Positions 1 to 64,000 of a stretch of DNA of 64,000 nt are shown piece by piece (the stretch's first letter is position 1; every line of letters begins with the position of its first letter). The notes below the pieces were generated by a model that saw only the letters and a list, made by a program, of their open reading frames with translations, made no database searches and had not been told where the DNA came from. The translations under genes were made by a program, and so were the position numbers. This DNA is from Escherichia phage E26: sequence record MN655998.1. One strand, given 5' to 3'.

Positions 1-10
1 TAATTCCAAA

Positions 11-39
11 GGGAAGACTCGAAAGGGTCTTCCCTTTTT
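11..39 (+). terminator. Rho-independent terminator, probably ending the upstream late gene
   Basis: Hairpin GGGAAGAC-loop-GTCTTCCC followed by TTTTT. Confidence 0.5.
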
Positions 40-55
40 GCGTATTATATCCCGT

Positions 56-63
56 TATAAATA
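56..63 (+). promoter_or_regulatory. T4-type late promoter motif TATAAATA
   Basis: Exact TATAAATA just after the terminator. Confidence 0.4.
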
Positions 64-423
64 AGGTTGCAAGCCTATATTCTATTGTGAGCGAAAATAG
101 ATACACACAACAAAGACAGGAAGATGCAGAACATCGGTGGGTTGCTAGCCTAAATCCGGTGGCTATGATATGTGATTTCTTTTGATGCTGGATTTATTAA
201 AACACAACAAACAATTCCACCAATTTTCGTAGTAACTGCATGGCAAAGGGACCAATGAATGAAATGAGCGTTCATGTTGATATTGGGTCGGATAGATTTG
301 GTAGATATACAGATCTGGTGTATGCCGACCTTGTTATGACATTCCAGTGTGACGCTAGCGGTATTTTTGGTTTTGGTACGCTGTTCCCTGAATTAACCCA
401 AAATTCTCCATAAGGAGGAATGC

Positions 424-576
424 ATGAGTAAGAAAGAAAACAGCTATGTTATGACTCGTAAGGAATACAACAAATTGATGTTAGCATTAGCTTATGCAAT
501 TATTCGTTCTGATCATGCAATTAATCTGGTAAACAAAGTTAACCGTAGCGTTGATAATGTTTCTAGGAAGAAGTAA
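424..576 (+). CDS. small hypothetical protein (50 aa)
   Basis: Manual translation MSKKENSYVMTRKEY...; strong SD AAGGAGGAA 6 nt upstream; not in ORF track (<60 aa); terminator downstream. Confidence 0.4.
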   Translation: MSKKENSYVMTRKEYNKLMLALAYAIIRSDHAINLVNKVNRSVDNVSRKK

Positions 577-585
577 GTTTATTTT

Positions 586-612
586 GGAATCCTTCGGATT
601 CCTTTTTCTTTT
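586..612 (+). terminator. Rho-independent terminator
   Basis: GGAATCC-TTC-GGATTCC hairpin followed by TTTTTCTTTTT. Confidence 0.55.
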
Positions 613-614
613 TG

Positions 615-622
615 TATAAATA
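615..622 (+). promoter_or_regulatory. T4-type late promoter TATAAATA for gene 24
   Basis: Exact TATAAATA about 37 nt upstream of the gp24 ATG. Confidence 0.55.
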
Positions 623-658
623 TGATATATCCATTAAGCAAATACAGGATTCATAAAC

Positions 659-1900
659 ATGACTCATATTTTTACTGAACTGTTGCGGGAATCTACTTCC
701 TCAGTAGCTAACCAGACAGCGCGACCGCAACTATTATCATTAACTCGCGCGGTAAACAACCTGATTTTCTCTGATCTGGTAGCAATCCAGCCAACGGATC
801 AACCAGTATCTGCATTGTACGGCCTACGTTATCTTAATCGTGATGGTCAGATGACTTTCCGAACTGCTACAACCTACGGTGGCGCGGCTGGTGATCGCAC
901 AGAGATTGAAGAGTTTTCAAAAGAAAAATCTTATGACGAAGGCGCACTGTTCAAATCAGACGATGTTGTATACGAAGTTGTGACCGCTGGTACAGTCGGT
1001 GAAGATGCCGAAACTCCAGAAGCTGCAATCTTTAAAGGCGTAATGACAAACAAAATTCGTTTCTATAGCGATTGTGCATCGGTAGAATACTTTGAAGATA
1101 AAAACACCGAAATTTCGTCTACCTCTATGCAGTTTGATAAATGGCAGGTTAATGTAGGTTCTCGTAAACTGAAAACCTCATTCACGACCGAATTGATGCA
1201 GGATCTTGAGGCAAGCCAAATCAACTCTGAAAACTCTGTAATTGATCTTCTGGCTACGATCGCTTCCGAAGAGATCAACAAAGATATTATTCAGAAGTTG
1301 ATCACTGTATCATCTCGCTATAAAATTAAAGGGATCACCCCTGACGGCGTACTTTCTCTCGTTAGCGTTCAGGATGCACCAGCACAAGCGCGTGAACTTT
1401 ACCGCTATGCTTGCGAAATGAGCAATCAAATGTTGCGGACTTCCTCCTTTGCTGGTACATACGTTTTGGCGTCTTCTCGCGTGGTTGGCCTCCTGCAATC
1501 TTCCGGTTGGATGGAAGAAACCGACAATGCTCTAAGCGAAGGTCGTCTACGTTGCGGTCTGGAAGTGTACGCAGACACGACAACACCTTTCGATTATATG
1601 CTCGTTGGTTGTAAGCACATGATCGGTGATATGGAGAGTGTAGGTTCTCTGTTCTACTCCCCATATACAGAAGCCGACGGCGCTGGCGCGTATAAGAGTG
1701 TAATTGACCCTAATAGCTTCCAGCATCATGTAGCTATTATGAATCGTTATTCACTCTCTGTCAACCCATATACATCAAAAGTTGATCAGGAAGAACACCA
1801 GGTCATCAAGGGTGACGATTGGGGTAAAATGGCTGGACGCTCTGAAATGTCCTACATTTTAGGAATCGAACTGCCACCGCTTGAGATTGACAACGCTTAA
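659..1900 (+). CDS. 24: head vertex protein gp24
   Basis: 413 aa; motifs shared with T4 gp24 (ELLRES, LTRA, INKWQ, SRKLKT, EINKDI.QKLITVS, MAGRS) and gp23-like fold. Confidence 0.9.
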   Translation: MTHIFTELLRESTSSVANQTARPQLLSLTRAVNNLIFSDLVAIQPTDQPVSALYGLRYLNRDGQMTFRTATTYGGAAGDRTEIEEFSKEKSYDEGALFKSDDVVYEVVTAGTVGEDAETPEAAIFKGVMTNKIRFYSDCASVEYFEDKNTEISSTSMQFDKWQVNVGSRKLKTSFTTELMQDLEASQINSENSVIDLLATIASEEINKDIIQKLITVSSRYKIKGITPDGVLSLVSVQDAPAQARELYRYACEMSNQMLRTSSFAGTYVLASSRVVGLLQSSGWMEETDNALSEGRLRCGLEVYADTTTPFDYMLVGCKHMIGDMESVGSLFYSPYTEADGAGAYKSVIDPNSFQHHVAIMNRYSLSVNPYTSKVDQEEHQVIKGDDWGKMAGRSEMSYILGIELPPLEIDNA

Positions 1901-2488
1901 CTAAATATCTAACCAAGACAAGTCAGATCCGCCCAAGATTTTTTCGACGGCGGATCTATTTTCTTGATGATATAAGTTAAAACATGGTATCCCATGTCTA
2001 CGGGCAACATAAACAGCAATTCTAGTTCCTCCCGAAACGATTCCATTAACTTCTTTCGCCCAGAATATCACACAATCTACAGGATCATCAAGTGTCTCAC
2101 CTAAGACTTGAGCAACATTTCTAGAAAACAGATTTTGCATGTATAACGGTATAGAACGAGGATTATCATAAACGTGTTCTAATTCATCCATCGCCAGATT
2201 TTTTTGTTCTAAGGTTTGCCATGCAATCACATCATGACCGTTATGCTTGTGGTCATAAAACTTCCAATTTGGAATGAAAATTTTTCTATAATCTGGATCG
2301 TAATACTTCATGAAAGCATTGTCCATACCGTAAGCCCCTCCAGAATGCGCTACAACGCGATTTTCTGACAATACCCTCCCAATGGTACTAGCCATTATCA
2401 AAATGTCGCTAGGCGCTTTTCTAGAGCCTATTAAAGCACATCTACGAAGTGGTTTTACTCCAAATAGATCTTGTAACTGGTCAAACAT
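1901..2488 (-). CDS. SLOG/DprA-like Rossmann-fold protein, function unknown
   Basis: 195 aa; motifs AHSGGAYGMD and SGGTRIAVYVARRHGIP resemble DprA/Smf-LOG nucleotide-binding folds; occupies the T4 rnlB position but is not an RNA ligase. Confidence 0.5.
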   Translation of the reverse strand: MFDQLQDLFGVKPLRRCALIGSRKAPSDILIMASTIGRVLSENRVVAHSGGAYGMDNAFMKYYDPDYRKIFIPNWKFYDHKHNGHDVIAWQTLEQKNLAMDELEHVYDNPRSIPLYMQNLFSRNVAQVLGETLDDPVDCVIFWAKEVNGIVSGGTRIAVYVARRHGIPCFNLYHQENRSAVEKILGGSDLSWLDI

Positions 2489-2640
2489 AATATTTCCTCC
2501 ATAGAAAGCAATATCATACTACAAGTTAATAACAAATACAAGTATCCGCGTAGCGGAAGCGAGCACAGCGAGCAATAAAACACTTCCAGTAATTGATTAA
2601 TAAATGTTCGAAACAAATTTTTATTATTCTATAAGATAAG

Positions 2641-2666
2641 TCTTCGTTTTGATCATAATTTAATCA
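2641..2666. repeat. 26-bp direct repeat copy 1 (TCTTCGTTTTGATCATAATTTAATCA)
   Basis: Identical copy at 2791-2816 inside a 414-bp ORF-free AT-rich gap. Confidence 0.8.
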
Positions 2667-2790
2667 TACATGTAAAAAACTACACAAAAGGATATCGCTT
2701 CGCGAACTCCTACGGAGTATAACATTTGTGTTACAATATGTAGTGATTAATAATTAACCAAAGATACATTTTCTATGTTCTAAAGATCTT

Positions 2791-2816
2791 TCTTCGTTTT
2801 GATCATAATTTAATCA
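2791..2816. repeat. 26-bp direct repeat copy 2
   Basis: Identical to 2641-2666. Confidence 0.8.
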
Positions 2817-2867
2817 AACAGTATTAATATTGTGCACATGTAAACTAAAATTATGTTAATAACATAT

Positions 2868-2894
2868 ACAAAAAAGCCGCCCCGAAGGACGGCT
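2868..2894 (-). terminator. Rho-independent terminator (minus strand)
   Basis: On minus-strand RNA GCCGUCC-UUCG-GGGCGGC followed by UUUUU; downstream of ORF 2903..3340. Confidence 0.6.
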
Positions 2895-2902
2895 AATGTT
2901 AA

Positions 2903-3340
2903 TTATTTGTTGATAACGATCTGATTTCGGCGAATGGTAACATTACTCTTAGAGATGATCAGATCATCCGGCACTACGTTAGTTTTGTATGGCTGGAAGC
3001 GAACAAGCATCTGATTGCGTTTAGACCCTTCCTTAATCTTGATTTCCATCTGGATATTGTTGCCTACGTGAGCAACCGCAATTTCACCTTTATTCTCATA
3101 GACCAACTTGCTGGTAACGTCTCCTGCAAAAGCCTTAATAACTTGCAATGCTTCGTCGTATGCGGTAGAGCTGTGAACTTTCAGAAGGCCAGCCGTAGCA
3201 AGACGGGAGCAAGTGATCGCCGGAGATTGCCAAACATCAACATTAATTTGCTCAATCAGAGTAACACCGCCCTGATCAACTGCTTTGAATGCTTCAAACA
3301 TTGCCTTTTTCATTGCTACGTGGTTTTTACGGAATTTCAT
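2903..3340 (-). CDS. hypothetical protein
   Basis: ORF track 145 aa; no recognisable motif. Confidence 0.5.
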   Translation of the reverse strand: MKFRKNHVAMKKAMFEAFKAVDQGGVTLIEQINVDVWQSPAITCSRLATAGLLKVHSSTAYDEALQVIKAFAGDVTSKLVYENKGEIAVAHVGNNIQMEIKIKEGSKRNQMLVRFQPYKTNVVPDDLIISKSNVTIRRNQIVINK

Positions 3341-3386
3341 AATTAGTCACCTCTATTGATTAGTTATTCAAAATATTAATTACAAA

Positions 3387-3662
3387 TCAGGACATTGCCC
3401 GTTTGAATGCGTCCATTATAACAGTGTTATTTGGCTTGTCAACACGTTTTTGAACTTTATTTTTAAATTTTTTGTTGATGTGGTGTTTACGATAAACAAC
3501 CTTTTCACGGTTGGCGTAAGCCTCGCGTGCGTCTTTTACCATCAACCATGCCTTAGCCGCATCTTGTCCGCTGATCCCGCCAATCTTCTTAGCAATATCA
3601 ACAAAATTAAGACCGTGGTCTTCGCGTAGCATGTAAACCATTAACGCTGTTTTCTTGTCCAT
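3387..3662 (-). CDS. hypothetical protein (start placed at internal Met MDKKTALM)
   Basis: Track ORF 3387..3770 overlaps upstream ORF by 108 nt in another frame; internal ATG gives a 1-nt overlap with the stop of the 3662..3859 ORF. Confidence 0.4.
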   Translation of the reverse strand: MDKKTALMVYMLREDHGLNFVDIAKKIGGISGQDAAKAWLMVKDAREAYANREKVVYRKHHINKKFKNKVQKRVDKPNNTVIMDAFKRAMS

Positions 3663-3859
3663 CACTTCGCCCCATTGACGATTAACAGGATAGTGATCAG
3701 TACCGGAAACTGGATCATGACAGTACCAAAAAACCGGATAAACGCATTTTCCGACTTCCACACATGACATGCGACTAGCTGATAGACCATTGTTGCAACC
3801 AAAGCCAGAAAATACATCTCGATTGGTGCTTCTTTGATCAATCGTACAATCTCATTCAT
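3662..3859 (-). CDS. small membrane protein
   Basis: 65 aa with two hydrophobic helices. Confidence 0.4.
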   Translation of the reverse strand: MNEIVRLIKEAPIEMYFLALVATMVYQLVACHVWKSENAFIRFFGTVMIQFPVLITILLIVNGAK

Positions 3860-4021
3860 ACTTCACCTCATACATTCATAAACACAACAACGAATAATAC
3901 AGTAACAGTTATCAACGCCATTTTCAACCCCATATTCATAATATTTTCTTCGCCTCACGATGACAGTAGCATGTCGATGCGTGCCATTATAGGCATCTAA
4001 ATCGCTCTGTCAAGCACTAAA

Positions 4022-4050
4022 AACAAAAAAGCCACCCCGAAGGATGGCTG
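4022..4050 (-). terminator. Rho-independent terminator (minus strand) after hoc
   Basis: Minus-strand RNA GCCAUCC-UUCG-GGGUGGC followed by UUUUUU. Confidence 0.6.
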
Positions 4051-4060
4051 ATAGATTTCA

Positions 4061-5275
4061 TTAAGCAGGATGCGTTTCACGAATGCATAGAACTCGCTCT
4101 AACGTATCTCGGTCCAGTTTATGTAAATCTTTGGAATGATACATGAAACCATTGCGAGATTCCATGCAAGTGCAATCACTATATTTTTCTTCCGCTGCCG
4201 CGATTGTCTCCAGATCTTTGGCGTACTTGCTGGTAGAATAAACTTCTCGGTCACGCCACTCTAACCCAGCCTCATTGAATTTAACAATCTCGTCAAATAC
4301 CCACCATCCAATGTAGATAAATGAAGTTTTGCGCCACGGGATCGGGTGTACGTAACGAAACATTTTAACAACTTCCATTGAACATTTTCTACTTGTACTT
4401 GTTGCAACTTCTACTGTTTCATTTTCGATCTGTTGATATAGTTTAGCAACACACCAGAATTTGGCTGTGTCATCGTAAGTAGCACTCTCTTTGAACAGAT
4501 GACCGTCTGGAGTGATAGAAAATCCTTCCTGTGCTTCGCCGACCTCATTACCGATCAGAGTCGGTGACAGTTGCCCTTCGCGCTGCAAATACCAGTTATG
4601 TTTGATCGTCAATTCAGGCATACCGCTAGAATCGCCTACAATGTCCTCTGACACAACATAATTAAGTAAGATCTCATTACCTAGTGCCACGGTCTTTGAT
4701 TCCACCACATCCTGTTCTACGTTCATTGTTGCCAGCATGATTTTAGTCGATGCGCTATTGGCTGAATCTTCCGACTCACCCCACACTTTTACAGTATACA
4801 CGCCGTTTTTATCTGCTGTAAATTTTTGGATTGTAATATCCTGTTTTGTGTCTATAACTTCTTCGCCCTTACTCCAACTATAATGTAGTTCATAGTTGTC
4901 TGATGGAGTCTTCCCACCAGAAAAATTTACTGTTGCATGTAATTCTACGTCTGTTTGTGATGATACGTAGAAATGCTGCGGTTCGGTGATATTTACGATT
5001 AATTCCGCTTCTTCCATGAGGAAAACTTCAGATTCTACTGATGTCGTCGTATCGGTATCTTGTACCGTTACTTTATAGCTACCCGCATTTTCACTTGTTG
5101 CGCCTTCTACAGTTAGCGTAGCTGTGTTATTTTCATGCGGTTGGTCGTCTTTTGTCCATGTATATGTCAAATTGCTGGGTAATGGTTCGTCACCCTCTAC
5201 AGTCGCCGTTAAGGTGAAACCATCGCCAGCAAGAAAACATCTTTTGTCAGATTTAATTGATACTGTGAAAGCCAT
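4061..5275 (-). CDS. hoc: highly immunogenic outer capsid protein Hoc
   Basis: 404 aa; Ig-like N-terminal repeats; C-terminal capsid-binding motifs YVHPIPWR, GWWVFDEIV, ESRNGF matching T4 Hoc. Confidence 0.85.
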   Translation of the reverse strand: MAFTVSIKSDKRCFLAGDGFTLTATVEGDEPLPSNLTYTWTKDDQPHENNTATLTVEGATSENAGSYKVTVQDTDTTTSVESEVFLMEEAELIVNITEPQHFYVSSQTDVELHATVNFSGGKTPSDNYELHYSWSKGEEVIDTKQDITIQKFTADKNGVYTVKVWGESEDSANSASTKIMLATMNVEQDVVESKTVALGNEILLNYVVSEDIVGDSSGMPELTIKHNWYLQREGQLSPTLIGNEVGEAQEGFSITPDGHLFKESATYDDTAKFWCVAKLYQQIENETVEVATSTSRKCSMEVVKMFRYVHPIPWRKTSFIYIGWWVFDEIVKFNEAGLEWRDREVYSTSKYAKDLETIAAAEEKYSDCTCMESRNGFMYHSKDLHKLDRDTLERVLCIRETHPA

Positions 5276-5444
5276 ATAAAGCCACTCCCATCGAAAATCC
5301 GAATTTAATTAATTGAAATAGTTGATTGTCATCAACCAGATAACCATTGCGAGATTCCAATACATGAGTATTAGAATAGTGATGCAACGAGGCCGAAATA
5401 GTATCGATCTCGTCTGGGTATTTGTTCTGTTTGATGTAATACAT
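5253..5444 (-). CDS. small ORF carrying a Hoc C-terminal-like motif (ESRNGY)
   Basis: 63 aa; KYPDEID...ESRNGYLV resembles the Hoc C-terminus; overlaps hoc start by 23 nt. Confidence 0.35.
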   Translation of the reverse strand: MYYIKQNKYPDEIDTISASLHHYSNTHVLESRNGYLVDDNQLFQLIKFGFSMGVALYGFHSIN

Positions 5445-5540
5445 TGATTTTGTTAGACATGTAGTATCCTCTTTTTAATTGCATAACGGAACTACAATTA
5501 AAATTATAACAAATATTTCACAACTTTTATCACCCAAAAA

Positions 5541-6266
5541 TTACTTGAGTGTGTGGAATTGGCTATGTTTAGTCTCTCGCACCTTGACAGACCCATCGCG
5601 TTTGATATAATAGATCAGTGACTTGAGGGTGTCGTGTACATACGCGTGCGGGAAACGCTCTGGATACTTCTTCCAATCTGGAGTATTAACGATCCAGTCG
5701 AAAATCCACCACGGGCAGGAGTAGTAACCACGACCGCCACCGATCAAGCAAATGGTCGGACGGAAGCCAGTAAGATCGCAAAATGAATCAGTGTCATGTG
5801 ATGGGGAACGATGTTCTGCTTCGTCAGAGAAAATGTTTGCTACCGGAGATTTCACTTTAACTTCCGGTGCTTCTTCAACATCTGACTTAACTTCTTCGAC
5901 CACTGGTTCAACTGCTGGAGATTCTTCTTTTGTTTCTTCAATGACGATCTCAGTTTCTTTCATTGCTTCAACCAGAGACGGGTCAACTTCGTCGAATACC
6001 ACTTTATCATCTGCGGTGTCTGCTGCCAGAATAAGATCGTTAATACTGGTTCCTTCTGCCGGAGTTTCTTCTTCCATTTCGGAAGCCAGTTTAGTTAATT
6101 CGGTTTCTACGAACTCGATCATGTTCTCTAGTGATAAAGTCTTTTTGACCTTAATATCAAATTGTTTTGCGTAGTCAGCTAATTCTGTTTTAGCTGTTTT
6201 CTGTGCTTCTTTGTCGTCGGACGCCGCAATAGCGCGGAGTTCTTCGAAATATTCTTTATCAAACAT
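5541..6266 (-). CDS. acidic protein with Hoc-like capsid-binding C-terminal motif; possibly Inh-like by position
   Basis: 241 aa; acidic N-terminal half; C-terminal CPWWIFDWIV...YYIK resembles Hoc GWWVFDEIV; located between hoc and uvsW where T4 has inh. Confidence 0.55.
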   Translation of the reverse strand: MFDKEYFEELRAIAASDDKEAQKTAKTELADYAKQFDIKVKKTLSLENMIEFVETELTKLASEMEEETPAEGTSINDLILAADTADDKVVFDEVDPSLVEAMKETEIVIEETKEESPAVEPVVEEVKSDVEEAPEVKVKSPVANIFSDEAEHRSPSHDTDSFCDLTGFRPTICLIGGGRGYYSCPWWIFDWIVNTPDWKKYPERFPHAYVHDTLKSLIYYIKRDGSVKVRETKHSQFHTLK

Positions 6267-6292
6267 GTTATTCTCCTGATTGGGGGTGTTTG

Positions 6293-6300
6293 TATAAATA
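6293..6300 (+). promoter_or_regulatory. T4-type late promoter TATAAATA for uvsW
   Basis: Exact TATAAATA 22 nt upstream of the uvsW ATG. Confidence 0.5.
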
Positions 6301-6321
6301 TTTGTATACTGTATTTATTGA

Positions 6322-7839
6322 GTGAGGCTATTCGCTATGCAAGATATTAAAATTCACTTTCTGAACTACTCCCATGTTCAAATTGAATGTAGCGATTCAA
6401 TTTTATTAGAAATGCGAGATTATTTTAGTTTTGAAGTCGAGGGAGCGCGGTTCCAAAAAAGATTTAAGTATGGTGGATGGGATGGGCGTATTCGTCTTTT
6501 AGATTACAACGGAAAGCTGCCAATCGGCCTAACTAAAACCGTGGGAATCTTCGCTAAAAATATGGGCTATAGCGTATGGGTAGATCCTCGCTTATTCGAA
6601 AAAGAACAAGTTACAGAAGAAGAAATTACAAAATGGTGTAATGACTTAGAATTATATTCCGGTGCTAACAGGATCACCCCGCACTGGTATCAATCAAAGG
6701 CTGTCTTTGAAGGTATTCATCATAAACGCCGTATGTTAGTTTTGCCTACGTCCGCTGGTAAATCTGCGATTGCTTGTATGTTGTCTCGTTGGTACTTAGA
6801 GAACTACGAAGGGAAAGTGCTGATCATCGTTCCTACCACGTCGCTAGTGCTGCAAATGCGTGATGATTTTGTTGATTATCGCCAGTTTCCTTATGAAGCA
6901 ATTCATACTATCATGAGCGGTACTAGTAAACACGTAGGTGATCGCCTGATCGTTGTTAGTACGTGGCAATCAGCATGTAAACAGCCTCGTGAGTGGTTCC
7001 AACAATTCGGGATGGTTATTGTTGACGAATGTCACAAGGCTACTGCTAAAAACCTGCTAAACATCGTTACTGATATGGATCATTGCCAGTTTAAGATCGG
7101 CATGACTGGTTCCCCTCGTGACGGGAAAGCTAACATGATGCAGTATGTCGGGCTTTTCGGTGATATTTCTAAGATCGTGAGTATTGACCGCCTGATGGAA
7201 GAAGGGCAGGTGACAAAACTGAAAATTAACTGTCTTTTCCTTCGTTATACCGATGAGGAATGTAGCGCGGTTAAGGGTAGAGAATATGCGGAAGAGATCA
7301 AGTATATTACGTCTAACCCACGACGAAATAAGTTTGCTTGTAATTTGGCGCTAAAACTCGCTAAGAAGGGCGAAAACGTATTCCTGATGTTCCGCAATAC
7401 TAAGCACGGAAAACTTATGTATGATGCGTTACAGAAGGTACACGACAAGGTTTATTATATTGACGGTGGAGTTAAGACAGAAGAACGTGATGAATTTAAG
7501 AAAATGGCGGAGGGTGACACCGGGATCATTTGTGTTGCGTCTTATGGTGTGTTCTCTACTGGTGTTTCAATTAAGAATTTGCACCATGTTATTTTCGGTC
7601 ATCCAGTGAAGGAATCAACTATCGTTCGTCAGAGTATCGGTCGTGCATTGCGTAAACATGGTTCTAAGGATATTGCAACGGTCTGGGATCTTATCGATCA
7701 TCTGGCGGTGAAGACAAAGAGCAAGAATGCTAAGAAACAGTTTAGTCACCTTAATTATGCTCTTAAACATGCCCTTGAAAGAATAAAAATTTACAACACC
7801 GATCGATTCGAATATGTCACGAAAACCATCGAGATTTAA
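6322..7839 (+). CDS. uvsW: UvsW RNA-DNA and DNA-DNA helicase
   Basis: 505 aa; near-colinear with T4 UvsW (IKIHF, FRYGxWDGRIRLLDYN, PTSAGKS Walker A, DECH, helicase C motifs). Confidence 0.92.
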   Translation: MRLFAMQDIKIHFLNYSHVQIECSDSILLEMRDYFSFEVEGARFQKRFKYGGWDGRIRLLDYNGKLPIGLTKTVGIFAKNMGYSVWVDPRLFEKEQVTEEEITKWCNDLELYSGANRITPHWYQSKAVFEGIHHKRRMLVLPTSAGKSAIACMLSRWYLENYEGKVLIIVPTTSLVLQMRDDFVDYRQFPYEAIHTIMSGTSKHVGDRLIVVSTWQSACKQPREWFQQFGMVIVDECHKATAKNLLNIVTDMDHCQFKIGMTGSPRDGKANMMQYVGLFGDISKIVSIDRLMEEGQVTKLKINCLFLRYTDEECSAVKGREYAEEIKYITSNPRRNKFACNLALKLAKKGENVFLMFRNTKHGKLMYDALQKVHDKVYYIDGGVKTEERDEFKKMAEGDTGIICVASYGVFSTGVSIKNLHHVIFGHPVKESTIVRQSIGRALRKHGSKDIATVWDLIDHLAVKTKSKNAKKQFSHLNYALKHALERIKIYNTDRFEYVTKTIEI

Positions 7840-7882
7840 TAAATAGGGACTTTAATGTCCCTTTATTCTACGGAGATTAAAA

Positions 7883-8119
7883 ATGATTAGCTTTAAACGT
7901 TTTTTGGTTGAGGCCGCTATTGACGGTTTCATGAGTAAGATTTATTCTTGTAATACTATCGAGGGATTAAATGAACTTGAGGCATATTATGAGAAGCGCA
8001 AGAAAGAAACAGAATTGAAACCTGCTGATGATATTTCGATCCGTGATGCCATCGCTGGACGCCGTAAGCAATTGGAAGCGGACAACGAGCCAGAAGAGGA
8101 GCCGGAAGAGGATTTTTAA
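7883..8119 (+). CDS. uvsW.1: UvsW.1-like small protein
   Basis: 78 aa directly downstream of uvsW, matching T4 uvsW.1 position and size; acidic C-terminus. Confidence 0.65.
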   Translation: MISFKRFLVEAAIDGFMSKIYSCNTIEGLNELEAYYEKRKKETELKPADDISIRDAIAGRRKQLEADNEPEEEPEEDF

Positions 8120-8124
8120 GATAT

Positions 8125-8149
8125 AAAAAAGCCCCATCATTGATGGGGC
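8125..8149 (-). terminator. Stem-loop terminator (minus-strand orientation)
   Basis: GCCCCATCA/TGATGGGGC inverted repeat preceded by A6 on plus strand (U-run on minus). Confidence 0.45.
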
Positions 8150-8182
8150 AAAATAAACCAATTAAAATCGGTTATCAACAAA

Positions 8183-8359
8183 TTACATTAACAGCATTGT
8201 TTGCTCTACGAGTTGTTCTTGTTCTTCGCCGTTCGCATCTTCACTAATCGAACGTTCTGTTACTAGCTGTAAGCAGTAGCCAGTGTGAACAACGCCGTTT
8301 TCTGTCTGGACGGCTAACGCATCCTCGACAGGTTGTTTACAACAAATACAGATTTTCAT
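8183..8359 (-). CDS. small Cys-rich hypothetical protein (58 aa, uvsY.-2 position)
   Basis: Manual translation MKICICCKQPVEDALAVQTENGVVHTGYCLQL...; SD AGGAGG; not in ORF track. Confidence 0.45.
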   Translation of the reverse strand: MKICICCKQPVEDALAVQTENGVVHTGYCLQLVTERSISEDANGEEQEQLVEQTMLLM

Positions 8360-8379
8360 AAAATTCCTCCTGTATGTAT

Positions 8380-8787
8380 TTAGCGACCAGATTCCAGCAT
8401 ACGCAATTCTATAGCATTCTTGATCGCAAATCCACGAGATTTAACGATATCAAGTGCGCGACCAGCGAAATCCATTACCATCTGGTAATATGCAATTTTC
8501 GTATCAAGTGGTAAGATCTCGTCGTCTGCTGCCATGACAACTTTCAATTCTGATTTCTCATACTCAGCGCGACACCAGTCATCACTACGATTAGTGTAAA
8601 AGTCAAGACGATTTTTCATAGCCTTTTTCTTTTTAGCCTCAAGAGCAATCGTCTCTCTTTTCGCCTCGCTGTAAATCCTTAACCACTTTGAGTATACTAC
8701 CGGATTATTCAGCGCCTCCCATTGCAACTTAGTCGCATCGATCTTCATGTCAGCTTCTAATTGTTCTTTCAAATCGTTTAGGTCCAT
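8380..8787 (-). CDS. uvsY: UvsY recombination mediator
   Basis: 135 aa; motifs shared with T4 UvsY (LQWEALNN, YSKWL, RLDFY, YEKSE, IKSRGFAIKN). Confidence 0.9.
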   Translation of the reverse strand: MDLNDLKEQLEADMKIDATKLQWEALNNPVVYSKWLRIYSEAKRETIALEAKKKKAMKNRLDFYTNRSDDWCRAEYEKSELKVVMAADDEILPLDTKIAYYQMVMDFAGRALDIVKSRGFAIKNAIELRMLESGR

Positions 8788-8834
8788 AATATCCCCTTAT
8801 TCACACTAAGACCTATATCATATCACACACAAAA

Positions 8835-9233
8835 TCACTTTGCAAGTCTTATGCGTAGTTGTTCAAGATCATCTGGGTTATCTATTACTGAAAAGTAGAT
8901 TGATACTATGATTGAGTTATCGTCGTACTGCGGAGTTACTTCTACTGTCAGGTTTCGGACCCGTGGTTCATAGTTTCGGATCGCCTCATTGATGTTTTTT
9001 GATAAGGTATCCACTGTCAGTGGGTTCATGTTCTCAAACAGTGATTTATTGAGATCGCATCCAAACAGTGGATCAAATGGACGAGATCCCTTGCGAGTAG
9101 TAACGATCAGTAGAATAGAATCCTTAACCGCTTTAATCCCTATGTTCTTTTTAACGTCGTTATTCCACGATCTGGATATATTGAGATCCAAATCAGTATA
9201 CATCTGATTAATAGTTGCCATGTTATACCTCAA
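8835..9233 (-). CDS. 25: baseplate wedge subunit gp25
   Basis: 132 aa; TTRKGSRPFDPLFGCDL, NYEPR, FSVIDNPDD match T4 gp25. Confidence 0.92.
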   Translation of the reverse strand: MRYNMATINQMYTDLDLNISRSWNNDVKKNIGIKAVKDSILLIVTTRKGSRPFDPLFGCDLNKSLFENMNPLTVDTLSKNINEAIRNYEPRVRNLTVEVTPQYDDNSIIVSIYFSVIDNPDDLEQLRIRLAK

Positions 9234-9859
9234 AGAATTTTAAGGAAACTGGATAGACCTGATAATGAATATACACCAGATTCCCCGCATTCGCACTTGA
9301 TCGGTACTGCCAGCGTGATTTGATTTCTTGTTAGCTCGTCGATCACTTCTTCCACTTTATCCGTGGTAAGCATATCCAGCACGCGGTCAAAGTCCTGTGC
9401 GTTCAGGTCGTCTATATTGAATTGCTGATCGCCGATCACGATATATTCGATACATGCAATTACCATCTGCATAATATCAACATCTTCTGTAAACTTAGGT
9501 TGACGAAACTTGATTTTTACTTGTCCTAAGTCCAGAATATACGGTTCAACTTCTGGTATCTGTGTGCGTGAAACATCAAGAGAATATACTTTCTCTTTAT
9601 TGCATACACCGCATACCCAAGTAGCATCAATTTTCATCTTATTGAGGCTGTGACACCATAAGAGAAGAAAAATATATTCTGCTTCGCATTTCTCTAGCTC
9701 TAATGCATTGATCCCCGTACATTCATGTATGATCTCTATAACAACCTCTGACAGCTTGCCAGTCTCTTTTGCTGCTACCAGTTTTTGAAATTCGCCGAAG
9801 GTGAAAGCACGGGCGTGTATCAACTTTTCGCCTAATTGGATCTTGAAAAAGTATTGCAT
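9230..9859 (-). CDS. 26: baseplate hub subunit gp26
   Basis: 209 aa; position between 25 and 51; overlaps 25 by 4 nt; CxxC pairs. Confidence 0.75.
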   Translation of the reverse strand: MQYFFKIQLGEKLIHARAFTFGEFQKLVAAKETGKLSEVVIEIIHECTGINALELEKCEAEYIFLLLWCHSLNKMKIDATWVCGVCNKEKVYSLDVSRTQIPEVEPYILDLGQVKIKFRQPKFTEDVDIMQMVIACIEYIVIGDQQFNIDDLNAQDFDRVLDMLTTDKVEEVIDELTRNQITLAVPIKCECGESGVYSLSGLSSFLKIL

Positions 9860-9901
9860 AATAAAACACCCTTTATAAACACATAGAATTATTTAGTATT
9901 T

Positions 9902-9909
9902 TATAAATA
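9902..9909 (+). promoter_or_regulatory. T4-type late promoter TATAAATA for gene 51
   Basis: Exact TATAAATA about 21 nt upstream of the gp51 ATG. Confidence 0.55.
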
Positions 9910-9929
9910 CCCGAAAGGGGGATTATACC

Positions 9930-10700
9930 ATGAATATTATCCGAATAAAACTACCGGAAGGTGTGCAGAGATTTAAACCATTCACGGTAAAAGATTATAG
10001 AGATTTCCTTCTGGTGTCAACTGAAATTAAGATGAATCCAGAAGAAGAACAAACGATTCTTGATGAGCTATTAGAAGAAATATATCCAGAAGTAGATCCT
10101 GCATTTCGTGAATATATTTTCCTGAATGTCTTTACTAGTTCAATTGGTAAAACTAAGATACCGCTTTGTTTTACTTGCCCGACTTGCAACAAAGAAAGAA
10201 AAATGTTGCTTAACTTACAGATTGAAGCACTAAAACCAATCGTTCTGGAGGCCGCAGGGCTTAAAATAACTTTCCGGTATGTGAAACCATCAACCGACTA
10301 TGCAAAAACGTTTCTAGATGCGATAGAGCGTGTATCTGATGGTATTAATGATTATCTATGGACTGAATTACCGGAAGAAGTTAGAGAACAGGTTATCGAT
10401 TCAATCTCATTTGCTGAATTTGAAGAAGTTGTTAAGCAGATGCACACGATCAAGATCGAACAAAAGATATCTTGTTGTGAAAGTCATGATCTAAAATACA
10501 TAGGTCTTCTTCCATTATTCAAATTGTTGTTGAATCCAGATGAGTTATTCATCTTTTATCGAATAAACCATCTATTGGCAAAATCAAATTATTCTATCAG
10601 TGATCTTATGGATATGTTACCGATTGAGAGAAACATTGCATTGACACTGGTCGAGAAAGACGTAAAAGAGGCAAACAATGCAAAGAACGGGGTTTCCTAA
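9930..10700 (+). CDS. 51: baseplate hub assembly protein gp51
   Basis: 256 aa; position and size as T4 gp51; shares a CxxC-containing segment with gp26. Confidence 0.75.
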   Translation: MNIIRIKLPEGVQRFKPFTVKDYRDFLLVSTEIKMNPEEEQTILDELLEEIYPEVDPAFREYIFLNVFTSSIGKTKIPLCFTCPTCNKERKMLLNLQIEALKPIVLEAAGLKITFRYVKPSTDYAKTFLDAIERVSDGINDYLWTELPEEVREQVIDSISFAEFEEVVKQMHTIKIEQKISCCESHDLKYIGLLPLFKLLLNPDELFIFYRINHLLAKSNYSISDLMDMLPIERNIALTLVEKDVKEANNAKNGVS

Positions 10701-11787
10701 TGTCTCAATAAAACTTTATCAGGATTATGAGGCGTTTCTAAATCATCGCTTTATAGAGTTGGGTGCTACCTTTGTTACAATGACTCTGCGTGATTCGATC
10801 CGTGGGGTCAATGAAGGATTGTTGCAATTCTATGATAATAAAGCGATGCATACAAAATTAAACGGACGAGAGATTATTCAGATTTCGCTATCCACTGCCA
10901 ACACAGATGAAGTGTTCAACCGAATCTATGGGATCTCTCATAGTAATGTAACTATTGACCAAAAATCTGACAACATTTTAACATTCCAGTTAAAGAGCTA
11001 TCACGAAACACTAAACCTTAAATTTTCTCGCGCATTGACAAATAACGCTGTTAATAACGTAACCAGTATGATTGATGCCATCTATAAGGAAGTTCCTTTA
11101 TGGAAACCTACTATAAAGGGCGATAACGTTGTTATTCCTCGTTGCCCGTGGGTTAGTACCATAAATGACTATATGGATTTTGTTAGGGCATACGGGCAAA
11201 GCGTAGAAACCGAGTCTTTCGTGTATTGCTGGGAAGATTTTGATGGTATAACGATCGCTGGACACGATACAATATTAAAAAATGAGCCAATACCAGCTAT
11301 AATCTGTGAGCCTAGACTCATGGGGCAATTTATTGATATGTCGCCTAATCTGATGGTTTTTAATTTCGAGTGGCAGACTAAGAGCAATGCTAAAGTTAAA
11401 AATTCATTTAGCAATGTGACATACACAACTATTGATTTTGTTACTAAGCAGTATAATAAAATTGTTGTTGGTAATGGGGATAATATTGCACACTTTGCTC
11501 ATGGTGGCGCTTATGGTAATTTAACTTATAAGAATGCGTTTTTGGAAGGTTCTAAACTTGCCATAATAGAACAATATGATTCATATGCTACCGCCGTGTG
11601 TCACGGTAATTTTTCGTTGCGCCCCGGTATGGTTATTCGATTCTTTGATGAGAAACAACAAGCACGCAATGATTTTATTGTTGACGAAGTTGTGCATGAA
11701 ATTAGCCGAGAGCAATCATTAACTCACCTGTATATGATCGGTAACAGCGAAGAATTACAGGAAGTAAAATTTGAAGGTAAGATATAA
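10678..11787 (+). CDS. 27: baseplate hub subunit gp27
   Basis: 369 aa; synteny 51-27-28-29; size close to T4 gp27. Confidence 0.8.
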   Translation: MQRTGFPNVSIKLYQDYEAFLNHRFIELGATFVTMTLRDSIRGVNEGLLQFYDNKAMHTKLNGREIIQISLSTANTDEVFNRIYGISHSNVTIDQKSDNILTFQLKSYHETLNLKFSRALTNNAVNNVTSMIDAIYKEVPLWKPTIKGDNVVIPRCPWVSTINDYMDFVRAYGQSVETESFVYCWEDFDGITIAGHDTILKNEPIPAIICEPRLMGQFIDMSPNLMVFNFEWQTKSNAKVKNSFSNVTYTTIDFVTKQYNKIVVGNGDNIAHFAHGGAYGNLTYKNAFLEGSKLAIIEQYDSYATAVCHGNFSLRPGMVIRFFDEKQQARNDFIVDEVVHEISREQSLTHLYMIGNSEELQEVKFEGKI

Positions 11788-12305
11788 TGACAGAAACTAA
11801 ACCTATGTTAAAATTTGTTGTTCCTGTAAAAAAATTAGAGATAAACGGGAAACATATTAAGATCCCAAAAATGGGGATTAAGCAACATCGATTATTAAAA
11901 GATGTTCGTAGCTGTGATGAAACATTAAAGATTCTTCTTGATTCAATCTGTCCTGGGTTAAACGCTGCCGAGTCTGAATTGGTTATGCTTAACCTTTGTG
12001 CGTTTAATGGTAAGTGTCTGGAAGAAAAAGATGGTCTTAAGCTGTCTGATGTGTATATTTGTACAGAGACCGAATTTACTTTAAATGGTAAAGTCTTTAA
12101 ATTTAAAAATCCAATGTATACTTCTGACCCCATTATCGATGACGCTGATTTCTTGAGTCATCATTATCACGATCCTAGCGTAGACTTCCATGATTTCCCA
12201 GCTTTTATTATGGATTGGGCTACAGGATTAAGAAAAACTATTGCACTGGATACACCGGAAGGTACTATCTATGGTGGAATTAACATATTGGATCGCCTAT
12301 CATGA
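11787..12305 (+). CDS. 28: baseplate hub distal subunit gp28
   Basis: 172 aa; synteny and size as T4 gp28. Confidence 0.75.
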   Translation: MTETKPMLKFVVPVKKLEINGKHIKIPKMGIKQHRLLKDVRSCDETLKILLDSICPGLNAAESELVMLNLCAFNGKCLEEKDGLKLSDVYICTETEFTLNGKVFKFKNPMYTSDPIIDDADFLSHHYHDPSVDFHDFPAFIMDWATGLRKTIALDTPEGTIYGGINILDRLS

Positions 12306-14035
12306 ATGACGCATTAACATCATTTCGCGGGATGCGCAAGGAAGCGGAAGAAAACCCGATTGATAAACTTAACAAATTAGATAAACTTGATTCTATTGAT
12401 AATTTGCAAGCCGCTACCGAATTGGTGGCAGAGACAGTAGAACAAAAATCTAATGAAGTTGTTGGTGCGGTAGAGGATAACACCGCAGCCAATGAATTGA
12501 CGGCAGAGAATACCCAATCTACCGCTGGCAATACCCAAAAAACTTATGAAGAATTGCAAAAACTCAATAATTTCTCTTCTCAGATGAATGAGAAATTACG
12601 TGGTTTTGGTGTTATGATGGAACGTAGATTTGGTGTTGTCAGTAAAATGGCTAGCGGTATTGGTGCGATTGAAGAAGCACTGAAAAAACCGGAACAACCG
12701 CAAACAATGCCATCACCTCAGCCAGTTTTGCCTACTGTACCGGAACAGCCTAATAATGACAACTATCAAGGTCTTCCAAAGAAAAAACCAGATGTTGAGG
12801 AACGGAAGAAAAAGAACGCCGCAGATAAGCGTAATGCGGATTCTATGGAAAATCTTCTTAAAGTTGTTCGTGGAGGATTTAAAGAAACCATAGGCATCTC
12901 TAATAAGGTCTTAGGGATGTTATTTAAGATCACCTTGACCGCTATGGCAGAAGCCGCAAAATGGGGCGCTATTTTGATGGGTATTGTTTTTGCCATCGAT
13001 ACCCTTATGATTCATTTCAGATATTGGAGTGATTTATTCGAAACACAATTCGATGAATTTATGGATAAGGCCGGAGAATGGGCTGGACCAATTAGTGATA
13101 TTCTAACAACTATTCGTCAAGTTCGAGATTATTGGTCTAAAGGTGAATATGGAGAATTAATTAAATCGCTGGTTATGGGTATTGGTGATGCATTCTATAA
13201 AACCTTTATCCAACTTGATCGAATTATCACTACTGGTATTGCTAAAATTCTTCGCATGATCCCTGGTATGGGTGATTATGCCGATAAGTTAGAATATGGT
13301 GCTTTAAAATCTGCTGTCGCTCAAGGCTATACGCCAAATGAAAGAGAACTCGAATTAATGGATAAGGTCGAGTCTGAACACGAAGAGGACAAATACGGGG
13401 AGCGCACAGGGTGGACCGGAAAAGCCCGTGATATTGGCGAAGCTATTGGGGATTCTATTAAGGATAAAGTTAACGAAGGTCTTGTTAGTCTGGGTTGGAG
13501 AGATCAAAAGGATGTTGACGCAGAGAAACGACAAGAAGAGTTAAAGCGCGGGGAATACAAGTCTGTTTCTGCTGAACAACGATCTGCTAGTCGTAAACTT
13601 AAAATTAAAAGCGAGGGAGCGATCAATAATATTAATGAAGTTATGGAGAATTTGAGCGGTGACTATGACAAAGAAAGAATGGGAGAGTTGAAAAAGGATA
13701 TTGATGTTTACCGTGAGAAAGTTCAAGATCCTACATTAGTTGAAAGTGATCGTTCTCAGTTAGAGCGTCTTATTGAAAAATTTGATGAGATGTATGCTGA
13801 TAAAACTAAGGGTGTTGTGCAAACACAGCCAGTTCCGGCAACTGAAACGGAAACAGCAAAACAAGCGGAGCGTACTGAACAAATGCAGAAACAAGCTGCA
13901 ATCCAGCAACAAACGACAAATCAGACCTCAAACGTAAATAATACACAAATTGTAACAAACAATAGAACTATTAAACAGGGTGCACCAACAACTAGAATTG
14001 ATGCCCCCGGTACAATTAATATGGGGAACTTTTAA
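12302..14035 (+). CDS. 29: baseplate hub subunit and tail length determinator gp29
   Basis: 577 aa; tape-measure-like low-complexity helical protein in the T4 gp29 position. Confidence 0.8.
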   Translation: MNDALTSFRGMRKEAEENPIDKLNKLDKLDSIDNLQAATELVAETVEQKSNEVVGAVEDNTAANELTAENTQSTAGNTQKTYEELQKLNNFSSQMNEKLRGFGVMMERRFGVVSKMASGIGAIEEALKKPEQPQTMPSPQPVLPTVPEQPNNDNYQGLPKKKPDVEERKKKNAADKRNADSMENLLKVVRGGFKETIGISNKVLGMLFKITLTAMAEAAKWGAILMGIVFAIDTLMIHFRYWSDLFETQFDEFMDKAGEWAGPISDILTTIRQVRDYWSKGEYGELIKSLVMGIGDAFYKTFIQLDRIITTGIAKILRMIPGMGDYADKLEYGALKSAVAQGYTPNERELELMDKVESEHEEDKYGERTGWTGKARDIGEAIGDSIKDKVNEGLVSLGWRDQKDVDAEKRQEELKRGEYKSVSAEQRSASRKLKIKSEGAINNINEVMENLSGDYDKERMGELKKDIDVYREKVQDPTLVESDRSQLERLIEKFDEMYADKTKGVVQTQPVPATETETAKQAERTEQMQKQAAIQQQTTNQTSNVNNTQIVTNNRTIKQGAPTTRIDAPGTINMGNF

Positions 14036-15093
14036 TGAAAATTAGTGTTATCAATGATGCCGTTGATAGCTTTAAAGCGGGGGTTAAAACCTCCGCTGGT
14101 TTTACCTCAAAAAATAAAGGGAAAACATTAACCGCTCAATTCCCCGCTGAACGTGCTAGCGGTAATGATGCTAGCGGTTATTATATCAACGACTTATATA
14201 ATAATGGTCTGTTATTCACTGCATACGATTATACATCTCGTACTACTGGATCGTTGCGTGATTTCAGGAAAAAGAAAAATGTTGCTAGCGGTTTTGGCGG
14301 TAGCGTTAATATCGCTGGTTTTGATTTAAATTTGGGTGGGAGAAATGCTGCATTTGACCGAGAGGCAATTGCTAATATTCTTCTTCCTCGTAGTCAATCT
14401 GACGTTGACGCTGCTAGCCATAAGTTTAATGATGTTGGTGAATCTGTCATTTCTCGCGGCGGTGGTACTTTAGGCGGTGCTCTTTCTAATATGGCATCTA
14501 CTGCCGTTTTTGGTGGTATCGAAAGTATTACTGGTGGATACCTTGCCGATCACGGTGAACAGATTTATAATACTGCGCGAAGCATGTATGCGGGTGCTGA
14601 CGCACGAACTAAAAACTACGTATGGCATCTAACCCCACGTAGTATTGAAGACCTTCGCAATATTCTGATCATATACGAAACGTTTTTAGAATTGTCTTAT
14701 GGTTCTAGTGGTATTTCCAGCACCGCAAAAGAATTAAAAGCGGAAGTTGATGCGTGGTATAAAAATACACTATTGAGAAAATCCACCCCAGAGGAAGCGA
14801 AGAGAAATGATACTCTGTTTGAAGGGATCACCGATTTTCTATCAAACGCAATTACTGTATCTAACCCGACAATATGGATGATCTCTAACTTCGGTAAGCG
14901 TACATCGTTTGAAGGGCGTAGCGATGTATTTGGTCCCGCTCAGATCTCAAGTGTACGTCTGGACAAGTCGCCTGATGGTAAGTTTAATGGCCTTGCTATT
15001 TCTCCTAACTTGCCGAGTACCTTTGTTCTGGAAGTATCATTTAGAGAGATCTTGACACTTTCCCGTGGTACTATATTTGGGAGTGCGGCATAA
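14035..15093 (+). CDS. 48: baseplate tail tube cap gp48
   Basis: 352 aa; synteny and size as T4 gp48. Confidence 0.8.
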   Translation: MKISVINDAVDSFKAGVKTSAGFTSKNKGKTLTAQFPAERASGNDASGYYINDLYNNGLLFTAYDYTSRTTGSLRDFRKKKNVASGFGGSVNIAGFDLNLGGRNAAFDREAIANILLPRSQSDVDAASHKFNDVGESVISRGGGTLGGALSNMASTAVFGGIESITGGYLADHGEQIYNTARSMYAGADARTKNYVWHLTPRSIEDLRNILIIYETFLELSYGSSGISSTAKELKAEVDAWYKNTLLRKSTPEEAKRNDTLFEGITDFLSNAITVSNPTIWMISNFGKRTSFEGRSDVFGPAQISSVRLDKSPDGKFNGLAISPNLPSTFVLEVSFREILTLSRGTIFGSAA

Positions 15094-16025
15094 TGTTTGA
15101 TTTAAATGACTTTAACGAACAAGCCGCTAACCTTGACTTTCAGCGATCTAACTTATTCAGCGTGGCATTTGCCACCACTCCAAGTAATAAGACACAAGCG
15201 ATCCTAGAAAGTATGGGCGGTGCGGTATATGATATTATACCAAATGCATTAAATGACTATTTCGGGATTACTCGTGGTGATTATACTGACGCATTAACAA
15301 ATCTTGCTGTACAGGGTGTTAGGCGTGCTGTTGATTCATCTGGTGTCAAAAAGTATCTTTTAGGTGCAATGTCATCCCGCGTAGTTCAATCTCTTCTGGG
15401 GCAATTTGATGTTGGTACATATGCGCTTGACTGGTTCAATATGGCATATAAGACAAGCGGTCTTCTGGTGTATGCTGTTAAGGTTCCAGAAAACAGATTG
15501 AATTATGAAATGGACCGTAACCACAATGCGCCAAACATTCGAATTACCGGACGTGATTTCGATCCGCTTGTATTGAGCTTTAGAATGGACTCTAGCGCAT
15601 CAAACTATCGAGCAATGCAGGATTGGGTTAACTCAGTAGAAGACCCCGTTACAGGGCTTCGTGCGCTTCCTGTTGACGTTGAAGCAGATATTCAGGTCAA
15701 CTTACATAACCGAATGGGAGTTCCTCACACGATCATGATGTTTAATGGTTGTGTTCCTGTTGGTGTGAGTGCACCGGAATTAAACTATGAAAACAACAAC
15801 GAAATCACAACATTCGATGTTACTTTCGCATATCGTTCTATGCAAACTGGTGCTGTAGGAGAGCAAGCCGCGCGAGAATGGATTGAGGATAAGGCAATAA
15901 ACGCAATAACAAACACGTTCGGCAATAATTTACTTGATAGTGGGTTATCTGCTGCTGGTAATGCTTTATCGCGTCTAAATGGCGTTGGTGGGCGTGTGGT
16001 GAATACTGTCACTAACTGGTTCTGA
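15093..16025 (+). CDS. 54: baseplate tail tube initiator gp54
   Basis: 310 aa; synteny and size as T4 gp54. Confidence 0.8.
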   Translation: MFDLNDFNEQAANLDFQRSNLFSVAFATTPSNKTQAILESMGGAVYDIIPNALNDYFGITRGDYTDALTNLAVQGVRRAVDSSGVKKYLLGAMSSRVVQSLLGQFDVGTYALDWFNMAYKTSGLLVYAVKVPENRLNYEMDRNHNAPNIRITGRDFDPLVLSFRMDSSASNYRAMQDWVNSVEDPVTGLRALPVDVEADIQVNLHNRMGVPHTIMMFNGCVPVGVSAPELNYENNNEITTFDVTFAYRSMQTGAVGEQAAREWIEDKAINAITNTFGNNLLDSGLSAAGNALSRLNGVGGRVVNTVTNWF

Positions 16026-16035
16026 TAAGCGAAAG

Positions 16036-16060
16036 GCGGGGATAATCCCCGCCTTTTTAT
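16036..16060 (+). terminator. Rho-independent terminator after gene 54
   Basis: GGCGGGGA-TAA-TCCCCGCC hairpin followed by TTTTTATTT. Confidence 0.65.
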
Positions 16061-16569
16061 TTGATTAAATCATCACATTGTTTGCGTAGTTTATAGCGAT
16101 ACTGTTTTGATTGTAGCAATTGAAGTTTTTCATAATCCCCTTCCTCATATGCAGCCGAAAGATCATCTTGATATGCTGCTTCCGTCCCGATTACACATAC
16201 TCCAAATTTTCTACGACGGTCGGCATCTTCCATTGCTTTGCGATTCATTTCTTCAATTGAATTTTCATGACCATAATAATATTCGTAAATGCGTTTCTTC
16301 TCTGCTTCTTTATCTGCCTTAATCTTTGCGATCTGTTCTGCTGATTCCGGTTGACGACCTAAACGCTGTAATGAGGCGTCTTTCTTTTCAAGGTAGTCAA
16401 TCACGCAATCTTCAACGCTATTAAATGGAAAACGTGACTCTTTCTGCCATCGTTCACATGACCGTACAAACTCGTGTGTATTCTTAGATGCAAGTGCCAG
16501 ATCATGCACAGCGCACCCATTAAGCATAGCCACTAAAGCCGCAAGACCAATCAGTTTAATCATTTTCAT
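16057..16569 (-). CDS. predicted lipoprotein
   Basis: 170 aa; signal peptide MKMIKLIGLAALVAMLNGC with lipobox-like LNGC; ATGA start-stop overlap with upstream Alt-like gene. Confidence 0.6.
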   Translation of the reverse strand: MKMIKLIGLAALVAMLNGCAVHDLALASKNTHEFVRSCERWQKESRFPFNSVEDCVIDYLEKKDASLQRLGRQPESAEQIAKIKADKEAEKKRIYEYYYGHENSIEEMNRKAMEDADRRRKFGVCVIGTEAAYQDDLSAAYEEGDYEKLQLLQSKQYRYKLRKQCDDLIK

Positions 16570-17390
16570 TTAGTCACCTCACCGAAAATTGTAAATTGTC
16601 TACGATTCTCATCACCGAAAGATTCTACTACGTCGTTTACCTTGACGCAAGTCCCGCGCGGTAAAATTACTTCACATTCGCAAGGATTCCATGCAATTGA
16701 CCCAACAACAAAACCTTTATGATCTTTTACGTCAATTACCCACGATACATTACAAGAATGTTGCATCTTTCCGGTCATGGATTCATATCGATTCTCACAA
16801 TAAAGGCTAGTGCTGTTTGATAGCCAGCCTCCAAAGATGATCGGTGTCATGCTGGTTGACACAAAGTTTTTAAAGGTAAATTCCTTATCTTCAATAATAC
16901 GCTCTATTGTCTGAATGTCAAGATGTTGACCGCGATAAAGAGTACCGTTTAACTTTTCGGTTTTATCCATGACGCAATCCATCAAATCAACAATCTCTGA
17001 TATCTCATCGGTCATGTCTTCTTCCCCTAAGAGAGCACCATTTACCCATTCGTATTGTTCAGACACATAATCACAGATTGCATTATATTCTGCTGGGGTT
17101 ATGTTGTTATGTTTGTAATGTTTGAATACATTATCTCCAAAGTCTTCGGAGTGTACTTCATACATCACATTAATGATTTTCTTGACAAATCCATAATCTT
17201 GTGTCTCACGCTCAAGGAAGCGGATAACCTTCACATAATCATCAAAGTTAATCTGATCGCTGATCATCTCAGTGATCATGTAACCATTAATCCCCTCAAT
17301 GTCATATGTTTCGATGTAATTATCCATACGTTCCATCATTGATTCGCGTGATTCTTCTGAAAGACGAAAATCCTGTAATTTCTTGAACAT
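16566..17390 (-). CDS. Alt-like ADP-ribosyltransferase paralog (catalytic domain only)
   Basis: 274 aa; R-S-E ART motifs LYRGQHLD, FVSTS, ECEVILPRG, parallel to those in the adjacent Alt. Confidence 0.7.
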   Translation of the reverse strand: MFKKLQDFRLSEESRESMMERMDNYIETYDIEGINGYMITEMISDQINFDDYVKVIRFLERETQDYGFVKKIINVMYEVHSEDFGDNVFKHYKHNNITPAEYNAICDYVSEQYEWVNGALLGEEDMTDEISEIVDLMDCVMDKTEKLNGTLYRGQHLDIQTIERIIEDKEFTFKNFVSTSMTPIIFGGWLSNSTSLYCENRYESMTGKMQHSCNVSWVIDVKDHKGFVVGSIAWNPCECEVILPRGTCVKVNDVVESFGDENRRQFTIFGEVTK

Positions 17391-17409
17391 TTTAAGCCTC
17401 CCATATAAC

Positions 17410-17442
17410 AGAAAACGGGGCTAGTATAAAACTAGTCCCCGT
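17410..17442 (-). terminator. Rho-independent terminator (minus strand) after alt
   Basis: ACGGGGCTAGT/ACTAGTCCCCGT inverted repeat; U-run on minus strand. Confidence 0.55.
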
Positions 17443-17468
17443 TTGAGTCAACCATTATTTCTTAAAAA

Positions 17469-19520
17469 TTACATTTTAAATTTATCTGGCATTGCGTCTA
17501 CAGATACCAGATCAGCGATAAGCTGACGTAGAGTTGCCTTATCTGCTTTCTTACGTTCGGTTTTAGCTTCGCTAATGAAGCTGGAGAAAGACAGGTCAGA
17601 AGCAGGTTTAACAACACCTTCACGGATGAATGCATCACCGTCCGCGATCATCTCGCCAGATTCTTGTAATGCTGCCAGTTCATTTTTGTTCATAATATGT
17701 GCCTCAATGTAATAAGTTTCTTGTGAATCCGTCGATGCCGTAGCACGAGTTACCGTATCAAAGGATAACACAACACCGCGAGGAAGTAAAATCTCGCATT
17801 CTTTGTAAGCAAATGCTTTGTTACCTACTGGCAAGACAGGGATGTTTTCCGCGCCAGCAATGGAGAAAGCAACATTAGCGCCACCTTCACCGCGAGAGCC
17901 AGCCATAGAATCAACACCAGCAACGGCACTAGCCACGTTTGCATTCCAGCCGCCAAAAATGTTAGGTGCAAGGGAAGTGCTCACATAGTTTTTAAAGTAA
18001 AACGCTTTTTGCTTACGTGCAGTTTCCCACATTTGCGACCGGAAGTCCATACCACGATACAGAATAGTACCCGGATCAAGTTTAACTCCATAGTTGGAGA
18101 AGGCATTATCCAGTGCATCGCACATCTTGACCAATTCTTCTGGATCTGCGATGCCTTCAAACTCTTCCAGCTTACGATCAGTTAGGAAGTTGTTCATATT
18201 GATGTATGCTGCATCGGCATATTCGCTCAATACAAAACCTTCCGCGCCAGGCAGATCAAGATCAATATCTGCCATCATTTCACCCATGTTGCTAGCAATT
18301 GCTTCAAACATACCGGAAGCAACATTACGTAGGGCATCGGTTTTAATCTGTGTGATGTGACTACGCAGCATTTCAGCTTTTACATCTGCTGGCATAGACT
18401 GGTCTACTCGATCCATTGCCAGGGCGGTGATCTTGTTTTCGAATACTTCCTCGCTCATGATTTCTTTTAAGCGTTTGATTGATGCTGCGATAACTTCCGC
18501 AGACAACGGATCATATTGATCCTGAACTTTTACCAGTTCGCTTACTGCGTATTTTGCATCGGCTTCGCTTTCAAAAATAGTACGCATGAAACCATAGCGA
18601 GTGATAATATCACTTGTCCAGTCATTCAGAGAACGGGCGGTTGAACGTTCTAAGGCTTGACGATCAATCAGAGTATTAAACTGTTTCTTAGGTTCGGCTT
18701 CGGTGATATCTTCTTCTGGTTTAAGATTAATTTTTTCTGGATGATTCACGTAGTCGCTGTTATATGTCGCTTGAGTTTTCAGCATTTCTTCTTTAGTCAA
18801 ACGAGATTTAGCCGCTACGCGTTGTTCTGCTTCCGCGTTTCGTTCTTCTTCTGACACAAGACTAGCCGCATATGCCTCATCTTTAGTCAGAGATTCACCA
18901 GTAGCCTTAGATACCCAGCGATCACCTAAATCACTTTCTACTTTAGTGAACAAGGATTCATCAAGTTTAATCCCTTTAATCTTATCAATCGCCATCCCGC
19001 GACGCTTGACAACAACTAAAGCGATCTTTTTGCTGGTCATTACTTCCTGCTGGAATACTTCAAACTTCGGTGTACGACGCACCAAACGCTCTATAACGCG
19101 CTTAACCAGTTCGGTCTTACCTTTCATGCGGGATACGTTAAAACGGAACATAACAGCGTCTAATTGCGCTTTACGGGCTGTTTCCATAACCACATCAAAA
19201 GCACTTGCCATAACTGCAATCGGGTTATCGCCTAGACCATTTTTAAGCTGTACAATACGACCGCTTTTGTTCATTTCGCACAGTACAACATGTGCGGTTT
19301 TGTCACCCATACGAATGATTTTAGGTGTTTTGTTGGTGAAGTTACAAAGACGGACAATCACATCTTTATCGCGTGTCTGTACTGCAAAAAGCTGTTTAGG
19401 ATTCTGCTTAGGCTTTAAGCACTGTACCGGAGCAATACTGCCAAAGTTTTCTTCCTCTTCCGTCAACAGCCATTTCTCGAAAGATTCAATCATTAGATCG
19501 TCGATTTCTAAGTTAAACAT
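17469..19520 (-). CDS. alt: Alt ADP-ribosyltransferase
   Basis: 683 aa; ART motifs LYRGMDF, YVSTSL, ECEILLPRG; size and position as T4 Alt. Confidence 0.85.
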   Translation of the reverse strand: MFNLEIDDLMIESFEKWLLTEEEENFGSIAPVQCLKPKQNPKQLFAVQTRDKDVIVRLCNFTNKTPKIIRMGDKTAHVVLCEMNKSGRIVQLKNGLGDNPIAVMASAFDVVMETARKAQLDAVMFRFNVSRMKGKTELVKRVIERLVRRTPKFEVFQQEVMTSKKIALVVVKRRGMAIDKIKGIKLDESLFTKVESDLGDRWVSKATGESLTKDEAYAASLVSEEERNAEAEQRVAAKSRLTKEEMLKTQATYNSDYVNHPEKINLKPEEDITEAEPKKQFNTLIDRQALERSTARSLNDWTSDIITRYGFMRTIFESEADAKYAVSELVKVQDQYDPLSAEVIAASIKRLKEIMSEEVFENKITALAMDRVDQSMPADVKAEMLRSHITQIKTDALRNVASGMFEAIASNMGEMMADIDLDLPGAEGFVLSEYADAAYINMNNFLTDRKLEEFEGIADPEELVKMCDALDNAFSNYGVKLDPGTILYRGMDFRSQMWETARKQKAFYFKNYVSTSLAPNIFGGWNANVASAVAGVDSMAGSRGEGGANVAFSIAGAENIPVLPVGNKAFAYKECEILLPRGVVLSFDTVTRATASTDSQETYYIEAHIMNKNELAALQESGEMIADGDAFIREGVVKPASDLSFSSFISEAKTERKKADKATLRQLIADLVSVDAMPDKFKM

Positions 19521-19560
19521 TTTATATCCTCTAGTTGATAACCTATAAACCTATATTTAT

Positions 19561-19582
19561 GAAAAGGGGGCTTAACGCCCCC
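19561..19582 (-). terminator. Rho-independent terminator (minus strand)
   Basis: GGGGGC-TTAAC-GCCCCC hairpin with U-run on minus strand. Confidence 0.55.
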
Positions 19583-19587
19583 ATTTA

Positions 19588-19800
19588 TTATAATGCACCA
19601 TCGAGCAATTGCTCTAATGTGTATCCTGAATAGTCTTTTTCAATCAGGATATATTTTCCTACTCGTTTAATACAACCGCGCATTTCAACGTATTCTGCGT
19701 AGTTGATGGTGCGAGTTGTTCCATCTTCTAGCAAAGCAGTACCGATTTCGTTAATGCGGTCATAAGTTACGTCGGTAATGATGATTTCGATGTTAGCCAT
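19588..19800 (-). CDS. small hypothetical protein
   Basis: 70 aa; preceded by promoter cassette and SD; N-terminus MANIE shared with ORF 21684..21935. Confidence 0.55.
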   Translation of the reverse strand: MANIEIIITDVTYDRINEIGTALLEDGTTRTINYAEYVEMRGCIKRVGKYILIEKDYSGYTLEQLLDGAL

Positions 19801-19836
19801 TTGATACTCCTTAGTAGTTCGTTTCGGTATGGGTGT

Positions 19837-19865
19837 ATTATGATATACACCCTCTGTTATGTCAA
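19837..19865 (-). promoter_or_regulatory. PeSL-like early promoter cassette 1
   Basis: Minus strand TTGACA-N17-CATAAT; palindrome GGGTGTAT..ATACACCC across the -10. Confidence 0.55.
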
Positions 19866-19871
19866 CAACTT

Positions 19872-20051
19872 TTAGAACATTTTTGAAATTAATTCTGCTT
19901 TGATTTCGCAGAGAACATCTAAAGATTTCTCGTCACCCGCTTTTGCTGCTTCTGATTGCATTTTTGAAATGGCTTCAACGTAAGTGCAATTATAAGCCGC
20001 TTGAACTTTAGCGATTGCGATGATTGCCGATTCGATGGTTAAGTGTTTCAT
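19872..20051 (-). CDS. small hypothetical protein (59 aa)
   Basis: Manual translation MKHLTIESAIIAIAKVQAAY...; SD GGAGAATCAA; not in ORF track. Confidence 0.4.
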   Translation of the reverse strand: MKHLTIESAIIAIAKVQAAYNCTYVEAISKMQSEAAKAGDEKSLDVLCEIKAELISKMF

Positions 20052-20083
20052 GTTTGATTCTCCTTTCGTTTCGGTATGTGTGC

Positions 20084-20112
20084 ATTATAGGGGATCACCG
20101 ATCCCCTGTCAA
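20084..20112 (-). promoter_or_regulatory. PeSL-like early promoter cassette 2
   Basis: TTGACA-GGGGATCGGTGATCCCC-TATAAT; perfect palindromic spacer with two GATC sites. Confidence 0.6.
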
Positions 20113-20676
20113 CAACTTTTTTGAATTATTTTTTAATTGCTCATCTTGTAATAGAGCAATAACATGCTGGCGATGTTCTTCCGATTGAGGCACACCGAAA
20201 AAGTTTGTTTTGTAGAAATATTCTAATCGATCTTCTCGTGTGCTCTCTTCCATCATGATCGCGGGTAGTCCGAGATTTCGGAAACGTCGCTTTTCTGCTG
20301 GCGTAAAATCACTGTAATACAACATAGAATCATCATTACCAGCAATGCTAAACTCATCTTTCATAAAGGAGAATATTGCGTTTAAACGCTGTTTACCGTC
20401 CACGATTTCGATCTCATAGCGAGAGCCATCATCAATCTTAGCCATTGCGATAGCACCAACCGGAAAATCATTAATCAGGTTTTCGATAAACATACGTTTG
20501 TTTTCGGTGTCCCATACCAAAGGACGCTGATAATCTGGGTTCATGTTGATATAGCCATCTTCTAACCACGCCTCATAAACAGAGATGACAAAGTTTTTAG
20601 TATTGGTATAGTAACGGCGTTTAGGCGTTAAACGGTTCATGTTATAGTCTCCTGAATGGATCATCACGTAAATCAA
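20095..20676 (-). CDS. DUF262 (ParB-like / GmrSD N-terminal domain) protein
   Basis: 193 aa; signature motifs PDYQRPLVW and VDGKQRLNAI. Confidence 0.7.
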   Translation of the reverse strand: MIYVMIHSGDYNMNRLTPKRRYYTNTKNFVISVYEAWLEDGYINMNPDYQRPLVWDTENKRMFIENLINDFPVGAIAMAKIDDGSRYEIEIVDGKQRLNAIFSFMKDEFSIAGNDDSMLYYSDFTPAEKRRFRNLGLPAIMMEESTREDRLEYFYKTNFFGVPQSEEHRQHVIALLQDEQLKNNSKKLLTGDR

Positions 20677-20971
20677 TATCTTTTAAGAACTCATCCCATG
20701 AATGGCGGATATTGTTCTTAATTCTCCAGATAAGCGCAGGGATTGAACGCTCTCCCATCTGGAAGTAAGGATCATATGATCCATATGCCCAATATGCTAC
20801 TACAATTCCACAATCAGCGCAATAATATTCTATTTCACTTGCTGGCGACCAAAGTCCATCAATATGATCGGTGATCCTGCTTTCGATGTTATGGCTATGG
20901 CAATCAGGGCAACGGATGCAATGACCTTGTTTATCGTAATTTGACGTTAGCGAATACTTAAACAATCTCAT
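20642..20971 (-). CDS. zinc-ribbon protein
   Basis: 109 aa; CIRCPDCHSH and CADCG Cys pairs; overlaps both neighbours. Confidence 0.5.
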   Translation of the reverse strand: MRLFKYSLTSNYDKQGHCIRCPDCHSHNIESRITDHIDGLWSPASEIEYYCADCGIVVAYWAYGSYDPYFQMGERSIPALIWRIKNNIRHSWDEFLKDIDLRDDPFRRL

Positions 20972-21687
20972 TATAGATCCTTATTTGCTTCAAATACTGC
21001 CTTTGCGAATCCTCGCGGGGTAAGTGACCTTATAGTCTTTGTTTTCGTTCCTTTCCCGCCTAGCTTAGAATGCTGTTTACTGTACCCTTTATTAATCTGC
21101 AACGGTTTCTTTTCTGGCATTATAAAGCCTTGTCCGGTCCATAAGCAAGTCCTTTTCGGGTACATATCACGGGCGGCAATATACTCAGGAAAAGTAGGAT
21201 GTTTATCATCTTCCGGCAAATAACCGCCATATTCCCACGGATGGAACATATAATCAGGCTTACGCCACATGCTAGAGATAACGCTTACAGGATTCTCTAT
21301 CATGTAGGGAACTCCTAGCCATTCACCCAAATAAGCGGTTATTTTAGCTGCCCGTACATCATGAACTTGAATCAATGGTCCTTGCTCTCGTTTCTTTCGT
21401 TCAAAGTGTGCAGCGCCACTAACAGCTAAATTGGTGCACGGTGGGAATGCAAATATAATATCCGGTTTCCCCCATTCAAGGTCCATTGCTCTTTCTAGCC
21501 AGTTCAAATCAATCCATGTGTTTACATATGTAATGTTTGGATGTTCAAATCGGGTATTATATTTTTTGTATGTACCGTGGTCGCCATCGTCAGCATTAAA
21601 GCAGATCACCTTATGACCTGCTTTAGCCCATTCTAACCCCATTATCCCCGATCCGTCAAAGTTGCAGAATATTAATTTTTGTTTCAC
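20971..21687 (-). CDS. minimal C5-cytosine methyltransferase-like protein
   Basis: 238 aa; motif I-like FDGSGIMGLE, motif IV-like FAFPPCTNLAVSGA, motif VI-like MIENPV, motif IX-like RSLTPRGFAKAV in correct order and spacing. Confidence 0.6.
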   Translation of the reverse strand: MKQKLIFCNFDGSGIMGLEWAKAGHKVICFNADDGDHGTYKKYNTRFEHPNITYVNTWIDLNWLERAMDLEWGKPDIIFAFPPCTNLAVSGAAHFERKKREQGPLIQVHDVRAAKITAYLGEWLGVPYMIENPVSVISSMWRKPDYMFHPWEYGGYLPEDDKHPTFPEYIAARDMYPKRTCLWTGQGFIMPEKKPLQINKGYSKQHSKLGGKGTKTKTIRSLTPRGFAKAVFEANKDL

Positions 21688-21935
21688 GCTGCCCCCATTG
21701 GTTTGATAGTAACAGAATCTAAAAGACCTTTGTTAGCCAGTTCGCGGCAAGTTTTCAGATCCGCAACTTCCCAGCCAGCCGCAATCAGGTTATCAATCAG
21801 GCTGTTAGCAATTTCTTCGCTCATGAAAGAGCACTGTTTGCCGATGGTGTAGCGTACACGCTGTAATTTCAGTTTACGGAAGCCTTTAACGTTCAGGTCT
21901 TTAGCGATTTTCTTTGCGGTTTCGATGTTAGCCAT
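21684..21935 (-). CDS. small hypothetical protein
   Basis: 83 aa; preceded by promoter cassette and SD. Confidence 0.55.
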   Translation of the reverse strand: MANIETAKKIAKDLNVKGFRKLKLQRVRYTIGKQCSFMSEEIANSLIDNLIAAGWEVADLKTCRELANKGLLDSVTIKPMGAA

Positions 21936-21975
21936 TGTTTGATTCTCCTAAGTGGTATCTCGTCTTGATGGTTGT

Positions 21976-22004
21976 ATTGTAGGGGAGTTATCCTCCCCTG
22001 TCAA
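21976..22004 (-). promoter_or_regulatory. PeSL-like early promoter cassette 3
   Basis: TTGACA-GGGGAGGATAACTCCCC-TACAAT; palindromic spacer. Confidence 0.55.
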
Positions 22005-22018
22005 CACTTTTTATAAAA

Positions 22019-22186
22019 TTATTTGTTAATTTCCGGTGCGTTGCTTGGATAGTAACCTTCTTTAACTCCGAGGTATTTCGCAACCATCCCTACAATCTTC
22101 TGTGCTACTACAATGTCAAATTTCAGATAATCTTCACCGTAGGTTTCAATGATATATGCTTCACATGCTGCTTTAGTCTCGAACAT
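22019..22186 (-). CDS. small hypothetical protein (55 aa), paralog of 25287..25454
   Basis: Manual translation MFETKAACEAYIIETYGEDYLKFDIVVAQKIVGMVAKYLGVKEGYYPSNAPEINK; not in ORF track. Confidence 0.5.
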   Translation of the reverse strand: MFETKAACEAYIIETYGEDYLKFDIVVAQKIVGMVAKYLGVKEGYYPSNAPEINK

Positions 22187-22219
22187 TTTGATTCTCCTAT
22201 TTCGTTTCGGTATGTGTGT

Positions 22220-22248
22220 ATTATAGGGGATCTCCCGATCCCCGTCAA
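22220..22248 (-). promoter_or_regulatory. PeSL-like early promoter cassette 4
   Basis: TTGACG-GGGATCGGGAGATCCCC-TATAAT; palindrome with GATC sites. Confidence 0.6.
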
Positions 22249-22263
22249 CAACTTTTTTTAAAA

Positions 22264-22545
22264 TTATTCGTGATTAGTTTCGATGTTGTGCATTTTGCAC
22301 CAGTTCAGCCAATCGCCCAGTTCTTGATAGTTGATGCTTTTATCTGCTGCCATCGTTTTTGTCTTGATACCCATATGTGCGTTATGAGTAAGCATTTTTA
22401 CAGTGAACTCGATTTTATCGCCTTTAGCTTTAACATCAACCAGTTTGGTCCACTGGCTACCAGCACCGCGAATGTTCATGCCAACGATGTTTCCGATGTA
22501 TGCTTCTTTGTTTTTCAGGATTTCGGTTGCTTTGATGAATTTCAT
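22264..22545 (-). CDS. small hypothetical protein
   Basis: 93 aa; promoter cassette and SD upstream. Confidence 0.55.
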   Translation of the reverse strand: MKFIKATEILKNKEAYIGNIVGMNIRGAGSQWTKLVDVKAKGDKIEFTVKMLTHNAHMGIKTKTMAADKSINYQELGDWLNWCKMHNIETNHE

Positions 22546-22578
22546 TTTTGATTCTCCAGTTCGTTTCGGTATGGGTGT

Positions 22579-22607
22579 ATTATGCTATGTTCTTACTTTG
22601 GTGTCAA
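22579..22607 (-). promoter_or_regulatory. PeSL-like early promoter cassette 5
   Basis: TTGACA-N17-CATAAT. Confidence 0.5.
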
Positions 22608-22615
22608 CAACTTTT

Positions 22616-22885
22616 TTAGATATTTTCAGAAATAAATTTTAAAACTTGACGTAAATGTTTCTCATCTTTGATAGTCGCCGGAAGTTCTTCTTTTACTTCC
22701 TGTGCAAGATAGATATTTCCGTTCCAAGTGAAAGATCCGTCTTCGTTTACGCGATAGCTGAACATCCACTCGCAATCATTTTCGATTTCATATACACACA
22801 GAAGAGTGTAATCTTCAAAGCTATTGAGTTCAAGGTCGAAGCCGTGACGTTTTGCAAAGTTGGTAGTGGTTTTAGTCAGTGCCAT
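22616..22885 (-). CDS. small hypothetical protein
   Basis: 89 aa; promoter cassette and SD upstream. Confidence 0.55.
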   Translation of the reverse strand: MALTKTTTNFAKRHGFDLELNSFEDYTLLCVYEIENDCEWMFSYRVNEDGSFTWNGNIYLAQEVKEELPATIKDEKHLRQVLKFISENI

Positions 22886-22925
22886 TGTTTGATTCTCCTA
22901 AGTGGTATCTCGTTTCGATGTGTGT

Positions 22926-22954
22926 ATTATGCTATAGGCGTGTTCTGGTGTCAA
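22926..22954 (-). promoter_or_regulatory. PeSL-like early promoter cassette 6
   Basis: TTGACA-N17-CATAAT. Confidence 0.5.
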
Positions 22955-22978
22955 TTCTTTTTTTAAAATTTTATGCAA

Positions 22979-23004
22979 TAAAAAAGCCGACGCTAAGGTC
23001 GGCT
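22979..23004 (-). terminator. Rho-independent terminator (minus strand)
   Basis: AGCCGAC-GCTAAG-GTCGGCT hairpin; U-run on minus strand. Confidence 0.55.
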
Positions 23005-23011
23005 AATAAAA

Positions 23012-23320
23012 TCATTTAGACAAATAATCATTCTGTGCAATCCGGTCAGCATGTTCCGGCGTTACGTCAATTGCAATCACTTTAACGCGTGCTTTCTTGC
23101 GACCTGGGTTTTCTCGTAGCCAGTGCGTGTGACCGTACAAATTTTTATACTTTGATGCTTCTTCGAAGGTACGGATCGGACCTGGGTAATCAGCGTAAAG
23201 GATCTCTAGATCTTCGGTGATGTAAAAATATACATCGTAATTGCTGTTCTCTAGCTTAAGCAGAGACTTTCGGAACATTGGGAGATTTTCGCGGGTAAAT
23301 TCAAAGATATTATCTTTCAT
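23012..23320 (-). CDS. HxHW-AVDV family protein, copy A
   Basis: 102 aa from internal Met MKDNIFEF; motifs VYFYITEDL, HTHW, IAIDV; track N-terminus reads through the terminator hairpin. Confidence 0.55.
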   Translation of the reverse strand: MKDNIFEFTRENLPMFRKSLLKLENSNYDVYFYITEDLEILYADYPGPIRTFEEASKYKNLYGHTHWLRENPGRKKARVKVIAIDVTPEHADRIAQNDYLSK

Positions 23321-23343
23321 AGTATTATCCTCAATAGTTGGAT

Positions 23344-23366
23344 GAAAAGGGGGGCTTAACGCCCCC
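23344..23366 (-). terminator. Rho-independent terminator (minus strand)
   Basis: GGGGGGC-TTAAC-GCCCCC hairpin. Confidence 0.5.
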
Positions 23367-23371
23367 ATATA

Positions 23372-23659
23372 TTAAAACAGTCCTTCCTGTACACCGTAAT
23401 AGAGTTCGTCGCTGATAATTTCATTAATGCGACGGTGTGCATATTCCTGATTTGCGAAGTTGTCAGCAAGTTCTACTTTAGTTTCTCCGTCATGAGTCCA
23501 TTTAGTGATAACTTTACCATCTGCAAATTTGAAGTTGAACTCTTTAGCTACCGCATCGCGTACCAGACGTGCAAACTTATTGTTGCGGATTGCATTGTCG
23601 GTTTCGTGTGCAGCGTGAGCGAATTTGTTAACTTTCAGAGTGATAGTAATGTATGCCAT
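23372..23659 (-). CDS. small hypothetical protein (AKEFN motif)
   Basis: 95 aa; shares AKEFN-containing segment with ORF 26672..26983. Confidence 0.55.
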   Translation of the reverse strand: MAYITITLKVNKFAHAAHETDNAIRNNKFARLVRDAVAKEFNFKFADGKVITKWTHDGETKVELADNFANQEYAHRRINEIISDELYYGVQEGLF

Positions 23660-23705
23660 AATTTGATTCTCCTAGTTAGAAAGTGTATCTCGTTTCGATG
23701 GGTGT

Positions 23706-23734
23706 ATTATGCTATACACCCGACCTTATGTCAA
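23706..23734 (-). promoter_or_regulatory. PeSL-like early promoter cassette 7
   Basis: TTGACA-N17-CATAAT; palindrome GGGTGTAT..ATACACCC across -10. Confidence 0.55.
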
Positions 23735-23740
23735 CACTTT

Positions 23741-24019
23741 TTATAAAATAATTTTTTGATATTTTTCTATGATGTTCGTGTAAGTCACATCAACCGCTAG
23801 CACCGTTGCTTCGAATCCACCGTTTAGCCAATGGCTATGGTCATGATCGTGAAAGAAACCAAGACCAGTACGAAGACCTTCTTTATATTCTGCGCGTACA
23901 TTTAGATCATCATCGATAAACAGATAAAACCATGAATTTTTACTAGGATTGATGATACAACCTTTCAGATTAGGGAGAATATCACGACTAAGAATAAACT
24001 TATCACCTACTTTGAACAT
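23741..24019 (-). CDS. HxHW-AVDV family protein, copy B
   Basis: 92 aa from internal Met MFKVGDKF (SD GAGGA); motifs WFYLFIDDDL, HDHDHSHW, LAVDV. Confidence 0.55.
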   Translation of the reverse strand: MFKVGDKFILSRDILPNLKGCIINPSKNSWFYLFIDDDLNVRAEYKEGLRTGLGFFHDHDHSHWLNGGFEATVLAVDVTYTNIIEKYQKIIL

Positions 24020-24033
24020 AATATTTTCCTCAC

Positions 24034-24342
24034 TTATAAAGTTTGACCGTTGTTTTTCGCGTAATGCTGAATGCGTGCTTGATCTGCTTCCGCTGGTGAT
24101 AGATTCCATGCAACCACTACAACTTCTGACGCATCGTCATCCGTTTTTGATACCCAATGATTATGATTCATACAATTGTTTGCTATCGCGTGAGCAAATG
24201 ATTTCATCACTGGAGATGTATAATCATAGTAACGGATTTTCAGATTTTCATCAACATACAAGTAGATCGTATAAGGTTTATATTCAGTAACCAGTAACAG
24301 ACAGTTACGCAATTCTGGGAAAATCTTTTTAGTTAATTTCAT
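24034..24342 (-). CDS. HxHW-AVDV family protein, copy C (divergent)
   Basis: 102 aa from internal Met MKLTKKIF (SD GAGGA); motifs YLYVDENL, NHNHW. Confidence 0.5.
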   Translation of the reverse strand: MKLTKKIFPELRNCLLLVTEYKPYTIYLYVDENLKIRYYDYTSPVMKSFAHAIANNCMNHNHWVSKTDDDASEVVVVAWNLSPAEADQARIQHYAKNNGQTL

Positions 24343-24343
24343 T

Positions 24344-24565
24344 TTATAATCCTCGGTCGCGGCTATAGTACACGGTACGCCATACAATTTCATGTTTCGT
24401 GTCGCTCCAGCACACGATCTCATTTACTCTTAAATCTTTGTTATCAACAAAAGATGAACATTGTGACGTTTCTTTCATCATTTTATCTGCTGTTTTCTCA
24501 TCAAATACAGCACAGATTTCTTTATACACTCGATAATCTTTAAACTTGCTCATAATTAACACCAA
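24344..24565 (-). CDS. small hypothetical protein (MSKFKDY family)
   Basis: 73 aa; tandem paralog of 24556..24765; start may be the internal MSKFKDY Met. Confidence 0.5.
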   Translation of the reverse strand: MVLIMSKFKDYRVYKEICAVFDEKTADKMMKETSQCSSFVDNKDLRVNEIVCWSDTKHEIVWRTVYYSRDRGL

Positions 24566-24765
24566 TCAAGAGTTTTTGAAAACACATCTATCCATTGTTG
24601 AGTATATGCGGTTTCTTTCCATGATACAATACCGGTAGAATAATGGTTTTTGTTTCCAGAAAAGGACGGGCATTTTGATGCATCTTCCATCATCTTTTCG
24701 GCGAACTCTGGTTCGTATACTCGCAAGATCTGTTGATATGCTTTGTAGTCTTTAAATTTGCTCAT
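24556..24765 (-). CDS. small hypothetical protein (MSKFKDY family)
   Basis: 69 aa; MSKFKDYKAY...MMEDASKCPSF parallel to neighbour. Confidence 0.5.
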   Translation of the reverse strand: MSKFKDYKAYQQILRVYEPEFAEKMMEDASKCPSFSGNKNHYSTGIVSWKETAYTQQWIDVFSKTLDWC

Positions 24766-25030
24766 AATCGTTAACTACCTTATCAGCTTCTTTTATTGTT
24801 TTTACATCAACTGCGATAACCCGTAAAGGTTCGTCGTGGTTCCACCAATGATCGTGAATATCAGCTTGTGATTTATCACCAAAGGAATCACGAATATCAT
24901 TTTTACATTTATAGCTAATGTGACCGTCATAGTCAACATAAAGGTAATTATCGAAAATCGGCGTTTTTAAGATCATACCGAAAAATCTTTCTTTGTGTGT
25001 CTTATCCAGCGTTGCAGTAATTCGCATCAT
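24752..25030 (-). CDS. HxHW-AVDV family protein, copy D
   Basis: 92 aa; motifs YLYVDYDG, HDHWW, IAVDV. Confidence 0.55.
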   Translation of the reverse strand: MMRITATLDKTHKERFFGMILKTPIFDNYLYVDYDGHISYKCKNDIRDSFGDKSQADIHDHWWNHDEPLRVIAVDVKTIKEADKVVNDYEQI

Positions 25031-25042
25031 AATATATTCCTC

Positions 25043-25222
25043 TTAGAAAGGGATGGTCATTTCTTGAGCTTGTACATTCTCGTTAGGATTAAACTTCATC
25101 CAACCGATATTGTCTACCAGCATATGTACATTTTTATCATACCCTACGTGAGTAGTCAACACTAAATGTGCTTTACCTTCAACGATGATTTCCATGTACT
25201 TCTGAACTTCGATAGCTTTCAT
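25043..25222 (-). CDS. small hypothetical protein (59 aa)
   Basis: Manual translation MKAIEVQKYMEIIVEGKAHLV...; SD GGAGAATCAA; not in ORF track. Confidence 0.4.
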   Translation of the reverse strand: MKAIEVQKYMEIIVEGKAHLVLTTHVGYDKNVHMLVDNIGWMKFNPNENVQAQEMTIPF

Positions 25223-25254
25223 TTTGATTCTCCGTTTGTTGTCTTGATGGGAGT

Positions 25255-25283
25255 ATCTTACTACTCCCTTTAATCATTGTCAA
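25255..25283 (-). promoter_or_regulatory. PeSL-like early promoter cassette 8
   Basis: TTGACA-N17-TAAGAT; palindrome GGGAGTA..TACTCCC across -10. Confidence 0.5.
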
Positions 25284-25286
25284 CTA

Positions 25287-25454
25287 TTATTTGTTAATTT
25301 CCGGTGCGTTGCTTGGATAGTAACCTTCTTTAACACCCAGATATTTTGCAACCATTCCGGTGATCTTCTGTGCTACTACGATATCGAATTTCAGGTAGTC
25401 TTCACCGTGGGTTGCTACAATGTATGCTTCGCATTCTGCTTTAGTCTGGAACAT
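25287..25454 (-). CDS. small hypothetical protein (55 aa), paralog of 22019..22186
   Basis: Manual translation MFQTKAECEAYIVATHGEDYLKFDIVVAQKITGMVAKYLGVKEGYYPSNAPEINK; not in ORF track. Confidence 0.5.
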   Translation of the reverse strand: MFQTKAECEAYIVATHGEDYLKFDIVVAQKITGMVAKYLGVKEGYYPSNAPEINK

Positions 25455-25488
25455 TTTTGATTCTCCTATATCTCGTTGGTATGTGTGT

Positions 25489-25518
25489 ATTATAGGGGAT
25501 CTCCCGATCCCCTGTCAA
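25489..25518 (-). promoter_or_regulatory. PeSL-like early promoter cassette 9
   Basis: TTGACA-GGGGATCGGGAGATCCCC-TATAAT (18-nt palindromic spacer with GATC sites). Confidence 0.6.
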
Positions 25519-25526
25519 CAACTTTT

Positions 25527-25835
25527 TTATTCTTCATCTTCATTTTTATCTTTATATGCGTACTTCATAAATTTGTCTGCTACTTTGTCCGCGTTTTCAG
25601 GTTCTACGTCTGACGCTAGGACAACAGCTAGTTCGGTTTTGTCGTTTCCATCATACCAATGATTATGAGTGTCGTTTTCTTTGATATAAAACGAATCATT
25701 TGGAGTTGTGCGACAATATACGTCTAAATTCCCATCGATATAAAAGATCCAATCCGAATACAAAATGATTGTTTTAGCCAGATTTTTATTGTCTCTTACA
25801 AAAGGTTCCGCGACAAATAGCTTAGTTTGTTCCAT
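25527..25835 (-). CDS. HxHW-AVDV family protein, copy E
   Basis: 102 aa from internal Met MEQTKLFV (SD GAGGAAA); motifs IFYIDGNL, THNHW, LAVVLASDV. Confidence 0.55.
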   Translation of the reverse strand: MEQTKLFVAEPFVRDNKNLAKTIILYSDWIFYIDGNLDVYCRTTPNDSFYIKENDTHNHWYDGNDKTELAVVLASDVEPENADKVADKFMKYAYKDKNEDEE

Positions 25836-25851
25836 AGTAATTTCCTCAAAA

Positions 25852-26043
25852 TTATACAGCTTCGTAAACTTCCCAATGTCCAACACCAGCACGCTTAACG
25901 AAAAGGTTTTCTTTGATGTTATTCATAAACGTCTGGATGGATTTAATGCGGTTGGAAGGTTTCCAGTCTTCGTTAGCATTGCGGCGATACATTATAACAT
26001 TACCAGATCGCTTATATTCAGCAACCATTTTAAGACCACACAT
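25852..26043 (-). CDS. small hypothetical protein
   Basis: 63 aa; SD GAGGA upstream. Confidence 0.45.
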   Translation of the reverse strand: MCGLKMVAEYKRSGNVIMYRRNANEDWKPSNRIKSIQTFMNNIKENLFVKRAGVGHWEVYEAV

Positions 26044-26099
26044 AATAATATCCTCAATTTGTGGGAGAGTATTACCCTCCCAATTATTGTTATACTACA

Positions 26100-26402
26100 T
26101 TACGCAAAATGGCGTGTCAATGCTTCTTTTGCTGTTCCGCTAAGATTCTCGATCTCTCCTGGCATAACATCAACCGCCAGAACTTCTACAACATCCTCTG
26201 ATCCTAACCAGTGAGTATGACCTTTGTAGAACTTGATATCCCATTTAACGCTATCGCTAGCCCACCACACATCACCGTCGATAAAGTTGATGTAAAGCAC
26301 ACTACGACACATTGAATTAATTACTTTCAATACTGCGCCTTTCATCTCTTCCACGGTATGGTCTTCCATTTTGAAGACCTCACCTACCTGAACTTTTGCC
26401 AT
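26100..26402 (-). CDS. HxHW-AVDV family protein, copy F
   Basis: 100 aa; motifs LYINFIDGDV, HTHW, LAVDV; SD AGAGGTG. Confidence 0.55.
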   Translation of the reverse strand: MAKVQVGEVFKMEDHTVEEMKGAVLKVINSMCRSVLYINFIDGDVWWASDSVKWDIKFYKGHTHWLGSEDVVEVLAVDVMPGEIENLSGTAKEALTRHFA

Positions 26403-26419
26403 TTAGTCACCTCTCTTTA

Positions 26420-26599
26420 TTACATAACAATCACGCCAGCCGTTGAAAGTTGATGTTTCAACTGAGCATTTTCTGCTACCGTCAAATCAATGATTTCTTG
26501 TGACGCTGCAATCATATAGCCATTGGTGATATTGTTTTGCATCAGTTCAATGGTTTCTTCGTTGTAGCGGATTTTAGCGATGATTTCGTTGAAGTTCAT
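26420..26599 (-). CDS. small hypothetical protein (59 aa)
   Basis: Manual translation MNFNEIIAKIRYNEETIELMQNN...; not in ORF track. Confidence 0.4.
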   Translation of the reverse strand: MNFNEIIAKIRYNEETIELMQNNITNGYMIAASQEIIDLTVAENAQLKHQLSTAGVIVM

Positions 26600-26633
26600 A
26601 ATTGATTCTCCTAGTTCGTTTCGGTATGTGTGT

Positions 26634-26663
26634 ATTATAGGGGAGTTTAGCCTCCCCTGTCAA
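26634..26663 (-). promoter_or_regulatory. PeSL-like early promoter cassette 10
   Basis: TTGACA-GGGGAGGCTAAACTCCCC-TATAAT; palindromic spacer. Confidence 0.55.
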
Positions 26664-26671
26664 CAACTTTT

Positions 26672-26983
26672 TTAAAGTTTTTCCATGATAACGGTCATAA
26701 TTACATCTTCTGCGCGAGCGGTCAGATTATCAGCGTCAGCATGTGGGCGGTTGGTTGTTACAGAGATAACACCGTTGCGCACTGGTTTGATATTGATATC
26801 AAGATGATCCGCGAAACGTTCGCCAGTTACAGAATGAATTTTGGTGTTAAATTCTTTTGCCAGTGCCTTGCGAACTTCACGAATCAGGATAGCGTTTTTC
26901 AGTTGGTTCTCCGCGCTCATGGTCTTCTGGGTGTTCATGGTTCCGTCGAAGTCAATCATTGGCAGCGTTACGATGTATTTCAT
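26672..26983 (-). CDS. small hypothetical protein (AKEFN motif)
   Basis: 103 aa; paralogous segment with 23372..23659. Confidence 0.55.
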   Translation of the reverse strand: MKYIVTLPMIDFDGTMNTQKTMSAENQLKNAILIREVRKALAKEFNTKIHSVTGERFADHLDINIKPVRNGVISVTTNRPHADADNLTARAEDVIMTVIMEKL

Positions 26984-27028
26984 TTTTGATTCTCCGTTTA
27001 AGAAAGTGTGTTTCGTTTTGATGTGTGT

Positions 27029-27057
27029 AGTATAGGGGATCGGTGATCCCCTGTCAA
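27029..27057 (-). promoter_or_regulatory. PeSL-like early promoter cassette 11
   Basis: TTGACA-GGGGATCACCGATCCCC-TATACT. Confidence 0.55.
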
Positions 27058-27070
27058 CAACTTTTTTGAA

Positions 27071-27415
27071 TTATTTTTTCATGAGCTTAATTGCTTCTTC
27101 CATAGCCAACACATTTCGATAGTTAGGGTATCGTGTTAGATCGTCATACATTCGCTTAAGGGTGGAAACTTCCTCAAACTCTGGGTTTTCTAGATACAGT
27201 TGAACAAATTGTTTCTCTATCATCTCTGCTTTTAGCTTGTCTGCTTGTTCCTGTTCATATGATTTAGTTGGACCCAACACCAACAAAATGATAAAGGTGA
27301 TCAACGGGCTAATGATCAACGATAGGATAACATAACCGATAACGCTACGGTTTAAACGGCTTGCATACATGCCTACCAGGAAAACAAAAAGGATATAGAT
27401 AAACAGAAAGAACAT
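27071..27415 (-). CDS. membrane protein
   Basis: 114 aa; two N-terminal transmembrane helices. Confidence 0.5.
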   Translation of the reverse strand: MFFLFIYILFVFLVGMYASRLNRSVIGYVILSLIISPLITFIILLVLGPTKSYEQEQADKLKAEMIEKQFVQLYLENPEFEEVSTLKRMYDDLTRYPNYRNVLAMEEAIKLMKK

Positions 27416-27422
27416 ATAATGG

Positions 27423-27896
27423 TTACTCCTTATTTTCGCGCTCGTACTTTTCGAAATAAAATTCTACTGGCTGGTCATTAATTGACAGCAAGCCAAAGCG
27501 TTTAGCCGCTCGCAATCCCATATTGCGCTGAATGTACTTCTGGAAGTTCTCGCGTATACACTTACGCCAGTATTCTAAGCCCATACAGCTTTTATAAAGA
27601 TTGCATTGCACACACGCCGGATTCATGTTATCAAGTATATCATGTTCCGGTTTATGCATTCCTACAACCTTATACTTCCACGATCCATCATCATTACGGG
27701 CAATTCGTCCATTTTCATCATAGACTACCTTTGAGCGTCGCAATACTGGTTTGATGTGGTCTGCGTGCCAGCGATCCCCTAGTTCCTCGCCACAATAGGC
27801 ACAACGTCCACCATATTTCATTTTCAGGATCTGGCGTTGCTCTTTCTTTGACAATTTTTTAGGTTTAGGGGCTTTTGCCCCTTCATTATCACACAT
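27423..27896 (-). CDS. HNH endonuclease (freestanding, homing-endonuclease-like)
   Basis: 157 aa; CAYCGEEL...WHADHIKP HNH core and second Cys pair CVQCN; start overlaps end of ligase gene. Confidence 0.75.
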   Translation of the reverse strand: MCDNEGAKAPKPKKLSKKEQRQILKMKYGGRCAYCGEELGDRWHADHIKPVLRRSKVVYDENGRIARNDDGSWKYKVVGMHKPEHDILDNMNPACVQCNLYKSCMGLEYWRKCIRENFQKYIQRNMGLRAAKRFGLLSINDQPVEFYFEKYERENKE

Positions 27897-29391
27897 CGAA
27901 TACCTCTTTTACTGTATTTGCAGTGGTCTTGTCGTAGCGAATACGTTTGATGATTGGGAGAAATAAAGAGAACTCCGGTTCATCTTCTTTACGTGATTTG
28001 CTGCGGATATACCCGTTGCATGTCATCTCAATGACTTTTCCAATCAGGTTATGACGATCAGCCCATAACATTTCTCGGTCGAGTTCATTTCTACGATCGA
28101 ACGGAATTACACGTTCAATACCATCATCACCTTTTTCGGTTGTAGTGTCGGTTAATCCAGATCCGGTGTTAGTCATCATTCGTCCGCACGCACTACGGAC
28201 AGTAAAACCGCCTACCTTATTGGGGTCTTTACTATGCGGATATACATCAACAATTTCCGCGTCGAAGTCAATCACTTCTTTAAATTTAACCTGATCTTTA
28301 CTACGGCGATCTTCAAATACACCATGTAAATTTTTAAGGATAATACCTTCTAAGCCCATGTTTACATAGCGATGATATACTTCGCGAGCTTCGTCTATAT
28401 TGTTAACTACAGTGTTTTCGATTATCTGAACACGAGGATCGTTAAGTTCTTCAACAATCTGTTTTAGTTCTTCGAATCGATCTTTATATTGCTTCGTTGC
28501 TTTCTCGTTTCCGTAATACACATCACGGTCGATAACATCCCAGACAGTGTAAACAATACATTGGGCTTCTTCTTTTGGAATAGTTCCTTTCAGTGATTTG
28601 TTGAGGATACCATTTCCGGTCTGACGATCTGCAACAACGGATTCTTTTACTGCTTCCGCTACTGGAGTTAATGGCATTTCCTCTTCTTCAAATATCCATG
28701 ACAGAGTACCATCATAAACGCTCTCAACGAAGTTCTGCGCTGGTGTTTGTGAAAGGGTAGGCATATATACCAATTCGCCATCTAGAACAATTCCACGGCC
28801 TCGTAGACGCTCTAAAACCGCAAACAAATCATCAAGCCCTTGATAGGTATTACCTGAGCGGGTATAGATTGCTAATGTTTCCCCGTCAATATCAGCCATA
28901 CCACGAGCGCCATCGCTTTTAAGTTGTGCATACGCCGGATATTTGATATTGGCAATAGTCTTATCAGAACATGACGATGCAAGGTGGCACGGTTGCTGAG
29001 GAATCAGTTTCTTCCATACCTTGTTTGCAGTGGTAGCGGAACAGCCGCATTCCAGATCACGATTCAGGACCATCATCGCAACTTTAGCATCATCCTCTGA
29101 CAAGCAAGTCAGAGTATCGGTAACTAGCTGTAATGCTGCATTACCAGTTACTTGACGCGTGGCAAGTTTATTTTTAAAGACCTGTAATGCACCGGATAAA
29201 GACAATACAGACGAATAGCGAGATGGTTTATCGTATTTCTTTACGCCAAACGTAACCTGTTTGCAATATGCCAGATAAAAGCATTCTTTCAGCGTTTCAT
29301 TGCTCGCGGATTCTTTCAGGATCTTTTCTTTCAGCGATGTTTTGTCGGTTGCTGCAAGCTGATTAATGATATTAAGAATTGACATTTTCAC
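27889..29391 (-). CDS. 30: ATP-dependent DNA ligase gp30
   Basis: 500 aa; KADGAR adenylation motif, DGELV, EGIILK, near-colinear with T4 DNA ligase. Confidence 0.92.
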   Translation of the reverse strand: MKMSILNIINQLAATDKTSLKEKILKESASNETLKECFYLAYCKQVTFGVKKYDKPSRYSSVLSLSGALQVFKNKLATRQVTGNAALQLVTDTLTCLSEDDAKVAMMVLNRDLECGCSATTANKVWKKLIPQQPCHLASSCSDKTIANIKYPAYAQLKSDGARGMADIDGETLAIYTRSGNTYQGLDDLFAVLERLRGRGIVLDGELVYMPTLSQTPAQNFVESVYDGTLSWIFEEEEMPLTPVAEAVKESVVADRQTGNGILNKSLKGTIPKEEAQCIVYTVWDVIDRDVYYGNEKATKQYKDRFEELKQIVEELNDPRVQIIENTVVNNIDEAREVYHRYVNMGLEGIILKNLHGVFEDRRSKDQVKFKEVIDFDAEIVDVYPHSKDPNKVGGFTVRSACGRMMTNTGSGLTDTTTEKGDDGIERVIPFDRRNELDREMLWADRHNLIGKVIEMTCNGYIRSKSRKEDEPEFSLFLPIIKRIRYDKTTANTVKEVFDV

Positions 29392-29851
29392 CTCGTTTTG
29401 TTAAACGTTCACGAATATCATTGAGGATACTACAAAATTCCGATTCAGTCAATATAGTCTTTAACGGATCAGTTCCACCTATACTATGACGTAATTTCTT
29501 ATTTCCGGTCGAGAGTAATGCTTTACAAAATTCTGGGTTATTCCGTGCCATCGTAACAAATGCCAGATGTACCAGTCTGTAATAATGCTCACTCATTCGA
29601 TGAATCGGGCGACCCTGAAAATATAACATGTGATTCTCAATCTTTTCAGTTCTTCCGGTTCTTTTTGCTTTGCCACCATGCATCAAAAAGATTTCTCTTT
29701 GTCTCTGAGGGTTCTTAAATCTTAGCCCCTGTAAAAATCCTTCTGTGCTGTTAATATCGCAACCAAATAGACGGAATGGTCTTTTATTGAAATTACTCAA
29801 TTCACCAGATGGATAAGGTCCACCCGCATAGATATCAATTTCAGAAGTCAT
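29372..29851 (-). CDS. NADAR / YbiA-like (DUF1768) protein
   Basis: 159 aa; N-terminal GELSNF...PF...EGFLQGLRF pattern typical of YbiA/NADAR. Confidence 0.55.
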   Translation of the reverse strand: MTSEIDIYAGGPYPSGELSNFNKRPFRLFGCDINSTEGFLQGLRFKNPQRQREIFLMHGGKAKRTGRTEKIENHMLYFQGRPIHRMSEHYYRLVHLAFVTMARNNPEFCKALLSTGNKKLRHSIGGTDPLKTILTESEFCSILNDIRERLTKRGENVNS

Positions 29852-30005
29852 TGAAACTAATCTCGCTAATCAGAGAGAACGGATCATAATCGTCATGAGG
29901 AATATCGACAGTAATCGAATGAGGATTTACCCATACACCAAACTGGTCTTCTTCGGTGAATACTTCGGTATGGATTTCGTGGATGTTTACATTCATAGTT
30001 TTCAT
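29841..30005 (-). CDS. small hypothetical protein (54 aa)
   Basis: Manual translation MKTMNVNIHEIHTEVFTEEDQFGVWVNPHS...; SD AAGGAA; overlaps next gene by 11 nt. Confidence 0.4.
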   Translation of the reverse strand: MKTMNVNIHEIHTEVFTEEDQFGVWVNPHSITVDIPHDDYDPFSLISEISFNDF

Positions 30006-30087
30006 AATAAAATTCCTTAATAATCAATAACTTACAAAATCATATAGCCAAAATATAGGCGGGATTATTTCCCGCCGTTTAAAATCA

Positions 30088-30411
30088 TTAACCGTAAACT
30101 ACCACAATATTCTGTTTGTGCGTTACAGTCCATTTCAGGTCGATCTCTTCTTCCTTCTTAACGCCGTTAATAACGTCTGGATGAGGAACTTTATTAAGTT
30201 TCCCATGAGGAAGCAATACAGTCTTGCCCAGCAATTCTTTATCAACGTTATCACCGATATCAATAATCTTACCGACTAAAGGAATCTCTCCCATAGTTCG
30301 TTTTTGCTCGATGATAATACCAAAATCGCTCTTTACTTCGGTCCCTGCGCTTTCCGCTTTAGCTTCAATGATCACATAGTCACCAAGTGCTTTAGGAGTT
30401 TTAACGGTCAT
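30088..30411 (-). CDS. 31: co-chaperonin GroES homolog gp31
   Basis: 107 aa; position after gene 30 region; GroES-like pattern GDYVIIEAKAESAG...G.IIE...GEIPLVGKIIDIG. Confidence 0.75.
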   Translation of the reverse strand: MTVKTPKALGDYVIIEAKAESAGTEVKSDFGIIIEQKRTMGEIPLVGKIIDIGDNVDKELLGKTVLLPHGKLNKVPHPDVINGVKKEEEIDLKWTVTHKQNIVVVYG

Positions 30412-30447
30412 AATTTTCTTACCTCTTCAATTCATCTCAATAGTAAA

Positions 30448-31065
30448 TTATTTATATTTCGCGACCTTTGGATTTCTCCGCAGACCGGAATGTATTTGCG
30501 CTATACAACAATAAGAAACATTAAACATATCAGCTATAATTTGCTTCTTAACTTTTCCTTTAAGCCGCATTATTTCTTCGACTTGCGCATTTGTCAGTTT
30601 TGCCCGTGAGTGGTTTTCACCGACATTGTTATTGAGTCCAGTTCTAAATGAATGTCTCATATTTTCTAGTAAGGTTACTATTTCTAGATTCCACACATAA
30701 TTGCAGGTTTTTACACCATTGATGTGATTAACCTCAAGTCCGGTAACGTCTCCTAGAAATGCATTTGCTACAAGTCGATGTATCTTTTCGGCTTTAACTG
30801 AGATTTTACCATTGTCTTTTTGTTTTGACAATGTTGAATAATAATATCCATATCGGTCTAAAATTGGTTTTATTATTTTACCAGCACGTTTTTGTTTTAC
30901 GAGCTTAATATTACCGGGAGAAACTTCTCTATAAAATTCGATACTTCGGTCAATAGATCTCAATCTACCATAATTAGAGATTTCATACCACGGATAACCT
31001 ACAGCTTGTCTCCATTCTTCCGGCGCTGGTAATACGATATTATCATCTTTTGTTTCCATTGTCAA
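30448..31065 (-). CDS. HNH homing endonuclease with NUMOD4-like N-terminus
   Basis: 205 aa; WYEISNYGRLRS (NUMOD4-like) and HRLVANAF...EVNHINGVKTCNYVWNLE (HNH_3). Confidence 0.75.
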   Translation of the reverse strand: MTMETKDDNIVLPAPEEWRQAVGYPWYEISNYGRLRSIDRSIEFYREVSPGNIKLVKQKRAGKIIKPILDRYGYYYSTLSKQKDNGKISVKAEKIHRLVANAFLGDVTGLEVNHINGVKTCNYVWNLEIVTLLENMRHSFRTGLNNNVGENHSRAKLTNAQVEEIMRLKGKVKKQIIADMFNVSYCCIAQIHSGLRRNPKVAKYK

Positions 31066-31388
31066 CTGCCACCGTAAATTTCGACGATCTGCGCTGGAGT
31101 CAGCCCGTCTACATTAATCAGACTATCAAGCCCAAAACTACGGAAACCTTCAACTGCAATTTCATATACTGGCAAAGATGTTTCTGAGTCTTTACGCGGT
31201 TTTTCAACATTCGGAACTAACCACTTTTCGTATGTTTCGAAAGGCATCAGTGCCGGATCTCGCGTGGCGATCATCTCACGGACAGTACCATCTTTCTTAG
31301 TAAACTGCAAAGAGTGAGTACCGACCGAAAACATTTTCTTTAGTGCTTCACGAAGTGCGATATTATCAACTTGTTCAGTCATTATCAA
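31062..31388 (-). CDS. hypothetical protein
   Basis: ORF track 108 aa. Confidence 0.5.
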   Translation of the reverse strand: MIMTEQVDNIALREALKKMFSVGTHSLQFTKKDGTVREMIATRDPALMPFETYEKWLVPNVEKPRKDSETSLPVYEIAVEGFRSFGLDSLINVDGLTPAQIVEIYGGS

Positions 31389-31881
31389 TACCCTTCAAAT
31401 CAGTCAATAATGCTTTTGGAATACGCGTGATCGTAATATCTGCATTATTCAGAATATCAGCCCAATCACGCCCACCATTTCGATCATATGTGTCGCAATA
31501 GTATAGATGTTTAATTCCACTGTTTGCAATTGCTTTAGCGCAATCTGGACACGGTGAAGCAGTACACCACATACTAGCGCCTTCAATCGATACACCGCTA
31601 CGGGCAGCAAACAAAATAGCATTTAATTCAGCGTGGATCTCGTTTTTCTGTGACCATGCACTATGCTCTGGTCGTTTTTCTGGGATCATTTTGCCGTCAT
31701 CATCCAGCCAACCGTTTTTATGTGCATGACAGCTACAATTTACTTGCCCTGCTGGAGTTCCGTTAAATCCAGTAGAAATGATTCGCCCGTCTTTTTCGAT
31801 CAGTGCGCCTACCTTCCACGAAACACATTTAGAGTTCTTTGCGATCAGATAGGCGATCTGCATGTAAGTTTGTGACAACAT
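31375..31881 (-). CDS. cd: dCMP deaminase
   Basis: 168 aa; zinc-binding deaminase motifs HAELNAI and PCPDCA. Confidence 0.88.
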   Translation of the reverse strand: MLSQTYMQIAYLIAKNSKCVSWKVGALIEKDGRIISTGFNGTPAGQVNCSCHAHKNGWLDDDGKMIPEKRPEHSAWSQKNEIHAELNAILFAARSGVSIEGASMWCTASPCPDCAKAIANSGIKHLYYCDTYDRNGGRDWADILNNADITITRIPKALLTDLKGIDND

Positions 31882-31902
31882 AATATAATCCTCACATATT
31901 AA

Positions 31903-32106
31903 TTAACCGTATACGCGAAAGTATTCTACTGACCCGTCGCTATACTGTTTTACATTGAATGTATTCACACCATGATTATTTCTCATGATGACATATACAC
32001 TACGACGTTCATCGCTAAACGGCATAACTGGTGCGGGTTCAATATCAACATTAAAACCACGTTTAGCAAGTGCTTCGCCCAATTTCTTGATTTTATCGGT
32101 AAACAT
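31903..32106 (-). CDS. small hypothetical protein
   Basis: ORF track 67 aa. Confidence 0.45.
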   Translation of the reverse strand: MFTDKIKKLGEALAKRGFNVDIEPAPVMPFSDERRSVYVIMRNNHGVNTFNVKQYSDGSVEYFRVYG

Positions 32107-33005
32107 TAAAAGTCTCCGTAGTTAACCTGAAAACATTCTACACCAATTGAGCGGTACATGTCAACCACTTGATCACGATCATCTACTGCCAACACAACAT
32201 GATAACGTGGTGCAATTTCAGAGAAGAAAATCTCTTTCTTCACTTCATGATCAGGACGACGATCATTAGTTTCACGTTGAAAGTGATCACTCGGTTCAAT
32301 ACCCTGTTCACGCAACCATTGCAGAGTATCTTCTTCGCAAACATCCTCACGCCCTGAGCATGTAATGATACGATAACCATTATCACGATACAGTTTAAGC
32401 ATTTCGATAACTTGCGGACGCGGTTTATCTTCTTTGACCTTTGTCCAGTCAAACGGATGACGACCGCCCTTATCCGCTAATGTTCCATCAATATCAAAGA
32501 TCACTGCCTTCGGCAGCATGGTATTCGGTTTGTATACTTCTTGACCCATATATTCCTGCATCAGATAAAATTGGTTACGCAAATGAGAAAGTGGAATTGC
32601 TTTCTCGCCTCGATAGAAATTACGTTTCTTTAGTGTCTCAAATGATTCATTGAACACTTGTTCAGTATACACCGCGTTAAATTCTTTTGCAAGTTCTTTG
32701 TAGAATACACGATGTTTTTCTTTCAGGTTGGTATCGGAGATAATGATACTCAATCCGCGTGATAGAGTCTCGCGAGCAATCATTCTCTGAATAGACTCTA
32801 CCAGCTTTTCCTTTTCCTTAGTATATTTGTATTTCAAAGGTGAGTCAACACCAAACAACATAAGACGAAGATCATCACGATTCACATTACGATAATTACT
32901 AAACCGTTTACATGTTTCCATAGCCCATGTAGTTTTACCGGACCCAGAACAACCAACGGTTAAAATCACTTCACATTTCGGCATTATTTCTCCTTCGGTT
33001 TGCAC
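32106..33005 (-). CDS. pseT: polynucleotide 5'-kinase / 3'-phosphatase
   Basis: 299 aa; Walker A GCSGSGKTTWA, HAD motif VIFDIDGTLA, LAVDDRDQVV; colinear with T4 Pnk. Confidence 0.92.
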   Translation of the reverse strand: MQTEGEIMPKCEVILTVGCSGSGKTTWAMETCKRFSNYRNVNRDDLRLMLFGVDSPLKYKYTKEKEKLVESIQRMIARETLSRGLSIIISDTNLKEKHRVFYKELAKEFNAVYTEQVFNESFETLKKRNFYRGEKAIPLSHLRNQFYLMQEYMGQEVYKPNTMLPKAVIFDIDGTLADKGGRHPFDWTKVKEDKPRPQVIEMLKLYRDNGYRIITCSGREDVCEEDTLQWLREQGIEPSDHFQRETNDRRPDHEVKKEIFFSEIAPRYHVVLAVDDRDQVVDMYRSIGVECFQVNYGDF

Positions 33006-33436
33006 CGTTCCTCATTAAGTTCTTTGCGATAATAACACAGGATCAACTTACTTTCAAGTGTATATCTCTTAATATCAGCCAACCAGACTCTAAATTTTTG
33101 GGAGTCCTCCCACGACATAGAAACTCTAGGTTTACCGTCTATTGTATCCACTTTCAGGTCAATGTCAACTTTTTCTATTGGTGCTGGTAGTGGAGGATGT
33201 AATTTCGGTTCCTGTGAATAATGGTCCATTGTACACGAAGAAAGAGCAAATACAATAGGCACAGCGAAGACATGGATTATGGCGGTCTGAAAATTCTTAT
33301 GTGCTTTCTTAAACATCCAGTGTATCACGAAAATTGAAAACACCATCAGGATAATAATGCTTGCACCTATCCACAGATAATCAACCAGATTAAAATTGCT
33401 TATCTGCTCTTGTGTAGGCAATATTTCTATGCTCAT
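32984..33436 (-). CDS. membrane protein
   Basis: 150 aa; N-terminal transmembrane helices. Confidence 0.5.
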   Translation of the reverse strand: MSIEILPTQEQISNFNLVDYLWIGASIIILMVFSIFVIHWMFKKAHKNFQTAIIHVFAVPIVFALSSCTMDHYSQEPKLHPPLPAPIEKVDIDLKVDTIDGKPRVSMSWEDSQKFRVWLADIKRYTLESKLILCYYRKELNEERCKPKEK

Positions 33437-33756
33437 TTAGTAGCCTCCTTTAATTCTTCGGTAAACTCCTTAAATGAGTCATTAAGCTGTTTCTCTACCA
33501 ACCTGGGTTTTTGTGCTACTACATAGCCTCGTGTAGCGTCTTTCATTGCTTTGTTTTGTTCTTCTGCAAACTTAGTTCTTATTCCGTACATCTCTTTTTG
33601 CAGCGAGTCTACGACCTTCATCTTTTCATCTGTCTTTTTCTTATACTCTGTAAATTCCTGATTCAGTCGATCTACCTCCTTTTTATTTTCCCACCACATA
33701 TTGCCACCGACCCCCAGCAATACAGAGATGATAACAATGTATATCAGCTTTGACAT
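33433..33756 (-). CDS. membrane-anchored coiled-coil protein (start at internal Met MSKLIYIV)
   Basis: Track ORF start 33807 lies upstream of the terminator hairpin; internal start is after the terminator. Confidence 0.45.
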   Translation of the reverse strand: MSKLIYIVIISVLLGVGGNMWWENKKEVDRLNQEFTEYKKKTDEKMKVVDSLQKEMYGIRTKFAEEQNKAMKDATRGYVVAQKPRLVEKQLNDSFKEFTEELKEATK

Positions 33757-33769
33757 ATTACCCCCAACG

Positions 33770-33794
33770 ACAAAAGGCGGGGAACTAGCCCCGC
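33770..33794 (-). terminator. Rho-independent terminator (minus strand) after rnlA
   Basis: GCGGGG-AACTA-GCCCCGC hairpin; U-run on minus strand. Confidence 0.55.
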
Positions 33795-33800
33795 TTATTA

Positions 33801-34970
33801 TTACCAATCAATCTTATCAGCCGGAATCAGTTTCTTATAATTCCGTAGATAGTAAGTTTTCATTGAATCCAGAATACGGTCATAATCAAGACCATCAAAT
33901 GCAATCATCAGACACATGAAAATATATGCTTGTGCATCACCATGTTTACGCGATTCGATAGTCGCATTGGATGCATATGTCTTTCTATCTTCTCCCGCGT
34001 GTGCGTTATAAAACTCTGTTGCTGTCGTAAAGGCATTGCGAAGAATAGACCTGAATGCTTCCTCGAATAGCTCGATTCGTTCCAGTGCTTCCGGTTCGCC
34101 TTCATATGCAGCACGCAAATCATCGGTTTCGCTTTCTACGACATAGTAGATCAGGTTATTAGGAAACATCGATGTGTTTTTAATGTTATGCACACCAATA
34201 TACCATTCACTCTTCACTTTGAACATTTGACCGTCTTTAGTGCGTGCAACAATTCCTTCGATGCCTTCTGCGATCCGAACTTCATCAAGAATATTGCTAA
34301 AACGCGCTGAATCAACCTGTAACGCATTTACCAGATGAGGACGTAGGATTGCGTCCGCAAATAGCATTTGATGCGGTACGTACTCTCCTGTGACGTTATG
34401 GCGTACATTCAGAAGTGTTAGCGACGGTTCAGAATATTCTACAACAATTCGGTTGCTGGGCGCTGTATATTCAAAGTTGAAAGTATAATCAGACCCAATA
34501 TCAGCAATCTTAGCGCGTAGATCCGCATACTTCTCTGAATACAGAAGACCGTTTGCTCTCTCTGCCTGGCTTGAGTACAAGGCCGCTTTAGACTTCAACT
34601 GAACATAGCCGTTATCAATGTATGTGCTTACTAGACTACCGTCCATTTTGTCCATGACCATTTCCACATCTTCCGGCTTAAAGCGAGCGCGATCATTCTC
34701 ACCCAAATTAAAAAACTTCTCCATAGGACGAGATGCGATGCGGACCGGACGACCTTTATCGTCAATTTCAAACATGATCCCGCGACACTCTAACGCATCT
34801 GGTTTATTCCACATTTCAGGTTTGCTCAAGTACATATAGCTAAAAATGCGCATACGGGTTTGCATCGCCGTAATTTCATCTTTGTAATAGAACGTATCAG
34901 ATCCGTCACACAGTGCCATAAGATTTTTGAACAATGCTAAAACTTTTTTGTTGTTTTCTTTTGTTGACAT
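33801..34970 (-). CDS. rnlA: RNA ligase 1
   Basis: 389 aa; ALECRGIMFE, RIASRPMEKFFNL, KMDGSLVS (lysine-adenylate motif), KDGQMFKVKSEWY; colinear with T4 RnlA. Confidence 0.92.
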   Translation of the reverse strand: MSTKENNKKVLALFKNLMALCDGSDTFYYKDEITAMQTRMRIFSYMYLSKPEMWNKPDALECRGIMFEIDDKGRPVRIASRPMEKFFNLGENDRARFKPEDVEMVMDKMDGSLVSTYIDNGYVQLKSKAALYSSQAERANGLLYSEKYADLRAKIADIGSDYTFNFEYTAPSNRIVVEYSEPSLTLLNVRHNVTGEYVPHQMLFADAILRPHLVNALQVDSARFSNILDEVRIAEGIEGIVARTKDGQMFKVKSEWYIGVHNIKNTSMFPNNLIYYVVESETDDLRAAYEGEPEALERIELFEEAFRSILRNAFTTATEFYNAHAGEDRKTYASNATIESRKHGDAQAYIFMCLMIAFDGLDYDRILDSMKTYYLRNYKKLIPADKIDW

Positions 34971-35367
34971 AATTTGTGTTCCATTCTGGTTTAAATTTGG
35001 TGATCAAAACAGGTTCTTCGATATCGGCAGTGCTTATAATATCCTTACCCGTTGGATTCTCGATGTACAACTCAAAGCACTGGCGGTAATAGAATGTTAC
35101 TGTCTTACCTTCCTCTAGCGCCTTATGAATATTCTTACTCTTGCGAGTATCCGCTGTTGGTGTTTGTCTGTTAATGCTAGTCCGGTAATAATTGATCCGC
35201 TTTCTGAGATTGACAGTCTGACCAATATATACCAGTTCATCATCAACCGCAATAGCGTAAAGAACATTTAAACGGTTCTTCTGAGGCGGCAGAATCACAT
35301 CACCATCTTTACACTCTAAACATGAATATTTAACGAATCCATAGTTTTCTATTAGCTCATTAATCAT
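34906..35367 (-). CDS. denA: endonuclease II (GIY-YIG family)
   Basis: 153 aa; VLYAIAVDDELVYIGQTVNLRKRINYYRT closely matches T4 DenA. Confidence 0.88.
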   Translation of the reverse strand: MINELIENYGFVKYSCLECKDGDVILPPQKNRLNVLYAIAVDDELVYIGQTVNLRKRINYYRTSINRQTPTADTRKSKNIHKALEEGKTVTFYYRQCFELYIENPTGKDIISTADIEEPVLITKFKPEWNTNYVNKRKQQKSFSIVQKSYGTV

Positions 35368-35384
35368 TATCCTTTCCTCACGTC

Positions 35385-35410
35385 ACAACAAAGGCGGGAT
35401 TTCTCCCGCC
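35385..35410 (-). terminator. Rho-independent terminator (minus strand)
   Basis: GGCGGGA-TTTC-TCCCGCC hairpin; U-run on minus strand. Confidence 0.55.
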
Positions 35411-35417
35411 CACCTTA

Positions 35418-35816
35418 TTAACTTTCCAGAATATCGCGAGCTTCGTTACGCTCCTTGATGATTTTCAGGACAAATTCCAGTTTTTCTTTGTTCAGCGTTC
35501 CATTTTCCATTGCTTCTTTGACGGTAAACACTCCGCCACCTTGCCCGTATACAGTGACAGTGATTTCACCTAACATCGTGGTATGAAAACCGCCAATTTT
35601 CGGTGATTCGAAAGAAACAATTACCTCGCGGACAGTATTACCGTCGTTGATTTCTGAGAGGGTAATGTCGTTTTTGTAGGCGGTTGCTTTAACCATACGG
35701 ATCAGCATAGTCTGATCTGGGGAGATGGTCATTTTGTCCATTGCATGTTGCAATGCAGCGTAACCGAAAACTTTAACGAAGTCCAGAACGTCTTTGCGAG
35801 TTTGAAATTTAATCAT
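35418..35816 (-). CDS. hypothetical protein
   Basis: ORF track 132 aa; promoter cassette upstream. Confidence 0.5.
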   Translation of the reverse strand: MIKFQTRKDVLDFVKVFGYAALQHAMDKMTISPDQTMLIRMVKATAYKNDITLSEINDGNTVREVIVSFESPKIGGFHTTMLGEITVTVYGQGGGVFTVKEAMENGTLNKEKLEFVLKIIKERNEARDILES

Positions 35817-35849
35817 CTTGATACTCCTTAGTTGTTTTGGTATGGGAGT

Positions 35850-35878
35850 ATCTTACTACTCCCGTGATATGCTGTCAA
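35850..35878 (-). promoter_or_regulatory. PeSL-like early promoter cassette 12
   Basis: TTGACA-N17-TAAGAT; palindrome GGGAGTA..TACTCCC. Confidence 0.5.
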
Positions 35879-35886
35879 CTGCTTTT

Positions 35887-36036
35887 TTATGCAACCGCAA
35901 ACATCAACATTTGAACATTCTTGGCTGTCTGGCTTTCAAAGTTCTGACATTCTTTGATAATGTCCTCTACTTTCTCGCCGGAGATCTCCGCGTAAGTTTC
36001 GATTGCCATTTTCAGTACCGCGTCAAAGTTGTTCAT
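35887..36036 (-). CDS. small hypothetical protein (49 aa)
   Basis: Manual translation MNNFDAVLKMAIETYAEISGEKVEDIIKECQNF...; not in ORF track. Confidence 0.4.
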   Translation of the reverse strand: MNNFDAVLKMAIETYAEISGEKVEDIIKECQNFESQTAKNVQMLMFAVA

Positions 36037-36074
36037 TTGATTCTCCTTAAAGTGTATTTCGTTTCGATGGGGGT

Positions 36075-36103
36075 ATATTACTACCCCCGTTATTCAGTGT
36101 CAA
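36075..36103 (-). promoter_or_regulatory. PeSL-like early promoter cassette 13
   Basis: TTGACA-N17-TAATAT; palindrome GGGGGTA..TACCCCC. Confidence 0.5.
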
Positions 36104-36322
36104 CTACTTTTTAATGACAAGTTCGAATTTTGCTACCTTGCGTCCTCGTTTATTGAAAGCAACCCACGGACGGTTTTCAATGTAGAACAATTCTTCGCCA
36201 ATAATGAATACTGGCTGATTGTAAAGGCGACCCATCAGGTCACGCTGGCGAATGGTAGTAGATTCGTATACTTCTCCTACTACAAAGTGCTTGCTGATAG
36301 AGTCGGTGCAAGTAAATTTCAT
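36104..36322 (-). CDS. small hypothetical protein (72 aa from internal Met MKFTCTD)
   Basis: Track N-terminal extension is read-through of the promoter cassette leader. Confidence 0.45.
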   Translation of the reverse strand: MKFTCTDSISKHFVVGEVYESTTIRQRDLMGRLYNQPVFIIGEELFYIENRPWVAFNKRGRKVAKFELVIKK

Positions 36323-36353
36323 TTTGATTCTCCTTTGTTTTCTTGATGGGAGT

Positions 36354-36382
36354 ATTATGCAATACCCCCTAATGTGTGTCAA
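36354..36382 (-). promoter_or_regulatory. PeSL-like early promoter cassette 14
   Basis: TTGACA-N17-CATAAT. Confidence 0.5.
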
Positions 36383-36546
36383 CTGCCTTTTTGAAAGTTT
36401 TCTGCTTTTCTTAGGTGAAATTTCGAGGAATAAAATTTAAAGTCTTCCTCTTTCACGATACTAATTGACGTTGCAAGGTTTTCGTCCCAATGGTTGATGA
36501 TATAGAGATTTCCTTCCGCTCTAAAATACCAACGTTGTGCTTTCAT
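36379..36546 (-). CDS. small hypothetical protein (about 55 aa)
   Basis: Manual translation MKAQRWYFRAEGNLYIINHWDENL...; SD AAGAGGTG; 3' end overlaps promoter cassette; low confidence. Confidence 0.3.
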   Translation of the reverse strand: MKAQRWYFRAEGNLYIINHWDENLATSISIVKEEDFKFYSSKFHLRKAENFQKGS

Positions 36547-36555
36547 GTTCACCTC

Positions 36556-36723
36556 TTAGCTAAACCAGATTTTACCATCGTTAGATACTTCGCAGATCAG
36601 GCGATTGCGCCATGTGCAGAAGTAAACACGTCCGAATTTACCTTCACCTGCATCGTGCTCGAAAGTAACGCCTTTGTTTTTCTTAGCCATGTTGCAAGCC
36701 TGACGATAAGTTAAAGTTTTCAT
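36556..36723 (-). CDS. small hypothetical protein (55 aa)
   Basis: Manual translation MKTLTYRQACNMAKKNKGVTFEHDAGEGKFGRVYFCTWRN...; not in ORF track. Confidence 0.4.
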   Translation of the reverse strand: MKTLTYRQACNMAKKNKGVTFEHDAGEGKFGRVYFCTWRNRLICEVSNDGKIWFS

Positions 36724-36756
36724 TTGATTCTCCTTAAAGTGTGTTTCGATGGGTGC

Positions 36757-36785
36757 ATTATGCTATACCCCGATCCGATTGTCAA
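36757..36785 (-). promoter_or_regulatory. PeSL-like early promoter cassette 15
   Basis: TTGACA-N17-CATAAT; GATC in spacer. Confidence 0.5.
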
Positions 36786-36832
36786 CACCCAATAACAAAA
36801 AAGTCGCCACTATGGGCGACTTTGAACAAACA

Positions 36833-37309
36833 TTAATCATGACCGTGATTTGCAATATCCGCGCGTGTCTTATCTTTGTGGTTCCCTACATCAAAGACAC
36901 GATAGCCGTTTTCTCTGAGAACTTTAATCACTTCTGGGTTATCCTCAAAGACTCCCACTACTTCATCTTTATCAAAGGATTTAATTACCTCTAATTTGAT
37001 GTGATAGTCTTTACGGGAATCGGTACGGCCTCTCATAAAGATTTTATCAAAACACACCCCGTTAGAAATTAACCAATCAATTGTTTCCATGTAAGCATGT
37101 GAACTTCGTCCGGTGAGGATGTAAATCAAATGCCCGTTGTCGGAAAGAGCATTAATAACACGAATTACATCGTAAATGGGGGAATCTCCCCCACATGCCT
37201 TGTTATATTCGATCCATGACTCTACTTTATCAAGATTTTCGGTTGGCATCTTTGCTAGTCGATGTGTTGGATCTGTGATCGTAAAATCTAAATCAACAAA
37301 ATATATCAT
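36833..37309 (-). CDS. HAD-superfamily phosphatase-like protein
   Basis: 158 aa; N-terminal DLDFTITD (DxD motif I), later ILTGRS and FEDNPE motifs. Confidence 0.55.
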   Translation of the reverse strand: MIYFVDLDFTITDPTHRLAKMPTENLDKVESWIEYNKACGGDSPIYDVIRVINALSDNGHLIYILTGRSSHAYMETIDWLISNGVCFDKIFMRGRTDSRKDYHIKLEVIKSFDKDEVVGVFEDNPEVIKVLRENGYRVFDVGNHKDKTRADIANHGHD

Positions 37310-38466
37310 AGATATTTCCCGAATCGGTTGTAGTCATCGTCTGTTAAATCGGTATTAACCTGAGATACCAGATACATGATCTCTACTTCTTGCGCCGCGT
37401 TTTGAACTTCGTCAGAGTTCAACCATTTACGCATCCACGGTAAAGGATGACGACGAACACTAAACGGGCTTTTCAGTCCGGCAGCACGCATACGGGAATC
37501 TGCCAGGTATTCTACATAGGTTTTCAGAATTTCCGGTGACAGGTTAGGAATTGCCCCCATTGCGAATAGGTGGTCTACCCATTCTTTTTCTTGCTCGACA
37601 ACATCCAGAAAGATTTTCGTTGCTTCGCCTTCAAGTTCTTCCGCAATCTGTTTCCACTCATCACCATCAACCCCCGTTTGCCATTGACGAATAATGTATT
37701 GTGTGCCTTTTAAGTGAAGTTGTTCATCACGCGCAATAAATTTCATGATCTTCGCGTTACCTTCCAGTAAACCACGTTCGGCAAAGCTGAAAGTACATGC
37801 AAAGGACACATAAAAACGAATTGCTTCCAAAGCATTAACGCAGTGTGCACACAGATAAATCGAAGCCATCAGATCTCGTTTTGTATCTTCAAAAAATCTT
37901 CTTGCATCATCTAATGCTGCCTGGTCGTCTCGTTCTTCCCAATAGCGGAGATCTTCTTTTGCATTCTCATACTTACGAATCCAATAAAGAACATCATCAT
38001 AATATTTCCCGATAGATTCCGCTCGCTTCATGATAGCAGGGTTATCGATGATCTGGTCGAACTCACTAGCCGGATCAATAAAACAGTTACGCATAATGTG
38101 AGTATAACTGCGGCTATGAATCGTTTCGCTGAATGTCCATGTTTGTAACCATGTATCGAGAGTTGGATCAGATACAATTGGACCAAATGCTGCGGACGGT
38201 GCGCGACCTTGAATAGAATCAAGTAATGTCTGATACTTCAAGTTTTCGGTAAAGAAACGCTTTTCAACGTCACCCATATTAAGATATTGAATGCGGTCGG
38301 TTGCAAGTGAAATCTCTTCTGGACGCCAGAAAAATGACAATTGCTTTTCGATTAGTTCTTCAAATACTTGATGACGCTGAATATCATAGCGAGCGATACC
38401 CAACCCACTACCCAGAAACATCGGTTCGTTCATAATATCAACATGTTCGCGGTTAAATACGCTCAT
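37306..38466 (-). CDS. nrdB: ribonucleotide reductase small subunit
   Basis: 386 aa; di-iron R2 motifs (EAIRFYVSFA, ERGLLEGN); no intron interruption. Confidence 0.9.
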   Translation of the reverse strand: MSVFNREHVDIMNEPMFLGSGLGIARYDIQRHQVFEELIEKQLSFFWRPEEISLATDRIQYLNMGDVEKRFFTENLKYQTLLDSIQGRAPSAAFGPIVSDPTLDTWLQTWTFSETIHSRSYTHIMRNCFIDPASEFDQIIDNPAIMKRAESIGKYYDDVLYWIRKYENAKEDLRYWEERDDQAALDDARRFFEDTKRDLMASIYLCAHCVNALEAIRFYVSFACTFSFAERGLLEGNAKIMKFIARDEQLHLKGTQYIIRQWQTGVDGDEWKQIAEELEGEATKIFLDVVEQEKEWVDHLFAMGAIPNLSPEILKTYVEYLADSRMRAAGLKSPFSVRRHPLPWMRKWLNSDEVQNAAQEVEIMYLVSQVNTDLTDDDYNRFGKYL

Positions 38467-38481
38467 TAATTCACCTCACTA

Positions 38482-38649
38482 TCACTTTTTAACACAAAAG
38501 AACTTAGTATTTCTGTTTATTTCGCTATCCTGTTGTAGTTCCCGCAAAGCCTCAAAACAACTTTGATGAGATGTAAACTCTACACCAGTGACCGTGCCTT
38601 TATTATACACACCAACACTAACGGAAAGCAATAACCATATTGTAGCCAT
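38482..38649 (-). CDS. small signal-peptide/membrane protein (55 aa), tandem paralog
   Basis: Manual translation MATIWLLLSVSVGVYNKGT...; TAATG stop-start overlap. Confidence 0.4.
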   Translation of the reverse strand: MATIWLLLSVSVGVYNKGTVTGVEFTSHQSCFEALRELQQDSEINRNTKFFCVKK

Positions 38650-38822
38650 TAGTTCACCTTCTGCTTTTCAACACAGTACAGATTCATAAAGCGTTTATTG
38701 TCTTCGCGGATAATCTCGCGAGCTTTAACGCAATCCTGCTTTGTGGAAAATTCAATGCTTGACATATTTCCGTAATTATACATTGAATTGCTTATTGCAA
38801 TCAATAACCATACAGTAGCCAT
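38649..38822 (-). CDS. small signal-peptide/membrane protein (57 aa), tandem paralog
   Basis: Manual translation MATVWLLIAISNSMYNYGN...; TAATG overlap with upstream ORF. Confidence 0.4.
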   Translation of the reverse strand: MATVWLLIAISNSMYNYGNMSSIEFSTKQDCVKAREIIREDNKRFMNLYCVEKQKVN

Positions 38823-38989
38823 TATCCGACAACCTCAAAACATTTATCATCAGGAAGAATAGCCCATTCTACGCCGTATTCATCCTTAACGTAGTAGCAA
38901 GTCCCATCATGTCGAGCATCATATTCATCACCGACAACAAAGCTATCAGCTAGCTCAAAATCTACCGCAACACATTTTAATTTTGCCAT
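38822..38989 (-). CDS. small hypothetical protein (55 aa from internal Met MAKLKCVAVDF)
   Basis: Track start 39052 lies inside the promoter cassette; internal ATG has SD GAGGA. Confidence 0.45.
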   Translation of the reverse strand: MAKLKCVAVDFELADSFVVGDEYDARHDGTCYYVKDEYGVEWAILPDDKCFEVVG

Positions 38990-39020
38990 AATAAAATCCT
39001 CATTTGTTTTTGATGGTTGA

Positions 39021-39049
39021 ATTATAGCGGGGATTTCTCCCCGCGTCAA
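39021..39049 (-). promoter_or_regulatory. PeSL-like early promoter cassette 16
   Basis: TTGACG-CGGGGAGAAATCCCCGC-TATAAT; palindromic spacer. Confidence 0.6.
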
Positions 39050-39057
39050 CACTTATT

Positions 39058-41301
39058 TTACAGCTTGCAAGATGAGCACTCGCTAGCGTCTTCCGTACCA
39101 TCTGCACCATCACGCACGTTAGCGTAATACAGTGTCTTGAGGCCGTAATATTGAGCAAACAACATATCATCTAATACATCAGCAATATCGACTTTACCAG
39201 TCTTATAAGTGCTTGGATCGTAGGATGTGTTGGAACTAATCGCCTGATCTACAAACTTCTGCATGATCGCTGCCAGTGTCAGATAAGGCTTGTTACCTTT
39301 CTTGATCAGTGTCCAAAGCAGGTCAATAACATCAGCATTATTCTCTACGTTCGGAATAACCTGATTAAATTGCCCTTCTTTCGATCCTTTAACCGATACA
39401 ATCCCGCGAGGCGGTTCAATACCGTTTGTGCTGTTAGACACCTGAGAAGACGACTCACAAGGCATCAGAGCCGAAAGCGTACTGTTACGAATGCCATATT
39501 TTTTCAGGTCTTCGCGCAGTTCTTCCCAATCCATCTCATACACCGGATCAACCAGTTCATCTACTGTCTTTTTGTACCAGTCAATAGGAAGTTCACCGCG
39601 ACCATAACGTGTTTCGTGCATCAGTTCGCAAGCGCCCTTCTCTTTAGCCAGTTGCACACTAGCTTTAATCAGAGCATATTGCAAGCGTTCAAACGTTTTA
39701 TGCGTAAACTCGTTAGCGTCTTCATATGTGAAGAAATTATCCGCAAGATATGATGCAAAGTTAGTCACGCCAACACCCAGAGAGCGACGTTTTTTGGCTG
39801 TCAGAGCTTGTTCTACTGGATAATCCTGGTAATCTAACAAGTTGTCAAGCGCACGCACCATAACCATAGCAATGCGTTCTACTTCTTCCATGTTTTCGAT
39901 ATCGAAATTACCTAAAACATATGCTGCCAAAGTGCATAGACTGATCTCTGAATCATCACGACCCATCGGTTTTGTCGGCAGAGCAATTTCACAACACAGG
40001 TTAGATTGTTTAATCGGTGCTACATTACGAATAAACGCCCCGTGATTGTTCATGTTGTCTGTGAACGCTGGATAGATTCGACCAGTGTTAAAACGTTCAA
40101 TTGCCACCGCTAAAAACAGGTCTTCGGCTTTAACACGAGTTTTACGAACACTCGGATCTTTTTCCAGTTTTTCGTAAAGCTGACGGAATCCTTCCTCATC
40201 TCGGAAGTACAGATCCCACAACAAGCCACCCGCAACATCTGGACTAAACAGAGTAATGTAATCCCGTTTAAGGAATCGCTCTACCATCAGGTTATTAATC
40301 TGTACGCCGTAATCAAGATGACGAATGCGGTTATCTTCTACCCCTTTGTTGTTCTTCAACACAATAAGACTTTCAAACTCTAAATGCCACATTGGGTAAT
40401 AGAGAGTCGCCGCTCCGCCACGAATACCGCCTTGCGAGCATGACTTAACAGCAGTCTGAAAATGTTTCCAGAATGGGATAACGCCAGTATGACGAACTTC
40501 ACCATGTCCGATCTTAGATCCTTCCGCGCGAATCATACCAGCATTGATACCGATACCAGCACGCTTACTAATATACTTGATGATTGCATTTGCTGTTTCA
40601 TTGATGCCCTGCAATGAGTCATCACTTTCAATCACCACACACGAACTAAATTGTCGTGTTGGAGTACGCACACCCGCCATAATCGGAGTAGGCAGAGAAA
40701 TTTGCTTATTCGCAACAGCATTATAAAAATCAATCACATGTTCAAGTCGATTTTCTGTCTCTTCTTGATGTAAGCACATACCGATCAGCATATAAGCAAA
40801 TTGCGGTGTTTCAATGATTTTCTTAGTGCTGCGATCCTGAACAAGATATTTCTCTTTTAACTGCATCGCACCAGCGTAGGTCATTTTAAAATCAAGTTTA
40901 TGATCGATGAATTTCTCCAGATATTCCACTTCTTCACGGGAATACTTTTGCAGAATTTCGCGATCATATTTTCCGGTTGCAATATTACGCTCAATATGGC
41001 TATAAAAATCAATCGGTTGGAATTGACCGTATACTGATTTACGAAGCGCGAACATTGCAAGGTTACTTGCTACATATTGATAATCAGGTGTTTCTACAGT
41101 AATGTTATCTGCGGCGACCTTAATCAATACTTTCTGGATATCATTGGTAGACATACCTTCTGTCAGAAGTGGTTCAACCATATCAAACAATTCATATGGA
41201 TCAACGTTATGACCTTCGGCTGCCGCTTCCAGAATTTTCATTACTTTTTCTTTTTCAAACGGAACAGTCAGACCGGAAGACTTAACAACATTTTTAATCA
41301 T
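39058..41301 (-). CDS. nrdA: ribonucleotide reductase large subunit
   Basis: 747 aa; ATP-cone N-terminus, class Ia R1 catalytic motifs, C-terminal CSSCKL. Confidence 0.92.
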   Translation of the reverse strand: MIKNVVKSSGLTVPFEKEKVMKILEAAAEGHNVDPYELFDMVEPLLTEGMSTNDIQKVLIKVAADNITVETPDYQYVASNLAMFALRKSVYGQFQPIDFYSHIERNIATGKYDREILQKYSREEVEYLEKFIDHKLDFKMTYAGAMQLKEKYLVQDRSTKKIIETPQFAYMLIGMCLHQEETENRLEHVIDFYNAVANKQISLPTPIMAGVRTPTRQFSSCVVIESDDSLQGINETANAIIKYISKRAGIGINAGMIRAEGSKIGHGEVRHTGVIPFWKHFQTAVKSCSQGGIRGGAATLYYPMWHLEFESLIVLKNNKGVEDNRIRHLDYGVQINNLMVERFLKRDYITLFSPDVAGGLLWDLYFRDEEGFRQLYEKLEKDPSVRKTRVKAEDLFLAVAIERFNTGRIYPAFTDNMNNHGAFIRNVAPIKQSNLCCEIALPTKPMGRDDSEISLCTLAAYVLGNFDIENMEEVERIAMVMVRALDNLLDYQDYPVEQALTAKKRRSLGVGVTNFASYLADNFFTYEDANEFTHKTFERLQYALIKASVQLAKEKGACELMHETRYGRGELPIDWYKKTVDELVDPVYEMDWEELREDLKKYGIRNSTLSALMPCESSSQVSNSTNGIEPPRGIVSVKGSKEGQFNQVIPNVENNADVIDLLWTLIKKGNKPYLTLAAIMQKFVDQAISSNTSYDPSTYKTGKVDIADVLDDMLFAQYYGLKTLYYANVRDGADGTEDASECSSCKL

Positions 41302-41312
41302 ATTACCTCACT

Positions 41313-41615
41313 TCATATATCAAGCGTATTTTCTGGAGTATCGCCGAAAACTCTATTAACGAGATCCGCCAATACTTCACCGTGGCATTTCTTAGGGTAG
41401 CAAGTACAACCTAAGCGCATATGTCTTAATACTTCTAAATGCGCTCGTGTTATCTCACCATTTCGAATCTTATTATACAACCACTCTTTGTATAATGCAA
41501 TAGCTTTCTCGCGTCCGTATTCTTTGGCGGTGTATGGATTTCCCCACATAGTACCACGCTGAATATTAACATCAAAATCGCTATTGTACTTGTTTACAAC
41601 GCGGCATATTTTCAT
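41313..41615 (-). CDS. DUF4326-like protein
   Basis: 100 aa; N-terminal pattern KIxxVVNK...FDVNIQRGTMWGNPY. Confidence 0.45.
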   Translation of the reverse strand: MKICRVVNKYNSDFDVNIQRGTMWGNPYTAKEYGREKAIALYKEWLYNKIRNGEITRAHLEVLRHMRLGCTCYPKKCHGEVLADLVNRVFGDTPENTLDI

Positions 41616-41650
41616 TTGATACTCCTGGCGGGGATTTCTCCCCGCCTTTG

Positions 41651-42871
41651 TTAGACTGCCATTTGAGCGGTGATCGCTGGATGGCTTTGATAGTTGTGAA
41701 TTTTAAAGTCTTTCGGAGTTTTTGTCAATACCTCCTCTAAAGATTTAAATTCCGGCAACTCAATTGTTGGTTTATCAAACGGAACACGGTTTAATTGCTC
41801 CATAACTTGATCAAAATGGTTTTTGTAAATGTGAGTATCTCCACCAGAGAAAATCAGTTCTCCTACCTCAAGATCACACATTTTCGCTATGATGTGAGTT
41901 AACAGCGCATAGCTGGCGACGTTAAAGGGCAAGCCCAAAAAGCTGTCTACGCTTCGCTGAAACCACATACAAGACAGTTTACCTTCATTGACGTAGAATT
42001 GCACGAAAGGATGACATACACCTAATACAGCATTATGTGTTCCTTGTACGTTCCATGAGTCAATAATGATCCGGCGATCCGTTGGATTGTTTTTAATTTG
42101 TTCAATCACGTTTTGTAACTGGTCTTCCCAAATCTTCGGGCGATAGACATATTCTTCATCGTCTTTAGTGCTTGATGTGTCTACGTCCATACTAACAAAC
42201 ATCGTGGTATCCGGTGCTAAAATGTCGCCACCCAGATAATCACTATCAAGCAGATAATCGAAATAACCACTATCTACCCATTCCTGGAATCCCCACAAGC
42301 AATATGCATCATTAACAAAATTAGATTGAGTCTTCCAGTGGTCTGCTACCAGAATACAATCAAACTCTTCATAAATCATACCACGCCAGATAGCACATAA
42401 ACGGTCTTCTGTTTCATTGGTTGGCGTAAAGTCTTCTACCCACGGGTGTTTAAATGTATGTGTATATTTGCTCTTAACACGCTTAATTTTGATCTCACCG
42501 TGTGGATGAATCGGTTTGCGTCGCCATGCCATGCCATACATATTCCCAACATTATAACCATTGAATCGCAAAGGATTCTTTTCTTTCATATCAAGACAGT
42601 TGCCGCGCCAAATGTCGAAGGCTTCTTCGTCAAACTTACCGCGTGTAATTTCCTGTAAGCGACGGCGGTCAAGTGATCCCTCCATAAACCATAGCAATTC
42701 GCCAATTACAGAGGCTGTAGCCATCTTTTTAGTGGTAAGTAAGGGGAAACCCTTGCTTAAGTCAATTCGCATTTCTGTACCGAATTTAGAGAGCGTACCT
42801 ACCCCAGTTCGGTCGTCACGAGGCCAACCATTATCAAGAACATCACGCAATAGTTTCAAATATTCTTTCAT
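41651..42871 (-). CDS. td: thymidylate synthase with large in-frame insertion
   Basis: 406 aa versus about 286 in T4 Td; conserved ThyA blocks flank an extra segment of about 115 aa. Confidence 0.85.
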   Translation of the reverse strand: MKEYLKLLRDVLDNGWPRDDRTGVGTLSKFGTEMRIDLSKGFPLLTTKKMATASVIGELLWFMEGSLDRRRLQEITRGKFDEEAFDIWRGNCLDMKEKNPLRFNGYNVGNMYGMAWRRKPIHPHGEIKIKRVKSKYTHTFKHPWVEDFTPTNETEDRLCAIWRGMIYEEFDCILVADHWKTQSNFVNDAYCLWGFQEWVDSGYFDYLLDSDYLGGDILAPDTTMFVSMDVDTSSTKDDEEYVYRPKIWEDQLQNVIEQIKNNPTDRRIIIDSWNVQGTHNAVLGVCHPFVQFYVNEGKLSCMWFQRSVDSFLGLPFNVASYALLTHIIAKMCDLEVGELIFSGGDTHIYKNHFDQVMEQLNRVPFDKPTIELPEFKSLEEVLTKTPKDFKIHNYQSHPAITAQMAV

Positions 42872-43205
42872 CCCACATCACCTTTTTCTTGTTGATTGCT
42901 TTCTTACGCAGTTTTGCTACTGTCTCGTCAATATCGATAAAGACAACGCCACGGTCGAATACAGTTGCAGGTCTTGAGATATCGCTATTTTCTTGCACAG
43001 GAAGCCATGATGCGCTCGCTTCATCATAGAGATATTGTAAACCGTAATAATCTACGGCTACTGCGTAGTTTTCACTGGTAGCTGACCATAATTGAATAAT
43101 ACCGACTTTCATTATTGTTCCCGTCCGCAATGTAAGCACCGGACTACCAGCAAACATCAAAGATTCACCACAATGTTTGCACTCATAATCTGTCAGAATT
43201 TTCAT
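42843..43205 (-). CDS. hypothetical protein
   Basis: ORF track 120 aa; N-terminal CKHCG. Confidence 0.5.
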   Translation of the reverse strand: MKILTDYECKHCGESLMFAGSPVLTLRTGTIMKVGIIQLWSATSENYAVAVDYYGLQYLYDEASASWLPVQENSDISRPATVFDRGVVFIDIDETVAKLRKKAINKKKVMWDERIFETIA

Positions 43206-43206
43206 G

Positions 43207-43806
43207 TTACGCCTTCTTACGTTCTAAAATTTGTTCGCTGATCAGGTAATCATCAAGGAAGTAATTATGTTCTTCTTTTGTTGCAAAGTCAAAATATAAT
43301 TCCTGAATCATTTCCTTAGAGATACCAACATCATATTCAAATGGATCGTTGATCCCTGAACGTTGAACATACGTTAACACAATACGGTCCGCAAAGTCAA
43401 CTGCTTTTTCAATCAGGGAAGGTCCACCGATAACGCTTACCATACCTTGCAATTTCTCTATGACTTCCAATAAATCCTTCAAACCACCATCATTAGTAAT
43501 CGCGGTATACACATCAGGATGTTCGCCGTTTTTTGCTTTCGGTGCTGGCTTACTGGTATCGGTGCTAACAACCACATTCACACGACCTTCCAGTGCTTTA
43601 GGGAGACTTTCAAAGGTATTACGTCCCATTACAACCGCCGCAAGATCAACATCTCCCATAGTGCGCATTTTAAAGTTTTCCATGTCCTTTTTGATTGGAC
43701 GTCCCCACGGTAAGCCGCCTTTAAAACCAAACGCCCAATTTTCATCCGACATTTTAGTGTCACCAATCGCAAATACACATTGAATCATAATATAATCTCC
43801 TGTCAA
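43207..43806 (-). CDS. frd: dihydrofolate reductase
   Basis: 199 aa; DHFR motifs FAIGD, GLPWGRP, VIGGPSL; start may be the internal Met at 43788. Confidence 0.82.
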   Translation of the reverse strand: MTGDYIMIQCVFAIGDTKMSDENWAFGFKGGLPWGRPIKKDMENFKMRTMGDVDLAAVVMGRNTFESLPKALEGRVNVVVSTDTSKPAPKAKNGEHPDVYTAITNDGGLKDLLEVIEKLQGMVSVIGGPSLIEKAVDFADRIVLTYVQRSGINDPFEYDVGISKEMIQELYFDFATKEEHNYFLDDYLISEQILERKKA

Positions 43807-44132
43807 ATCAGTTTAAAGAAGTTTTCGTTTACATTTTCTTCGGTGATTGCTGTCTTAAATTCTTGACCGTTATCCGGTGTGATGAAATAACGGTCAGAAT
43901 AATCACGAAAACGTTTTAAGTGAGATAACCCAACATTAACACCATTTTCCCAAAAACGAAAGGTAATCATTTTTGGTTCATATCGATAGTCGCTGGTTAA
44001 CACAGTACCATCACCGCGACGGGCTTCATAAACCGTAATACATTCACGATTAGCGGCTTTAAGGCATTCTTCAATAGTGCCACACGAGATAATACTTACT
44101 TTTTCATCTACGATTTGCTCTACAGTCCACAT
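43803..44132 (-). CDS. hypothetical protein
   Basis: ORF track 109 aa. Confidence 0.5.
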   Translation of the reverse strand: MWTVEQIVDEKVSIISCGTIEECLKAANRECITVYEARRGDGTVLTSDYRYEPKMITFRFWENGVNVGLSHLKRFRDYSDRYFITPDNGQEFKTAITEENVNENFFKLI

Positions 44133-44162
44133 AATATAATCCTCTCTTCGTTTCGATGTTTG

Positions 44163-44191
44163 TATTATACATCATCTGTGTTCGGCGTCAA
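44163..44191 (-). promoter_or_regulatory. PeSL-like early promoter cassette 17
   Basis: TTGACG-N16/17-TATAAT. Confidence 0.5.
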
Positions 44192-44517
44192 CCTTTTTGT
44201 TCCATGAAAAGCGGTGCTGTTTCTTCTTTCAGTTTAATAACTAGCGCGGAAACTTCATCAAGAAAATCTTTTTCCATATGAGCAAGCATTGATTTAGAAT
44301 CTTTGATGACTTTCAAAGAATATTCACTTAGATTTCCGTTTCCTAACAATAATGCAGGATACACACTATGTGGGATCTCGATTTCATGATATTCGCTCAT
44401 AGTATAATATTTGTGAATTTTTAAATCTATATTTCTTCGTTGTACGTCCACATCAGCAATGACATACAGAAGTTCGATTTTATCGCTTTTCTGGGAAAGG
44501 GTAGCATTCAAAAACAT
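44188..44517 (-). CDS. hypothetical protein
   Basis: ORF track 109 aa. Confidence 0.5.
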   Translation of the reverse strand: MFLNATLSQKSDKIELLYVIADVDVQRRNIDLKIHKYYTMSEYHEIEIPHSVYPALLLGNGNLSEYSLKVIKDSKSMLAHMEKDFLDEVSALVIKLKEETAPLFMEQKG

Positions 44518-44546
44518 TGTTAATCCTCCATTGTTTCGATGTGTGC

Positions 44547-44574
44547 ATTATACATTACCACATAAGCATGTCAA
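44547..44574 (-). promoter_or_regulatory. PeSL-like early promoter cassette 18
   Basis: TTGACA-N16-TATAAT. Confidence 0.5.
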
Positions 44575-44599
44575 CATCTTTTCATAAATTTTTAGGCAA

Positions 44600-44626
44600 T
44601 AAAAAAGCCTCCCCGAAGGAAGGCTT
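44600..44626 (-). terminator. Rho-independent terminator (minus strand) after gene 32
   Basis: Minus-strand RNA GCCUUCC-UUCG-GGGAGGC followed by UUUUUU. Confidence 0.6.
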
Positions 44627-44635
44627 TAAAATTCA

Positions 44636-45610
44636 TTACATCCCTAACAGAGCGTCAAGATCATCCAGATCAGAAGCGGAGGAAGTACCGCCACCCAGGT
44701 CCAGAGATGCCATCAGGTCATCAGCGGAAGAATCTAACGCCGTGCTAGCTGCGTTAATACCAACTACAGTGCTAGCTGCGGTCATACCAGAATCGAATGC
44801 ATTCATCTGTGCGTCAAAATCGTCAAGCTGGCTGTTAATCGCTGCCGCAGCACTGGAAGCCGCAGCACCAGCTACCATAGAAACGCCCATAGTTTTCTTA
44901 AATTTGGTTTCCAGTTCATCGAACGGTTTAAACTGGCTAGGCGCTACAATCTCACTCAGATCAACCATGTTTTCCATCAGATATTTCTGATATGCTTCGT
45001 CTTCAATTTTCGGAAGCTGTGATTGCTGCATGAAACGAGAATCATCATAGTTCTGGTGTTTATCAACCTTCTTAGCTTTCAGGAGGAAGTTAGCACCGGA
45101 GAACACACAAGTTACATCTACCGGAACTTCGCCCATATCGGTATTCACGTTCACCATCGCAACGATCTTATCATAAATTTTCTGACCGAAGCGGAATTTG
45201 AATACCTTACCTTCGTTTTCTGGTGCTTGAGGATCTTTCAGTACCAGAATATTTGCGTAGTAAGACGCTTTACGTTTAATCAGTTGCCATTCGGTTTTAT
45301 CGGTATTGTACAGATCTTTTTCGTTAATATATTTGCACACCGGGCAAGAATCAAAATCACCGTGGGTGCTGGAGCAGTTTTCCCAATACCATTTTCCATT
45401 AACTTTGAAGGAATGGTTTACCAGTTTCACAATCGGCAGACCGTCTTCTGTCTTAGACGGCAGGAAGCGAATCAGGGCTTCACCGTTACCCGCTGCATCA
45501 GTCTTAATCTTCCACTCTTTCGGATCTTCTTTGGAGAAACCGTTGCCACCTTTCAGTGCGGCCAGTTGAGCTTGCAGTTTGGAGCTATCTTGACGTTTAA
45601 ACATATTCAC
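44636..45610 (-). CDS. 32: single-stranded DNA-binding protein gp32
   Basis: 324 aa; [20 protein letters not shown] zinc site, [12 protein letters not shown]; colinear with T4 gp32. Confidence 0.92.
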
Positions 45611-45657
45611 TATTCCTTCTTTTGATTAATTTACTAGACTATTATACAGATTTAAAT

Positions 45658-46251
45658 TTACTTGTCAAATACTTTATTAATTATATCTAACAACTTTGGT
45701 TTTCTATTTTCAAATTCTAACATTTCTTCGGGAGAAATGTCAACTACTTCTGTTTTATGAAAGAAATCAGGATCTATTGCATCGGCAACAAAGTTTCTAG
45801 CTAACGCAGCGGCCTTTTCGTAATCATAAAGACCTAGATACAAAAGTTTCCCTCTATCAACCTGAATACATGCTTTATATTTACCATCTCGTTTATAAAA
45901 ACTTACTCCGATATACTCAGACGTCTTACCTTTTTGCTTTCCAACATTTCTTGAGTTTTGTTGGTCGGTCGCATCTCTCAAGTTTTCAATCCGATTATCG
46001 GTTATAACTCTGTTTACATGGTCAACACATTTTGGCATATATCCATGATGCATGAAGAAAATTATTCTATGCTCTTTGTGCAATCGACCATCAAACTTAA
46101 CTACTCTATATCCAGTTCTTGGATTTACATAGCCCGCTCTAGATCCGACTTTATGCTTTCGGTTTGTCGATATCTTGCGAATCAGCTTACCGTTATCATA
46201 TTTAAAGAGTTCATGACAACGAGCATACAATTCAGGGTCATATGTTTTCAC
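45658..46251 (-). CDS. HNH endonuclease with AP2-like DNA-binding domain (freestanding)
   Basis: 197 aa; HVNRVITDNRIENLRDATDQQNSRN (HNH_3) plus SEYIGVSFYKRDGKYKACIQ (AP2-like). Confidence 0.7.
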   Translation of the reverse strand: MKTYDPELYARCHELFKYDNGKLIRKISTNRKHKVGSRAGYVNPRTGYRVVKFDGRLHKEHRIIFFMHHGYMPKCVDHVNRVITDNRIENLRDATDQQNSRNVGKQKGKTSEYIGVSFYKRDGKYKACIQVDRGKLLYLGLYDYEKAAALARNFVADAIDPDFFHKTEVVDISPEEMLEFENRKPKLLDIINKVFDK

Positions 46252-46915
46252 CTTTTAACCTCGATATTTCTTTACACTCTTTAACTACTTTAACAAATAA
46301 TGCTCTTGCTTTTGCGGCGTCAATAACAAGTAGTTTCTTGTACGCCTTCATTTTAACACTATAAGTTTGCCAAATCAAGTCTTTGGCTACCTTGTCGTGT
46401 TCGTCGATTATATTTAGAAAGCTATCTAACAACATAAACGACTCAAACGATATAATCCGATTTTGCAGTAGTTTAAAGATACCGCTTGTTTCGGTTGCGG
46501 GATTGTATGTAATTAGCTCTTTAAGAGTAACCCCGCGTTTCTCGGAGAAGTATACCAGACTTTTAATGTCATCGTCAAATCGTGTTGCTGCATCGGTTAT
46601 CTTTCCTATGTATTCCATATAAAAGCCGTATGCGTCAACATCAGTGATTTCACCTACCCATGCATCGGTATTGGCTACCAGATTGCTTAGGAATAGGAAG
46701 TATAATTCTCTTAGATTGTACTTTTCCGCTAATTTTGCGAAATAATACTTATCTCTGCGTTTATTGAATGCGGCATCAGACAACCGCATCCTCCAATTGT
46801 ATTTTACGCAATCATAACGCCCGTTCATATGAGCTTTCATCATGCAATATAACATATACACAGATTTAGCATTAATTCGCATATCTGGATCTGGAGGAAG
46901 ACGGTTTCTGATCAT
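46238..46915 (-). CDS. 59: gp59 helicase loader
   Basis: 225 aa; NGRYDCVKYNWRMRLSDAAFNKRRDKY, LVANTDAW, FKLLQNRIISFESFMLLDSFLNIID match T4 gp59. Confidence 0.9.
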   Translation of the reverse strand: MIRNRLPPDPDMRINAKSVYMLYCMMKAHMNGRYDCVKYNWRMRLSDAAFNKRRDKYYFAKLAEKYNLRELYFLFLSNLVANTDAWVGEITDVDAYGFYMEYIGKITDAATRFDDDIKSLVYFSEKRGVTLKELITYNPATETSGIFKLLQNRIISFESFMLLDSFLNIIDEHDKVAKDLIWQTYSVKMKAYKKLLVIDAAKARALFVKVVKECKEISRLKGENI

Positions 46916-46924
46916 ACATACCCC

Positions 46925-47194
46925 TTAAATATCGAGAGTGTTGGTCGGTTCGTCGATCACTCCCTTCCTGAGCGTTCTATTTACTATACATTCTTGTGTG
47001 ATCTTGTCAATAATGGACACCGGAATATACTTCTGATAGTGACCATATTCTATAGAGTTTTCCTCTACAAACTGAGTGGTCGCTTCAAGATAAGTCAATC
47101 CCTCTTCAACAACCAGTTTTTCGATTGCAAGACCGTTTGCTGTTTTGTTCGCGGCTTTTACCGCATGTTCATTAAGCATTGAACACCCGATCAT
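46925..47194 (-). CDS. 33: late transcription co-activator gp33
   Basis: 89 aa; segment TYLEATTQFVEENSI resembles T4 gp33; synteny 59-33-dsbA. Confidence 0.65.
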   Translation of the reverse strand: MIGCSMLNEHAVKAANKTANGLAIEKLVVEEGLTYLEATTQFVEENSIEYGHYQKYIPVSIIDKITQECIVNRTLRKGVIDEPTNTLDI

Positions 47195-47447
47195 AGAGTT
47201 CTACTGCTTCATCGCGTTCTGCTTCGAAGGTTTCGCGCTGTTGCTGGTGATACAGTTTAAACAGAATGCCCCACATTTTACCATCTACGCCTAATTCTTC
47301 TTTAGCACGCTGTTTGATCTCTTTGATCTTATCGCCATATGCTTCTTGAATGGTTTTCTGATCGCTGGCTTCTTTAATCAGTTGTGCCAGGGTATTTCCG
47401 TGCACTGCTTCGTCAAATACTACTTTTTCTTTTTTCTGTTCAGTCAT
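47172..47447 (-). CDS. dsbA: dsDNA-binding late transcription protein DsbA
   Basis: 91 aa; LFKLYHQQQRETFEAE resembles T4 DsbA; synteny. Confidence 0.65.
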   Translation of the reverse strand: MTEQKKEKVVFDEAVHGNTLAQLIKEASDQKTIQEAYGDKIKEIKQRAKEELGVDGKMWGILFKLYHQQQRETFEAERDEAVELYDRVFNA

Positions 47448-47451
47448 AATA

Positions 47452-48048
47452 TTAACCCTCTTTAGTCATTAATTGAAAACCACGTTCAGCTTTTGAAATT
47501 TCGCTAGGACTTAAATCGTCACCAACATATTCTAGCATCATTTCTCGGATAATGTCAAGTGCTTTTTCATCACCTGATTTTAACTCGAACTCAAGTTCAT
47601 AGTGAGCCTCTCCCATTCTTTCGCCGACTTTACAATAATAGAAAGTGTCTTTGCACATTTCCACTATAGCACACTCAAAGTCAAGTGTCAATGACTTGCG
47701 GTATGTCATTACTTGCAATAAAGGAACGATAAGGTCGGAGTTTACGCCTAGACTATCAACATAGTGATAGAAATCATCCGTTGTTGAAAAAGTAATTTCT
47801 TCTCGGTTGAATAGTCCAGATTCACTATCACCTATTTTGACCATGATCAATGATCTGTTAACGTCAAGTCGAGCATAAATTCCTTTTCGACGCAGTGCAT
47901 GATCTTCGGTATCATAATAAAATTCGTGTTTTAATATGTTATATCGATCGACGAGATTGTACCCGTCATACATTGCTACCCACAAATCACAGATGGTTTC
48001 GACGCCAATTGGTGATTGTGCATAGTATTTTAATTCAAGTTCTTTCAT
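47452..48048 (-). CDS. CYTH-like (triphosphate tunnel metalloenzyme) protein
   Basis: 198 aa; N-terminal ELELKY (ExExK) and C-terminal HYELEFELK acidic motifs typical of CYTH domains. Confidence 0.5.
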   Translation of the reverse strand: MKELELKYYAQSPIGVETICDLWVAMYDGYNLVDRYNILKHEFYYDTEDHALRRKGIYARLDVNRSLIMVKIGDSESGLFNREEITFSTTDDFYHYVDSLGVNSDLIVPLLQVMTYRKSLTLDFECAIVEMCKDTFYYCKVGERMGEAHYELEFELKSGDEKALDIIREMMLEYVGDDLSPSEISKAERGFQLMTKEG

Positions 48049-48058
48049 ATGTCAACCC

Positions 48059-49006
48059 TTAGAACTCACCAATTTTCTGCAACATTTTAACTAACGCATT
48101 TGTTACAAAATAGTTATAAATTTTACCGCGTGGTGCTGGTTTAGATTTTTCCCATGCTAACAAAATTTCATATTCGATGTTATCAGGAATAAATTCAAAA
48201 TCAATAAGTTCGCGGTTTTCGTCAAAGCGTCGTGCTTCTTCCTCTGTCATCAAAGACTTTGGATCTTCGGCATCGAAAATTTGCTCTAACCATTTGGTTG
48301 CAATTGGTTTAGCTCGTTCACCTTCCAGCCGTGAGATAATGAAATCACTACGGCACTTGATAGAAGCTACACCGTCTTTTGCGTCACCCTTAACACATTT
48401 TACCATAAGGTCTTTGTAAGGACTACCATATTTGCATTTCTTCCATGCTTTCTGTACTGGTGCCCACTGTTTCACATTTTTGTATTTGTGCAACTGTGTG
48501 TAGTCACCATCGCCGGAGTTGATTAGCACCTGGCGACCTTCTACAGAAAACTTTTTAGTTAATACAGCGATTATATCATCTGCTTCAACTTTGTCAACCT
48601 TAATAACGTGATAAGGCATGTTCTCTTTAAACTCTTCGGTGATCTTATTGATCGCAGCAAAGATCATCTCCCAATCACGCGGATCTGCGTCTCGTTTTTC
48701 CTTACGGTTGCGTTTATAGTAAGATGCGATATCACGTCGCCAGTAACCTTTGCTTGAATCAAAGGCAAGTACCGTAATTGGGTATTGCTCTTTGAATTTT
48801 GTCATATTATAACGCATGGTGTCAAGGATAAGATGACGGATCATGCCTTCATTAATAGGATCTTCCGGTTTAAAGGTATGCGAGATAGTAGCAATCATAA
48901 GCTGCGACATATCAATCAAATGCACACCGTCCGGTAGTTTATCTTCTGGATCATCGAAGAAATCATTAAGTGTAGCGGTAGTTTTTGTAAACGGGTTATA
49001 AGTCAT
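48059..49006 (-). CDS. rnh: RNase H (5'-3' exonuclease)
   Basis: 315 aa; GYWRRD, KVDKVEADDIIAVL, SGDGDYTQLHKY, PRGKIYNYF; colinear with T4 Rnh. Confidence 0.92.
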   Translation of the reverse strand: MTYNPFTKTTATLNDFFDDPEDKLPDGVHLIDMSQLMIATISHTFKPEDPINEGMIRHLILDTMRYNMTKFKEQYPITVLAFDSSKGYWRRDIASYYKRNRKEKRDADPRDWEMIFAAINKITEEFKENMPYHVIKVDKVEADDIIAVLTKKFSVEGRQVLINSGDGDYTQLHKYKNVKQWAPVQKAWKKCKYGSPYKDLMVKCVKGDAKDGVASIKCRSDFIISRLEGERAKPIATKWLEQIFDAEDPKSLMTEEEARRFDENRELIDFEFIPDNIEYEILLAWEKSKPAPRGKIYNYFVTNALVKMLQKIGEF

Positions 49007-49008
49007 AA

Positions 49009-49194
49009 TTAAGTTCTCTCCACTCTCACAACAACATATTCACCAAACGAGTTAGATACTTCACGGTCATACCCGTACTTCTCCATAACTCGCAGAATTG
49101 CATTGTTTAATTCGGCACGGAAATAATTATAATCCTTATCAGGGATTCTGTCAACTACCCATTTTGCACCGTCTGACAAATCAAATTTAACCAT
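49009..49194 (-). CDS. small hypothetical protein
   Basis: ORF track 61 aa. Confidence 0.45.
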   Translation of the reverse strand: MVKFDLSDGAKWVVDRIPDKDYNYFRAELNNAILRVMEKYGYDREVSNSFGEYVVVRVERT

Positions 49195-49232
49195 AATATA
49201 TCATCCTCTTTTGTTTCTATCAAGCCTTATTT

Positions 49233-49240
49233 TATAAATA
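49233..49240 (+). promoter_or_regulatory. T4-type late promoter TATAAATA for gene 34
   Basis: Exact TATAAATA 29 nt upstream of the gp34 ATG. Confidence 0.55.
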
Positions 49241-49268
49241 TGAACATACTATAAAAGGAGACCCAATA

Positions 49269-52200
49269 ATGGCAGATTTTTCTCAACATTTCAAGGCCAC
49301 GTTTGGCTTTGACGCTGGTAATGAAAAGGTCGTCAATGTAGCATTGGCTGATAAGAATGTCAACACCGATGCGGTCAACGTTGAATTTTTCAATTACCAT
49401 AATGGTATTACTCAGTATGACACAACTCGCGGTTATGATCAATACGGAACTACAATCTATCAAAACCGTCCGTATTATGCAAAAGAAGATATCACAAAAC
49501 CGGCAGGTGATTTTGACCCGACTAAATGGCAAGCACTGCGCACGGACCCACGTTGGGATTATATTGCAGCAACTTCCGGTGATACTCCTTTAAAGTCTGG
49601 TGATTATATCGCAGCAGATGGTCAATTTGCAAACTTGACTTTCTCTATGCCAACTAAACCAGCAGAGGGAGACACTATAACAGTAAAAGATATCGGTGGC
49701 AAGTGTGGTGTTAACGAATTATCGTTCTTGAGTTCAGGACATGAGTTTTACCATAACGGTAATGTGTATAACCGAAAATGGTATTGCACTACCCCGTATG
49801 CAATGAACTATTTCATCTTTGTTCGTAATCGTTGGCATGTTTATCAGACAGGAACAGAGCCACGCGGTGTGTACGCACAGCCAGCGATTGATGCTATTCA
49901 AATGCAGAATGGTGACCAGGTATTTCGTCGTAGTTCGTTGGGTAATATTACCTTAGTGCTTCCTAAGTTTGCCAACAATGGCGACATGATCCAGACTACA
50001 GACCTTGACGGATTAACCGCAACCAACCACGTTACGGTTAAAGTTCATGAGCACGCAGAAGAACAATCAATTGGCACGTCCGGTCTAAAAGAGATTATCG
50101 GTAAGCGTAGCGGTCATGGTGTATTCATCTTTGACAAGACGGAAAACTTATGGCGTTTGTGGGATGGTGATCAGTCTGTTCGTCTTAAACCGATCATCGA
50201 TGACACTCGCTTGCAACCTAATAGCTATGTTGCTGTATTTGGTGATCGTGATGTTACTCTGACGCTGCCGACCAATGTCGAGCCGGGTGATCGTATTCAA
50301 GTTTCTATGCAGTATATGCACGGAAACCAGAATTGCCGTATTATCACCGCCACAGAGGATACAAAAATCCTTATGTCGAAAAACATGGTTCAGTTTCCGA
50401 AGCGTAGCGAGTACCCATTCAACGGGACCGACACATGGAAGGAAGTGTCTGAATTGTCGTTCAATGCGGCTAGTGATTATGTACCTTATCTGGAGTTCTC
50501 TTATTCAGAAGGTGATGATGGTAAGAAACATTGGCTGGTAGCACACTCTCATCCGATCGTCGAACGAGTAGACCCTACTCGTAAAGAGCGTGTTGGTGTA
50601 ATTGCACTGGCTACCCAAACTGAAACGAATAAAAACCATGAAGAGAATCCTAGCGACGAAGTTGCAGTAACACCAAAAATGCTGGCTAATAAAACCGCCA
50701 ACGAAACTCGACGCGGTATTGCTCGCATTGCGACTCAAGCGGAAACGCATCAAGATACTGGTTCTAACTTCCTGGATGATGTTATCGTTACGCCTAAAAA
50801 GTTAAATGACTGTGTTGCTACCGAAGCCCGTCGTGGTGTGATGGAAATTGCAACTCAACATGAAACCAATGAAGGTTTAGACGATACCCGCGCTATTACT
50901 CCTAAGAAATTAGAAGAACGTCGCGCTTCCGAAGATCTCGCTGGCATTGCTGAAATTGTTCAGGCTGGCGGTAGTGCTGCCGCTCGACGTGGCGAAGCTG
51001 GTACAGGGATCTATAACATCAACGACCATGCTAAAATTGTTACGCCACAAAACATCAACGAAGTCAAGGCGACCGAAACTTCCCGTGGTGTTGGCTATCT
51101 GGCAACTGACGCGGAAGTGCAAGGGGCTACAGAATCAACCCCGCAAGATGCTTTACTAATCACGACTCGCACGCTAACGAAACGTACTGCTACCGAATCG
51201 CGCACTGGTATCGCTGAAATTGCAACTCAGGAAGAAACAAACTTAGGTCAAAGTGATAACCATATCATCACGCCTAAAAAGCTGCATGGCAAAAAAGCCA
51301 CCGAAGGTAAAGAAGGTATTATCCGAGTTGGTACTCAAGCCGAAACCGTGGCTGGTACACTGGCTAATGTAGCAATTTCTCCGAAGAACTTCAAATATGT
51401 TGTTCAGACAGAGGATACATGGAAAGCAACAGAAGCGCGTCGTGGATTCTTGAAAGTTGCTACTCAGGAAAACTGTTTTGTTGGTGATAATCTGCAAGGT
51501 TCTACTCAAGAACTAGGAAACTACCAGCATGACGGAATTGCTGTTACCCCTAAAGGATTAAACTACGCACTTGCTAATTTCTTACCTAAGATGGCAACCG
51601 CTCAGAATAGTTTGAAATTGGGTAACGTAGAGGCCGCTAAATGGGCGCGTAGAGACATTGACCAGACCATAGAGAGCAATTACACGTTTAATAAAAAAGT
51701 TAACGTGAAGGGCGATTTAGAGTGCTTAAAATCAGGTTCCTTTGAAACTCTGTATGTGACTAAGAACTCTACTGATGATCCGAGTAATGGTCATCTGGTG
51801 TTGGGTGAGCGTGGAGTTGACGGTCACACCGGAATTACTCTGCATGGCACAACCGCATCGGAAGGCATGAAAAACTCCTGGTCTATTATCGTTGGTGGTA
51901 CTGGAACGGCGCAAGCAGTTAATAGTGGCGCTATCGCTTTCGGTCAAATCAATGATGGTGGAGTCGTCGAGCATTACGCCTTTGCTATGGAACACACTGG
52001 CGACGCGACAGCATATAGAAACTTAATGGCAGGTCGTAACCTGTATGCAAAACAAGGCGGTTTATACATTGTTGACCTGTCTAATCCGGCAATGACTCGT
52101 TCCTCAGATGGTATGCTGAATATCGGTCACGGTGGAAGTGTTAACATCAAGGCAGGTTATCAGAATCTGACTACAGAGATCGCCGGACAGAAATATCAGA

Positions 52201-52703
52201 TCGTACACACAGGAAACGCTGACGAAGTTCTTAACCGTCAGTTTGTTAAGAATGCTGGCGATACAATGGTCGGTAAGCTGACTATGGATAATGCGCCTAT
52301 TGTTTCTGTTAAGCATGAAGCTAGCGCGGCAACCGCCCCAGCAATCGGTAACATCGGTTTCTGGAATATGCGAGTTACTACCCAGAACATCAAAGAAACT
52401 TATCCAGAGAAGAAAAACGGTACTCTGATGCAATGGGGTACTGACGCGGACGGGCTTACCCAGCTTTGGTCCCCTGATGGTACTCATAAACATTATATCC
52501 GTTCCGGTACTGGTGGTCAATGGACCGCATGGGGTGAAATTTACACCAAACAGAATAAGCCTACCGCTCAGGAAATCGGGGCAGTAGTTGCAGAAGGTGG
52601 TTTAATGAACTCTATGACGGTTCGTGATTGGATCAAAGTTGGTAATGTTAAAATCATCGCCAATAATCTGACTCGTACCGTAGACTTTATCTGGGAAGAC
52701 TAA
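49269..52703 (+). CDS. 34: long tail fibre proximal subunit gp34
   Basis: 1144 aa; MADFSQHFKA N-terminus and repeated GIAEIATQ.ET.. motifs as in T4 gp34. Confidence 0.88.
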   Translation: MADFSQHFKATFGFDAGNEKVVNVALADKNVNTDAVNVEFFNYHNGITQYDTTRGYDQYGTTIYQNRPYYAKEDITKPAGDFDPTKWQALRTDPRWDYIAATSGDTPLKSGDYIAADGQFANLTFSMPTKPAEGDTITVKDIGGKCGVNELSFLSSGHEFYHNGNVYNRKWYCTTPYAMNYFIFVRNRWHVYQTGTEPRGVYAQPAIDAIQMQNGDQVFRRSSLGNITLVLPKFANNGDMIQTTDLDGLTATNHVTVKVHEHAEEQSIGTSGLKEIIGKRSGHGVFIFDKTENLWRLWDGDQSVRLKPIIDDTRLQPNSYVAVFGDRDVTLTLPTNVEPGDRIQVSMQYMHGNQNCRIITATEDTKILMSKNMVQFPKRSEYPFNGTDTWKEVSELSFNAASDYVPYLEFSYSEGDDGKKHWLVAHSHPIVERVDPTRKERVGVIALATQTETNKNHEENPSDEVAVTPKMLANKTANETRRGIARIATQAETHQDTGSNFLDDVIVTPKKLNDCVATEARRGVMEIATQHETNEGLDDTRAITPKKLEERRASEDLAGIAEIVQAGGSAAARRGEAGTGIYNINDHAKIVTPQNINEVKATETSRGVGYLATDAEVQGATESTPQDALLITTRTLTKRTATESRTGIAEIATQEETNLGQSDNHIITPKKLHGKKATEGKEGIIRVGTQAETVAGTLANVAISPKNFKYVVQTEDTWKATEARRGFLKVATQENCFVGDNLQGSTQELGNYQHDGIAVTPKGLNYALANFLPKMATAQNSLKLGNVEAAKWARRDIDQTIESNYTFNKKVNVKGDLECLKSGSFETLYVTKNSTDDPSNGHLVLGERGVDGHTGITLHGTTASEGMKNSWSIIVGGTGTAQAVNSGAIAFGQINDGGVVEHYAFAMEHTGDATAYRNLMAGRNLYAKQGGLYIVDLSNPAMTRSSDGMLNIGHGGSVNIKAGYQNLTTEIAGQKYQIVHTGNADEVLNRQFVKNAGDTMVGKLTMDNAPIVSVKHEASAATAPAIGNIGFWNMRVTTQNIKETYPEKKNGTLMQWGTDADGLTQLWSPDGTHKHYIRSGTGGQWTAWGEIYTKQNKPTAQEIGAVVAEGGLMNSMTVRDWIKVGNVKIIANNLTRTVDFIWED

Positions 52704-52736
52704 TTAAAGGGGGCGAAAGCCCCCTATGGGGTTATT

Positions 52737-53876
52737 ATGACACAAGAGATAGAATTACGCAACACTGGAATTAGGTTTGCGCATTTCGACGAAGACTCTG
52801 CGACATTTACCAGCATTTCAGAAAATAACTCTGTGATGTATAAGCTGGAAGTGCGCGGATCTAATGCGGATTCTACCAAACCAGCAAGGATTAGATTTAA
52901 TGGAGTGGAGATCGTTGGCACTGGCTATGAAAATGGCCTAAATTTTAAAGTTCTTACTCCAACTGGACAATTACACGAAGAAAAGGTATTCTATGGTCGC
53001 GGTGCTGTTTTGGCAATGCGTGATTATCTTTCTTTGCTGAAAGGTGACTATATCATTGCGATGGCAACGCATGGAGAATTGTTTGCAGATCCGGTAAGTG
53101 ATGTTGTATTTTCTAAGCTGGGATCTGTATCATTCCCGAATCACATTTTGTTACAGCAAATGCCTCGTGTATCATATGCAGCAATTTATTCTACTAAAAT
53201 GGGTAAAATTGTGTGCGAAGGGATGCAAGCAACTCACGGGGAAGGACAAGATTCATCTATACAAATTGAGAAAGTCTATGATACTATAGATGATCTTGCT
53301 ATAACAGGAACACCACAACGATTTTTAGATTATCCGGTTGAGTATGTTAGCGAAGATGCCGAACATTTCGAGCTAATACAATGGCCTCACGATGAGATCA
53401 GCGCCCCACTTGAGGATTTTAACATAAAGGCAGGTGACAAACTATCAATATCCTTTGAATTGTTCCGTGATAGTGCCGCAGCCGCAGCCAACGTAACCGC
53501 GCGTTTCTATCACAACTACTTCACCGATGGACAATATCAAACTGGTGTTCGATACAATGCCAGCAAAAAAGATCAATGGGAAAAGTTTGAAGCAGTCTAT
53601 ACCGTACCGGAAGGTGTCGATAGTGTAGTAACTGGTTGTATCAGATATCCAACCAACTCAAATGAAGGTATTGTTAAAATTAGAAACATACTAATAACGC
53701 CGATCAGTGGAGTCGTCAAAACTACTGGTCCTACTTCATTTGGTGTTAATGGTGTTAGAACAACTCATATTCAGGATAACGGTGATTTTACTAACCCTGT
53801 AATGAGTCTTCTTAAACTGCCTAGAGATAATAAACACATCACATCCAACAACTTTAAAGAGTTCGATGTTGATTAA
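52737..53876 (+). CDS. 35: long tail fibre hinge gp35
   Basis: 379 aa; synteny between 34 and 36. Confidence 0.75.
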   Translation: MTQEIELRNTGIRFAHFDEDSATFTSISENNSVMYKLEVRGSNADSTKPARIRFNGVEIVGTGYENGLNFKVLTPTGQLHEEKVFYGRGAVLAMRDYLSLLKGDYIIAMATHGELFADPVSDVVFSKLGSVSFPNHILLQQMPRVSYAAIYSTKMGKIVCEGMQATHGEGQDSSIQIEKVYDTIDDLAITGTPQRFLDYPVEYVSEDAEHFELIQWPHDEISAPLEDFNIKAGDKLSISFELFRDSAAAAANVTARFYHNYFTDGQYQTGVRYNASKKDQWEKFEAVYTVPEGVDSVVTGCIRYPTNSNEGIVKIRNILITPISGVVKTTGPTSFGVNGVRTTHIQDNGDFTNPVMSLLKLPRDNKHITSNNFKEFDVD

Positions 53877-53887
53877 CATTTTTAACA

Positions 53888-53917
53888 AGCCGATCCATGT
53901 GGTCGGCTTTATTTTTA
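53888..53917 (+). terminator. Rho-independent terminator after gene 35
   Basis: GCCGATC-CATGT-GGTCGGC hairpin followed by TTTATTTTTAT. Confidence 0.6.
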
Positions 53918-54037
53918 TACAGTTGGTTAAATTGTAACCAAAACGAAGAAAGATCTTTAGAATAATAGAAAATTTGTTTCGGTTAAAAATTAGTCAGTGC
54001 CTACGGCACGTCGCGAAGCGATATTTTGTTAACATTC

Positions 54038-54045
54038 TATAAATA
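54038..54045 (+). promoter_or_regulatory. T4-type late promoter TATAAATA for gene 36
   Basis: Exact TATAAATA 34 nt upstream of the gp36 ATG. Confidence 0.55.
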
Positions 54046-54078
54046 CTCGGAACTATAACTAATTTTTGAGGTTACTTT

Positions 54079-55569
54079 ATGGCAGATTTGAAATATGGAT
54101 CTACTGTAGGCGGATCTCCCATTTGGACGCAAGGAAACTTGACGATCCAGCCAGCGGGGGATCAGCTTTTCTACAAAGGTCATAAAATCTATACCGCTTT
54201 TGATAGACCTTCGGCTACCGATTTTGATGCTGTTAGTGCATCCGAAGGTGGCACATTTCAAAAGCAAGTTCATTTCGAGGAAGGTTTAAGCGTAGGTAGC
54301 GCATCGGCTGGAGAAACCAAAAAGAATGGTATCTTTAAAGGCCAGAGTGATGCCGCTAATTTTGACGGCGTAAGCTGGGGTTTGCATTCATGGAAGTCAA
54401 TCGGCTTTGTTAATGCCCGTGATGGCGTTATTATGGCGTATATTGACACCACAACGGGCGAATTTAAGTCTAAAGGGACTATCGAAGGGACAACCATTAA
54501 AGACACAGGTCAACGCGTCTATAGCCCTGTTAATAAACCAACGAATAATGATTTAGATTTGGTATCTCGTCGCGGTGATACTCTCACAGGAACATATAAT
54601 TTAAACACTGTCACTGTTAAACTATCGGTTGATTCGAAATTAATTGCAAGGGAACGTGATTTAATTAATTTTGATGCGACTAAGATCTATTATGGTAACG
54701 TTCTTGATACGTTGGTATTCCGAAGTAAAGATGAGCCTACCATTTTTGTTAATGGCAGAGAAGGTCGTTTTTATCACACCAACAATAAACCAACTAAAGC
54801 CGATGTTGGGCTAGGCAATGTCACCAATGATGCACAGGTTAAACGTGCTGGTGATATTATGGAAGGTAACTTGCAAGCGCCTAGAATGTTGGCGACAAAC
54901 GATCCTGCTGGTCCTAATGAATTGGTTCGTTTGAGCTACTTTGAGAGAAAATCAATGGTAGCAAATCCAACCATCATTGGAAACGTTGATTGGAACACTC
55001 TTATTAATCGCGGTATCTATCGTGTGGAAAATGCTGGGTCGGGTACTAATAAACCGTCTGATAGTTATTATAACGGCGTTTTAATGGTATATCGCCCAGA
55101 AGATGCGGTCGGTACTCGTCGAATTGTTCAGGTGTATTATCCTGAATCTATTGACCATCCGATGTGCTGGCGTTCGTGTTCTAATGAATCATGGACTGCA
55201 TGGAACTATGTAGATCACCGTAAATTGGCTGATATTCGCTATGTTAACGTCACCGGCGATACCATGACAGGACCGTTAACTGTTCCGGCTGCAAACGGTG
55301 TTAGAACGGCTAGAGGTGCATATAATGGTGATAACTACTATGCCGGGTTAAATAGTGCTGATGGTACTGCTATGATTCACCGCATTAGTGATATTAAAGG
55401 GACCGAAAAGCTGGGGATCACCCACGACTCAAAGGTCGTGTTTTTCCGTTCTAGAAACAATACTCAAACCCTGGACCGCTATCAGCTTTATCATGAAGGT
55501 AATAAACCTACTCCGGCTGATGTTGGAGCGGTTCCACTTAATGCGGTGATTGATTTTGGTACTTTCTAA
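54079..55569 (+). CDS. 36: long tail fibre distal subunit gp36 (enlarged)
   Basis: 496 aa; N-terminus MADLKYGSTVGGSPIWTQGNL...PAGD matches T4 gp36, which is about 221 aa. Confidence 0.8.
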   Translation: MADLKYGSTVGGSPIWTQGNLTIQPAGDQLFYKGHKIYTAFDRPSATDFDAVSASEGGTFQKQVHFEEGLSVGSASAGETKKNGIFKGQSDAANFDGVSWGLHSWKSIGFVNARDGVIMAYIDTTTGEFKSKGTIEGTTIKDTGQRVYSPVNKPTNNDLDLVSRRGDTLTGTYNLNTVTVKLSVDSKLIARERDLINFDATKIYYGNVLDTLVFRSKDEPTIFVNGREGRFYHTNNKPTKADVGLGNVTNDAQVKRAGDIMEGNLQAPRMLATNDPAGPNELVRLSYFERKSMVANPTIIGNVDWNTLINRGIYRVENAGSGTNKPSDSYYNGVLMVYRPEDAVGTRRIVQVYYPESIDHPMCWRSCSNESWTAWNYVDHRKLADIRYVNVTGDTMTGPLTVPAANGVRTARGAYNGDNYYAGLNSADGTAMIHRISDIKGTEKLGITHDSKVVFFRSRNNTQTLDRYQLYHEGNKPTPADVGAVPLNAVIDFGTF

Positions 55570-55575
55570 TTTTAG

Positions 55576-55599
55576 CGGGGAGACAATCCCCGCTTTTCT
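55576..55599 (+). terminator. Rho-independent terminator after gene 36
   Basis: GCGGGGA-GACAA-TCCCCGC hairpin followed by TTTTCT. Confidence 0.5.
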
Positions 55600-55639
55600 A
55601 AATAATGTTATTCTAATAACCGTTTAAGGATTTTATAAA

Positions 55640-58585
55640 ATGGCAGATTTAAGCAGAATCCAATTTAAACGCACTAGCACTAAAGGTCGTCGACCGGATG
55701 CTAGTACGATGAATCCGGGGGAATTGGCAATCAACCTTGCGGATCAATATCTTCTTACTAAAAATGATTCCGGTGCTATTATCAATTTAAGTTGTCCTCC
55801 GGTTTATGACCGTGACGTTACAATGGCGGGTAAAGTTAAAGGTAATAATTATATCTTAAGTAAAACCGCTAACTATCTGGAAGATCAGACAGCGCGAGAT
55901 CTTAACTACTTTGGCGCTTTCCGTACCAATGGTCTTGATGGTTTTCTAGAACTAACGCTAAACGTTCCTCATCCTACTGGTGTTCAGCATGGTCGAGGAT
56001 TTACTTTCCAGTATGGACACACTGGATCGCGTGTAGAAACTTATGGCTATAATAAAGAAGGTCAAAAAGCATTTAGCTATAAAATGTATCATGAAGGTGA
56101 TAAACCAACTCCAGGAGAATTGAACGTTTATAGCAAACAAGAAGTAGATAGAATGTTTGTTAAGAACGTTAAACTTGCTACATCTCCTAGTGATATCGTT
56201 GAAGGCTATTTTAAATTAGCAACTGCAATGATTCCACAAAACGGTCTTAGCGTATTTTTCCGTATTCATGGTGGTAACGGATATAACGTTACTGCATACG
56301 ATCAAGTTGATATTGTAGAAATTGTTATTCGCAGTGGAAATGGTCGCCCTAAAGGTGTTAACGTTATTGCATATCGCCGAAATACAAACAAATCATTTGA
56401 TGTTTTGGCTGTTAATACTTCTGGTGATAACTATGATATCTATGTGAAATATCAGCGTTACACTGATAACGTTATTGTTGAATTTGGTAAAAGTGTTGGT
56501 GTTAATCTGGTAGTTCATGACGTTCCAGACTTTGTTGTTGATCGTCCTGTTGGTGATAATGTTATTGGCGGTCGCGCGGTAACTCTTTTTAACACCGAAA
56601 ACAAACGAGGTGTGTTGAGTTTTGACGATAACACACAAAATAGTTATGATATTGTTCACTTGAGTAATGATAAAGGTACTGGAAGGAAATATATTCGTAA
56701 ATTCCGTAGTAACTATAATGAAATGATCTGGCATGAGACTGTTCAAGGTTCTACTTATCGACTCGCCACGGGTAGTACAGATGCTCAGGAGATTCTATCC
56801 GTTGAATCTAGTAGCTCTATTGCTGGGACTCATAAAGGTAATATTCTTTCTGGTCGAATGATGTTAGGTGGCGGTAGTAATGTTATTACCTTGCGGCGTC
56901 CTGCTGGTCAATCCAACCATATTGCGTTTCAAGATAATCGGACTGGAGCTATTACCCGTCAAGGGTGGATCGGTTATGGTAATGCTGATACTAACGTTTT
57001 TGAATGGTATAGTGATGTAGGTGGTAGTTCTATTCGTCACCACATCGACGGACAGATCGAACTTGCAACCGGTAACACAAAACGCGTTTATACTAACGCT
57101 CAATTCATCTCAATGAATAGCGACGCCTACCGCATGCTCTACGGTAATTATGGTGCATTCTGGCGTAATGACGGCGTTAAAGTTTATCTTCTTTCTACTG
57201 CCGAAAATGATACAATGGGCGGATGGAATGCCTATCGTCCATTCATTTATGATTTAACTTCCGGTAACGTTCAATTAGGCGGTGATGGTAACGAAGAAGC
57301 ATTAACGTTAGAACGTGCTTCTCGTGCCGCTCGCTTTAGTAATGACGTTTACATTAAGAAAGGGCTTTTGACTTTCGACGCTGGTCGCTCTGGATCTCGC
57401 GATTATATTCGATTTAATCATTGGGGTGATAGTAATAATGCCCGTGATAACGTTTTGTACATAGAAGATAGTCAAGGCCGACATTTTAGCACAGAACGTG
57501 CGATGGGTACTGGTGCTCTTAAAGCATACTTCTTAGGCGATCTTGAAGTCGGTGGTAAGTTTACTTGGGGTAAAAATACAGCTACATCTAGCTTTAATAT
57601 TCGTGCATGGGGTAATGATTCCCGTAAACAAGTATTAGAATGCGCGGATGAAAGTGGTTGGCATTGGTATACCCAACGTCCAGGCGGTCCGGGAACAAAT
57701 GAGATTATATTCAATGTTAACGGGAAAGTTCAATCTCAGGGTTTTGAGACTTCTGGTAATATTAAGATAACTGGACCAGACATTGAGTTTCGTCGCACTG
57801 GCAATAAGCACATCTGGTTTAGAGATCCTGACGGCTTAGAATTGGGTTTGATTTATTGTGACGACAACGGCGTTATTCGTTTCCGTGGTCAAAAACAAAC
57901 TCAAGATTGGATATTTGGCAATAAGACGATCCAATTAGGAACTAGTGCTACTGTTAGTGGATCTGGTAACGGTTTGATTCGCGGACAAGTTCAAGGTGGT
58001 GCTTGGACACAATGGAGAGATCGTGCTGCTGGCTTATTGGTTGATTGTCAGAATACCGAAAACTCTGCACATAACGTGTGGAAAGCGACACATTGGGGCA
58101 AATTCCACATTGCAGCTATGGGTATTCACGTTTCAGGTGGAAATATAGCAAACGCATTGGCGCGTCTACATGTTAATGATGCAACTTTTGACCATAGTGC
58201 GAGCGGTGACTTCCAGGCAAGCCGTAATGGTAGCTTTAACGATGTTTATATTCGTTCTGATGCTCGCCTTAAAATCAATAAGGAAGAGTATAAAGAGAAT
58301 GCCACAGATAAAGTTAATCGCTTGACGGTATACACCTATGACAAGGTTAAATCTTTAACCGACCGTACTGTCATTGCTCATGAAGTTGGTATTATTGCAC
58401 AGGATCTTGAAAAAGAATTGCCGGAAGCAGTAACAACTTCTAAGGTCGGCGATCCTGATAAGCCAGAAGAGATCTTAACAATTTCTAACTCTGCTGTCAA
58501 CGCTCTTTTAATTAAGGCGTTTCAGGAAATGAGCGAAGAATTGAAAGCCGTTAAAGCTGAACTAGCGGAACTTAAAAAGAATTAA
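55640..58585 (+). CDS. 37: long tail fibre distal subunit gp37 with C-terminal intramolecular-chaperone-like domain
   Basis: 981 aa; N-terminus MADLSRIQFKRTS...PGELAINL as T4 gp37; C-terminus SDARLKINKEEY...IAHEVGIIAQDLEKELPEAV resembles peptidase S74 chaperone domains. Confidence 0.85.
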   Translation: MADLSRIQFKRTSTKGRRPDASTMNPGELAINLADQYLLTKNDSGAIINLSCPPVYDRDVTMAGKVKGNNYILSKTANYLEDQTARDLNYFGAFRTNGLDGFLELTLNVPHPTGVQHGRGFTFQYGHTGSRVETYGYNKEGQKAFSYKMYHEGDKPTPGELNVYSKQEVDRMFVKNVKLATSPSDIVEGYFKLATAMIPQNGLSVFFRIHGGNGYNVTAYDQVDIVEIVIRSGNGRPKGVNVIAYRRNTNKSFDVLAVNTSGDNYDIYVKYQRYTDNVIVEFGKSVGVNLVVHDVPDFVVDRPVGDNVIGGRAVTLFNTENKRGVLSFDDNTQNSYDIVHLSNDKGTGRKYIRKFRSNYNEMIWHETVQGSTYRLATGSTDAQEILSVESSSSIAGTHKGNILSGRMMLGGGSNVITLRRPAGQSNHIAFQDNRTGAITRQGWIGYGNADTNVFEWYSDVGGSSIRHHIDGQIELATGNTKRVYTNAQFISMNSDAYRMLYGNYGAFWRNDGVKVYLLSTAENDTMGGWNAYRPFIYDLTSGNVQLGGDGNEEALTLERASRAARFSNDVYIKKGLLTFDAGRSGSRDYIRFNHWGDSNNARDNVLYIEDSQGRHFSTERAMGTGALKAYFLGDLEVGGKFTWGKNTATSSFNIRAWGNDSRKQVLECADESGWHWYTQRPGGPGTNEIIFNVNGKVQSQGFETSGNIKITGPDIEFRRTGNKHIWFRDPDGLELGLIYCDDNGVIRFRGQKQTQDWIFGNKTIQLGTSATVSGSGNGLIRGQVQGGAWTQWRDRAAGLLVDCQNTENSAHNVWKATHWGKFHIAAMGIHVSGGNIANALARLHVNDATFDHSASGDFQASRNGSFNDVYIRSDARLKINKEEYKENATDKVNRLTVYTYDKVKSLTDRTVIAHEVGIIAQDLEKELPEAVTTSKVGDPDKPEEILTISNSAVNALLIKAFQEMSEELKAVKAELAELKKN

Positions 58586-58625
58586 GGAAACTCCCAGGGA
58601 AGGGAACTACTAAGGAGAAACGGCT

Positions 58626-58865
58626 ATGGTCTATAATATCGTCATTGGTGCTTTGTCTAATTTCGGAATGAAATTATTGTCAAAGTTAATTAGTGAAAAG
58701 ATGCTCACTAAAATTTTCTTCTATTGCGCTCGTCGTCTTGCGGCTTATACCAATACGCCAATTGATGACCGTTTCGTGGAAGAACTTTATAAGGAGTTTA
58801 ATAAAGATCAGTCAGAAGATAGTAACGAGCAAGATAAACCTAGTGATAGTCAACTACCTAAATAA
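58626..58865 (+). CDS. small membrane protein
   Basis: 79 aa; N-terminal hydrophobic helix, acidic C-terminus; occupies the gene 38 position without resembling gp38. Confidence 0.4.
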   Translation: MVYNIVIGALSNFGMKLLSKLISEKMLTKIFFYCARRLAAYTNTPIDDRFVEELYKEFNKDQSEDSNEQDKPSDSQLPK

Positions 58866-58898
58866 GAGTACACTGTCATAGTTATCTTAGGGCATTAT

Positions 58899-59555
58899 AT
58901 GCAAGTTTCTGAAAAAGGGAAAGACTTTGCTATCTCAAATGTCCTGCGCGCTATTTTCACAACTAAAAGCACGGAGTTGCTCGTACTTCGTGTTTTTGCT
59001 GCCGTCGTGTTGTCCATATTGGCATTTGTCGTTTATAGTAAAAACGAGTTATTTGCGCTTTATAAAGAGACTCGTTATGAGACTTATGCTCACATTCTCC
59101 AGGTAGAGAAAGACCGCAATTTTGATAATGCAGCACAGGAGCAGTTACAGATAGTTCATGTGTCGGCTGATGCCGATTTTTCTGCTGTTTTTAGTTTTCG
59201 TCCGAAAAACCTAAACTATTTTGTTGATTTGGTGGCATATGAAGGAAAGCTACCGCACACAATCGATGAAAAAAATTTAGGCGGATTCCCTATCAATAAA
59301 ACGAGTGAAGAATATCGTAGGCATCTTTTAGGTAAATCATATTTTACCGATAAAGATTTCCAGTATATTCCATCAAGAGAAAAGAAATTAGAGAATATCG
59401 ATATAGGTTTCATGTATTCTTGTCCTATATTCAATCTCGATAATGTCTATTCTGGTAGTATCGCCATTTCATGGAAGAATAAACCGGATATTGACATTGA
59501 GAATTTAGATACTCTTTGCAATCAATCTGCCAGAATCCTCGGAAGGATTAGATAA
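58899..59555 (+). CDS. t: holin T
   Basis: 218 aa; QLQIVHVSADADFSAVFSFRPKNLNYFVDLVAYEGKLP, MYSCPIFNLDN, ARILGR match T4 holin. Confidence 0.9.
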   Translation: MQVSEKGKDFAISNVLRAIFTTKSTELLVLRVFAAVVLSILAFVVYSKNELFALYKETRYETYAHILQVEKDRNFDNAAQEQLQIVHVSADADFSAVFSFRPKNLNYFVDLVAYEGKLPHTIDEKNLGGFPINKTSEEYRRHLLGKSYFTDKDFQYIPSREKKLENIDIGFMYSCPIFNLDNVYSGSIAISWKNKPDIDIENLDTLCNQSARILGRIR

Positions 59556-59561
59556 CTTAAA

Positions 59562-59596
59562 GGGGAAGCCTTTCGGCCTCCCCTTCTTTTTATTGA
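59562..59596 (+). terminator. Probable terminator after t
   Basis: GGGGAAGCC-TTTC-GGCCTCCCC imperfect hairpin followed by TTCTTTTTATT. Confidence 0.45.
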
Positions 59597-59838
59597 CGCA
59601 TAGACGCGCCTGAATCACATTTTGACGCTGTATGATGAAAACATGTAGCGTACCAGTCATCGGCTTGTTTGTCTTCGTCAGAAAACGCGTAATTTCGTTG
59701 TATGCCGTTTTCTACTTTGACCAGTGCAATAGCTGTTTCTGGAAGATCAATCAATCGGACAAAATCACCATCTTCCCACTCTACACGAGCAATATCATAG
59801 CCCATCTCAAAGTATACAATCGCTTGTTCTAATTTCAT
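59590..59838 (-). CDS. hypothetical protein
   Basis: ORF track 82 aa. Confidence 0.45.
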   Translation of the reverse strand: MKLEQAIVYFEMGYDIARVEWEDGDFVRLIDLPETAIALVKVENGIQRNYAFSDEDKQADDWYATCFHHTASKCDSGASMRQ

Positions 59839-60164
59839 TCTGGAAACTTCCCGTAAACATTCTCTGCCAGCTTACGTGCATCTTTTACAATATCTTTCAT
59901 GTAATGACTATAATTTTTAGCTAGATCAATGATGCAATCAACAAAGAAGTAATAGCGTCGCAGTGCTACCAGCTCAACATCTTCAAGATGACCATTTTCT
60001 CCAATCGCTGAAATATGTTTAAATTCCTTTCGGATCGCGTCCATCGCTACATTAACTTCTTTTATAATATCTTTCGTATTATATGCACCTCGACTAATCA
60101 AAATTTTGGTTAGGTCTTCTGCTTTTTCGTGAAAGTTGTCAATTTCAAACTCGATCATAATCAC
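59835..60164 (-). CDS. hypothetical protein (tandem paralog pair with 60273..60605)
   Basis: 109 aa; C-terminus AENVYGKFPE parallels ENIFGKF of neighbour. Confidence 0.5.
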   Translation of the reverse strand: MIMIEFEIDNFHEKAEDLTKILISRGAYNTKDIIKEVNVAMDAIRKEFKHISAIGENGHLEDVELVALRRYYFFVDCIIDLAKNYSHYMKDIVKDARKLAENVYGKFPE

Positions 60165-60272
60165 CTCTCATAATTTCACGCTGTTGTTTCAACATTTTTT
60201 CGTGGTTTGCTAATTCTATACCTTGTAATAGCATAACCAGTGCAATTTTCAATGATTCATCATCTTTCATAA

Positions 60273-60605
60273 TCAAAATTTACCGAAAATATTCTCTGTC
60301 ATAATTCTTGCTTCGTCGATTATTTTCGTCATGTTCATGGTGTAGTTATGATCATTTAGTGCTTTAATGACAACGAGCAAGGAATCTAAAAACACTCGAT
60401 AACGGGTATATTCTACACTATTTGTGAATACCGATGTTTTCTCTACTTTATCGATCAGATAGCCTAAAACCGATAGCGCCTCGTTTACTTCCCTTGTTAC
60501 TTTATCGGCGCTAAACAGTACCGGATAAAGACGCGGTGTGATTAACCGCGCTGCCTCTTTCAATTCTGTCGCTTTCCATGATTCATATTTGTCATAGTTA
60601 AACAT
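60273..60605 (-). CDS. hypothetical protein (tandem paralog)
   Basis: 110 aa. Confidence 0.5.
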   Translation of the reverse strand: MFNYDKYESWKATELKEAARLITPRLYPVLFSADKVTREVNEALSVLGYLIDKVEKTSVFTNSVEYTRYRVFLDSLLVVIKALNDHNYTMNMTKIIDEARIMTENIFGKF

Positions 60606-60617
60606 TGTATAATCACC

Positions 60618-60962
60618 TTACAGATGAAAACCTGTTACGATCACCGCATCGATCATACCGCTAGGAATAAACGGTTCGCCCTCTTTTATTTCAACTTTGA
60701 ATTGATGCCATTTCGCTAATACTTCTTCCGGTACACCCAGCGATTCGGCGTCTGCTTTAGTTTCATCCATAATCCAACTAGGCTGCATGAGAGCATAGTT
60801 TACATAGTCCATTTCTGGGGTCATGTCATCAATGTTAATATATTTGCAGTTGACACGTTTCAGAATTTCAAATTCTTTATCGTCAACTTGTACCATATAC
60901 AATTCGGTAGTTTCTGGTATCAGTTCCCACACAATCAGTACATTTTTCATAGTTAACCTCAC
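60618..60962 (-). CDS. hypothetical protein
   Basis: ORF track 114 aa. Confidence 0.5.
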   Translation of the reverse strand: MRLTMKNVLIVWELIPETTELYMVQVDDKEFEILKRVNCKYINIDDMTPEMDYVNYALMQPSWIMDETKADAESLGVPEEVLAKWHQFKVEIKEGEPFIPSGMIDAVIVTGFHL

Positions 60963-61327
60963 TTAACAAAGATTTTCTTTAATGCTTTCAGGATCGTTGC
61001 TTCCGGCGCTTCTTCCGGTGGAGGAAGCAATTCTACAACTTCCTCTTCCAACTCGATATAGTCTACCAGATATTCTACATAGAATGCAAGTGCTTCCATG
61101 AAATTAGATGCTACATCCGATTCGCCACACGCGCCCACATGCATTGTATAAACATCACTGCGATCAAGTTTGTGGATGCTTCCCAGATAGTTTCGGTTAT
61201 ACCAAACTTCCCACACTTTCAGTTTTCCGGTTTTGGTTGCGGTTTTATAGTCTGTTTCGTAGTGATGCAATTGACGTTGCAAATCATTGATAATAACACA
61301 TTTTTCGTAATTGTTTTGAATTTCCAT
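60959..61327 (-). CDS. hypothetical protein
   Basis: ORF track 122 aa; 4-nt overlap with downstream gene. Confidence 0.5.
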   Translation of the reverse strand: MEIQNNYEKCVIINDLQRQLHHYETDYKTATKTGKLKVWEVWYNRNYLGSIHKLDRSDVYTMHVGACGESDVASNFMEALAFYVEYLVDYIELEEEVVELLPPPEEAPEATILKALKKIFVK

Positions 61328-61337
61328 GATTTAATCC

Positions 61338-61529
61338 TCACTTATCGTTAAGAAGTTCTAAAACTTTCTGTCGTACTTTGTCAATATCGGTTGATTCAAA
61401 AACTGTACGGTATCCCCAGCTTTGACCGTATGAGCGGTTGCAATCTCCATATCCCCATTGTTCAACCTGGTAGTATTCAAGGAATTGGTGCTGCCGAACT
61501 ATGATACCATCGCGATTAAAAATTACCAT
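61338..61529 (-). CDS. small hypothetical protein
   Basis: ORF track 63 aa. Confidence 0.45.
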   Translation of the reverse strand: MVIFNRDGIIVRQHQFLEYYQVEQWGYGDCNRSYGQSWGYRTVFESTDIDKVRQKVLELLNDK

Positions 61530-61551
61530 GATATAATCCTCACGTCAAAAC

Positions 61552-61830
61552 TTATCTTCGGTTGTACTTCTGCCACTTTCGGTAATACTGCTTGTAATGT
61601 TGTTTAATGTTTGTTGGTTCGTCACTATACATGTTATCAACCATCATGTCAATAAGACCTTCCGGTGTTTGATAGTTACCCGCTCGAATGAGTTCCTTAA
61701 TCAAAAGATCTTGTGTCGCTTTATACTTGACAATAACAATTGTCTTTTCTGCCTTTCCAATTCCGATCCGGTCGTTAGCTCTCATAGCATCCCACCAATC
61801 TTTTTTAAACTTCATGTTGTTAAATTTCAT
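61552..61830 (-). CDS. hypothetical protein
   Basis: ORF track 92 aa. Confidence 0.45.
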   Translation of the reverse strand: MKFNNMKFKKDWWDAMRANDRIGIGKAEKTIVIVKYKATQDLLIKELIRAGNYQTPEGLIDMMVDNMYSDEPTNIKQHYKQYYRKWQKYNRR

Positions 61831-61833
61831 AAT

Positions 61834-62634
61834 TTAACCCTTCTTATATTCGCAAACATATTGAGTACCATAATCATAGCTAATGCGACCTTTCTCGATG
61901 ACTTCAAAGCGGATTTCATCGTTTTCCCCTACCCACATTTTGTACTCGTTGAAGTATCCTGCTACATCCGGTTTGCTCATACCAACAACCATATTTTTAT
62001 ATTGTTTGCTGCGTGTCAGATTTGATTTAAACACTTCGCGCTCATCAACATATACGAAAGAAGACAATTCACCTTCGGTCATGGTCATTTTCAGCTTGCC
62101 GCCCTTGTTGCCATAAGTAGAGTTGCCATACAATGGATCTTTGCGGCTGTCTGTTTCAATACCATCAATGATTTTCCATGTAAATTTTGCAATGCACTGA
62201 TAAGTGATAGATCCAGAGATTTTCTCTTCTTTCTTCTGTTCTTCCACCACTTTTTCTTCCTGTTTCGGTTGTTCTTCGTCAACCTTCACAGAAGTCTCTG
62301 AATCGCTTTCTGATGCGGTTTCTTCTTTAGGTAATACATTCATCAAGTTTTGGATTTGAGCGTTATATACAGCCTCCAGTGGCTGGATCTGCCCGATATT
62401 GATCATTGTATCACGAACAGTTTTATTCCAGTTGCGTTGCTCTTGTTTAAGAGACGGATCAATCTTAACAGCCTTAACATACACTTCATGAAGTTTAGAA
62501 TCCAGTGCGGAGATTGACTCATTAGCACAAATAAACTTCTCTGATTTGGTAGTAGCTTTAGCGCAATCGAAGGAAGCAGCATTAGCACCGAAAGCAGTAG
62601 CAGAAAGAACGATAGCAGCGATAATGTTTTTCAT
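61834..62634 (-). CDS. secreted DUF1311/LprI-like protein
   Basis: 266 aa; signal peptide MKNIIAAIVLSATAFGANA; FDCAKATTKSEKFICANESISALDSKLHEVY...QRNW pattern typical of DUF1311. Confidence 0.55.
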   Translation of the reverse strand: MKNIIAAIVLSATAFGANAASFDCAKATTKSEKFICANESISALDSKLHEVYVKAVKIDPSLKQEQRNWNKTVRDTMINIGQIQPLEAVYNAQIQNLMNVLPKEETASESDSETSVKVDEEQPKQEEKVVEEQKKEEKISGSITYQCIAKFTWKIIDGIETDSRKDPLYGNSTYGNKGGKLKMTMTEGELSSFVYVDEREVFKSNLTRSKQYKNMVVGMSKPDVAGYFNEYKMWVGENDEIRFEVIEKGRISYDYGTQYVCEYKKG

Positions 62635-62667
62635 AATATATTCCTCAATGTTTTTCTTGATGGGAGT

Positions 62668-62696
62668 ATCTTACTACTCCCTTAATCCGGTGTCAA
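62668..62696 (-). promoter_or_regulatory. PeSL-like early promoter cassette 19
   Basis: TTGACA-N17-TAAGAT; palindrome GGGAGTA..TACTCCC. Confidence 0.5.
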
Positions 62697-62703
62697 CTAC
62701 TTT

Positions 62704-62859
62704 TTAAATTTCTTCTACAGTAAAGTCTTCAATGTTGTTGTGCTCGGAGAACGTTGCTAGACCAGCATCCCATGCATCATCCTCAGAGAAGAATACACCG
62801 TAACGTTCATATCCTTTAGCGCCTTCAAATTTAACCATTAATTTGTGAGTATGTTTCAT
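62704..62859 (-). CDS. small hypothetical protein (51 aa from internal Met MKHTHKLM)
   Basis: Track N-terminus is read-through of the promoter cassette leader. Confidence 0.4.
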   Translation of the reverse strand: MKHTHKLMVKFEGAKGYERYGVFFSEDDAWDAGLATFSEHNNIEDFTVEEI

Positions 62860-62890
62860 TTTGATTCTCCTTCGTTGTCTTGATGAGTTT

Positions 62891-62919
62891 AGTATAGGGG
62901 ATCGCCGATCCCCTGTCAA
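62891..62919 (-). promoter_or_regulatory. PeSL-like early promoter cassette 20
   Basis: TTGACA-GGGGATCGGCGATCCCC-TATACT. Confidence 0.55.
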
Positions 62920-62931
62920 CTATTTTTTAAA

Positions 62932-63192
62932 TTATTTTCGCCATTCACCGGAAACAATGAAGTTTGTAAAGTGATTGTGGTCCGTGATAATGTCATTAAG
63001 TACCATATGCGGATATGCTTTAGTGTAATCACGTTTACGATCAGTCATCCAGCCAACGAAAGTCGGTGCAAAGTACGGCACACCGTCAGACGATGCCATA
63101 TTAAACCCTTTATCAACCATAAATGCAGCCGCCCGAAGATTTTTAATTGAAGTAGTGCGACTAATTTCAAAAACTTTATCGGTAAAATTCAT
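62932..63192 (-). CDS. hypothetical protein
   Basis: ORF track 86 aa. Confidence 0.45.
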   Translation of the reverse strand: MNFTDKVFEISRTTSIKNLRAAAFMVDKGFNMASSDGVPYFAPTFVGWMTDRKRDYTKAYPHMVLNDIITDHNHFTNFIVSGEWRK

Positions 63193-63404
63193 TTTAAGCC
63201 CCCCGCTCGTGCATTAATACGCATTTTCTGCATAGCCATAATCTGGCGTACTGCTTCTTCTTTGCGTTCTTGTGTGATAACGTGACCAGATTCCGCAAAC
63301 TCTCCAGCGACCTCTTCCACGATCTCGCGAACTTGAGAACGTCCAAAGATGCGGTTTCCTTCGTAGCTCATAAATTCAGTCACTACTTGCTCAATAGATT
63401 TCAT
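63189..63404 (-). CDS. hypothetical protein
   Basis: ORF track 71 aa; SD GGAGAATCAC. Confidence 0.5.
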   Translation of the reverse strand: MKSIEQVVTEFMSYEGNRIFGRSQVREIVEEVAGEFAESGHVITQERKEEAVRQIMAMQKMRINARAGGLK

Positions 63405-63433
63405 GTGATTCTCCTTTCGTCTGGTATGGGAGT

Positions 63434-63462
63434 ATATTACTACTCCCGTTTCTTTACGTCAA
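63434..63462 (-). promoter_or_regulatory. PeSL-like early promoter cassette 21
   Basis: TTGACG-N17-TAATAT; palindrome GGGAGTA..TACTCCC. Confidence 0.5.
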
Positions 63463-63469
63463 CTGGTTT

Positions 63470-63712
63470 TTAGAAATTTTTCGCTTCTTCTTCGGTCATC
63501 ATAACCGCGCATTCGTGCATAACTTTGAAAACCGGATCAATCATGTCGAATGCTTCGCGAGACAGTTTACGAGAAGCGATTTTGATTGCTTCAACGTCTT
63601 CTACTACAGGAACAAAAACAGTTTTCAGTTCATCGAGCACGGCAGCTTCTTTTTCATTCAGGAAGATTCCAGCGTCGTACAGTGCAACTTCGATAACATT
63701 AACTTTAACCAT
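63470..63712 (-). CDS. hypothetical protein (start at internal Met MVKVNVIEV)
   Basis: Track N-terminal extension overlaps the promoter cassette. Confidence 0.45.
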   Translation of the reverse strand: MVKVNVIEVALYDAGIFLNEKEAAVLDELKTVFVPVVEDVEAIKIASRKLSREAFDMIDPVFKVMHECAVMMTEEEAKNF

Positions 63713-63746
63713 TTTTATTTCCTCCAGTTCGCTTCGGTATGTTAGT

Positions 63747-63775
63747 ATAATACTACCGATGACCTTTGGTGTCAA
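63747..63775 (-). promoter_or_regulatory. PeSL-like early promoter cassette 22
   Basis: TTGACA-N17-TATTAT. Confidence 0.45.
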
Positions 63776-63985
63776 CTAGTTTTTGTTATTTTCGTGAAAA
63801 TTTTTCGTCTCCTCTAGGTTCTTTTCGACCTTCATCCATTCCGCGTATTCTTGCGCGGCTACTTTCGGATTTAGTCCGTCTTCGTACATTGCTTCAAGTA
63901 ATTCTTCGTCGGTGGGCTTATACCCTAGATAAGCCTCCACCTGATTTTTCCAAATTTTATACCAGTTCATATTATCACCAATCAA
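63776..63985 (-). CDS. small hypothetical protein
   Basis: ORF track 69 aa; its upstream region runs off the window. Confidence 0.4.
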   Translation of the reverse strand: MIGDNMNWYKIWKNQVEAYLGYKPTDEELLEAMYEDGLNPKVAAQEYAEWMKVEKNLEETKNFHENNKN

Positions 63986-64000
63986 GAGCGCGTGTCTCTG

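Follow-up and report, generated by a model that had tools for sequence, protein, structure and literature searches.

The DNA analysed here, referred to as the window, is a stretch of 64,000 nucleotides from Escherichia phage E26 (MN655998.1), a Krischvirus of the RB49/Phi1-like type. Its minus strand carries td, a complete and stop-free thymidylate synthase gene of 406 codons, as stated in a preliminary description made from the letters alone (Table 1). The Pfam model PF00303 covers aa 2-406 of the product over its full length (model positions 1-266 of 266, E 2.3e-84, 283 bits for a cut-off of 24.3), and every ThyA motif that had been quoted from the two ends of the frame was found. In a phmmer search against the PDB the best ThyA reached an E-value of 9e-69, td aa 1-82 aligning with residues 1-82 of E. 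coli ThyA and td aa 250-406 with residues 110-264. We checked the ThyA residues C146, R21, R126'/R127', R166, N177, H207 and Y209 (E. coli numbering) in an alignment of 56 sequences: td R21, R266/R267, C286-H287, R306-S307-D309, N317, H347 and Y349 are invariant or near-invariant. Judged by its full-length model match and by its catalytic and dUMP-binding residues, Td with its insert is a member of the ThyA family.

Table 1. Features of the td gene and of its insert, with positions in the window.
Feature	Position	Strand	Evidence
td (thymidylate synthase, 406 aa + stop, insert-bearing)	41651..42871	-	ORF, PF00303, PDB ThyA
N-terminal ThyA core, aa 1-118, last motif GNMYGMAWRR	42518..42871	-	ThyA alignment
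Small extension upstream of the insert: GNCLDMKEKNPLRFNGYN, aa 90-107, exceeding E. coli by ~10 aa	42551..42604	-	translation, alignment
Insert, aa 119-249 (131 aa), tip of hairpin = PTPDGRH in E. coli ThyA	42125..42517	-	alignment, phmmer, hhalign
Ascending strand of long beta-hairpin stalk, RKPIHPHGEIKIK, aa 118-130	42482..42520	-	AF2 model m26e9e7b69808
Trp-rich helical module, ETEDRLCAIWRGMIYEEFDCILVADHWKTQSNFVNDAYCLWGFQEWVD, aa 153-200	42272..42415	-	AF2 helices, alignments
Degenerate two-strand motif LLDSDY...DTTMFVSMDVD, aa 207-231	42179..42253	-	translation, motif table, AF2 strands
Descending stalk strand YVYRPKIWED, aa 241-250, back into ThyA core at DQL	42122..42151	-	AF2 strand E241-250
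C-terminal ThyA core, aa 250-406 + stop, catalytic Cys286	41651..42124	-	alignment to E. coli ThyA 110-264

The insert was placed by aligning 18 long thymidylate synthases with E. coli ThyA. A MAFFT alignment of three sequences put the G..YG.QWR motif within the insert, whereas the larger alignment of 20 sequences, like those made with HMMER, places this motif upstream; td GNMYGMAWR then aligns with E. coli GPVYGKQWR. At one site, a block of 129-131 aa replaces the 7 aa of the E. coli hairpin tip, which lengthens the protein by about 122 aa. The preliminary description had located the insertion at 42136-42520, in agreement with our interval, and had read it as one in-frame insertion of about 115 aa. 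The single site stands, and as its proposed alignment with ThyA was to decide, the extra length lies mostly in one block; the size is however 131 aa, and upstream of it comes a second, separate extension of some 10 aa. Most thymidylate synthases with the insert also have the signature of this extension. Between the end of GNMYGMAWRR (aa 118) and the start of NPTDRRIII (aa 262) we counted 143 aa, for a first estimate of about 140, compared with about 20 in E. coli. The insert contains 6 Trp in 131 aa, which bears out its portrayal as Trp-rich, and 25 Asp/Glu for 13 Lys/Arg. It is no artefact, since the same long td is present in 58 phage genomes at 88-97.5% nucleotide identity.

AlphaFold2 modelled the whole Td with a pLDDT of 93.3, and of 90.9 for the insert alone. 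The insert is predicted to fold as a separate domain, a point that the preliminary description had left to structure prediction. The predicted fold consists of helices and a hairpin, whose stalk is continuous with the hairpin of the host enzyme. Helices 153-171, 177-180, 182-189 and 195-200 form the Trp-rich module, where W162 and W179 are near-invariant, and W44 and W61 of the insert invariant, in the alignments. This module is homologous to the segment 'Y..W..M..RCYN...Y...V..W.nFsNF' of a family of free-standing phage proteins, with the RCYN...Y loop mostly deleted. The two-strand motif is modelled with strands at 206-209 and 224-227, and the junction YVYRPKIW.DQL, at which the stalk returns to the core, is kept across insert-bearing thymidylate synthases.

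Mobile introns are well known from td genes (T4 td with I-TevI), and inteins too can carry homing endonucleases; both facts speak for reading the insert as an intein, or as a group I intron whose frame was left open by chance. We nevertheless give this reading almost no credence. The insert starts at K119 instead of Cys, Ser or Ala and ends at E249|D250, without His-Asn followed by Cys, Ser or Thr (junctions WRR|KPIH and KIWE|DQLQ). No Hint or intein model of Pfam matches it at E<=10, nor is there a Hint match to the long inserts of other phages at E<=1, and its predicted helices and hairpin stand on a stalk that continues the host hairpin. As to an intron, no Rfam model matches positions 41000-43500 on either strand at E<=1, the frame is free of stops, and conservation at the protein level goes with a dN/dS below 1. 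The preliminary description had likewise pointed to the missing intein boundary residues and had held an intron to be unlikely. Since it has neither a Hint domain nor junction residues, the insert should remain in the mature protein, and Td, to judge from its sequence, apparently retains it without RNA or protein splicing. A hidden out-of-frame ORF was also considered and rejected; the endonuclease-like sequence lies in the td frame. No ORF of at least 40 aa in another frame lies wholly within 42125-42517; a 41-aa ORF (42436-42561, minus strand) and a 70-aa ORF (42446-42658, plus strand) overlap the upstream end of the insert only.

In order to find relatives of the insert, we ran an exhaustive phmmer search with the insert alone, which covered 1.84 billion representatives and returned only insert-bearing thymidylate synthases and one tandem-repeat protein, P0121; a word-indexed protein search with the same query gave no match. 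Thymidylate synthases of other phages bear homologous inserts of 240-283 aa at this position; some of them are T4-like phages in which td lies in the same frd-td-nrdA-nrdB context. The insert alone matches these long-insert enzymes with E-values of 7e-11 to 5e-4 and 36-59% identity over 47-85 aa. Its match to the protein family phrog_2081 ('HNH endonuclease') is marginal (E 0.038), while that of the long inserts ranges from E 2e-16 to 2e-35, and phrog_2081 spans the free-standing members end to end (E 1e-35 to 6e-57). A tblastn search with a long insert found 972 phage records, most of them free-standing 'HNH endonuclease' genes. These genes, of 178-250 aa, are located between conserved phage genes, and their products carry AP2 or I-HmuI NUMOD-like tails. 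Comparison of the short-insert profile with the free-standing profile by hhalign gave 94.7% (E 6e-8, 81 columns). In BFVD, the matches were further thymidylate synthases with an insert and phage proteins, among them some with the label homing endonuclease or NUMOD-like; they agree with this picture and add nothing on function. The preliminary description had suggested that the inserted domain may be novel, which these matches contradict. The insert is a cut-down version of the larger ones found at this position in other phage thymidylate synthases, and it is homologous to a widespread free-standing phage family annotated as HNH or homing endonucleases. The search of domain databases that it had called for detected nothing in Pfam and, in phrog_2081, the marginal match only.

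The 'HNH' label of the family rests on PHROGs and GenBank annotation only, and an HNH assignment is unproven. Curated HNH models of Pfam and NCBIfam match neither the insert, nor the long inserts, nor the free-standing relatives. Among all models, Pfam gave no match for the insert at E<=10 or for the long inserts at E<=1, and NCBIfam none for the insert and the free-standing relatives at E<=1. The family profile had chance matches only among PDB sequences, and Foldseek found nothing in the PDB. The family has D-K-D, without His, and a conserved Asn; the general-base His of HNH enzymes at the end of strand 1 is absent. The window insert presents D-S-D and Asp, and neither this general-base His nor the metal-binding Asn/His of the helix that follows. 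PacI (PDB 3m7k), an atypical HNH enzyme, appeared with a score below the usual confidence range and 9% identity and was not recovered by Foldseek; we treat it as a lead and not as an assignment.

The window copy has lost much of what defines this family. The family-invariant residues are W, R, D-K-D, Y, C and N, with D-K-D, Y, C and N invariant in six free-standing proteins. The window insert keeps W and, as D-S-D, both aspartates; R, K, Y, C and N are missing, so it is a degenerate relative and not an intact family member. Its motif LLDSDY...DTTMFVSMDVD corresponds to LDKD...Y...C.F.P...N of the family with K replaced by S, C by T and N by D. It also lacks the RC/VC cysteines, the N-terminal beta module and the C-terminal module of DNA-binding type. 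D-K-D is kept in 13 of 13 inserts of at least 243 aa and lost in all those of 175 aa or less. Inserts of at least 193 aa are basic (pI 8.2-9.5), whereas the Krischvirus insert has a net charge of -12 and a pI of 4.7.

The long inserts behave like mobile DNA, with empty and filled alleles and exchanged flanks. In Asteriusvirus, the td of PBECO4 is empty (309 aa, 930 nt), while those of UE-S1 (517 aa, 1554 nt) and ph0011 (546 aa, 1641 nt) are filled. The UE-S1 gene is 97% identical to that of PBECO4 over the 5' 274 nt, and the 3' 255 nt of both filled alleles are 87-90% identical to PBECO4; the centre is replaced by a foreign tract, within which the upstream-extension segment lies. Similarly, P0017, with an insert of 283 aa, has a core 85% identical to that of the insert-less P0065, and the two contigs are syntenic. 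Insert-less relatives have a conserved 27-aa hairpin in common. The lineages of insert and core are discordant, with 67% identity for the core and 28% for the insert. Such mosaic td genes could also be explained by ordinary recombination without a nuclease. Presence and absence at one site was found for the long inserts but not in Krischvirus, where 58 of 58 records of the phage collection are filled with the same insert.

These observations make it probable, in our judgement, that the Krischvirus insert is a fixed, reduced and probably catalytically dead remnant of a homing-endonuclease-like element, sitting in frame and unspliced at the hairpin tip of Td. Neither an origin from a mobile element nor decay had been foreseen in the preliminary description. 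Such an element would integrate in frame at the tip of one surface beta-hairpin and be translated as an internal domain. The long forms would be, or would have been, nucleases cutting empty td alleles, a putative activity, and they may have spread by double-strand-break repair with co-conversion. The element would then have become fixed in the Krischvirus lineage and decayed. Its remnant may have been kept because a precise deletion is not easily available, because a misfolded internal domain would harm an enzyme on which the phage apparently relies, or because an occupied site cannot be cut by active relatives. Td itself would still be active, with the remnant held off the core by its two-strand stalk.

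A broader proposal, to which we give somewhat less than even weight, concerns the long td inserts of UE-S1, ph0011, phiKp_21 and T4-like metagenomic phages. These may represent an undescribed 'spliceless intein', in which the endonuclease is expressed solely as a domain inside a functional Td, cuts empty alleles in co-infecting phages and co-converts the flanks. The Krischvirus insert would be the fossil of such an element, retained for two reasons: an occupied site would be safe from a second invasion, and the enzyme would by now have incorporated the domain into its structure.

Whatever its origin, the acidic insert might now serve the phage, as a docking site that brings Td to partners in the T4-type dNTP-synthesis complex, as a regulator of Td or as a decoy. 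This exaptation overlaps with the remnant interpretation, from which it differs solely in present function, and we hold it to be possible though rather unlikely. Insert dN/dS lies between 0.08 and 0.31, values based on small counts (3-13 changes per class per pair) and on non-independent pairs. The fold is predicted with high confidence, and the insert is kept throughout Krischvirus and also in more distant T4-like relatives with cores only 62-67% identical. The motifs DAYCLWG.QE.VD and APDT..F are invariant among short inserts, and the shift of charge toward acidic is consistent. A confident fold and purifying selection also fit an acquired function; yet the same signals would result if misfolded versions of an internal domain were selected against. 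Moreover, short inserts evolve faster than the core (54% as against 85% identity), whereas long inserts keep pace with it, and the drift in length continues, with a 4-aa indel separating RB49-type from window-type inserts. A recent spread seemed indicated because the insert shows less synonymous divergence than the 'core', but was rejected on block-wise identity: JSE-type phages have a localized divergent td patch (aa 257-355), while conservation of the N-terminal core equals that of the insert.

That the insert of the window is a homing endonuclease still active today is very unlikely. Its homology to an endonuclease-labelled family and its confidently predicted fold would be expected of such an enzyme, but three invariant residues are replaced (K by S, C by T and N by D), the RC/VC cysteines are lost, both end modules are deleted and the net charge is -12, all of which argue against activity. 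In addition, no Krischvirus record is without the insert, and the genus therefore offers no empty target. Even less probable is an ordinary lineage-specific expansion of a ThyA loop without any tie to mobile elements, as in the 50-aa insert of L. casei or the eukaryotic enzymes. ThyA lineages are known to differ in the length of this region, and the td insert does sit on a surface hairpin there, as a tolerated insertion like these. The phrog_2081 matches, the hhalign link to free-standing phage proteins, and the filled and empty Asteriusvirus alleles within one genus contradict such an expansion. The L. casei and eukaryotic inserts are also much shorter and have no relatives outside ThyA. A small-domain insert of the L. 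casei type was ruled out by its site, which is upstream of G..YG.QWR while the td insert lies downstream.

The td insert shares some features with known mobile systems. The T4 td group I intron with I-TevI involves the same host gene, the same phage group and a mobile element using conserved td sequence. That intron interrupts T4 td at a point closer to the 3' end, after about codon 183, is spliced out of the RNA and encodes a GIY-YIG enzyme, whereas Rfam finds no intron-like RNA at the insert. Intein-borne homing endonucleases likewise are nuclease-like domains translated as part of a conserved host enzyme; they, too, keep to a single conserved position and move from allele to allele. Unlike them, the td insert has no Hint domain or splice-junction residues. 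The free-standing phrog_2081/953/374 family has a Trp-rich helical module and an LDKD...N module homologous to the insert, and shares with the long td inserts an N-terminal beta module (..TGY....v......vKD...PSv.GvGylG). Its members are nevertheless separate genes with AP2/NUMOD tails, while the window copy is internal and devoid of the end modules and of the invariant K, C and N. The ShiLan domain of actinobacteriophage DNA methylases (Arsenault, Gosselin & Gogarten 2025, PMC11855218; PMC9957025) is also an in-frame read-through insertion in a phage enzyme gene without intein or intron features, predicted to loop off the host fold, with a disjoint, homing-like distribution and a link to an HNH-type endonuclease. 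In ShiLan, however, the inserted DNA encodes the HNH in a different frame and reads through in the host frame as a featureless hairpin, whereas the td insert bears its endonuclease-like module in the frame of the host. Furthermore, ShiLan spreads actively in a dispensable methylase, while the window copy is fixed and decayed in a thymidylate synthase.

Full-text searches of the literature found no description of the td insertion, which is also absent from a review of T4 mobile elements and from a survey of jumbo phages. The usual view is that homing endonuclease genes persist in essential genes only by means of self-splicing introns or inteins, or else in the spaces from one gene to the next. 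In the td genes described here, an endonuclease-like module appears to sit in frame and unspliced inside a core enzyme of nucleotide metabolism, tolerated because it is located on a surface hairpin. Several stages of its life cycle are visible in phage collections: empty sites, two different full-length inserts in one genus, both flanked by foreign sequence, and short acidic remnants fixed throughout a genus. Cultured E. coli phages thus offer a testable system for the passage from selfish DNA to a permanent protein domain, which bears as well on the tolerance of enzymes to large domain insertions and on protection against re-invasion by site occupancy. The analysis also corrects annotation, some insert-bearing thymidylate synthases being filed as 'hypothetical protein' or 'HNH endonuclease'. 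The free-standing family is without a curated model; examples of its members are Acinetobacter phage Ab7 CDS0123, Yersinia phage fPS-54-ocr g045 and Vibrio phage vB_VpaM_sm033 SM033_00293.

The td gene of the window is a stop-free open reading frame lying in the T4-type order frd, td, DUF4326 ORF, nrdA. The Pfam thymidylate synthase model matches its product over residues 2-406 and all 266 model positions (E 2.3e-84), and a sequence search of the PDB equates aa 1-82 with E. coli ThyA 1-82 and aa 250-406 with ThyA 110-264. Its nucleotide sequence shares 88-97.5% identity with td of 58 phages, each of them an RB49/Phi1/JSE-like Krischvirus; the window itself is part of a genome of this genus. 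The limits of the insert were set by aligning the window Td with E. coli ThyA and 18 further long thymidylate synthases. In this alignment 129-131 residues replace the E. coli sequence PTPDGRH, and the set of ThyA catalytic and substrate-binding residues is complete. The PDB search independently confirms the E. coli alignment. The 50-aa insert of L. casei ThyA occupies a different site, since it lies on the opposite side of the G..YG.QWR motif. The in-frame insertion placed at 42136-42520 in the preliminary description is genuine, the long gene being present in 58 of 58 Krischvirus relatives matched, and its coordinates agree with the alignment. The length of about 115 aa then proposed has to be raised to about 122 aa; the single site holds, with a separate extension of about 10 aa upstream.

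Features of the td region of the window
Feature	Position	Strand	Remarks
frd	43207-43806		first in the T4-type order
120-aa ORF	42843-43205	-	CxxC pair (CKHCGES); 29-nt overlap with td start
td	41651-42871	-	406 aa
second extension	td aa 90-107		about 10 aa longer; upstream of the insert; alignment
insert	42125-42517		between GNMYGMAWR (aa 109-117, G..YG.QWR motif) and DQL (aa 250-252); alignment
DUF4326 ORF	41313-41615	-	100 aa; E 6.5e-23; between td and nrdA
nrdA	39058-41301		last in the T4-type order

The earlier remarks that intein boundary residues are missing and that an intron is unlikely were both borne out. An intein was rejected because the junctions, WRR/KPIH and KIWE/DQLQ, lack intein residues, and Pfam found neither a Hint nor any other domain in the insert at E<=10. 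Rfam returned no intron or other RNA family over 41000-43500 at E<=1. Of the published cases that we found, the ShiLan domain of actinophage methylases (PMC11855218) comes nearest. This insertion is readable in frame, does not splice and has a homing-like distribution; its HNH gene, however, occupies another frame, and the gene that hosts it is dispensable. A hidden gene of this type was rejected, as the alternative frames of the insert hold no ORF of at least 40 aa besides two (41 and 70 aa) that overlap its upstream end only. The dN/dS of the insert is 0.08-0.31 among eight Krischvirus td genes (Nei-Gojobori; small counts, pairs not independent); judged from its sequence, the segment evolves as protein.

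Searching with the full-length protein revealed a group of thymidylate synthases that are unusually long (401-613 aa). When the insert alone was the HMMER query, an exhaustive search of 1.84 billion representatives yielded 11 proteins, namely ten insert-bearing thymidylate synthases and the metagenomic protein P0121. The latter (E 7e-12) was set aside: its 867 aa are made up of a 60-aa unit repeated in tandem about 13 times, its match to the insert runs through a short Tyr/Cys/Leu-rich stretch, and a spurious match to a translated DNA repeat is the likeliest explanation. The insert-bearing enzymes carry their extra sequence at an identical site throughout. The window's insert corresponds to the central part of inserts of 240-283 aa, which have two modules besides, one N-terminal and beta-rich (..TGY....vKD...PSveGvGYLG) and the other C-terminal. 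For these long inserts the match to phrog_2081 'HNH endonuclease' had E values of 2e-16 to 2e-35; Pfam detected nothing in them. With one of them as query, tblastn retrieved 972 phage records, mostly free-standing genes labelled HNH or homing endonuclease and often several per genome. One such gene, Acinetobacter phage Ab7 CDS0123, adjoins the DNA polymerase exonuclease subunit gene, and another, Yersinia phage fPS-54-ocr g045, has a packaging gene on one side and the large terminase on the other. Phrog_2081 spans the full length of free-standing proteins of 178-250 aa, and some members bear a C-terminal AP2 or I-HmuI NUMOD-like DNA-binding domain. Profile-profile comparison of seven short inserts with six free-standing proteins gave a probability of 94.7% (E 6e-8, 81 columns). 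The insert searches and these phrog_2081 and profile matches thus indicate that the insert is related, in trimmed form, to a phage family that is widespread and homing-endonuclease-like in architecture and genomic placement.

No family member was matched by curated HNH models, and no solved structure matched the family by sequence. The family-invariant residues are W, R, D-K-D, Y, C and N; the canonical histidine is absent. HNH identity is not established, and the family is therefore named endonuclease-like. Some free-standing members (178 aa) comprise little beyond the modules common with the td inserts, so that any active site of these proteins, if they are nucleases, would be expected within the shared region.

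The ThyA core of P0017, a protein with a 283-aa insert, is 85% identical to that of the insert-less P0065 and about 44% to the window's core; their contigs are syntenic (DUF2201 ... DHFR-TS ... epimerase) with about 75% nucleotide identity. Since a conserved 27-aa hairpin is common to the insert-less relatives, absence is ancestral in that group and the insert was gained. Some thymidylate synthases have similar cores with very different inserts (core 67-69% versus insert 28%). The clearest case for mobility of the long inserts is the genus Asteriusvirus, where td is empty (930 nt, 309 aa) in PBECO4 and about 17 other relatives among the matches listed, and filled, with two different inserts, in UE-S1 (1554 nt, 517 aa) and ph0011 (1641 nt, 546 aa). 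UE-S1 is 97% identical to PBECO4 over the first 274 nt of td (loci L022 and L021), and the last 255 nt in UE-S1 and ph0011 are 87-90% identical to PBECO4. In the centre, sequence has been exchanged: the filled alleles carry the insert, flanked by td coding sequence of foreign origin (about 300 nt). This mosaic is what break-induced gene conversion with co-converted flanking markers would be expected to leave; it may also be the product of ordinary recombination. PBECO4, UE-S1 and ph0011 are cultured E. coli phages, in which homing could be studied experimentally.

Among 27 inserts surveyed, D-K-D is present in all 13 of at least 243 aa and in two of 193-196 aa, and is gone from every insert of at most 175 aa. 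In the window's insert D-S-D stands in its place, the invariant Cys and Asn have changed to Thr and Asp respectively, and the RC/VC cysteines of the family have been lost. Inserts of at least 193 aa are basic (pI 8.2-9.5), whereas the Krischvirus insert has a net charge of -12 and a pI of 4.7, which makes DNA binding by it unlikely. Long inserts are conserved like the enzyme core (50-59% versus 50-53%), and short ones diverge faster than the core (54% versus 85%). SEYN, four residues of the deleted RCYN...Y loop, is kept in RB49-type inserts and lost in the window, Phi1 and JSE types; with this indel at a mostly deleted loop, insert length is still drifting. The site lies at about 42353-42361 (td aa 171-173), with the extra residues in RB49, KFS-EC, 011D4 and ECD7 (L004, L008-L010) and without them in the window, JSE, LF73P4 and GEC-3S. 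In T4-like metagenomic phages with the frd-td-nrdA-nrdB context, P0008 carries a 247-aa insert and P0006 a short form, so the reduction took place within T4-like phages. The window's insert reads as a relic.

AlphaFold2, run with a 56-sequence alignment, modelled the whole Td with a mean pLDDT of 93.3 and a pTM of 0.91, and 10-residue block averages of 76-98 in the insert region. Strands 118-130 and 241-250 form a predicted long two-strand stalk that prolongs the native hairpin. The segment enclosed by these strands is predicted to contain four helices (153-200) and two short strands (206-209, 224-227), and modelling of the insert alone gave the same predicted fold (pLDDT 90.9).

To the computed results on homology, site, polymorphism, decay and fold, the following history adds nuclease activity, homing, the lack of splicing and a present function, which we infer. 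An endonuclease-like element would have inserted into td without breaking the frame, at the tip of a hairpin on the enzyme surface. As the hairpin does no more than turn into a stalk, the enzyme would tolerate the added domain and splicing would be unnecessary. While empty td alleles exist, the fusion protein would cut them and the element would spread. In the Krischvirus lineage the element would have been fixed and then, stripped of its nuclease features and DNA-binding modules, have shrunk to a compact acidic domain whose foldability is maintained by selection. This remnant was perhaps retained for the protection that an occupied site would give against cutting by active relatives, or for a new role acquired since. 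We rate the td insert as probable homing-endonuclease-derived mobile DNA of an unusual in-frame, spliceless mode, seen as a fossil. Neither this insert nor endonuclease-like thymidylate synthase inserts were described in the literature searched, which included a T4 mobile-element review and a jumbo-phage survey.

Several other features were observed. In GenBank the full thymidylate synthases with long inserts of phiKp_21 (Klebsiella, L020:4001-5554) and ph0011 (L002:2644-4284) are labelled 'hypothetical protein'. A clade of insert-bearing ThyA-like proteins, formed by Vibrio phage D181 (L003:1060-2493, annotated 'HNH endonuclease'), P0125, P0126, P0128 and P0130, has (E/S)TRSG.V instead of the phosphate-binding DRTG.GT, plus other core changes; it may act on another substrate, or have another activity, than ordinary thymidylate synthase. 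The 120-aa ORF has no Pfam match, and at its position relatives have a shorter annotated hypothetical protein with the same td overlap. The DUF4326 ORF arrangement recurs in L017, a distant T4-like metagenomic contig. In JSE, GEC-3S, LF73P4 and KFS-EC (L005-L008), a td patch at aa 257-355 (window 41806-42102), beginning seven codons past the insert, has 50-78% nucleotide identity to the window/RB49 type, and the rest of td, insert included, is about 93-100% identical. The patch resembles a tract of recombination or gene conversion that adjoins the insert at its 3' end.

Follow-up and report, generated by a model that had tools for sequence, protein, structure and literature searches.

The 197-codon open reading frame (ORF) that separates genes 59 and 32 in the phage DNA analysed here (a stretch of 64,000 nt, hereafter the window) is very probably a free-standing homing endonuclease gene (HEG) of the HNH-AP2 class, carried by an RB49/JSE-like Krischvirus. 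With clean boundaries, it is inserted in the replication module where genes 59 and 32 meet. The kind of cut that its product would make (a nick or a double-strand break), where its target lies and the present-day mobility of the gene are matters that we infer.

Results

The source of the 64-kb window is a T4-related coliphage of the RB49/JSE/Phi1 type (a Krischvirus), and the window's closest relatives over 24 kb are ELT4 and 011D4 (~97% identical). The HEG ORF (45658..46251, minus strand) is intact, begins with a GTG codon and encodes 197 aa followed by a stop. The initial annotation had placed a 197-aa ORF at 45658-46251 and quoted two peptide strings from it, both of which are present in the translation. 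Upstream lies gene 59, which encodes the helicase loader (46238..46915, minus strand; Pfam T4_Gp59_N and T4_Gp59_C, PF08993 and PF08994), and directly downstream is gene 32, encoding the single-stranded DNA binding protein (44636..45604, minus strand; Pfam gp32, PF08804, 1e-51), whose start codon (ATG, 45604) was placed by aligning the sequence with the gene annotated in JSE. Farther upstream of gene 59 we found gp33, DsbA, a CYTH-domain ORF and RNase H, and farther downstream of gene 32 two small ORFs and then frd, all of them on the minus strand. The HEG ORF has a GC content of 35%, lower than that of the window (40%) and of gene 32 (45%).

A Pfam search with the HEG protein detected HNH_3 (PF13392) at aa 61-101 (46.9 bits, E 2.1e-12; cut-off 24.8), and the protein matched phrog_99 in PHROGs (E 2e-53). 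On the evidence of Pfam, conservation and the structural model described below, this segment (45949..46071, minus strand) is a His-Me finger nuclease core with D77-H78, N86, N90 and N99. When 54 homologues were aligned, H78, N86, I88, E89 and N90 were invariant in the family and D77, N99, N102, H61 and R62 at least 90% conserved, a pattern that corresponds to the HNH_3 signature. By analogy with I-HmuI, we take the histidine after the aspartate to be the catalytic general base and the asparagines to include a structural and a metal-binding one. This conservation suggests that the protein is enzymatically active. The HNH_3 core claimed in the initial annotation is thus borne out by the Pfam score and by the invariant H78, N86 and N90. 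The Pfam and PHROGs matches of the protein were to HNH families and AP2 only, and the GIY-YIG family was absent among them.

An AP2-like segment had also been proposed to follow the nuclease core. For this segment, the Pfam match to AP2 (PF00847, aa 112-153) reached 28.3 bits (E 2.2e-6), under the cut-off of 33.3, and we therefore sought additional evidence from profiles and from the predicted fold. A single-sequence search of the PDB matched the AP2 domain of Arabidopsis WRI1 (E 4.6e-5), and 22 of the 57 homologues retrieved by database search carried precomputed PF00847 matches. When the profile built from the 54 aligned homologues was compared with the PDB, just six sequences matched: the plant AP2/ERF domains of WRI1 (2e-8), TEM1 (1e-6), ERF096 (2e-4) and AtERF1 (two entries, 5e-3), plus I-HmuI (PDB 1u3e, E 1.4e-7), the last over I-HmuI residues 23-114. 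The AlphaFold2 model computed from the homologue alignment (mean pLDDT 95.6, pTM 0.84) displayed a beta-beta-alpha unit in the HNH part (E75-78, E91-94, H96-101) and, in the AP2 part, a three-stranded antiparallel sheet packed on one helix (aa 116-159). According to the model and the profile alignment, the N-terminal region (aa 1-60; 46072..46251, minus strand) would consist of one helix and two beta-hairpins, as in the N-terminal part of I-HmuI, and the AP2-type DNA-binding domain (aa 112-160; 45772..45918, minus strand) of three beta-strands and one helix. A long helix is predicted at the C-terminus (aa 174-196; 45664..45732, minus strand), with its final codons entering the gene 32 promoter. 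This C-terminal tail of ~35 aa is missing in most homologues, and most of the 54 end ~10-15 aa past the AP2 helix. As judged from profiles and predicted fold, both domains are real, and the protein joins an I-HmuI-like nuclease half to an AP2 DNA-binding half. The HMM comparisons, in which a lack of any match would count against the assignment, therefore yielded matches for HNH as well as for AP2, the latter sub-threshold in Pfam and backed by the 54-sequence profile and the model. In the 64-kb window, tblastn for paralogues of the HEG gave chance-level matches only (E at least 0.39), and one of these (42112..41873) falls within the thymidylate synthase core.

To examine the distribution of the gene we used megablast with positions 44600-47000, which matched 68 phage records. 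The whole query was covered in 11 records, and the other close relatives (~98% identical) matched in two pieces with a coverage of 76%, which means that they lack the HEG ORF. With the HEG protein as a tblastn query, identity was 99% in one record (011D4) and 84-85% in ten (Skers, kvi, Cognac, FL20, ELT4, MIZ4, MIZ5, pEJ01, G2494 and Makalu_002), and all remaining matches were below 60%. Since gp59 was found at 95% identity or more in 58 records, the gene is present in 11 of ~58 Krischvirus records, i.e. ~19% of those sequenced, and a search of IMG/VR with gp59 added three close loci, all without the HEG (HEG-). The flanks are 98-99% identical between HEG+ and HEG- Krischvirus. The comparison of the 32-59 junction in related phages thus showed the insertion that the initial annotation had supposed, with near-identical Krischvirus genomes lacking the ORF. 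None of the 11 HEG+ records has a disrupted ORF, and the presence of the gene crosses species: kvi and 011D4, of species RB49, are HEG+ and RB49 itself is HEG-, and within species gec3s Makalu_002 carries the gene and GEC-3S does not. Such a patchy and incongruent distribution is the pattern of a mobile element, although ordinary recombination could give the same.

Two alleles with the same junctions and 85% protein identity were distinguished, allele A in the window and 011D4 and allele B in the other ten records. Codons 1-39 differ between them by a single synonymous change, and the remainder is deeply diverged. Taken overall, the dN/dS ratio between A and B is 0.15, and it falls to 0.05 in the AP2 region (dS ~2.7, dN 0.14); the HEG protein is under purifying selection in both allele lineages. 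The divergence of the alleles is far deeper than that of their flanks, which argues that the gene has been kept functional and drawn from a wider gene pool. The alleles are mosaic; compared with the backbone in which they reside (98-99% identical), they are of much greater age or more foreign origin. In addition, the gene 59 sequence that accompanies allele A at 46595-46625 is of two haplotypes, JSE-like in the window and RB49-like in 011D4.

The insertion boundaries were determined in an alignment of eight HEG+ and 12 HEG- loci. The inserted cassette (45669..46262, minus strand) is 594 nt long and takes the place of 24 nt of the empty 59/32 junction (TCAATTAAAA[G/A]C[C/A]GAAACAAATAG), which makes the locus 570 nt longer. 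Identical flanks reach 46263 on one side and resume at 45668 on the other, the left and right junctions are the same in all eight HEG+ loci, and the 24-nt junction is kept in 12/12 HEG- loci. The gap between genes 59 and 32 is 60 nt in the HEG- phages JSE, RB49, Phi1, GEC-3S, PHB13, MIZ6, G37-3 and Sf20. In another HEG- phage, KMB43, the annotated gap is 115 nt instead of 60, and ~54 additional nt close to the start of gene 32 have the appearance of a local duplication of the early part of that gene. At its upstream side the insert rewrites the last eight codons of gene 59, which ends in ...EISRLKGENI* instead of the ...EISQLKTETNS* of JSE, and 14 nt at the 3' end of gene 59 are shared with the HEG start. 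Within this rewritten gene 59 end, the insert opens with four bases, GAGG, that form a ribosome-binding site (46259..46262, minus strand) located 7 nt ahead of the GTG and identical in the eight HEG+ loci.

At the other end, the ORF runs into the resident sigma-70-type promoter of gene 32 (45641..45668, minus strand), which a promoter scan identified by a TTGACA box, a 16-nt spacer and a TATAAT box (12/12 matches). The HEG ends in the spacer that separates the two boxes of this promoter (stop codon at 45658-45660), and the -35 hexamer contributes to the last three HEG codons (F-D-K). The same promoter exists at empty sites, where the gene 59 stop codon falls in that -35 hexamer, and it is annotated as a promoter in GEC-3S. 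A second, candidate promoter-like site in the HEG 3' region (45714..45743, minus strand; TTGACA, 18 nt, TAGAAT plus an upstream TG) was suggested by a consensus scan. Upstream of the HEG, the T4-type late promoter TATAAATA had no match between 30456 and 49233. An RNA hairpin hiding the ribosome-binding site at the HEG start, of the type reported for mobE and I-TevI, was also sought, and the fold was no better than that of shuffled sequences (z 0.41). Considering that the start overlaps gene 59, that the resident promoter lies at the 3' end and that neither a late promoter nor such an RNA structure was detected, the HEG looks like a cassette without a promoter of its own that is read through from gene 59.

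We also searched the flanks for markers of a target site. No alignment column outside the insert separates all eight HEG+ from all 12 HEG- genomes. The best one, 45593 in codon 4 of gene 32, bears T in 8/8 HEG+ and 3/12 HEG- genomes, in raw counts that ignore relatedness. Position 46673 (C/T) was considered as an immunity marker because it split the first seven genomes, but an exact-word search found the C allele in the HEG- phages MIZ2, MIZ3 and MIZ6; most HEG+ phages were not returned by that search, which indicates that they differ within the 41-nt stretch used. A triple synonymous change in a serine codon (AGC/TCT, 45584-45586) was likewise discarded, since HEG+ Makalu_002 and pEJ01 carry TCT. 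As no flanking column separates the two groups, the junction itself is the only constant difference between HEG+ and HEG- genomes. From the sequence, the recognition site may span or abut the 24-nt junction and would then be destroyed by the insertion.

The leader of gene 32 (45604..45640) and its first codons exist in the population in two forms, MFKR... and MFRR/IFRR.... The divergent leader found beside allele B was considered as a co-conversion tract borne by the HEG, an idea weakened by the finding of the same leader in the HEG- IMG/VR contigs L008 and L010; the MFRR/IFRR form is therefore not tied to the HEG.

Other variable loci were observed in the vicinity. Just past gene 32 there is a 109-aa ORF (44188..44517, minus strand) with neither a Pfam nor a PHROG match, and this slot downstream of gene 32 holds an ORF of ~392-460 aa in Skers (where it is annotated as a putative GIY-YIG nuclease), GEC-3S and Phi1 and is empty in JSE. 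Variable slots thus exist on both sides of gene 32 and are probably HEG-related. The CYTH-domain ORF between dsbA and rnh (47452..48048, minus strand) is a local divergence hot spot, with an identity at ~47700-48000 of 45-57% to Skers and 74-86% to Phi1, the neighbour genes being more than 95% identical. The thymidylate synthase gene (41651..42871, minus strand) encodes 406 aa and covers the whole 266-position Pfam profile (E 2e-84), and it therefore carries an in-frame insertion of ~140 aa at about aa 118-250. The gene is similarly long in other Krischvirus (407 aa in JSE), and its T4 counterpart, td, is the host of the I-TevI intron. Between nrdA and td there is a DUF4326 protein of 100 aa (41313..41615, minus strand; E 6.5e-23).

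Discussion

The gene belongs to a known and ordinary HEG class, and it is already annotated in sister phages, as ten GenBank records label it 'HNH endonuclease' or 'homing endonuclease'. The AP2-HNH class, which citing papers (PMC1524935, PMC10448857) credit to Magnani, Sjolander and Hake (2004) for phages, cyanobacteria and ciliates, was recognised in T4-related phages by Nolan et al. (2006; PMC1524935), who described RB49ORF040c as 'AP2 domain, HNH endonuclease' and assigned RB43ORF027c likewise. The HEG described here has in common with these genes the order of domains (HNH at the N-terminus, AP2 at the C-terminus), the free-standing condition and the presence in the RB49 lineage. Paralogues ~40-43% identical are found elsewhere in Krischvirus genomes (e.g. 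G5211, Makalu_003 and KFS-EC). It differs in its site at the 59/32 junction, in having only ~40-45% identity to homologues outside the locus and in the extra C-terminal helix tail of ~35 aa. The IPA-HNH HEGs of vibriophage ICP1, which in the account of Barth et al. (2023; PMC10448857) lie at the edges of regions that related phages exchange, also join an N-terminal HNH to a C-terminal AP2, but their HNH domains are too divergent for Pfam HNH_3, whereas the protein studied here scores well above that cut-off. As to MobA-E of T4, they resemble it in being free-standing HNH HEGs between conserved genes, several of them promoter-less (PMC2988022), and differ in their insertion sites; an AP2 domain is not reported for them in the sources used here. 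Judging from titles and abstracts, we found in the literature no description of a 59/32-junction HEG in Krischvirus.

The initial annotation had reasoned from the adjacency of genes 32 and 59 in T4, and this part of it has to be corrected, because the T4 record carries the GIY-YIG gene segG between them. Adjacency does hold as the usual state: genes 59 and 32 are 3-130 nt apart with nothing annotated between them in RB69, Serratia X20, Klebsiella KpnM6E1, Acinetobacter AC4, RB43 and Stenotrophomonas IME13. According to Edgell et al. (PMC2988022), segG has its target in gene 32, contains embedded gene 32 promoters and, together with several mob genes of T4, is a promoter-less cassette that uses upstream transcription. 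SegG (formerly 32.1) and the Krischvirus HEG coincide in junction, in orientation, in being promoter-less cassettes and in having gene 32 promoter elements in or overlapping the ORF. They differ in the nuclease family (GIY-YIG vs HNH) and in the DNA-binding module, and have no sequence similarity; moreover, the gene 32 target and the mobility of SegG are experimental findings, whereas the present HEG is known from its sequence. The 59/32 junction has therefore been invaded independently at least twice by unrelated families, GIY-YIG in T4 and HNH-AP2 in Krischvirus. A site inherently suited to HEG insertion would be a more speculative and rather improbable reading of this. We do not extend the finding to a 'hot spot', as the junction was occupied only in T4 and Krischvirus and empty in the six other genera sampled, and the claim is accordingly limited to two independent invasions.

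A working model can be proposed for the HEG. The protein would be a modular monomer in which I-HmuI-like N-terminal hairpins and an HNH active site are combined with an AP2 domain and a long C-terminal helix, the last two replacing the DNA-binding helices of I-HmuI and supplying sequence-specific DNA binding. I-HmuI itself, from Bacillus phage SPO1, is a strand-specific nickase that, unlike this protein, is intron-encoded and has a helical (helix-turn-helix) rather than an AP2 C-terminal DNA-binding part. Transcription would proceed by read-through together with gene 59, and translation from the HEG's own GAGG/GTG site. When HEG+ and HEG- Krischvirus co-infect a cell, the enzyme would nick or cut the HEG- genome at or beside the intact 59/32 junction, with cleavage expected at or near TCAATTAAAAGCCGAAACAAATAG, and the recombination-dependent repair of the phage would copy the cassette into the cut genome. 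HEG+ genomes, in which the insert replaces the 24-nt junction, would thereby escape cutting. Enzymes of the I-HmuI type also cut DNA carrying their own gene, so that protection by disruption of the site would not be required. A search for cleavage or homing data on the protein or its close relatives returned none.

Three other explanations were weighed against this model. The nuclease could serve mainly to damage the 59/32 region of co-infecting HEG- relatives, so that the progeny inherit mostly the carrier's versions of both essential replication genes and the spread of the HEG itself is secondary. We consider this emphasis unlikely, but worth retaining: the junction is the one used by segG, whose target is gene 32 (the T2 gene 32 is excluded by SegG), and the bias towards T at 45593 is what a short co-conversion tract would yield. 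That bias loses weight from the relatedness that the counts disregard and from the lack of association at 46673 and 45584-45586, and such marker exclusion is in any case another emphasis on the same mechanism rather than a separate one. It is improbable, in our opinion, that the gene represents one ancient insertion, no longer mobile, that persists solely through the rarity of exact excision or through the overlap of its 3' end with the gene 32 promoter, with ordinary recombination and loss accounting for its patchiness. The identity of the junctions in all HEG+ loci is what a single insertion produces, and would also follow, without current homing, from one old insertion plus recombination and loss. 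The HEG stop and last codons do lie inside the gene 32 promoter, with a second promoter-like site within the ORF, an arrangement that Edgell et al. (PMC2988022) argue favours the retention of segG. However, the empty sites hold an intact promoter and no HEG remnant, which shows that the gene 32 promoter is independent of the HEG. Also against an immobile relic, the ORF is intact in 11 records with catalytic residues that agree with the family invariants, and the dN/dS of 0.15 with saturated synonymous divergence between alleles indicates long-term selection on the protein.

The least probable explanation, and a very remote one, is that of a domesticated regulator, with an AP2 domain that binds near the gene 32 promoter and a catalytically dead HNH. 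It is prompted by the GenBank label 'Fis family transcriptional regulator' given to the 99%-identical protein of 011D4 (4032..4625 of locus L002), by the fact that AP2 is best known from transcription factors and by the position of the HEG next to the gene 32 promoter. The label receives no support from profile searches: the protein has no Fis or HTH family match and Pfam gives HNH_3 and AP2 only. Furthermore, the catalytic His and Asn residues of the HNH are all present, the ten other records annotate an HNH or homing endonuclease, and the absence of the HEG from ~80% of close relatives means that it is not part of a conserved regulatory circuit. A second, regulatory role added to that of a homing endonuclease, in which the AP2 domain and the C-terminal helix would bind beside the gene 32 promoter and tune the expression of gene 32 or of the HEG itself, is to our mind quite improbable, too. 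With the end of gene 59 rewritten and the ORF ending in the promoter spacer, half of the presumed recognition site would stay beside the gene 32 promoter, and a homing endonuclease that acts as an autorepressor exists in I-TevI. If true, the gene would be a HEG on its way to becoming a regulator, a path also proposed for the plant AP2 factors.

We thus retain the reading of the gene as a homing endonuclease gene. Its import beyond annotation is small, and what it corrects is the naming of a gene called 'Fis family transcriptional regulator' in one record and 'hypothetical' in others. More speculatively, the protein might offer a compact scaffold for a site-specific nickase or nuclease. For the biology of these phages, the existence of many HEG+ and HEG- Krischvirus that are otherwise 98-99% identical provides a natural system in which to study HNH-AP2 homing and co-conversion.

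What the first reader, a model, noticed from the sequence alone, without database searches (positions are those of the whole stretch)
47452..48048. CYTH-like protein inserted between dsbA and rnh
T4 has dsbA directly followed by rnh. Here a 198-aa ORF sits between them with an N-terminal ExExK motif (ELELKY) and a C-terminal acidic EFELK motif, which are the hallmarks of CYTH triphosphate-tunnel enzymes (CyaB-type adenylyl cyclase, thiamine triphosphatase, RNA triphosphatase). A phage CYTH enzyme could act on host or phage nucleotide-signalling molecules or on 5'-triphosphate RNA.
Basis: partly seen in the sequence, partly recalled or inferred. Interest (0 to 1): 0.6.

Follow-up and report, generated by a model that had tools for sequence, protein, structure and literature searches.

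The report
Phage triphosphate-tunnel enzyme, YgiF-like
The 198-aa gene wedged between rnh and dsbA in this RB49-like coliphage really is a CYTH "triphosphate tunnel" enzyme, most like the catalytic half of E. coli YgiF and very unlikely to be an adenylate cyclase; its domain identity was already on record, but its substrate and role in infection remain unknown.

Summary
A 198-aa ORF (47452-48048, minus strand) lies between rnh and dsbA, which abut directly in T4 and in four other T4-like genera.

**What it is**
- It passes Pfam CYTH above the curated cut-off.
- It keeps every metal-binding and catalytic residue.
- It evolves under purifying selection (dN/dS 0.24-0.37).

**What it is not**
It fails all three published sequence tests for class IV adenylyl cyclase, so the "adenylate cyclase" label in some GenBank records is unsupported.

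**Not a new call**
The window is a Krischvirus, and this gene is RB49ORF244c. GenBank noted it as ygiF-like, and a 2006 paper listed it as CYTH.

**What appears new**
- A clade-specific change in the substrate-binding strand: small-x-R-x-R has become Y-x-R-x-D.
- A deeply divergent central cassette (about 40% identity) swapped among otherwise near-identical phage backbones.

**Best reading**
An active two-metal phosphohydrolase that acts on a small triphosphate compound. The substrate is unknown. Interest is moderate to low.

The parts
47452..48048 (-). CYTH / triphosphate-tunnel-metalloenzyme ORF, 198 aa (ortholog of RB49ORF244c)
   Evidence: ORF. Pfam CYTH 27.6 bits, above GA 23.2. PHROG 14893. 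AF2 pLDDT 92.3. YgiF is the best fold match. Identified as RB49ORF244c.
48028..48042 (-). Codons 3-7, E3-L-E5-L-K7: the ExExK motif on strand beta1. The Glu residues form metal site 2 and the Lys binds phosphate.
   Evidence: Invariant within the clade. E/E/K present in 144/143/144 of 148 distant homologues. Corresponds to YgiF Glu-4/Glu-6.
47863..47877 (-). Codons 58-62, Y58-A-R60-L-D62: substrate-binding strand. R60 is the catalytic Arg. The clade-specific Tyr and Asp replace the usual small residue and the second Arg.
   Evidence: MAFFT register and hhalign at 99.9% probability. R in 147/148 at position 60; R in 142/148 at position 62. The signature is unique to the phage clade. Motif rules taken from PMC8233210.
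47578..47598 (-). Codons 151-157, E151-L-E153-F-E155-L-K157: the ExE metal motif. E153 forms site 1 and E155 forms site 2.
   Evidence: Aligned to YgiF E158/E160/E162. E present in 140/147/148 of 148 homologues.
47482..47496 (-). Codons 185-189, S-K-A-E-R on the predicted C-terminal plug helix (H186-195)
   Evidence: Secondary structure. S 136/148, K 148/148, R 130/148. Aligns to YgiF 'SKAARGY'.
47599..48021 (-). Central variable cassette (codons 10-150), exchanged between phage lineages
   Evidence: Nucleotide identity is 45-65% against Skers while the flanks are 97-100%. Amino-acid identity is 41-43% with saturated dS, against flank dS of 0.02-0.2. At least four cassette classes exist.
48049..48061 (-). 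rnh stop codon plus 10-nt spacer, TAA-GGGTTGACAT-ATG, carrying a Shine-Dalgarno-like AAGGG for the CYTH ORF
   Evidence: Read directly from the sequence.
47445..47463 (-). 3' end of the CYTH ORF, AAA GAG GGT TAA TATT ATG. The dsbA Shine-Dalgarno (GAGG) lies inside the last CYTH codons, with a 4-nt spacer, which implies tight operon packing.
   Evidence: Read directly from the sequence. The C-terminal KEG is conserved across the clade.
48059..49006 (-). rnh (T4-type RNase H / FEN 5'-3' exonuclease), upstream neighbour
   Evidence: Pfam RNaseH_C 2e-37 and 5_3_exonuc_N 1e-17.
47172..47447 (-). dsbA (dsDNA-binding late-transcription protein), downstream neighbour
   Evidence: Pfam Phage_DsbA 5e-22.
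49126..49154 (-). Perfect sigma-70 consensus (TTGACA-17-TATAAT) upstream of rnh. Candidate early promoter for the rnh-CYTH-dsbA-33 unit; this is a consensus match only.
   Evidence: 12 of 12 matches.

Best explanation
The ORF encodes a stand-alone triphosphate tunnel metalloenzyme. In effect it is the CYTH half of a YgiF-type enzyme without the CHAD domain.

Inferred mechanism, by homology with YgiF, AtTTM3 and ThTPase:
- A triphosphate-metal complex docks in the basic tunnel formed by K7, R60, K71, R82, R117, K157, K186 and R189.
- E153 completes metal site 1.
- R60 assists the leaving group.
- The products are Pi plus a diphosphate compound.

Expression: the gene is packed into the rnh-dsbA-33 transcription unit, so it is made together with replication and late-transcription proteins.

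Substrate: not established. The clade has replaced the canonical small-x-R-x-R with Y-x-R-x-D. That puts an aromatic residue at the position where ThTPase Trp-53 stacks the organic part of its substrate, and it removes one phosphate-binding Arg. I therefore think a small organic triphosphate is somewhat more likely than plain inorganic PPPi. Candidates are a nucleotide-like, thiamine-triphosphate-like or similar host metabolite or alarmone.

What is shown: family membership, the predicted fold, conservation of the catalytic residues, purifying selection and synteny.
What is inferred: catalytic activity, the reaction chemistry and every statement about substrate.

My probabilities: family and fold about 0.97; active hydrolase about 0.8; substrate an organic small triphosphate about 0.4; PPPi about 0.3; RNA 5' end about 0.1.
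For: Family and fold:
- Pfam CYTH is above the gathering score.
- The AF2 model is confident, pLDDT 92.3.

Catalytic residues:
- All residues shown by mutagenesis or crystallography to matter in YgiF and AtTTM3 are invariant across seven divergent allele classes.
- The same positions are conserved in 148 distant homologues.
- The register of the catalytic Arg was resolved by MAFFT and hhalign.

Selection and synteny:
- dN/dS is 0.24-0.37.
- The same rnh>CYTH>dsbA>33 order holds even for relatives only 26-43% identical in the core.

Substrate clues:
- The Y-x-R-x-D signature is exclusive to this clade among the 150 best representatives.
- The role of the aromatic position in ThTPase is taken from PMC4641920 and PMC8233210.
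Against: - No biochemical data exist for any clade member (literature searches).
- The structure is a prediction, and I could not inspect its coordinates. That Y58 and D62 face into the tunnel is inferred only from the i +/- 2 strand periodicity around R60.
- HMMER pairwise alignments place the gap differently and would put Tyr58 on the catalytic Arg. If that register were correct, the enzyme could be catalytically impaired.
- Tyr58 is Val in P0044 and Ile in P0045, the two most distant clade members, which weakens the stacking idea.
- YgiF, the closest relative, is PPPi-specific.
- One of the 58 isolates has a frameshifted copy, so the gene may be dispensable.
Confidence: 0.75

Rival explanations
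1. It is a class IV (CyaB-type) adenylyl or nucleotidyl cyclase that makes cAMP or another cyclic nucleotide during infection, as several GenBank records annotate it.
For: It belongs to the same superfamily and is of similar size (about 180-200 aa). Three records label it 'adenylate cyclase'. Class IV cyclases do appear among the fold matches.
Confidence: 0.04
2. It is an RNA 5'-triphosphatase (Cet1-like chemistry). It would act on pppRNA, for example the pppApC-initiated Okazaki primers that the adjacent RNase H removes, or on host or phage mRNA 5' ends to alter their decay.
For: TTM-type RNA triphosphatases are the classic viral use of this fold. The gene sits immediately downstream of rnh in a replication-gene cluster.
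Confidence: 0.1
3. It is a non-catalytic binder ('sponge') of a triphosphate-bearing host signal, or a protein whose main role is a protein-protein interaction. Under this reading the variable core reflects an arms race.
For: One phosphate-binding Arg has been replaced by Asp. The core is hypervariable between near-identical phages. Non-enzymatic TTM folds do exist, for example Mediator Med18/20 among the fold hits.
Against: All four metal-binding Glu residues, the catalytic Arg and six other basic tunnel residues are invariant across allele classes that are otherwise only about 40% identical. That pattern is what is expected for a working active site. The variation lies outside these positions.
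Confidence: 0.06
4. It is a functionally redundant copy of host YgiF. That is, a plain inorganic tripolyphosphatase with no infection-specific role, kept as a neutral passenger.
For: YgiF is the nearest relative by sequence and by fold. Two GenBank records call the gene an inorganic triphosphatase. One isolate has a frameshifted copy.
Against: Identity to YgiF is only 23%, so this is not a recent capture. The gene has been kept at the same locus under purifying selection across phages whose dsbA is only 70-82% identical. The substrate-strand motif differs from that of every PPPi-specific enzyme. E. coli already hydrolyses PPPi mainly through its abundant pyrophosphatase, so extra PPPase activity has no obvious value to the phage.
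Confidence: 0.2

Closest known systems
E. coli YgiF (inorganic triphosphatase; PDB 5a60/5a61), CYTH domain residues 1-200
   Different: Only 23% identical. The phage protein has no CHAD domain and ends at residue 198. The strand motif is G-L-R-I-R in YgiF and Y-A-R-L-D here. Other tunnel-strand positions also differ: M69, F136, Y138 and H149.
25-kDa thiamine triphosphatase (mammalian ThTPase; PDB 3bhd, 5a64)
   Different: The second Arg of the signature is Asp here. Overall similarity is lower than to YgiF. ThTPase activity is reported as restricted to animals.
Class IV adenylyl cyclase (CyaB; Yersinia pestis AC-IV, PDB 2fjt/3n10)
   Same: CYTH superfamily, similar size, ExExK motif.
Other phage and viral CYTH proteins (jumbo-phage CYTH triphosphatases; Cet1-like RNA triphosphatase domains of giant-virus and poxvirus capping enzymes)
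   Same: Same fold, and virus-encoded.
   Different: In BFVD only this protein's own family matches well (TM 0.94 for the full-length member). All other viral TTMs fall at TMq 0.56 or below. tblastn finds this family only in Krischvirus records.

Membership tests
CYTH / triphosphate tunnel metalloenzyme superfamily (PF01928) | Profile match above the curated threshold | tested here: met
   27.6 bits against a gathering score of 23.2, E 3.1e-6, residues 41-190. hhalign to a profile of distant CYTH homologues gives probability 99.9%, E 2e-33.
CYTH / triphosphate tunnel metalloenzyme superfamily (PF01928) | N-terminal ExExK on strand beta1 | tested here: met
   E3-L-E5-L-K7, invariant in the clade and aligned to E/E/K in at least 143 of 148 homologues.
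CYTH / triphosphate tunnel metalloenzyme superfamily (PF01928) | Closed antiparallel beta-barrel tunnel with a C-terminal plug helix | tested here: met
   Predicted only. AF2 pLDDT 92.3, with nine strand segments plus helix 186-195. The best fold hits are all TTMs. No experimental structure exists.
CYTH / triphosphate tunnel metalloenzyme superfamily (PF01928) | ExE metal-binding motif on the penultimate strand, and basic tunnel residues | tested here: met
   E151/E153/E155, R60, K71, R82, R117, K186 and R189 are conserved.
CYTH / triphosphate tunnel metalloenzyme superfamily (PF01928) | Divalent-metal-dependent action on a triphosphate substrate | not testable with these tools
   Needs an enzyme assay.
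Class IV adenylyl cyclase (CyaB-like) | HF motif four residues before ExExK (HFxxxxExExK) | tested here: not met
   Only M-K precede E3. The rule comes from PMC8233210.
Class IV adenylyl cyclase (CyaB-like) | First Arg of the xRxR strand replaced by a small neutral residue | tested here: not met
   R60 aligns with the invariant first Arg.
Class IV adenylyl cyclase (CyaB-like) | Second Glu of ExE replaced by Ala (ExA) | tested here: not met
   E153-F-E155 is retained in all clade members.
Thiamine triphosphatase subfamily | W/Y-x-R-x-R signature: aromatic platform plus both Arg residues | tested here: not met
   The aromatic residue (Y58) and the first Arg (R60) are present, but the second Arg is Asp62 (Asn in P0045).
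YgiF-type CYTH-CHAD inorganic triphosphatase | C-terminal CHAD domain | tested here: not met
   The protein ends at residue 198 and there is no CHAD Pfam hit.
YgiF-type CYTH-CHAD inorganic triphosphatase | CYTH domain most similar to that of YgiF | tested here: met
YgiF-type CYTH-CHAD inorganic triphosphatase | small-x-R-x-R substrate strand typical of PPPi-specific TTMs | tested here: not met
   Y-A-R-L-D here, against small-R-R in 131 of 148 homologues.
YgiF-type CYTH-CHAD inorganic triphosphatase | Specificity for inorganic PPPi | not testable with these tools
   Needs an enzyme assay.
Cet1-like RNA 5'-triphosphatase | Closest structural and sequence similarity to RTPase TTMs, and a tunnel open to a polynucleotide 5' end | tested here: inconclusive

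The most novel reading that the evidence does not exclude
The RB49-like phages carry a new functional subclass of triphosphate tunnel enzyme, marked by the Y-x-R-x-D signature. It would hydrolyse an organic triphosphate that the host makes under stress or as part of immunity. Candidates include thiamine triphosphate or adenosine thiamine triphosphate, a (d)NTP-derived signal, or a 5'-triphosphorylated alarmone. The deeply divergent central cassettes swapped between near-identical phages would then be the footprint of an arms race with a host factor that senses or inhibits the enzyme. If true, this would be the first phage counter-measure built on the TTM fold. If the substrate were ThTP, it would be the first ThTPase-like enzyme outside animals.
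Probability: 0.12. Interest if true: 0.7.

Novelty: new member of a known kind. Interest (0 to 1): 0.35.

Why it matters
As it stands, the main value is corrective.
- The gene is a real enzyme of a well-known superfamily.
- The 'hypothetical protein' label in most of the 58 records could be upgraded to 'CYTH/TTM family triphosphatase'.
- The 'adenylate cyclase' label in several records should be dropped.

It also offers a compact and tractable case of a conserved accessory enzyme inserted into one of the most invariant gene junctions of T4-like phages (rnh|dsbA). It has an unusual active-site strand and an allelic-cassette population structure. If its substrate proved to be a host stress or immune metabolite, that would add a new enzyme fold to the phage counter-defence repertoire. 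It could also give a handle on the still unexplained ThTP/AThTP or PPPi biology of E. coli.

Tried and rejected
- **NCBIfam and PADLOC scans:** no hits, so there is no curated bacterial equivalog and no link to known defence systems.
- **Register from HMMER pairwise alignments:** these suggested that the catalytic Arg-56 of YgiF was replaced by Tyr58. I rejected that register after MAFFT over 148 homologues and hhalign both aligned R60 with the invariant Arg and placed the 2-residue gap in the hairpin loop.
- **C-terminal conservation:** I first read the near-invariant C-terminal 48 residues as extreme protein-level constraint. I dropped this as the sole explanation because the DNA there is 98-100% identical with low dS, which indicates a shared backbone and recombination. 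In the more distant phages P0043-P0045 the same segment is only 38-61% identical.
- **Iyer et al. idea** that phage CYTH enzymes clear unmodified dNTPs: neither supported nor excluded. Krischvirus TB34 (canonical C) and SAP (modified C) are 99.96% identical and give identical tblastn scores for this gene (H63/H64). Presence of the gene therefore does not track modification.
- **Late promoter motif (TATAAATA):** none on the gene's strand nearby. The only local match serves gene 34.
- **Literature searches** for any characterisation of this protein or of phage TTMs: nothing found beyond domain listings.
- **Limitation:** I could not inspect the model coordinates, so I made no direct measurement of tunnel geometry or side-chain orientation.

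Full report
**1. The observation**

It runs 47452-48048 on the minus strand, starts at ATG and encodes 198 aa. It begins MKELELKYY and contains YELEFELKSGD.

Pfam identifies the neighbours on the same strand as follows:
- gp32
- an HNH/AP2 homing endonuclease
- gp59
- gp33
- dsbA (47172-47447)
- this ORF
- rnh (48059-49006)
- a 61-aa ORF

Gene 34 lies on the opposite strand.

The packing is tight. The rnh stop is followed by GGGTTGACAT and then the ATG. The ORF ends AAA GAG GGT TAA, followed by TATT and the dsbA ATG, so the dsbA ribosome-binding site lies inside the last codons of the ORF.

In T4, rnh is followed by dsbA after 8 nt. The same direct junction occurs in a Dhakavirus, a Karamvirus, Acinetobacter phage 133 and Aeromonas phage 25. 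dsbA is found in about 1,400 phage records, but this ORF in only 58.

**2. What the window is**

The region is 96-98% identical at the DNA level to the Krischvirus phages JSE, RB49 and their relatives. The ORF is the ortholog of RB49ORF244c.

**3. Family and fold**

- Pfam CYTH (PF01928) matches residues 41-190 at 27.6 bits, above the 23.2-bit gathering score.
- PHROG 14893, of unknown function, matches full length.
- NCBIfam and PADLOC give nothing.
- AlphaFold2, run on a 24-sequence alignment, gives a confident model (pLDDT 92.3, pTM 0.85) with nine strand segments and a C-terminal helix.
- With Foldseek against the PDB, every one of the 50 listed matches is a TTM-fold protein. E. coli YgiF is clearly first (E 6e-13, TMq 0.79, 23% identity). 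Class IV adenylyl cyclases reach only TMq 0.47.
- YgiF is also the only PDB sequence hit.

**4. Active site**

The YgiF and AtTTM3 crystallography and mutagenesis paper (PMC4641920) defines these residues:
- Glu-4, Glu-6 and Glu-162 form metal site 2.
- Glu-160 forms metal site 1.
- Arg-56 is the essential catalytic Arg.
- Lys-69 also contributes.

In the phage protein these map to E3, E5, E155, E153, R60 and K71. All are invariant in the clade and nearly invariant in 148 distant homologues. The same holds for R82, E84, R117, E130, D134, S185, K186 and R189.

One point needed care. HMMER's pairwise alignments place Tyr58 opposite Arg-56. MAFFT over 148 homologues and a profile-profile alignment (hhalign, probability 99.9%) both align R60 with the invariant Arg and put the 2-residue gap in the hairpin loop. 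I adopt the MAFFT and hhalign register.

Under that register, the clade-specific changes are:
- Tyr58, where homologues have A/S/G/T.
- Asp62, where 142 of 148 homologues have the second Arg.

Among the 150 best representatives, [Y/V/I]-x-R-x-[D/N] occurs only in the phage clade.

**5. Which kind of CYTH enzyme**

Vogt et al. 2021 (PMC8233210) give explicit discriminators.
- Class IV cyclases have HFxxxxExExK, a small residue in place of the first Arg, and ExA.
- ThTPases have W/YxRxR.
- Generic TTM triphosphatases have small-x-R-x-R plus ExE.

The phage protein has only M-K before ExExK. It keeps R60 and keeps E153-x-E155. It therefore fails all three cyclase tests, and the 'adenylate cyclase' label in some GenBank records is unsupported.

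It shares the aromatic platform of ThTPases, where W53 stacks the thiazole ring, but it lacks their second Arg. It also lacks the CHAD domain of YgiF. YgiF itself is a specific PPPase. It hydrolyses no ATP, GTP, ITP, PPi or polyP, hydrolyses ThTP only slowly, and has no cyclase activity.

The protein is thus a TTM phosphohydrolase by every testable criterion, but it matches none of the characterised specificity classes exactly.

**6. Distribution and evolution**

The word-indexed search of 5.8 billion clusters found 43 relatives, all at least 45% identical.

The exhaustive profile search of 1.84 billion representatives found 216 hits, with a steep drop after the clade: 1e-101, 1e-73, 1e-30, 1e-15, then a tail from about 1e-12 of generic CYTH and CYTH-CHAD proteins.

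The most divergent clade members (P0042, P0043, P0044, P0045) are all encoded in the same slot, upstream of dsbA-gp33 and, where the contig extends far enough, downstream of rnh. The nearest non-clade relatives are cellular, in an archaeal and a bacterial context, and have the canonical RxR. In BFVD only the protein's own family matches well.

dN/dS against five Krischvirus relatives is 0.24-0.37. The corresponding range for rnh, dsbA and gp33 is 0.02-0.13. The gene is therefore under purifying selection, but less tightly than its neighbours.

**7. A mosaic gene**

Sliding-window identity shows the following pattern for phages such as Skers:
- 97-100% identity to the window through rnh, the first ~30 nt of the ORF, the last ~150 nt of the ORF, dsbA and gp33.
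- Only 45-65% identity across codons ~10-150.

In that core, amino-acid identity is 41-43% and synonymous sites are saturated, while flank dS is 0.02-0.2.

Clustering the cores gives at least four classes on Krischvirus backbones:
- the window/RB49 and Phi1 group
- P0034
- the Skers group
- P0042

These are about as far from each other as from the copies in more distant T4-like phages.

The striking conservation of the C-terminal 48 residues in the first alignment is therefore largely shared DNA and need not reflect protein constraint. In distant phages that segment is only 38-61% identical. All classes keep the catalytic residues.

Two readings fit this pattern:
- Old alleles persist as islands of divergence because recombination homogenises only the highly similar flanks.
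- There is diversifying pressure on the enzyme's non-catalytic surface.

I cannot separate these with the data in hand.

**8. Expression**

The region carries an excess of sigma-70-like consensus sites: 20 observed against 8.6 +/- 3.1 expected, with 17 of them on the gene's strand. One perfect TTGACA-17-TATAAT lies upstream of rnh at 49154-49126. An 11/12 site lies inside the conserved 3' part of the ORF, upstream of dsbA. These are consensus matches only. No late-promoter motif lies on this strand nearby. Given the 10-nt and 4-nt spacers, co-transcription with rnh and dsbA is the simplest inference.

**9. Prior knowledge**

- Nolan et al. 2006 list 'RB49ORF244c, CYTH domain, 0.0026'.
- Some recent records say 'inorganic triphosphatase' or 'adenylate cyclase'.
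- Iyer et al. 2021 mention CYTH triphosphatases scattered among jumbo phages.

I found no experimental work on this protein. The domain assignment is therefore already known. As far as I can tell, three things are not on record: the exclusion of the cyclase reading by explicit determinants, the Y-x-R-x-D signature, and the cassette mosaic.

**10. Verdict**

Best explanation: an active two-metal TTM phosphohydrolase, resembling the YgiF CYTH domain without CHAD, co-expressed with replication and late-transcription genes. It would remove the terminal phosphate from a small triphosphate compound. The altered substrate strand hints at an organic rather than a purely inorganic triphosphate, but this is inference.

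Rivals, with my probabilities:
- class IV cyclase, about 0.04
- RNA 5'-triphosphatase, about 0.1
- non-catalytic binder, about 0.06
- redundant PPPase passenger, about 0.2; its enzymatic part overlaps the main explanation

Interest is moderate to low. This is a correctly spotted but already annotated family member of unknown role, with two features that make it a reasonable small experimental project.

Noticed in passing
window 47599-48021 (and L003, L004, L005, L007): The central ~420 bp of the CYTH gene is a swapped cassette. It is 45-65% nt identical to Skers and 75-85% to Phi1/Brandy, while rnh, dsbA and gp33 on either side are 95-100% identical. At least four cassette classes circulate on near-identical Krischvirus backbones.
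   Followed up: yes
window 48131-48250 (3' end of rnh): A second, smaller variable patch. It is 65-78% nt identical to RB49, Skers and Phi1 but 98-100% identical to Brandy, inside an otherwise 95-100% identical rnh gene. This suggests another intragenic recombination tract.
   Followed up: no
window 49009-49194 (-): A 61-aa ORF (PHROG 3594, unknown function) lies between gene 34 and rnh. It is present in RB49, Phi1, Skers and Brandy. No such ORF is annotated at this position in T4, the Dhakavirus, the Karamvirus, Acinetobacter phage 133 or Aeromonas phage 25. It is a second clade-specific small gene flanking rnh.
   Followed up: partly
window 45658-46251 (-): An HNH + AP2 homing-endonuclease ORF (197 aa) is inserted between gp59 and gp32 and overlaps the end of gp59 by 14 nt. 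It is present here and in Skers but absent from RB49, Phi1 and Brandy. It is a mobile element with variable presence.
   Followed up: partly
window 46800-49400, minus strand: There is an excess of sigma-70-like promoter consensus sites (20 against 8.6 +/- 3.1 expected, 17 on the coding strand). Perfect TTGACA-N16/17-TATAAT matches lie inside coding sequence at 49154-49126 and 48597-48570. An 11/12 site at 47558-47529 lies within the conserved 3' end of the CYTH ORF, just upstream of dsbA.
   Followed up: no
L013 (phage vB_EcoM_G2494) 601-1196: The CYTH gene in this isolate is frameshifted at the GIYA|RLD codons and is annotated as two ORFs. Either the gene is dispensable in that phage or this is a sequencing error. 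A 130-aa truncated form also exists in the databases (P0035; A0A482GBZ4).
   Followed up: partly
L014/L015 5001-5606: The nearest non-phage relative (P0046) lies in an archaeal-looking context (Sec61-beta, RIO1) immediately downstream of a PRK-family (uridine kinase/phosphoribulokinase) gene. This recalls the fused kinase-TTM architecture of plant TTM1/2.
   Followed up: no
window 49233-49240 (+): A T4-type late promoter motif, TATAAATA, lies 29 nt upstream of the gene 34 start codon at 49269.
   Followed up: no
Krischvirus phages SAP (OZ034687) and TB34 (OX001802): A 2026 paper reports that these 99.96%-identical Krischvirus phages differ in cytosine modification by an unknown pathway. Both give identical tblastn scores for this CYTH gene (H63/H64), so the presence of the gene does not explain the difference.
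   Followed up: partly
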